From positions 48,399 to 68,398 of the forward strand of contig JYFJ02001842.1 of the NCBI GenBank assembly GCA_000934665.2: a stretch of DNA of 20,000 bases. The letters run 5' to 3'. A program made the position numbers and the translations under genes. The DNA comes from Catajapyx aquilonaris. Lineage: Eukaryota. The notes below the pieces were generated by a model that was given only the letters and a program-made list of their open reading frames with translations, was not told the origin of the DNA and did not search any database. Shown in pieces: positions 1 through 20,000 of the stretch (the stretch's first letter is position 1; each line of letters begins with the position of its first letter).

Positions 1-3000
1 TCCCTCCTATACATGATTCATTACTGACCCCCTCCGCGCAGTATATTTGGAACCTATCGCCTAATTTCGTGGTTGTCCATTAACCTAATCGTGTTTCCGA
101 TCGTACTGATGTGCACTTGCTCATGTAAGTGCCCTCGTTATGATCTGTCCGTAAACGTGAGCGGCGATTTCCGAGTCTTAATGCGGGTTAAATTCTTCGC
201 CGTAGCTTGTTGCCAGGGAAAAGGCCTCTCCTAAATTTAGGTTGAGTGATGGCTATTGGGTGATGATAAGCTGCGGGAAACTCAGAAGCGTTTCGTCTTG
301 TTGGTTTTACGACGGACCATGAGTCATGTGCGAAATGGGTGGGGCATGCAGCAGTTCCAGTAGCAAAATCCAGGTCACTTGTGCATGGTGGAGTTGAACA
401 GATTACACCCGGATTAGACCCATAATCATGACCAAGATTAGAGATAACGTCCCCAAATCATAAGGGATTCTGCACAGTTACTCTTTTGACAATTCGCAAG
501 CGTTTGCCATCAATATTGTCAGGTGTCTAAATCATACATTTGCTCAAGCCGGCTGGAGCTCTCAGTCGTAAAATATTCAAGGTTTGTAGCTGGCTTTACC
601 CGGAAGCAAGCCGTGAATCCGGAAGAGAATCAGTGTAAGAGGCCAGTTCAAGTACCCATTAGTGTATTGAATCCCCATGTCTGAATGTAACTTGGTGTGT
701 TGAGAATACGCCTGATTGGAATGCCGCGTTGCAAGCCATTTAAGACCAACAGGATGAGATATATAGACTATACGGTATGGAAATGAGGGCCTCTCGACTC
801 CAGATGCGTCGATAATCAGCTCGATCTATTCTTTAATTAGGATTGTTGCTCCGATATTAATGCAGGTGGTTGAGAAAGCTCGGCTGCAGCCTTAAGTTGG
901 CATATGCTGCAGTGGGACTGCATACTGCAGAGGCGAGAGAATGTGGATAGTAACCCAATCGATCTTACAAGAAAGTTTTAAAAAGGTTTAGGTGGACCTG
1001 CTGAGGTACGTTTGAGTCACGTGAAGAGGTGACATATCCGGATACCAAGGAACAAAACACAGCCGTATTTTGGAACCGAAGTTGGGTTCACAAAGCTATG
1101 GATTAAAACTAGTTTTTTTTGTGCGACCTGCCTCAACTATTTTGCGGAGTTTCTGTCCGTGTCGCGACAGTTTTTTTATTGTCAAAAGTTAACGTGGTGA
1201 CTTTAAGCCCTCCGGTGGCATTTTTAAAGTTGGCCTTTTCACCTGGAGGCTGAGATAAAGTGGTGCAGAACGTGAGGGATTTCAGGTTCTGTCATGTCCC
1301 ATGGGACACGTTTTGGTGTCTGCCAACTTTAGAGCCGGAGTATTTGCGGGGACCTAGTCTTTCGGACACTCCTTGATCCTCATTTAGTGCAGATATAGCC
1401 GGAAAAGGTCGTGGATGTTTGCATTTAGTCGCGGAGGTACAGGTCACTAGAGAAAATTTGCAGAGCTGGTTGCGTTGTGAGCGATTATAGTGCAAAGAAG
1501 AGGGGGGGGGGGGAACTTGTGACGTAATTGTAGTCGGTGTATATGTATTGCCCGGAAACTCAAACAGTCGCAGATTTTTTTTTCCAGGCTTCTCATTGTG
1601 ATAAAGCAGCGATAACATCGTTTGGCGTGCTAATTCCTGAGGCATTAGAGATTTAATCTGTACAGGAACTTGGGCTAACAGGAAACGAAGCTATTCGTAA
1701 TGAAGAATCCGAAGTACTTCGTGACGAAAAGCTGTAAACCGAACTGTTAATTTGGCACGAAAGGCTTTGCGTATCCATTTATACAGCAGTTTTGGAACGA
1801 GATTGACGAATCGGATCTATTTTAACGCTGTCGTGTAAGCCAAGGGTATTTCTGGATGCAAATAGTACACCTTGTTTATCAGAAAGTGTATAAGGAAAAT
1901 ATTGCTTGGTATGAGAAATCATAATCGGATAGTAGCATTTTTTGTGATATTTTATTCCTTGGCTCTCAGCAAAGTCCTCATTATTGCAGGAGTAAAACAA
2001 TACTTGCACAAATGAACCCGAAAAAGATGGAATTGCCTTACGACATGGATTCCAACACTAACGAACTTCATTAGTAAAGCTTGTCTGGGATTGTTGGACT
2101 AGGAGCGAGAGTGGGCAATGCTTCTTTGGCTAATGCGATGGGGGCGAAGAATACTTCAGGCGGAGTTTTAACCATGAAAAATGGAACCGAATTAGGGAAT
2201 GGTGGTAGTTGACCCCAAACGCCAGGTTCATTTCTAATTCTGGGATCGATTCCGAGTTCTATATTTGGTACAGCCACTTGTTCCAAAGAGGCGGATCTTT
2301 GGACGTCAGGCCACAGCACATCATTCAAGTGTTGCAAAGAATCAGTTTGATATCAGATTCCATGCGGTATCTGTACAGTATTAGCTCCACTGCACAGTTG
2401 TTGAGGTTTGCCTGCAGCAGTTGTGTCGTCACCAGTTTAGTTATCGGCGATTTTGTATGTCGAACACGTACTATCCGACATCCGGTGGACATGCCTTTTG
2501 CTTAATCTGATTGCAAGAAATTCCAAGTAATTTACGACACACGATTTCCACTTTTTATTTGGCGCAGGTGTAGTCGCTTTCCCAGCCGCATCAAAGACTC
2601 CCATTAAAAATTAAGCTTTACTTCTTTTTAGTCACCAATCTGACATGACACCGATGACCAATAAGAAATTTAAAGGGCCAAAAGGGGGAATGTGAAGATT
2701 TATACTTCTTCCGTCAAATATGCTGTTCACTCACCCGTGACTGCGAATTACTCAGACACGTACACACACCGTACAGATTAGATGAAGTTGAGTGGGTTTG
2801 TTAGATTCCGTATCATTCGCGATGTAAGTTCGGAAGGATGCGGACCTGTGTAGGCGTGCTGTACCGTTCAGAGTATATCCGCTAACCGACCGGAATTCCG
2901 ACCTGGTTCTTCGCTCACGGCCATGGGATAGCATGGAACATCTCTGGGGTTGATCATTCTCCCAGAGCGATCTCGGGGGGAGATTGGAAATGTTTTGGTA

Positions 3001-3218
3001 TACCCGGACCGTGTAGTTTATAACGTGTCTTCTGATTCAATCCCGGCGGCATCGATTCGGCGTTGCAGCGCGGTGTAATTGGTCTCTGGCGGCATGGGCA
3101 ATGCATTTCCAATTCTAAGCATCGCCATTAGCACCTGTGCAGGGGTTTAATAGCCTCCGCTGCATTTCCTTAGTGTTGATACAAGTGCCTACCGAGTGAT
3201 GCGGGTGTAGCCGACAAC

Positions 3219-3876
3219 ATGGGGTTGACGGAGAGCACAGTGGACAAATCCCCGTCGCATGGGGTCAACAGCCCCGCGCCCAAGTCCAAGTCCAACCTGG
3301 CTGTGCACTACCTGCTGGGGGCCCTTCCGCCTATGCCCCAGCCCAAGGGCGGGCGAGGGCCGGCCCCGGGGCAGCACCAGCACGCGCCGCCCAAGAGGAG
3401 GGACACGGTGCCCATCTTCCAGAAGCCGGACAATAAGCCCAACAGGCTAGTGAAAGGACTGACCGACTCGGACATCCGTAACTCGAACACCTTGCTGCCA
3501 AATTTCCATCCGACGGACAGTGTGGACAATAAGCGTCCTCAGAAGCAGCAGCACCAGTCCAGATGGGCCAAGAAGGAGCCGAAGCCGAACAAGAGCAGCA
3601 TCGCCACTCAGACCACGTTGAACGGTTACCATCGAAGACCTGCCTCGACAGGACCGATCATGGAGGACGCGACAGTGTCGCTGGTCGACGGGAATGACGA
3701 TCACATGCTTGGAGGCGAGTTCACGGGGAAAGTGCTGATGCTGTCCAACTCCATATTTTCGTTCCAAAAAGTGCGGAGGAACCCAAAGGACAAGCGGAAA
3801 AGGAACTATTCCGTTCCTGTGGACCCATTCACCTCCGATGCTGCCAAGATTGCCGGTGCCTCGCTCCACTCAGCAG
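3219..3876 (+). CDS. Probable (alternative) first coding exon of the RASSF gene: 219-aa disordered N-terminus MGLTES...ASLHSA
   Basis: GC-rich ORF with CAAC-ATG-G start context. Donor CAG|GTAGGA after 3876 is phase 1 and joins the 10296 exon in frame (G|AC TGC = Asp-Cys). Composition turns intron-like soon after the donor. Joined to the shared exons it gives about 558 aa. Confidence 0.75.
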
Positions 3877-6800
3877 GTAGGACTCAAGGACTTGCTTTGG
3901 GGACCACTCTGCATGTCCTCACAAAGGTGGAGGGTTCACCGACTTATCCTATACACACACCCCCAAAGGACACTGCCCAATTCTCTTTATAAATATTGAT
4001 CAGGTAGACTGTAGAGTAGTATCTCCATCGCTTTTTATGACGAAGAAACAGTGCATGGCAGACACAATTTTTGGGGGAGAAGGGACGTAGTGTATATTTG
4101 TCAGTTGCAGTGCCGCAGAACAACTAGTTTATTCGTGGAAAAAAGGGAAGTAATTTGGTCCCTCTTGGCATGGAGACTTGCTGCTATGGGAGCAACCATT
4201 TCATAATTCATGGTTGTGTGTTCACAAGGGTACGATCCTGGCTTGCGTCGGAGGGGAAGAGAAACGCAATGAATATCCATCGCGTTGCGTGCATTATGAA
4301 TGGAATATACGCTTCACTTTTCCACCCGATTTTCCCATACGGGCCAGGTGATTGCACTAATATTGTGCACCCTTCCCCCATGATTCAGGCTCACCAACTT
4401 GATTACTAACAAGCGCATTTGTGTGTAATAGTGCAACTTAAATAATGAAATGTTAGAACGAAGATGTTGGGGAAGACGTTCAATCACAGATGATGGCTAT
4501 TCCGAGCCCGGATTTTTTTGTAAGTTTTCTGATGACAATTGATCAATAGACCATCCTCCTCGTTCTTCCAATCCATATTAGGACCCAGCCAAGTTTGAAG
4601 TATAGATGATTAAAAATATGAAGACTCTCTCTAAGAGGACTAGTCTCTGGAGGAGGGATAAAAAGGGTTTGGGGGAGGGGGGGGGGGAAGCTCAGGGTAT
4701 CATGTCAGATGATTCATTATTTTGTGATAGGAATGGCAGTAGTATGAGTTTTATCGCAATACTTCATTTGAGGCTGAAGAGAGGATGAGTGACACGTCTC
4801 GGAGAGACCAATTATTGGTCGGGAGAAAAGTCTGTCTATTCCAGTTATGAATTATAGCTGTACCTGAATCTGCACTCAGCGCCGCAATGAGAATTCCGCA
4901 GTGAGAACTGTCGAGTATAGTGCCAGAAACTTCACACGGGAAACCTGATAGTCCCATTATTATTGCAAAATTATCAGAGTCAGGAAGGGAATGGTTATTC
5001 CGTCGATTCGAAGAAGCCTGTTGGAGTGTAGGCGGCGCTGCGCTGTAGGTGCGAAAATAGAGTAGTGTTGCAAGTTCTGTGATAATGACCCAGCCACGCA
5101 CAAGAATTTAATCAGCCTGTTTATACTTGCTACACGTGGCAATCTTATAGCCTTCGCATGGTTGAATTGAGTGTTACGACGTGTTGACAATTTCGCAACC
5201 CACGTGTAGGCGTCTGGGCCTATTCACAAAGCCGTAAAACGAAGTTGACAGACTGCGTATAATAAATTTTGCGGATGCAAATTCGGAATGGGAAACTGCT
5301 GTCGACAGCACAGAATAGTTGAGAGAACCATTCTTGCACGTAAACAATGGCATATCCTTGAAACGACGGTGCCATGCATACATCCAGCACGTTGCGTCCT
5401 TCGATGGTCAGGTCGCTCGTTGCTGATGGTGGTGGCAGAAGAGGCTGAGGGGGGAGAGACGTTCTCGAATGCTAATGGTGTCCCACATCTCCATGAAGAA
5501 TTGAAGAGAGCTGAGGGAGCGTGAAATTTTTATTGTGTACACCCGCATTCTAGTTGTTCTCCTGCAGGTGAAGCAGGAAAAGGCAAGCGTGTCGAAGTGG
5601 GAAGCAAGGAGAAAATTTCCCAATGAAAATGGCGTGGGAAGGAATAAATTGGTTTCCGCGCTGCCAGCCATAGCAAAAATAGGCCTTGGTGCAGCTGAAG
5701 TAAAGGCCTTTTGACTGGATTGTTTTGAGCCTGTCAGAAAGCTGCGAAAAAGCAAAAAAAAAGGGGCGAATTGTTTACAGCTATTTCGATGCTACGATAC
5801 GGGCCGTAATTACACGCTTTTAGCACGCTATTCAGCGCAAAAAGGATATATTTTGGTTTTATGCAAGTTATTTGGCGAAATGGTGTCCGGAGGCATCCGG
5901 ATTTCCGTCGAATTGGCCACTTGAAAAAGGTGCCACAGTTCACGAACCGAATAAGTGTTCTTGAAAGGCGTGGCTTTCGACCTAGTTTGTCTGAAATATT
6001 TGCAATTACGGCGACCCCTAACACTGCTGGATGCTGGGAGGTCCCTTAATGTGTCCAATATCGGCAAAAGTGAGGCGTCGGAGAGCGTTAATTCATTCAG
6101 GGAAAGTCGCGCTCCTGCCAAGAATTTTCATCGGATGAAAAGTGTAATTATGAATATCGGATTCCGTAGCCAAGTTGCAGGATTCGAGCGAGAATTGTTC
6201 CTTTATTCACTTGCACATGTTTGTCAGGTTTTGGCAAGTGGACCGGTATGTTCCCGTGTCTATTTCTGCCCTCCAGTTCTTTTGAGACAGGGTGCGCGAT
6301 ATGCAGAAGAGTTGCCGCCAAGACAGATCCGTGCAGTCTTGGAGAGGCTTCAAGGGTGCCGGATATTTGGTTGAACGTGCTCCGGAGAAGAAAAAGGCCC
6401 GGAGGCACCGGAATCGGGCGCAATTAGCGAGTTGCTGGCCAGTTCCACTAATTGCTTTTGGTGATGCCCCAGGTTGAATGGGGAGGCTCCAGCAGGAGTG
6501 AAGTGTAGCGCACAATAGAAATCGTGCTGGATTGGCCCTGAGAGATGGAGGAAGAGCCATCATCCAGCAGCGGAAATAAGGGGACAGGAATCCATCGGTC
6601 GTCCGTACTTTTGAAGCTGAGCAAGCCGACCACTTCCATATACCTTTCGTATTCCCCGAAGGAGAAGTGTTTCCGTGTGGCCTTCATCGTGTTAGGTGTG
6701 TGTTTGCATCCTGCAGAGTCGCATGCCTTACCCTGGCCTTTTAGCAGTTTGACACCAGTTTGCATAGTCTGCATAGCATAGAAATGGCTCTCCTAATGCG

Positions 6801-7028
6801 GGGGACTCTTGCTCAGTGCGCTGGAAAGTGATGTACTACAGTAGGTCAGGTTCGTGCGCAGTGTCACAGAGAGCTACAGAGTAATCAAACTGATTTAAGA
6901 CCTGTTTGCAAAGGGGCTGCTGCTGCTTGGAGGGACGTCACTGAATGATTGCTGCTGGGAACTTGGAAGGTTACGTCGGTTGAGTAAGTGCGTGACCGTA
7001 ATGGTATTGGGGAGGGTAATGCGGTAAT

Positions 7029-7071
7029 ATGGCCCTAATGAACCCGGGAGGGCGTAAGCTTATTAGAGAAG
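7029..7071 (+). CDS. Candidate short alternative first exon (MALMNPGGRKLIRE), phase 1
   Basis: AAT-ATG-G start, in-frame TAA upstream at 7017, consensus donor AAG|GTGAGT, in frame with the 10296 acceptor. Confidence 0.4.
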
Positions 7072-10000
7072 GTGAGTCCCTGGTTCCCGTTAAACTGATT
7101 TAATCCGGTATGAGATATAAGCACGTTGCGAGGTTCTTCACGTTTCGTCGCAGAGTACGGAGCTTTCAGGCAGGATATTGGTGCATGATTCTGGAGGTAG
7201 AACTAATACTGTATCGAGTGTGTTTTTGGATTGTCTGTGTAGCGAACGGCTCTGCATTATTTATTATGAAAAGGGATCATAAAATAATTAAAGCAGCAGT
7301 ATATAGAAAGACCACTGAAAATCACACCGGGTGTTGAATTATACAGGGTAGTGTCAAGCACATTCTCCTTCATTTCATATACAGTATATTGCACTAATTG
7401 CAGCTTACTAATCGTATGAGTAAACTATGAAACACTTTAGCCATAAAATTAAATGGCCTGTAGTAAGTTTAATAACTGGTTATATTGCCGTGATTTATTA
7501 GTTATTAGGTATTAGGGTCGTCAAAATTTATTATTCGTCTTTCACATTGAAGGTTTACAACCCGACAATAATTTGACGTCTACAAACTCTACATCGATGA
7601 GCTGTTTTTGTCACATCAAGAACTTTGTTCGTCAACGACATTTTTTGTTTCCATGTGTACCACAAAAATTGAAGATCTGTTCAAGTGAAAGTCCAAGTAC
7701 TTTTTGGTTAGAGACAACGTAAACTGAGCCCCCATTTTGGGCGGCGGTATTTTGTAGCTGCATCGTTTTCCGGAGAAAAGGGAGGAAAAGGTGCCTAACA
7801 CTTGAAAGATATACTCGTACTTTCCCAGGCTGTCGAATTTATGGCGACATTTCAGTGACCCGTTTCCCCATCCAATACAATAAATGCGTGCATCTCTGTA
7901 ATTGCTCTCGAGTAAATATAGCCTAGATCTGAAAGAGCTCGGAACAGGGCCTTCACTCTCGCTCGATTTTACGAGCAAGTAAACTCGGAATGGAGGTCTG
8001 GATTTTCTCGAATTTAATTGCAGCAGAGCTTGTTGACGGTGCGAATGCAGCTTTTCTGCGGATAGATCGTGATTGTGGTGTCTCTTGTCAATTATGACGA
8101 GGGGCGAGGGGAATCTATTGGCATATATAGCCTGCATAATGCCCGTATATTCACGGGGAGGATGGGATCATTGCTTCGTCCCAGGTAATCGACCGTAACG
8201 TAATACCTGCCTATTTTTGGTTCCGGATGTTTCCCAGAGGGATTACGTATAGAGCAGGTAGCATGGGTCTGATTTGCAAACGGTGTGAAGCTTTTTGCTC
8301 GCAGCAGACGTATATTTTCTTAGTGAAAAAACGACAGCGGGGAGAGAGAAAAGTTGACAGAAATAGCCGACGAGGAGCAGTGACCCATCTTACCGGTATA
8401 AGAAAAATGTCCAACAAATGTCTGACAAAACTTTGCTGGCGAGCCGGATCCTCCTTTTCAATTCGGGTGTAACGACGCTCGTTTCATTTGGACAAATCTC
8501 CCTCAAATGGCGGATACAGCAGGGCGCGTCTCTGTCTCCAAAAAAAAATAGAGAGGCTATCAAAGTTGTAATGATGTTGACCGCTGCACTCGACACTTGT
8601 AGTGCCTTTTATAGATCCGGCAATTGACGAAATTGTGTCTATTACATCACTCGTGCTGCAGGATGATCAGTGCATGGCGCCATTAACGGGCAGGTTGCAT
8701 TTAAAATATCTGGAGCTGGAAACTAGATCATATGAAACCAATCAGCTAAGCCTGATTGCTTTTCGTACTATAGCTTGCCACATGGCGGAGTTCATGCTTT
8801 AAGTTGATTACCTGCATACCAGCAGAGGAATGGTTCAACATGGTAGGAGTATGTTGATGTAACGTACACGGTTTGCTATACTTGGAAAGGGGGGGAAATC
8901 CGCTGTGTTTTTCTGTATATTTCTGATTCAATGTCATGTATTTGGTAACAGTTGGCATACGAAGGTCGACCTTGTAATGCGGGTTGGGAAATAGCTTAAC
9001 TCATCCATGATACTGATTTAAAATCAGTTCCTGATATTTGAAGCGGGAGTTTTCCTTTAAAGAGCGACGGGTACTGTACAGTATCGTGCAGTGGATAAGC
9101 TGCTGGTTTAGTAATATTTGCAAACTTAATAGCTGCCTTCCTCGTTCGGTTGCAGTGGAACTGTAGAGCAGTTTAGGCTGAAGGGTGGTGCAGAATTCAG
9201 AAGGCGGACTTGCCTTCATGCAATGCAATGAGTGTCTTTTCTATACGTTATGCACAACACTGTCGTCACTGCGACATTTCCACCGCTGCAGAAAGTTGGG
9301 ACGCACAAGCGGTGCCAGATAATTTGGAGGTTCCTAGGTTCCTCATTCACTGGAGTTAGGGAGACTCCGGGGAACAAATAACACGGCCTTGGTCGACTTG
9401 AAAATAATTATACATTGTGCAGTACCTACGCAGTCCCAGCCACTATCCAGCTGCTGGGTTCCGTCTGGTTATGTTCAGTCAATTGTCGTTATTGAATGTT
9501 TTATTCAGAAACATATGTGGCCACGATTCTCGTCCTGGCGTGCTGATCAGCACCAAGGCCACACCTTCGGTTTCACATATATAGGCTGCATTTCTGAATG
9601 CCGTTAATGGAATGCAGCATAATGTTGGCCAAACTGCTGCGTAGAGTGGCAAATATTATTATTTGTCAGCTGTACACTCTTGAAATGGGCGCAACTCTGG
9701 ATTATAACACATACCGTACTGATGAACAACAAAACGCGAAATCGATTCATATCTATAATTGGCCAAATCCGGTGCGTGATAGGTAAATAAACTATGAATA
9801 AATGATTGTGCGTTTTCAAACCGATCGCGATCCCAGCGGCAGCAGTTTCATTTTAAACACTCGGGTAAAATTGCAAAAGTCCCAAAAGTGTGGCTGATTT
9901 AATCTGGACTGATTCGCAAGGGGGGTTTCGAGCTGAAAAAGGTCTTGGGGAGCCCGAAACCAATCAGCATTCTGGAAACTTTTTCAATGGCCCGTGGCCA

Positions 10001-10295
10001 CCGGATGACACGGAAGAACATCTGTGGACAGGCCATCTTCCGGAAGAAAGCTCTCCGGATTTTCACTCGCTTAGGTAATTGCGAGTGGTCTCCGGAAACT
10101 CTGTGCAGTACTGCCTGCAGGAGACATTTTCCTTCTGCCAGACCTCATTTCCAGCGAACGTTTCCTTTTTCCCCATTATTTCCACCCACCCAAAGCTTGG
10201 CTTCGACTATATACTGAGCACTGGAAATGTGACCCACTCCAGGGAATTATGGTTGTGAGTTGACCTGATGGATGTATTTTTGTGTCTCTTTTCAG

Positions 10296-10495
10296 ACTGC
10301 AACTTCACGTGCCACCAGGGATGTCGACAGGCCGTGACCCTCGATTGCGAAAGTTTAGAGCAGAGGTCACCTAGCGATGCCTGTTGCTCCCATCCTGACC
10401 TGGCCTCGCTTCTTCCACCGGAGGGACATCAGGTGCAGGTCGAGGAGGTCACCGAGGCCCACCTAGAGGCGGAGATACAAGAGGTTCCTCCTTCG
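10296..10495 (+). CDS. RASSF1: RASSF exon: C-terminal half of the C1 zinc finger (CNFTCHQGCRQAVTLDC) plus acidic linker
   Basis: Pyrimidine tract and TTTCAG acceptor; peptide resembles RASSF1A CKFTCHYRCRALVCLDC. Likely donor TCG|GTGGGT, phase 0; in-frame alternatives follow 10432 and 10438. Symbol denotes the RASSF1/3/5 group. Confidence 0.85.
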
Positions 10496-11043
10496 GTGGG
10501 TCACTTTGTCTATATGCACCTGTCAAGTCGATCAAGTTGAAGGTTCAAATTAAAAATTAAATAGCAATTTAAAAACTGCTGTCGCGAGCAAGCTTTGCAT
10601 TTCCTTGCCAAAATTGCGCCAATTTGCATTCACGGAAGCGTGATGCACGTCTATTCTAATGGCTTTCGTTGACTGCCCTTCATTGTGGATGGGAGAGCAA
10701 TGTAATGCCCGGAAATGAGTCTATAACCGAATCCAGATCCAGTTTCCGGTTACCTGGTCCGACAGGTGCCATGTCACGTCACGTTTGCTGCTGTATCGGT
10801 CCGAGTTCGACGATCCGATCGGGTCATGCACCTTTGCAAAGCGCGCGCTCTCTATAGCCAAAGTATTAGTCATCGAGGCCTTCCCTATGATATGCGGAAA
10901 GGCTATTGGATAGTCTGCCTATCGACGGTTGGCTAGACCCCCCCGCTCCCATCAGAAACACGTCACACAAACTTATTGACCACACTGCAAACTAGATCGG
11001 ACCTTGCTCTTGCCACACATTCGATGGTTTCCTGCCGTCCAAC

Positions 11044-11136
11044 ATGGTGTTTCGAACTCTGCTATCGGTGTTCCAGCCTTGTATCTCCAGTCGATTCCCA
11101 GCCTTTCAGTGCTATCGGGACGAAAACGGGAATTTT
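11044..11136 (+). CDS. Candidate internal alternative first exon (MVFRTLLSVFQPCISSRFPAFQCYRDENGNF) for a C1-less isoform
   Basis: CAAC-ATG-G start; donor TTT|GTAAGC, phase 0; 78-nt intron to the phase-0 acceptor at 11214/11215. Confidence 0.5.
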
Positions 11137-11214
11137 GTAAGCGCGGGCAGGAGGGTATACTATAGAAGTGACACACTTTCGTCCCGAATGACATATTGTC
11201 CTTGCCATTTTCAG

Positions 11215-11325
11215 CCTGAAGAGGAGGAGAGTAAATCGGAGGATGTTGAGCCGGAAGGTCGTAACTTGGCCGTCCGAATCCAGTATTACAACAGCCATGC
11301 AGCTCATGGATTGGAGATGACTCTG
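11215..11325 (+). CDS. RASSF1: RASSF exon preceding the RA domain (PEEEESK...RIQYYNSHAAHGLEMTL)
   Basis: TTTTCAG acceptor and CTG|GTAGGT donor, phase 0/0. RIQYYNSHAAHGLEMTL aligns with RASSF1 KIKEYNAQINSNLFMSL. Confidence 0.85.
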
Positions 11326-11580
11326 GTAGGTGGTCTCCATTAGCCTGCATTGTCGTTCCAGTTGTAAATGCCCCCGATTTTTGTATGCATGAGACTCATT
11401 TCGGGGCCATTATTTTTTGACCGATCCGAAGGTTTCGTAATGCACCGTGTCGCAACGGAAGCATTAAATGAAGTTGTGGAGATTCCACCTAAATCGATGT
11501 GATCGATCTTTTGTGTATTATTGGACAACCTTGGCCTGTTAAACCACGCTAGAAAAATAATGTCAACCGCATTGTACCTG

Positions 11581-11760
11581 GTGACGTGCAATAAATGTGG
11601 TTGAAAAAAACCGCGATGACGGAAGTGTAACTTCCTGTCTGGCTGTTATCACCGGAACTGGAGTGGATATACCGCAAAGAAGGATCGCGGGGACCAACAT
11701 CCCGTAGTAAGTTGTTAGACGTCGAGAACTTTGACACGGCTTCGCACCGGGGTTGATTGG
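11581..11760 (+). promoter_or_regulatory. Putative internal promoter upstream of the 11826 candidate exon
   Basis: TGACGT at 11582, inverted ETS-like pair ACGGAAGTG (11619-11627) and ACTTCCTG (11630-11637), reverse CCAAT (ATTGG 11756-11760), CpG-rich. Motif evidence only. Confidence 0.3.
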
Positions 11761-11825
11761 AATATTAATCAGTTGGGTAGGATACGGGCATCGATTCGGG
11801 GGAACAAAAAGGTTTTGTAGGGACC

Positions 11826-11897
11826 ATGGCGACGGGTGTGGACGACGGGGTTTTGCAACGTCGGCTGCCGACCTTGCCCAAGGACTCCAAAGACAAA
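11826..11897 (+). CDS. Candidate internal alternative first exon (MATGVDDGVLQRRLPTLPKDSKDK) for an RA+SARAH-only isoform
   Basis: ACC-ATG-G Kozak; donor AAA|GTATGC (same intronic hexamer as the 12893 donor), phase 0, in frame with the 12703 exon. Confidence 0.5.
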
Positions 11898-12702
11898 GTA
11901 TGCTGGAAAATTGATTTAAGGGCGGACGTCATCTGCTGGTTATGCCACCCACTGTAGTTTTAGGTGTTCCTCTGGGGGCGTCTGGGCAGGACCGTGTGAT
12001 TCTAGGGAGGTCCTTGCGAATCATTAAATTGTGGGTATCGGGTGGGTGCTGTAGCACCTTGAGCGGCAGCCAGAAGCCTGGTAGAATGTATTTGGTGTGC
12101 GGGGGGAATGAGGGCAATTGGATTTTAGCTCGTGGCCGAGGCGATGTAATTGCATCTAGTATTTTGCGCGTGTATGTGCAGTCGGCTCGAGTGAAATTCT
12201 TGCTTGCTCACCAGAGTAACACATATCCACACAAAAATTTCAGTGTAACCTAGATCATTTTTTTGGGCAGGCTCCCAATTCAGAGTAATTGGCCTCCTTT
12301 TTTAAATGTTGGGTTCCGTATTTTTGTTGGCCTGATGGAAAGGTGGGCCTATGTGGTATTTTTTTTAATGTATGTGTTTGATGGAGCGGCGAGTTCGCGT
12401 GTGGGGAAGTTGACTCGGCCCGGACATATACCTAGAGGGAATTGCCGACTATTTCTGGTGCTTGTGTGGAAAGGAGGTCGATGTGTATCACTGCACACCA
12501 ACCACTCTCATCTAACGCCAATAAAACCAGCCCTTTACCATGCTGGACTATATAATAGCAGTTTAAATTTTATTAATGTGCACTTAAATCAAAGGAGAAC
12601 CGGAATGTATGGGCATGAAATTCAGGGAAATAATATTATACCTGTTAGCGGTTATTTGTTACCCTTAAATTATGGTGATTAAAATTTTCCATCAACTTAC
12701 AG

Positions 12703-12893
12703 GAAGCAGATGGAACTACATTCCGTGGCTTCATTCGGGTGCACCTGAACTTGACCAGACCAATCAACGTGGTTGCAGGGACCCGCCCCCCTTCAATTTA
12801 TGACATCTTGAAGGAAGATGACACTCTGGAGAAGAAGACTCTCACCACCTTCTACCTGCCAAGGGACACAGTCAGAGCACTACATGTCACCAG
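12703..12893 (+). CDS. RASSF1: RASSF exon: start of the RA domain (EADGTTFRGFIRVHLNLTRPINV...FYLPRDTVRALHVT)
   Basis: Resembles RASSF1/5 DGSYTGFIKVQLKLVRPVSV...FYLPKD; TACAG acceptor and AG|GTATGC donor, phase 0/2. Confidence 0.93.
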
Positions 12894-12971
12894 GTATGCC
12901 AGAAGTGGATGCAAGCAGATAGGTGAAACCAATAGGTTGTTCACTAACCTGATTGGTGTTTGTAAGAAATA

Positions 12972-13286
12972 CAGTAGAACCCCGATTATCCGTCACCTAC
13001 GGGACTGGGGCATTGTTGGAGAACAGAAACGGTCGGATAATCCGAAGAGCAAAGGAAAACACAACAAAAAGCATATAAAATCATGAAATAATGCACAATA
13101 TTACGCTTATGAGCTTTTCTAAGAAATAGTGAAGGATTTATCTTTTACGTTCACACTCTGGTGTTTAAAATTTAACTAAGGCAATACAAAACAAATGATT
13201 AGTAGGCCTGCATTACAGTATTTAATGAGCAAAGATGCATTTATTGCTGGAGTGGGACTGTCAGATAAATGGGGTTCTATCTACTG
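12972..13286. mobile_element. Tc1/mariner-pogo (Tigger-like) non-autonomous element (MITE), about 315 bp
   Basis: TA|CAGTAGAACCCCGATTATCCG at the left end; degenerate inverted copy CAGATAAATGGGGTTCTA(TCTA)CTG at the right; right-hand TA not intact. Confidence 0.7.
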
Positions 13287-13681
13287 TCGGTGATATGAAA
13301 GGTTTGTGGGAAGATGATATGATCATTATTCTTTAGCCCTCAGCCAATTGACTGTCACTACTAATATCACCTCAACCCATTTTTCACATAACATGTATGA
13401 GCTTAAGAATTAGGAGTCAATTAAAACCTGAAGTGCATTATGAATTATTACTATAGACTGCACCGTGTCACAAGATGCACTCCAGATGTGCACTGCATAA
13501 GCTTACCTTATACAGTTATACTGCATAATTCACTGCATTCTAACGTACTGCAATGTCTGTAAAGAAATTTTTGGGCCAGGGAGTTATTTTCGGTTGCCAG
13601 AAAATGTTTGGCAATAAGCCTGTCGTTAGTGGGATTAACTAATATTTTGGGTGATATGGATGCCTCCTGAAGCCATCTTAG

Positions 13682-14151
13682 CAGTGGCGGATTTACGCAT
13701 GTGCGGAGTGTGCGGCCGCACAAGGCCCAACGGAAAATGGGGGCCCAACGACGCGGACGTAAAAAGTAAATAAATAATAAAATAAATAAAAATGCCGGCC
13801 AAGGTGGATTGCCCGTGCAAAGGAGATATTATTTTGTTAAGGTGAATTTGGTGGATAGCAAAAATCGTAATATTTGAATATGTCCAATCGAATGCTACTG
13901 ACACAACAAATGAAGATCTGCACGCCACATAAATGCCGCATTACCCATCCCAAAACACCCCAGCTCGCCTATAAGCTTGTGTGACCTTGAACCCCAAAAA
14001 ACTATGTTCTGGGATTTTTTTTGACAGTTAGGGACTTTTTCCCTGTACATTTAGGGATAACCTCATCGTTGGGTCTGGCAACACTGGATCACATGACAGG
14101 GGGCCTCACCGATTTTTGCACAGGGCCCCAGGAAGGGAAAATCCGCCCCTG
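13682..14151. mobile_element. hAT-superfamily MITE, 470 bp
   Basis: TIRs CAGTGGCGGATTT / AAATCCGCCCCTG (12/13 match); perfect 8-bp TSD CATCTTAG at 13674-13681 and 14152-14159; subterminal GGGCCC-type motifs. Confidence 0.9.
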
Positions 14152-14387
14152 CATCTTAGATTGCAGTAATCAATGCACAGATACTAGAAACGAGACCATG
14201 GCGGAGGGTTTGTTTGAACATAGTGCACCAAAAAGAAAATGCCAATGTACACACTGGAAAGGCTTAGATGAGACTGTAGACAAGACCGTCAACAGCCAGT
14301 GTGAATGGTCCTTCCTGAAGAGTCAGGCGTATACTTGTTGTCCAAGTGAAACCTAGCATGATTTAATTATGTGACTTTGATTGGCAG

Positions 14388-14503
14388 TGAAACCACGGCT
14401 CAAGAAGTGATTCGATCTCTGCTCAAGAAGTTCAAGGTGGTTGACAACCCAAGGAAGTTTGCTCTCTATGAGAGATACTATGATCATGGGGAGACCACAA
14501 AAG
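14388..14503 (+). CDS. RASSF1: RASSF exon: RA domain (ETTAQEVIRSLLKKFKVVDNPRKFALYE)
   Basis: Resembles RASSF1 EVIEALLRKFLVVDDPRKFALFE; GGCAG acceptor and AAG|GTAATG donor, phase 2/1. Confidence 0.93.
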
Positions 14504-14584
14504 GTAATGGTTATACACCATGCAACAGTATTGAGGAGTTACATTTGGAGTTTGACATTTTGCTGAGAGCCATGACTATTCCAG

Positions 14585-14703
14585 TGAAGATGCGTCTAAT
14601 TGCGGACAATGAGAGGCCCTTGATTCTTGCTCTGCTGTGGGGATGTGAACAGAACTGCAACAAGCGGTTCGTCCTGCAGGAAAACGAAACTGGGGACATA
14701 TTG
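14585..14703 (+). CDS. RASSF1: RASSF exon: end of the RA domain (VKMRLIADNERPLILALLWG...FVLQENETGDIL)
   Basis: FVLQENETG resembles RASSF FVLKENETG/FVLKENDSG; TTCCAG acceptor and TTG|GTGAGT donor, phase 1/0. Confidence 0.9.
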
Positions 14704-15411
14704 GTGAGTCTTGTCAGAGTGTTTAGTGACCTTAAGCTTAATGTGTTCCTCATTCTTTTTACACACTTTATTGATGAAAAAATAACACACACTGTTCTTC
14801 AGTATCTCTGCAAAGATGTTCAGGTTTACATTGGGTTTTGCCATTTCTTAGTTTCTGCTTTAGCCATTTTCCAACCTATAAAAAAGAAAATTATTGAAAG
14901 TTCCTAAAGTTTTCAGATGCCACTAAAAATTTAAAACAAAAAATTGCAGATTGTAACTTTCAAATCTGGATTTTCGCAAGTCAGAATGCTGCAAATACGA
15001 AAAGGCTGTGCTGAGAGCATAATTATAACATCATTAAGAACAACCTCTCCTAAAAATTACTGCTTCAGGTTCTTTATCAAAACCTGTCTTGGTTACATCG
15101 TTTCTAAGAAATGGTGCTCAATAACATATAAAAAGTTAGGTTGAAAAATCTCAAGTAGCTTCACAAAGTTGAAGACTGTTTTTTGCACTAATGGAAAATC
15201 AGCTTCATGGATTTTTGAGAATTTTAATTGCACTTACATACTCTGAACTTCTTTGATGGCCCTTTGACGATCTTAGTTATCGCAGTTCTGCAATAAAACT
15301 CCTTGAAAAAAAGTTGTTCTTAAGTCCCGGAATGTTCTCTTGGCAAGTTCTTTGCAATTCATAACGAGCTGTGCACGTGACATTTTAACCAACATCTGGT
15401 GCTTCTTGCAG

Positions 15412-15693
15412 TGGGAAGCGTTCACCCTTCCAGAACTGAACAACTTCCTAAAAATTCTGGACCGTGAGGAGGAGGAATACAAGCGACAGGTGCGTCAAAA
15501 GTACAAGCTGATGGAACTGAAGATCAGGGAGGCAATGGAAAGGCTGTGTCCAGCACAGGGAGACGAAGCAGCATCGCAAGATCTTGTGACCCTTCGCCCC
15601 AAAGGGGCGGCTGTTGCTGCCTGCTATCCACAGAGGGAGTCATCTGTTGATGAGGACGACTCAGATGGCACTCTTAAGAGTTTGGCTACATGA
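15412..15693 (+). CDS. RASSF1: RASSF terminal exon: SARAH domain (WEAFTLPELNNFLKILDREEEEY...) plus C-terminal tail; stop TGA
   Basis: Resembles the RASSF1 SARAH start WDAFSMPELHNFLRILQREEEEH; TTGCAG acceptor, phase 0. Confidence 0.93.
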   Translation, partial: WEAFTLPELNNFLKILDREEEEYKRQVRQKYKLMELKIREAMERLCPAQGDEAASQDLVTLRPKGAAVAACYPQRESSVDEDDSDGTLKSLAT

Positions 15694-17189
15694 GGGCAGT
15701 AGTTAAATAATATTGAGCAGGGAATCATTCACTGGAGGTACCATGTTTTTTTTTGTAAAAGTTCACCAAGCAATAGGAAGTACGAATAAGGGTTGAAAGG
15801 TGCAGACTGGTAGTTAGCTGCATGTTTTGCTGGCAAGAATCTCGAATTGGTTACGTCTAGTCAGTTTTTGGAGTGGTCTTAGAGTGAGCTCCCAGTTGCT
15901 TTAACGTTTCTTTCATGTGTATTTCAGACGGGTGAATAACTTGTAGTTTTATACACCATCAGGAGTCTTTCTGTTGTTGCTTCAAGGTAGGGATTTTCTA
16001 GGCTCGCAGGAAGAACCAGGATCTGTTTTTTAACCCTCATCATGCAGACATTTCTAGACTAAAAGTAGTCTGTAGCAAAATAAGACAGAAAAAAAGAAAA
16101 AGGCTGATGATATTTTGTGAAGCGGAAGTTTTAACCATTTAGGAGCCCTTTGCAGAACTTTCCTTCTGTCGGGCCAGATATGTCCCAAGAAGAAGTTCTC
16201 ATCAAATCCATGTGTTACACAACAATCCTGAGGAATATTAAAAACTAGAGGCCTTAACTTAGTGCACTTGCAGAATCTTGAAGACTACAAGCCAGTAATA
16301 CAGTACATCACTCAGCCGTTTCAGTGAAACACCCGTGGTAATCTACATGCAAAGCAAGGTAGCACTTGAATACTGTAACTTTTTGTGATTATGTAATTTT
16401 TTAAAAAGTCTCCGTCTTTAGTACCGGCACCTATACTGCCATAATTGATAGTTGGGCTAGTTGAAGTAAATATGTTAAGCGTAAGTGGAAGAAAGAAAAT
16501 GTACAACCCAAGATTTTGTGTGACTAATTTATTAAGATGCAAAACGTGTTCCTCCATCTCAAGTTTTGAGTTAGTTTGTAGTGGGAAGGTTGGTTTAATC
16601 CTTGAAACGTTGTGCCAAATGCGGCGTAATATTGTCTCGCGTTAAAGGAGTTTTTGGAAAAGGTTCCAAAGAAGTGGTTTCAACATGCCCACCAAATGGC
16701 TCTGCGCAACAATTCCCTCTTTTTTTTAAATAGTACAAAACTACAAGTTGTATGCACAAGGGAGCTGTAAAACTGGTCTGTTGGGGCATGTGCATTTTGA
16801 ATATTAATGTGGTTTGTAACCTTTTGAATGAGGGCTGACAGGTTGACCTGTCATTTAGGACATGTATAGTTTGTACAGGAAACATGAAGTAAAGTACTTG
16901 ATCCTCTTTGATTGCAGTTATCTTTAATGGTAAACAGTTCAAGTCCAGGTTTGTATATTGAGGTATGCTCAGGTATGCTGTATTAGTACTATTAGAGATG
17001 GGACTATCGATATATATCGCACTTCCATATATCGATAGTATTGGATATCGATGGCTCAAAATCTTTTTCTTTACAGAGCCAACTGTACTCATCAAATGGC
17101 ATGATTTGTAGTAGTTTCAAACTACACAAAATTAGATTATTTTTAAATCAGTATCAGTACAATTCATTTGAATGTTTAATGAGTTTTAC

Positions 17190-17745
17190 ATTCAGTATGT
17201 CATAATTTAATGGGCATGAAATTATTGTCATACTGTATACATCAATGATAGAATATAACCTGTTTCACATGTGCATTATGCAAATGTGAAGTTTTTCTAA
17301 GTTTTATGCACTTATTTCCCCACAGTCATGAATAATGAAAGCAAAGTGAATTGATATATTCTTAGTTTCACCATTAGCTCTTGGTTTCACAGGAGAAAGA
17401 GATGATCATGCTCTTAGTCACCAGGTGGTAAATCAACATTTCTCTTATTTACGATGCAAAATAGCAGTAGTTTTAAGTGGGCTACAATTAATGAAAAAAT
17501 GTCTTTGTCATATTTGGATGTCCTATATTTGGACGAGTCTACTTTCAATGTATTCATTTTGTTATACTGTATAATCAGTACATATAATTTAATAAGCTAG
17601 AAATTATTGATTTTTATCTTTTACAATCTAATCCTGTCTCACATGTGCATTATGCAAATGTGAAGTTTTAGCAAATTTGGTTTTACCACTGTGAATAATG
17701 GAACCAAATTGCATGATCCTTATTATTTGTTCACTGGAGGAACGT
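17190..17745. repeat. Degenerate direct duplication, offset about 374 bp, with a 31-bp identical core
   Basis: TCACATGTGCATTATGCAAATGTGAAGTTTT at 17265-17295 and 17639-17669; patchy flanking matches (ATAATTTAAT, GAAATTATTG, TGAATAATG). Outer limits are approximate. Confidence 0.7.
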
Positions 17746-17925
17746 AGGTCTAAAATTCGGAGTTGCTAGTTGGTTACTCACTCTCAGTATTTATCTTGCC
17801 CTATTGTATTTGGAAATCAGTAACAGAGAGGCCTACAATTTACTAATGAGACATCAGCAATTTGTGTGGGGTGTTTTAATTCCAGAAAATCCATTTCTTT
17901 TTAATATGTTGATGTTATTGAGATA

Positions 17926-18206
17926 CGAGGGCGAATCGGAAAGTAATTGAAGACGTTTTTAATTCAGATGTTTCACTTGAGAAACTGAAACTGAGATACA
18001 CACATGAAAGGGCAAGTTTTCTTCTAATTTTAGACATAGGCATCATACACTTTGGTGCACTGGTCCTAGCGGGACACAAGTTTTTCCATACCCCTGCAGG
18101 AAAAAGCGTCAGGCTGGGTGGGAAGCCAGTGACTGATGCCCTCTCACTTCGATGCGCTGAATTTATGACCTGCCAGGTGCTTCTTCATTGGTCCAAAGAG
18201 ATGGTA
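17926..18206 (-). mobile_element. Decayed mariner 3' remnant: one TIR plus a transposase C-terminal pseudogene fragment (18024-18206)
   Basis: TA|CGAGGGCGAATCGGAAAGTAA is a mariner-type end. The minus strand reads YHLFGPMKKHLAGHKF, then after a frame break HWLPTQPDAFSCRGMEKLVSR*DQCTKVYDAYV*, matching the mariner DYHLF..LK..L.G..F / WL..Q...GI.KLV.RW.KC....YVEK tail. Confidence 0.88.
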
Positions 18207-18330
18207 GACCATGGTTTAAACCACATATTTTTATGAAAAAAGAAGCACTAGGCCACTAGCTTCTCAAGACCTGATGTGTCGAAATGTAGACTGTGTGTGT
18301 GGTGTGGAGTTAAGCCCCTATTCCATGGCC

Positions 18331-19091
18331 AAGTACTTGTGCACAAGTGGGGGTGCGCACCTGCGCAGTTGCCCTCCCCCACCTTCCACCCTCGACTTGC
18401 GTAGAATTGAGGGCCTCTCAATTCAACCGCTCAAGTACTATCAGTCCACCAAGAATTGTCGCAGCGGCAGTGCACGAACTACAGTTACGAGCACTTCCAG
18501 GGGGAGAAGTCAATGGAGAAGTGCTCGTAGACTGTAGTTCTTGCGCTGCCGCTGCGATAATTCTTGGTGGACTGATAGTACCAATCAGGTTGAGGCAGGG
18601 GGAACCCTCCTACCAATCACAAAAGAAACATTTCCAAGCTTCTCTCTTGACCATGAAAACCTGGGATATGACACCATGACACTATGGCAGTAGACAGTGT
18701 GCCACCAGAAAGCCCAACAGATACGCCGATTGCATGCAATTCTCACTTACGGTACTCCACTTTTATCATTTTGCGCAACTGTACAAGATTTACCAGCAGC
18801 TTTTGGTGGTGGCTCCAGCCTGAAAATACTCCATAAGGTGCCTAGAACTAGGGGAGAAAATAAAATTGCTTTTAACACGAGTGCATAATTCTGTCAAAAC
18901 TTTGAATTAAGCCACCAGACTATTTAAGACGGTCCATTTCAAGCCAGACCATGGTCTTATGCCAGAGGATTCAAGCAGGAGAGGACTCGTGCCATCTTGG
19001 ACTTGTGTGGCTGCTTGGGTGGGCGCTTGAACATGGAATGGTTTTGAGCAAGTTGGCGCAGGCGCACACCCCCACTTGTGCACAAGTACTT
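18331..19091. repeat. 36-bp inverted repeat pair (18331-18366 / 19056-19091), probably MITE-derived
   Basis: 34/36 identity; each copy contains the palindrome ACTTGTGCACAAGT; no TSD resolved. Confidence 0.75.
18435..18581. repeat. Near-perfect fold-back hairpin (arms 18435-18497 and 18518-18581, 20-nt loop), likely a TA-flanked MITE
   Basis: Arms differ by 3 substitutions and 1 indel; TA|CTATCAGTCCACC...GGTGGACTGATAG|TA. Confidence 0.85.
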
Positions 19092-19221
19092 CCAGGCTTT
19101 ATGTGGAGTGATGACTTGGCGGGGTGCACTGCTGTGCACCTTGGTATCGCTGGGAGGCAATATTGATATATCGATACTTTGTTGAAAAGTCCCATCTCTA
19201 TGCTGTATGTACATCATCCTA

Positions 19222-19227
19222 TTTATT
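19222..19227 (-). terminator. Putative polyadenylation signal (AATAAA) of the TUSC2 homologue
   Basis: TTTATT on the + strand, about 100 nt downstream of the TUSC2 stop. Confidence 0.55.
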
Positions 19228-19325
19228 ATTGCATATTTATATTATCATTATTATGTGCACTGTACAAAATGGAGGACAAATGCTCCAGCGAGTCTTTCAC
19301 AACACGAGACACTGACACTGCAGCT

Positions 19326-19391
19326 TCAGCCCTGGTAGAGAATTACAGGAAAGTCCACATGCAGTCGAGGGTGCTGGTACTTGACCATTCC
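19326..19391 (-). CDS. TUSC2: TUSC2/FUS1 homologue, last exon (GMVKYQHPRLHVDFPVILYQG*)
   Basis: Resembles the human TUSC2 C-terminus GIVKLDHPRIHVDFPVILYEV; TTTCAG acceptor, phase 0. Confidence 0.93.
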   Translation of the reverse strand, partial: GMVKYQHPRLHVDFPVILYQG

Positions 19392-19729
19392 CTGAAACAA
19401 GATCATTGATCATTAATTATCATTTAAGAATGTACATGTTGGATGAACGGTTAGATACCATCACGACAGTTCCCTATGAGGGGTAGTCAGCGATATGAAG
19501 GGAGACACAAGCTAACCCAACATATGAACTAAATTAAAACTTGTGAAAATAAAACTATAAACAACCCGTCCCACCCCTGCCCATCTCAGATGACAGACAC
19601 TGAATAATATTAAATTTAAATATTACACTACGCAATACGGTACTTCACCAATTGCAATTACTCTTAAGTGAGTCACCATACTCCAAGGTAAGTGCAACTG
19701 ACATTGACGTGAGTTCAATCATCAATCAC

Positions 19730-19847
19730 CTGTGGTCTGAGGTTGTCTGCCACCCTTCTCATGGTGGCCTTGCATCCTTTCCTGGGAGGCGGCGCTTCCT
19801 CGTAGAACTCGTGTGCCAGGTCTCCGTCCTCGTCAAAGTACATGGAC
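19730..19847 (-). CDS. TUSC2: TUSC2/FUS1 homologue, middle exon (SMYFDEDGDLAHEFYEE...RRVADNLRPQ)
   Basis: Family signature DEDGDLAHEFYEE; CCCCAG acceptor and CAG|GTGATT donor, phase 2/0. Confidence 0.95.
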
Positions 19848-19922
19848 CTGGGGGAAATGGGAGAGTGTGAGTGAATGAGCGTGGCCTGCTGGGCATCACA
19901 ACAACAGTGTATACGACCATAC

Positions 19923-20000
19923 CCGTTCCTATAGAGTACGAATGGGGTGCCCCTGGTGCGTGCCAGCGCCCTGGCCTCCGACTCCGTGGGGCAGCCCGAG
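19923..20000 (-). CDS. TUSC2: TUSC2/FUS1 homologue, upstream exon truncated by the window edge (...SEARALARTRGTPFVLYRNG)
   Basis: Resembles human ALVRPRGRAVPPFVFTRRG; donor GG|GTATGG, phase 2, completes Gly with the next exon. Confidence 0.88.

Follow-up and report, generated by a model that had tools for sequence, protein, structure and literature searches.

We find that the window, a 20,000-nt stretch of Catajapyx aquilonaris contig JYFJ02001842.1 (positions 48,399 to 68,398), holds the core of a single-copy arthropod scaffold gene with C1, RA, and SARAH domains, which is of RASSF1/3/5 type judging by its domains and by named matches of the RASSF1- and RASSF5-like kinds. The evidence supports at least three coding 5′ ends feeding the shared acceptor at 10296. 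One of them, the upstream C1 exon, is seen in RNA contigs; the other two, exons A and C, are assigned as coding 5′ ends from their conservation in other arthropods. The gene is a real multi-start gene, a variation on the RASSF1A/B/C arrangement. The best explanation of the data as a whole, to which we give a probability of about 75%, is a single gene with one far-upstream and several internal promoters, A and C being conserved starts. The initial annotation had proposed that seven ATG-to-donor units (A to G) place different N termini on an RA-SARAH core; this is supported in part, with conservation backing A and C only among the listed units and the upstream C1 exon adding a start outside the list.

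The core gene and its main transcript

In the homologue search, those matches to the gene’s protein that bear a name are called RASSF1- or RASSF5-like. Proteins of this family bind Hippo/MST kinases via SARAH and RAS-family GTPases via RA. Here, the RA domain, spread over two exons in the Pfam search, lies directly before SARAH and has an alphaN helix ahead of it. The C-terminal SARAH is of NORE1 type and also matches RASSF5 SARAH structures (E 1e-8); it is the sole Nore1-SARAH match in the genome (one of five candidates scored), and the region is single copy.

RNA evidence comes from one shallow run (X1) of unrecorded kind. Its main contig contains the six core exons spliced together, with the upstream C1 exon (G000:C835:41809-41935) leading into 10296; that exon lies ~6.5 kb 5′ of the window, and its end is the loose end of the contig. 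This exon matches Pfam C1_1 positions 1 to 31 (E 1.3e-7), and the C1 zinc finger of the long form is present, with one half upstream of the window and the other at 10296. The initial list of units includes neither the upstream coding exons of the main form, which lie outside the window, nor the acceptor that precedes A at 3174. For the units that it does contain, the coordinates, ATGs, GT donors, phases, and three AG acceptors all check out, and in all seven the reading frame stays open across the core. Start contexts are good for six of the seven (purine at −3, G at +4), as had been claimed for most of them.

Table 1. Features of the gene and its candidate 5′ exons (window positions). Donor scores, in bits, come from an approximate metazoan matrix; the six donors of the main transcript score 6.0 to 8.8.
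Feature	Position	Strand	Details
CpG-undepleted domain holding all candidate 5′ exons	1..11900	.	window part of a domain of ~17 kb
Exon A	3174..3876	+	acceptor 3174; ATG 3219 after a 45-nt leader (in-frame stop 3177-3179); phase-1 donor 3876, 8.6 bits
Second conserved block of A	3717..3788	+	hydrophobic stretch, then basic cluster; profile from five insect A-type exons
Extra phase-1 candidate	4170..4347	+	starts METCC; donor 8.1 bits; full start context; without homologue
Extra phase-1 candidate	4991..5048	+	donor 5.8 bits; full start context
Candidate B	5288..5339	+	starts MGNCC; donor 3.1 bits (weak)
Exon C, alternative coding 5′ exon	6545..6695	+	conserved part 6590-6694; phase-1 donor, 7.7 bits; tblastn E 9e-12 to 2e-10 against P0001, P0099, P0119
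Candidate D	7029..7071	+	14 codons; best donor in the intron, 12.1 bits; full start context; such a unit in 1 of 300 shuffles
Extra phase-1 candidate	7990..8038	+	donor 5.0 bits; full start context
Candidate E	9987..10074	+	donor 7.4 bits; weak start context (T at −3)
Shared exon, C1 second half and linker	10296..10495	+	acceptor taking the upstream C1 exon and, from homologues, A and C; Pfam C1_1 positions 33-51, E 0.039
Candidate F	11044..11136	+	phase 0 into 11215, slot keeping the whole RA domain; donor 4.2 bits; top unit of its intron
Shared exon, alphaN helix region before RA	11215..11325	+	RNA joint; stretch of homologue P0008 aligns with RASSF5 3DDC residues 11-33
Candidate G	11826..11897	+	phase 0 into 12703; donor 5.0 bits; top unit of its intron
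Shared exon, RA first part	12703..12893	+	RNA joint; RASSF5 3DDC, E 1e-13
Shared exon, RA domain	14388..14503	+	Pfam RA, E 8.6e-8; joints
Shared exon, RA end	14585..14703	+	Pfam RA, E 0.0019; joints
Last exon, SARAH	15412..16907	+	stop 15691-15693; 3′ UTR to at least 16907; Pfam Nore1-SARAH, E 5.9e-15; RASSF5 SARAH 4OH8, 4LGD; RNA contig cover

Alternative 5′ exons A and C

Exon A, which encodes a 219-codon N terminus starting with MGLTES, is almost certainly a real unit. RNA-derived contigs match 3170-3613 and 3631-3872 without a single differing letter; their outer limits fall no more than 4 nt from the predicted exon boundaries, and depth is zero in 1-2668 and 4003-10005. The initial annotation had listed A as a possible first exon. 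Its own, pyrimidine-rich acceptor makes it behave as an internal ATG-bearing exon instead, and A is therefore probably the second exon behind a non-coding leader. In the RNA contig, 42 unplaced letters precede 3170; three upstream donors ending in TTAG were considered for the leader exon, and none was convincing.

Of 167 RASSF-type proteins, 10 have the MG[LS][TSA]ES start, and each of these is without the first half of C1 and carries Asp at the junction, as predicted by phase 1. Four further A-type proteins were found, which brings the named species to 11, spread over termites, a cockroach, a damselfly, decapods, a stomatopod, and an ostracod. A PROSITE-type myristoylation pattern (Met-Gly start, small residue at position 6) fits 13 of 13 A-type starts, that of the window included. 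When the 68-kb contig was scanned with the profile of the second conserved block, the block in A came top among 45,050 windows (a score of 33.6 versus 17.0 for the next). The A-type exon of termite contig L008 (3109-3433) has the same layout, with an acceptor 40 nt before the ATG, an in-frame stop before the ATG, and a phase-1 donor. Decapod A-type N termini, longer than 1,000 amino acids, have only the first residues in common, so the common descent of these forms rests on the six-residue motif together with the splice slot.

Exon C is very probably real as well. Its peptide is 54 to 62% identical to N termini of termites, cockroaches, and barnacles, and C-type peptides were found in eight homologous proteins. 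Five of the nine matches in one homologue search were C-type; the other four (P0184, P0185, P0186, and P0192) are unrelated repeat proteins and were excluded. The exon is single copy in the genome and is present with a phase-1 donor in termite contigs L008 to L013 (L014 and L015, with weak matches, were excluded). In L008, the C-type exon (8143-8248) follows the A-type exon in the same order as in the window, both in phase 1. In P0001, a protein translated from a Logan contig, a single frame runs from C into the core, which would imply a spliced transcript. No conserved start codon marks C, termites beginning 15 codons later and barnacles earlier, and no pyrimidine-rich acceptor was found within 200 nt of C.

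Structure prediction by AlphaFold2 for C plus the half-C1 in P0189 (eight sequences) gave a pLDDT of 41 and only a hairpin at residues 15 to 35. An ESM Atlas search with residues 1 to 55 returned a C1-like lead of 0.89, explicable by the half-C1 residues that the query contained. A second alignment was set aside because it placed C-type and C1 first halves in common columns.

In this organism, the junction into 10296 is seen from the upstream C1 exon only; the A and C junctions are present in homologous proteins. Among the joints listed for the one shallow run, a listing that leaves out 26 loose ends, none connects a shared acceptor with A, C, or another of the units, and the A contig ends 4 nt before its donor. 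Units B to G and the extra units have zero cover in X1, which, for a single shallow run, carries no weight either way.

Further candidate 5′ exons

To estimate the chance occurrence of such units, we counted strong phase-1 units, defined as those with full start context and a donor of at least 4.9 bits, in 3880-10270. There are five, compared to a shuffle mean of 0.79, and 1 of 300 shuffles reached this number. In 65 controls taken from real sequence (different windows, strands, and phases of the contig), the count never rose to four; the maximum was two. The five are C and D, which were on the initial list, and the unlisted 4170-4347, 4991-5048, and 7990-8038; the excess thus favors D and the three unlisted units.

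We consider it possible, though not the likelier outcome, that the gene has just three coding 5′ ends (the upstream C1 form, A, and C) and that all other units are due to chance. Conservation is indeed limited to A and C among the initially listed peptides: searches by tblastn with homologue N termini gave no homologue of B, D, E, F, G, or five extra units, and none of 144 core-bearing proteins begins like B, D, E, F, or G. Local alignment with shuffles against 37 alternative N termini yielded a best p of 0.005 among 481 comparisons, which is chance level and includes the best matches of E. In tblastx against six termite contigs, C alone matched; however, the same search missed A, indicating low power for short diverged exons. 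Also against a chance origin of all the rest, four strong phase-1 units remain when C is set aside, more than in any of the 65 controls, and the donor of D is the best possible. One half of the outcome that the initial annotation had named as counting against it was thus found, the five peptides having no homologue, but the test is weak for short peptides.

The candidates differ in how well they stand individually. The evidence leans toward D being real. For E this is doubtful; the idea that E is a decayed first half of C1 was rejected, the true first half being located upstream. Candidate B is unlikely to be real: it fails the myristoylation pattern, and a unit starting with MGxCC, a motif chosen post hoc, arose in 2 of 300 shuffles. 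F and G are both near chance, being equalled by 6 and 23% of shuffles, respectively, and each is more probably false than real. Other arthropods do have alternative N termini in the 12703 slot, one common to termite P0101 and mayfly P0135 and another found in decapods and an amphipod; G is unlike them.

That all or nearly all of the seven listed units are genuine first exons, each driven by a promoter of its own and together leading into three acceptors, is improbable. The open frames, the excess of phase-1 units, the top rank of F and G in their introns, the 12703-slot N termini of other arthropods, and a CpG-rich domain that stops just past G speak for it. Against it are the weak donor of B, the near-chance scores of F and G, the five peptides without homologue, and the upstream acceptor and unplaced upstream letters of A. 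In addition, a product entering at 12703 would lose the alphaN-encoding exon, so the core would not be constant for that slot; according to excerpts of a preprint, the RASSF5 RA domain needs alphaN for RAS binding (bioRxiv 10.1101/2020.02.05.923433). Least probable is that A and C are cassette exons that truncate the long transcript or mark it for decay, with no internal promoters: an acceptor and an in-frame stop do precede the ATG of A, here and in the termite, but the A contig matches from 3170, so that the letters ahead of the acceptor are TTAG, and the upstream C1 exon, ending in AGAA, is thus not the one joined to A; no pyrimidine-rich acceptor lies within 200 nt of C; and what follows the ATGs shows conservation at the protein level.

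Between a point 5 kb upstream of the window and 11900, the CpG observed/expected ratio is 0.89, compared to 0.48 and 0.52 on the flanks; G lies at the edge of this domain. Ratios of 0.6 to 0.9 are also reached in the far-upstream part of the contig, and the abundance of CpG may simply reflect a large intron that is unmethylated. The 8-mer TGATTTAA appeared clustered (8 occurrences versus 1.25 expected), but it comes 11th in a ranking of all 8-mers and fails correction.

Proposed isoforms and their relation to known RASSF genes

Under our preferred reading of one far-upstream and several internal promoters, the far-upstream promoter gives the main form with the whole C1 zinc finger, the form seen in the RNA contigs. 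Internal starts in the large intron would splice in phase 1 into 10296 and put another N terminus in place of the first half of C1. In form A, probably reached via its leader exon, this would be a glycine-2 myristoylation-type start followed later by a basic cluster; in form C, a 35-residue strand-rich peptide. Conservation establishes the A and C exons themselves, and their junctions in this organism are expected by analogy with the homologues, many of which are automatic gene models. In every form entering at 10296, the alphaN-RA domain for GTPase binding would be retained, as would the SARAH helix for Hippo/MST. The purpose is likely relocation of the scaffold: a lipid anchor on A may bring it to membranes and hold the Hippo kinase there without C1 or GTPase. 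Between one and three additional short 5′ exons are probable, 7029-7071 being the likeliest.

In mammals, promoter switching is a familiar property of RASSF1 and RASSF5. In RASSF1B, the acceptor of the half-C1 exon is used with a non-coding first exon. For RASSF1, three first exons have been described, along with two CpG islands at promoters; TUSC2 adjoins the gene both at the vertebrate locus (RASSF1A, 1B, and 1C) and here. Unlike RASSF1, the arthropod gene would place long or conserved coding N termini (219 and 35 to 50 residues), one of them of myristoylation type, on the half-C1 exon of its C1-less forms. Vertebrate RASSF5/NORE1 (NORE1A and NORE1B/RAPL) provides the closest solved structures (RA 3DDC; SARAH 4OH8 and 4LGD). 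Excerpts of one study describe three RASSF5 isoforms produced by differential promoter use, all of which bind MST1 (PMC6321366), and RASSF5 is positioned at the plasma membrane via lipidated RAS-family GTPases (PMC11316025); form A, in contrast, would bring its own anchor. In protocadherin/UGT1-type tandem arrays, variable exons are duplicates, whereas here the candidate peptides are unrelated and 1-13000 contains no direct repeat longer than 21 nt. Drosophila dRASSF, which we take to belong to the RASSF2/4/6 branch, likewise has a C-terminal RA-SARAH and acts on Hippo; it is absent among the homologues listed. The fly’s sole C-RASSF, it is described as a Hippo antagonist in excerpts of PMC4929427.

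A- and C-type N termini with the identical junction already occur in RefSeq “isoform X3” models (Periplaneta, Cryptotermes, Zootermopsis, and Ischnura) and in GenBank PNF42582.1, KAJ9583284.1, and KAF0310401.1, all of them automatic annotations. Literature searches found no paper describing these models as a conserved set or the Gly2 motif, and excerpts of PMC3845702, PMC3191007, PMC3328371, PMC12933119, and PMC5867882 contain nothing on a myristoylated RASSF. The effect of our finding is limited in that the isoforms were present, unnoticed, in automatic annotations and their functional role is a proposal. A broader view, which we hold only tentatively and judge rather unlikely, is that insects and crustaceans have kept internal RASSF1/5 starts since their common ancestor, which interrupt the C1 finger and bring in address tags, so that a myristoyl-anchored, constitutively membrane-bound scaffold recruited without a GTPase, a conserved strand-rich module, and, here, three to six extra short tags would form a tissue-specific code for Hippo location.

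Isoform switching at the half-C1 exon appears to be old and to carry conserved protein information, in a branch hardly studied in these animals. RASSF5 activates Hippo signaling after GTPases recruit it to the plasma membrane. Excerpts of PMC4929427 indicate that fly and mammalian data disagree on whether RASSF proteins activate or restrain Hippo. If form A is truly a natural lipid-anchored RASSF, it would make it possible to test directly whether position at the membrane by itself sets Hippo activation versus restraint.

The core gene and its main transcript

The shared core exons code for the latter half of a C1 zinc finger, followed by an RA domain and a SARAH helix of the NORE1 type; RASSF5 structures are the nearest solved match to this core. 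Among the matches listed, RASSF1-like proteins from cockroaches, termites and damselflies rank highest, with at most 84% identity. Nore1-SARAH has one match genome-wide, and the intron with the candidate exons is single copy. RNA support comes from a single run (X1) that shows splicing and, over the exon pieces listed, is identical in sequence to the window. In its main contig (2,860 nt, depth 21) the six core exons are all joined, and the loose end ahead of the acceptor at 10296 is the 3′ end of the upstream C1 exon. This exon lies outside the window, where the initial annotation could not see it; the C1 first half and an additional coding exon were placed via homologues.

The initial annotation had proposed seven ATG-to-donor units as alternative first exons. 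Their coordinates and phases were correct, and from each of them the reading frame stays open across the shared exons as far as the stop at 15693. Six have the good start context claimed for most, combining G at +4 with a purine at −3; in unit E (9987) the −3 base is T. As alternative 5′ ends, A and C are conserved, whereas no homologues of B, D, E, F and G were found, their peptides being 14 to 31 residues long, a length at which such tests are weak. The proposal is partly confirmed: the coding 5′ ends of the gene number at least three, of which two are among the seven, and there are probably one to three more.

Candidate exons and neighboring features (plain coordinates are window positions)
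Feature	Position	Strand	Description
Unit A	3219-3876		ATG-to-donor
Unit B	5288-5339		ATG-to-donor
Unit C	6545-6695		ATG-to-donor
Unit D	7029-7071		ATG-to-donor
Unit E	9987-10074		ATG-to-donor
Unit F	11044-11136		ATG-to-donor
Unit G	11826-11897		ATG-to-donor
Further unit	4170-4347		strong phase-1
Further unit	4991-5048		strong phase-1
Further unit	7990-8038		strong phase-1
Phase-0 frame	5568-5699		44 codons
C1 first half	G000:C835:41809-41935		outside window
Additional coding exon	G000:C835:33475-33711		outside window
TUSC2	19250-20000	minus	exons 19731-19847 and 19392 downward; continues past contig end
DAGK catalytic domain	L004:3308-3934 (G000:C835:23308-23934)	same as RASSF gene	E 6e-27
432-codon frame	L002:1164-2459	minus	weak Lig_chan match, E 0.0024
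Dispersed repeats	12969-13228, 13763-13793, 17200-17830, 18300-19100, 19490-19610		many contigs 90-99% alike
Internal phase-1 donor	L008:8143-8182		inside termite exon C

TUSC2 is spliced and stands in tail-to-tail orientation to the RASSF gene. In human, too, TUSC2 is next to RASSF1, at 3p21.31 (PMC6678546). In Zootermopsis and Coptotermes, RASSF and TUSC2 are on records of different length, and the linkage may thus not be general; a literature search found no papers on RASSF1/TUSC2 microsynteny. The upstream DAGK-domain neighbor is presumably ceramide- or sphingosine-kinase-like, and the 432-codon frame is possibly an ionotropic receptor. Within the repeats, 18320-18370 is found again, inverted, near 19050-19100. 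The named insect homologues of the RASSF gene come from cockroaches, termites, damselflies and a mayfly only, with no holometabolous species among the 87 and 120 (of 441) listed; this branch may have been lost in flies and their kin.

Exons A and C

Exon A is real. Two X1 contigs (depth 3.5 to 3.9) cover 3170-3613 and 3631-3872, depth being zero across 1-2668 and 4003-10005; the A-to-10296 joint is absent from the junctions listed for this run. The start MG[LS][TSA]ES occurs in 10 of 167 RASSF-type proteins, all 10 of which lack the C1 first half and have Asp at the junction. Including four more cluster members, 11 A-type species are named: two termites, a cockroach, a damselfly, five decapods, a stomatopod and an ostracod. 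A profile of the second block, built from five insect exons, scores 33.6 at position 3717, the best of the contig's 45,050 windows (next, 17.0). Decapod A-type N-termini have only the first residues in common with exon A; in decapods and the stomatopod, 1,100 to 1,270 residues follow the same six-residue start (P0052, P0055, P0057, P0062, P0063 and P0293).

Contrary to the initial proposal, A is unlikely to be a first exon, since a pyrimidine-rich acceptor (3174) lies 45 nt 5′ of its ATG with an in-frame stop in between, the X1 contig has 42 unaligned letters ahead of the acceptor point, and the termite metagenome contig L008 has the same layout, its acceptor 40 nt 5′ of the ATG. The simplest reading is a non-coding leader exon, which was sought upstream and could not be placed.

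Exon C is real, as judged from its conservation. Residues from 6590 onward are 54 to 62% identical to N-termini of other arthropods: the termite model P0099, the cockroach model P0189, the Logan protein P0001 and the barnacle-type P0119, P0187, P0188, P0190 and P0191. Of eight loci returned, six, all termite-like metagenome contigs, carry C together with an in-frame stop upstream of it and a donor in phase 1; a near-identical pair among them also holds A, 5 kb upstream. The Logan contig of P0001 has one continuous frame leading from C to the core, which would point to a spliced transcript. The start codon of C varies by lineage, and folding of the region was uninformative. The second, internal donor of termite exon C matches the Cryptotermes model P0102.

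Remaining units and possible internal promoters

With donors scored by an approximate matrix, five phase-1 units in 3880-10270 combine a full start context with a donor of at least 4.9 bits: C, D and the three further units, which the initial annotation did not include. Shuffles gave a mean of 0.79 and reached five in 1 of 300; real-sequence controls (n = 65) held at most two. The donor of unit B is poor (3.1 bits); just downstream, a strong acceptor at 5568 opens the phase-0 frame. Units F and G are each the top unit of their own intron, equalled by 6 and 23% of shuffles, respectively, and in other arthropods the 12703 slot takes peptides that do not resemble G. Two more conserved alternative N-termini, one in termite and mayfly and one in decapods and an amphipod, are joined straight to the first RA exon (P0101, P0135; P0030, P0032, P0127, P0130, P0138; P0119). 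The termite-mayfly version looks like a helix plus strand and could replace alphaN; no counterpart of either was found in the window.

Across a 17-kb stretch that ends near 12 kb, the CpG observed/expected ratio is 0.89, with flanks at 0.48 and 0.52. This fits the arthropod pattern in which a regulatory domain stays unmethylated within a methylated gene body and is an indirect sign of internal promoters, although a large intron free of methylation would give the same picture.

Known RASSF genes and proposed isoforms

Human RASSF1A, 1B and 1C are produced through the use of different promoters and first exons (PMC6678546, in excerpt), and NORE1 has three isoforms of like origin (PMC6321366, in excerpt). 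Since such promoter isoforms are already described, the Catajapyx arrangement belongs to a known kind; it does not form an array of duplicated exons. What sets it apart from RASSF1 and NORE1 is that the half-C1 acceptor receives N-termini that are coding and conserved, one of them bearing a Gly2 motif. A- and C-type isoforms are already present as automatic annotations; no paper describing them was found by title and abstract opening, in a search that covered few subscription papers.

The gene combines one core with a whole-C1 main form, a transcribed exon A and conservation of both A and C. Internal promoters would yield the A and C forms, which would lose the intact C1 finger and retain alphaN, RA and SARAH. 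Exon 11215-11325 corresponds to the RASSF5 alphaN helix region, described as essential for RAS binding (bioRxiv 10.1101/2020.02.05.923433, in excerpt); the G form, if real, would lack this exon and become a SARAH-only competitor. Each of the 13 A-type starts that were tested fits a myristoylation pattern, and in A the second block is followed by a basic cluster; on these sequence features, A would most likely anchor the scaffold to membranes.
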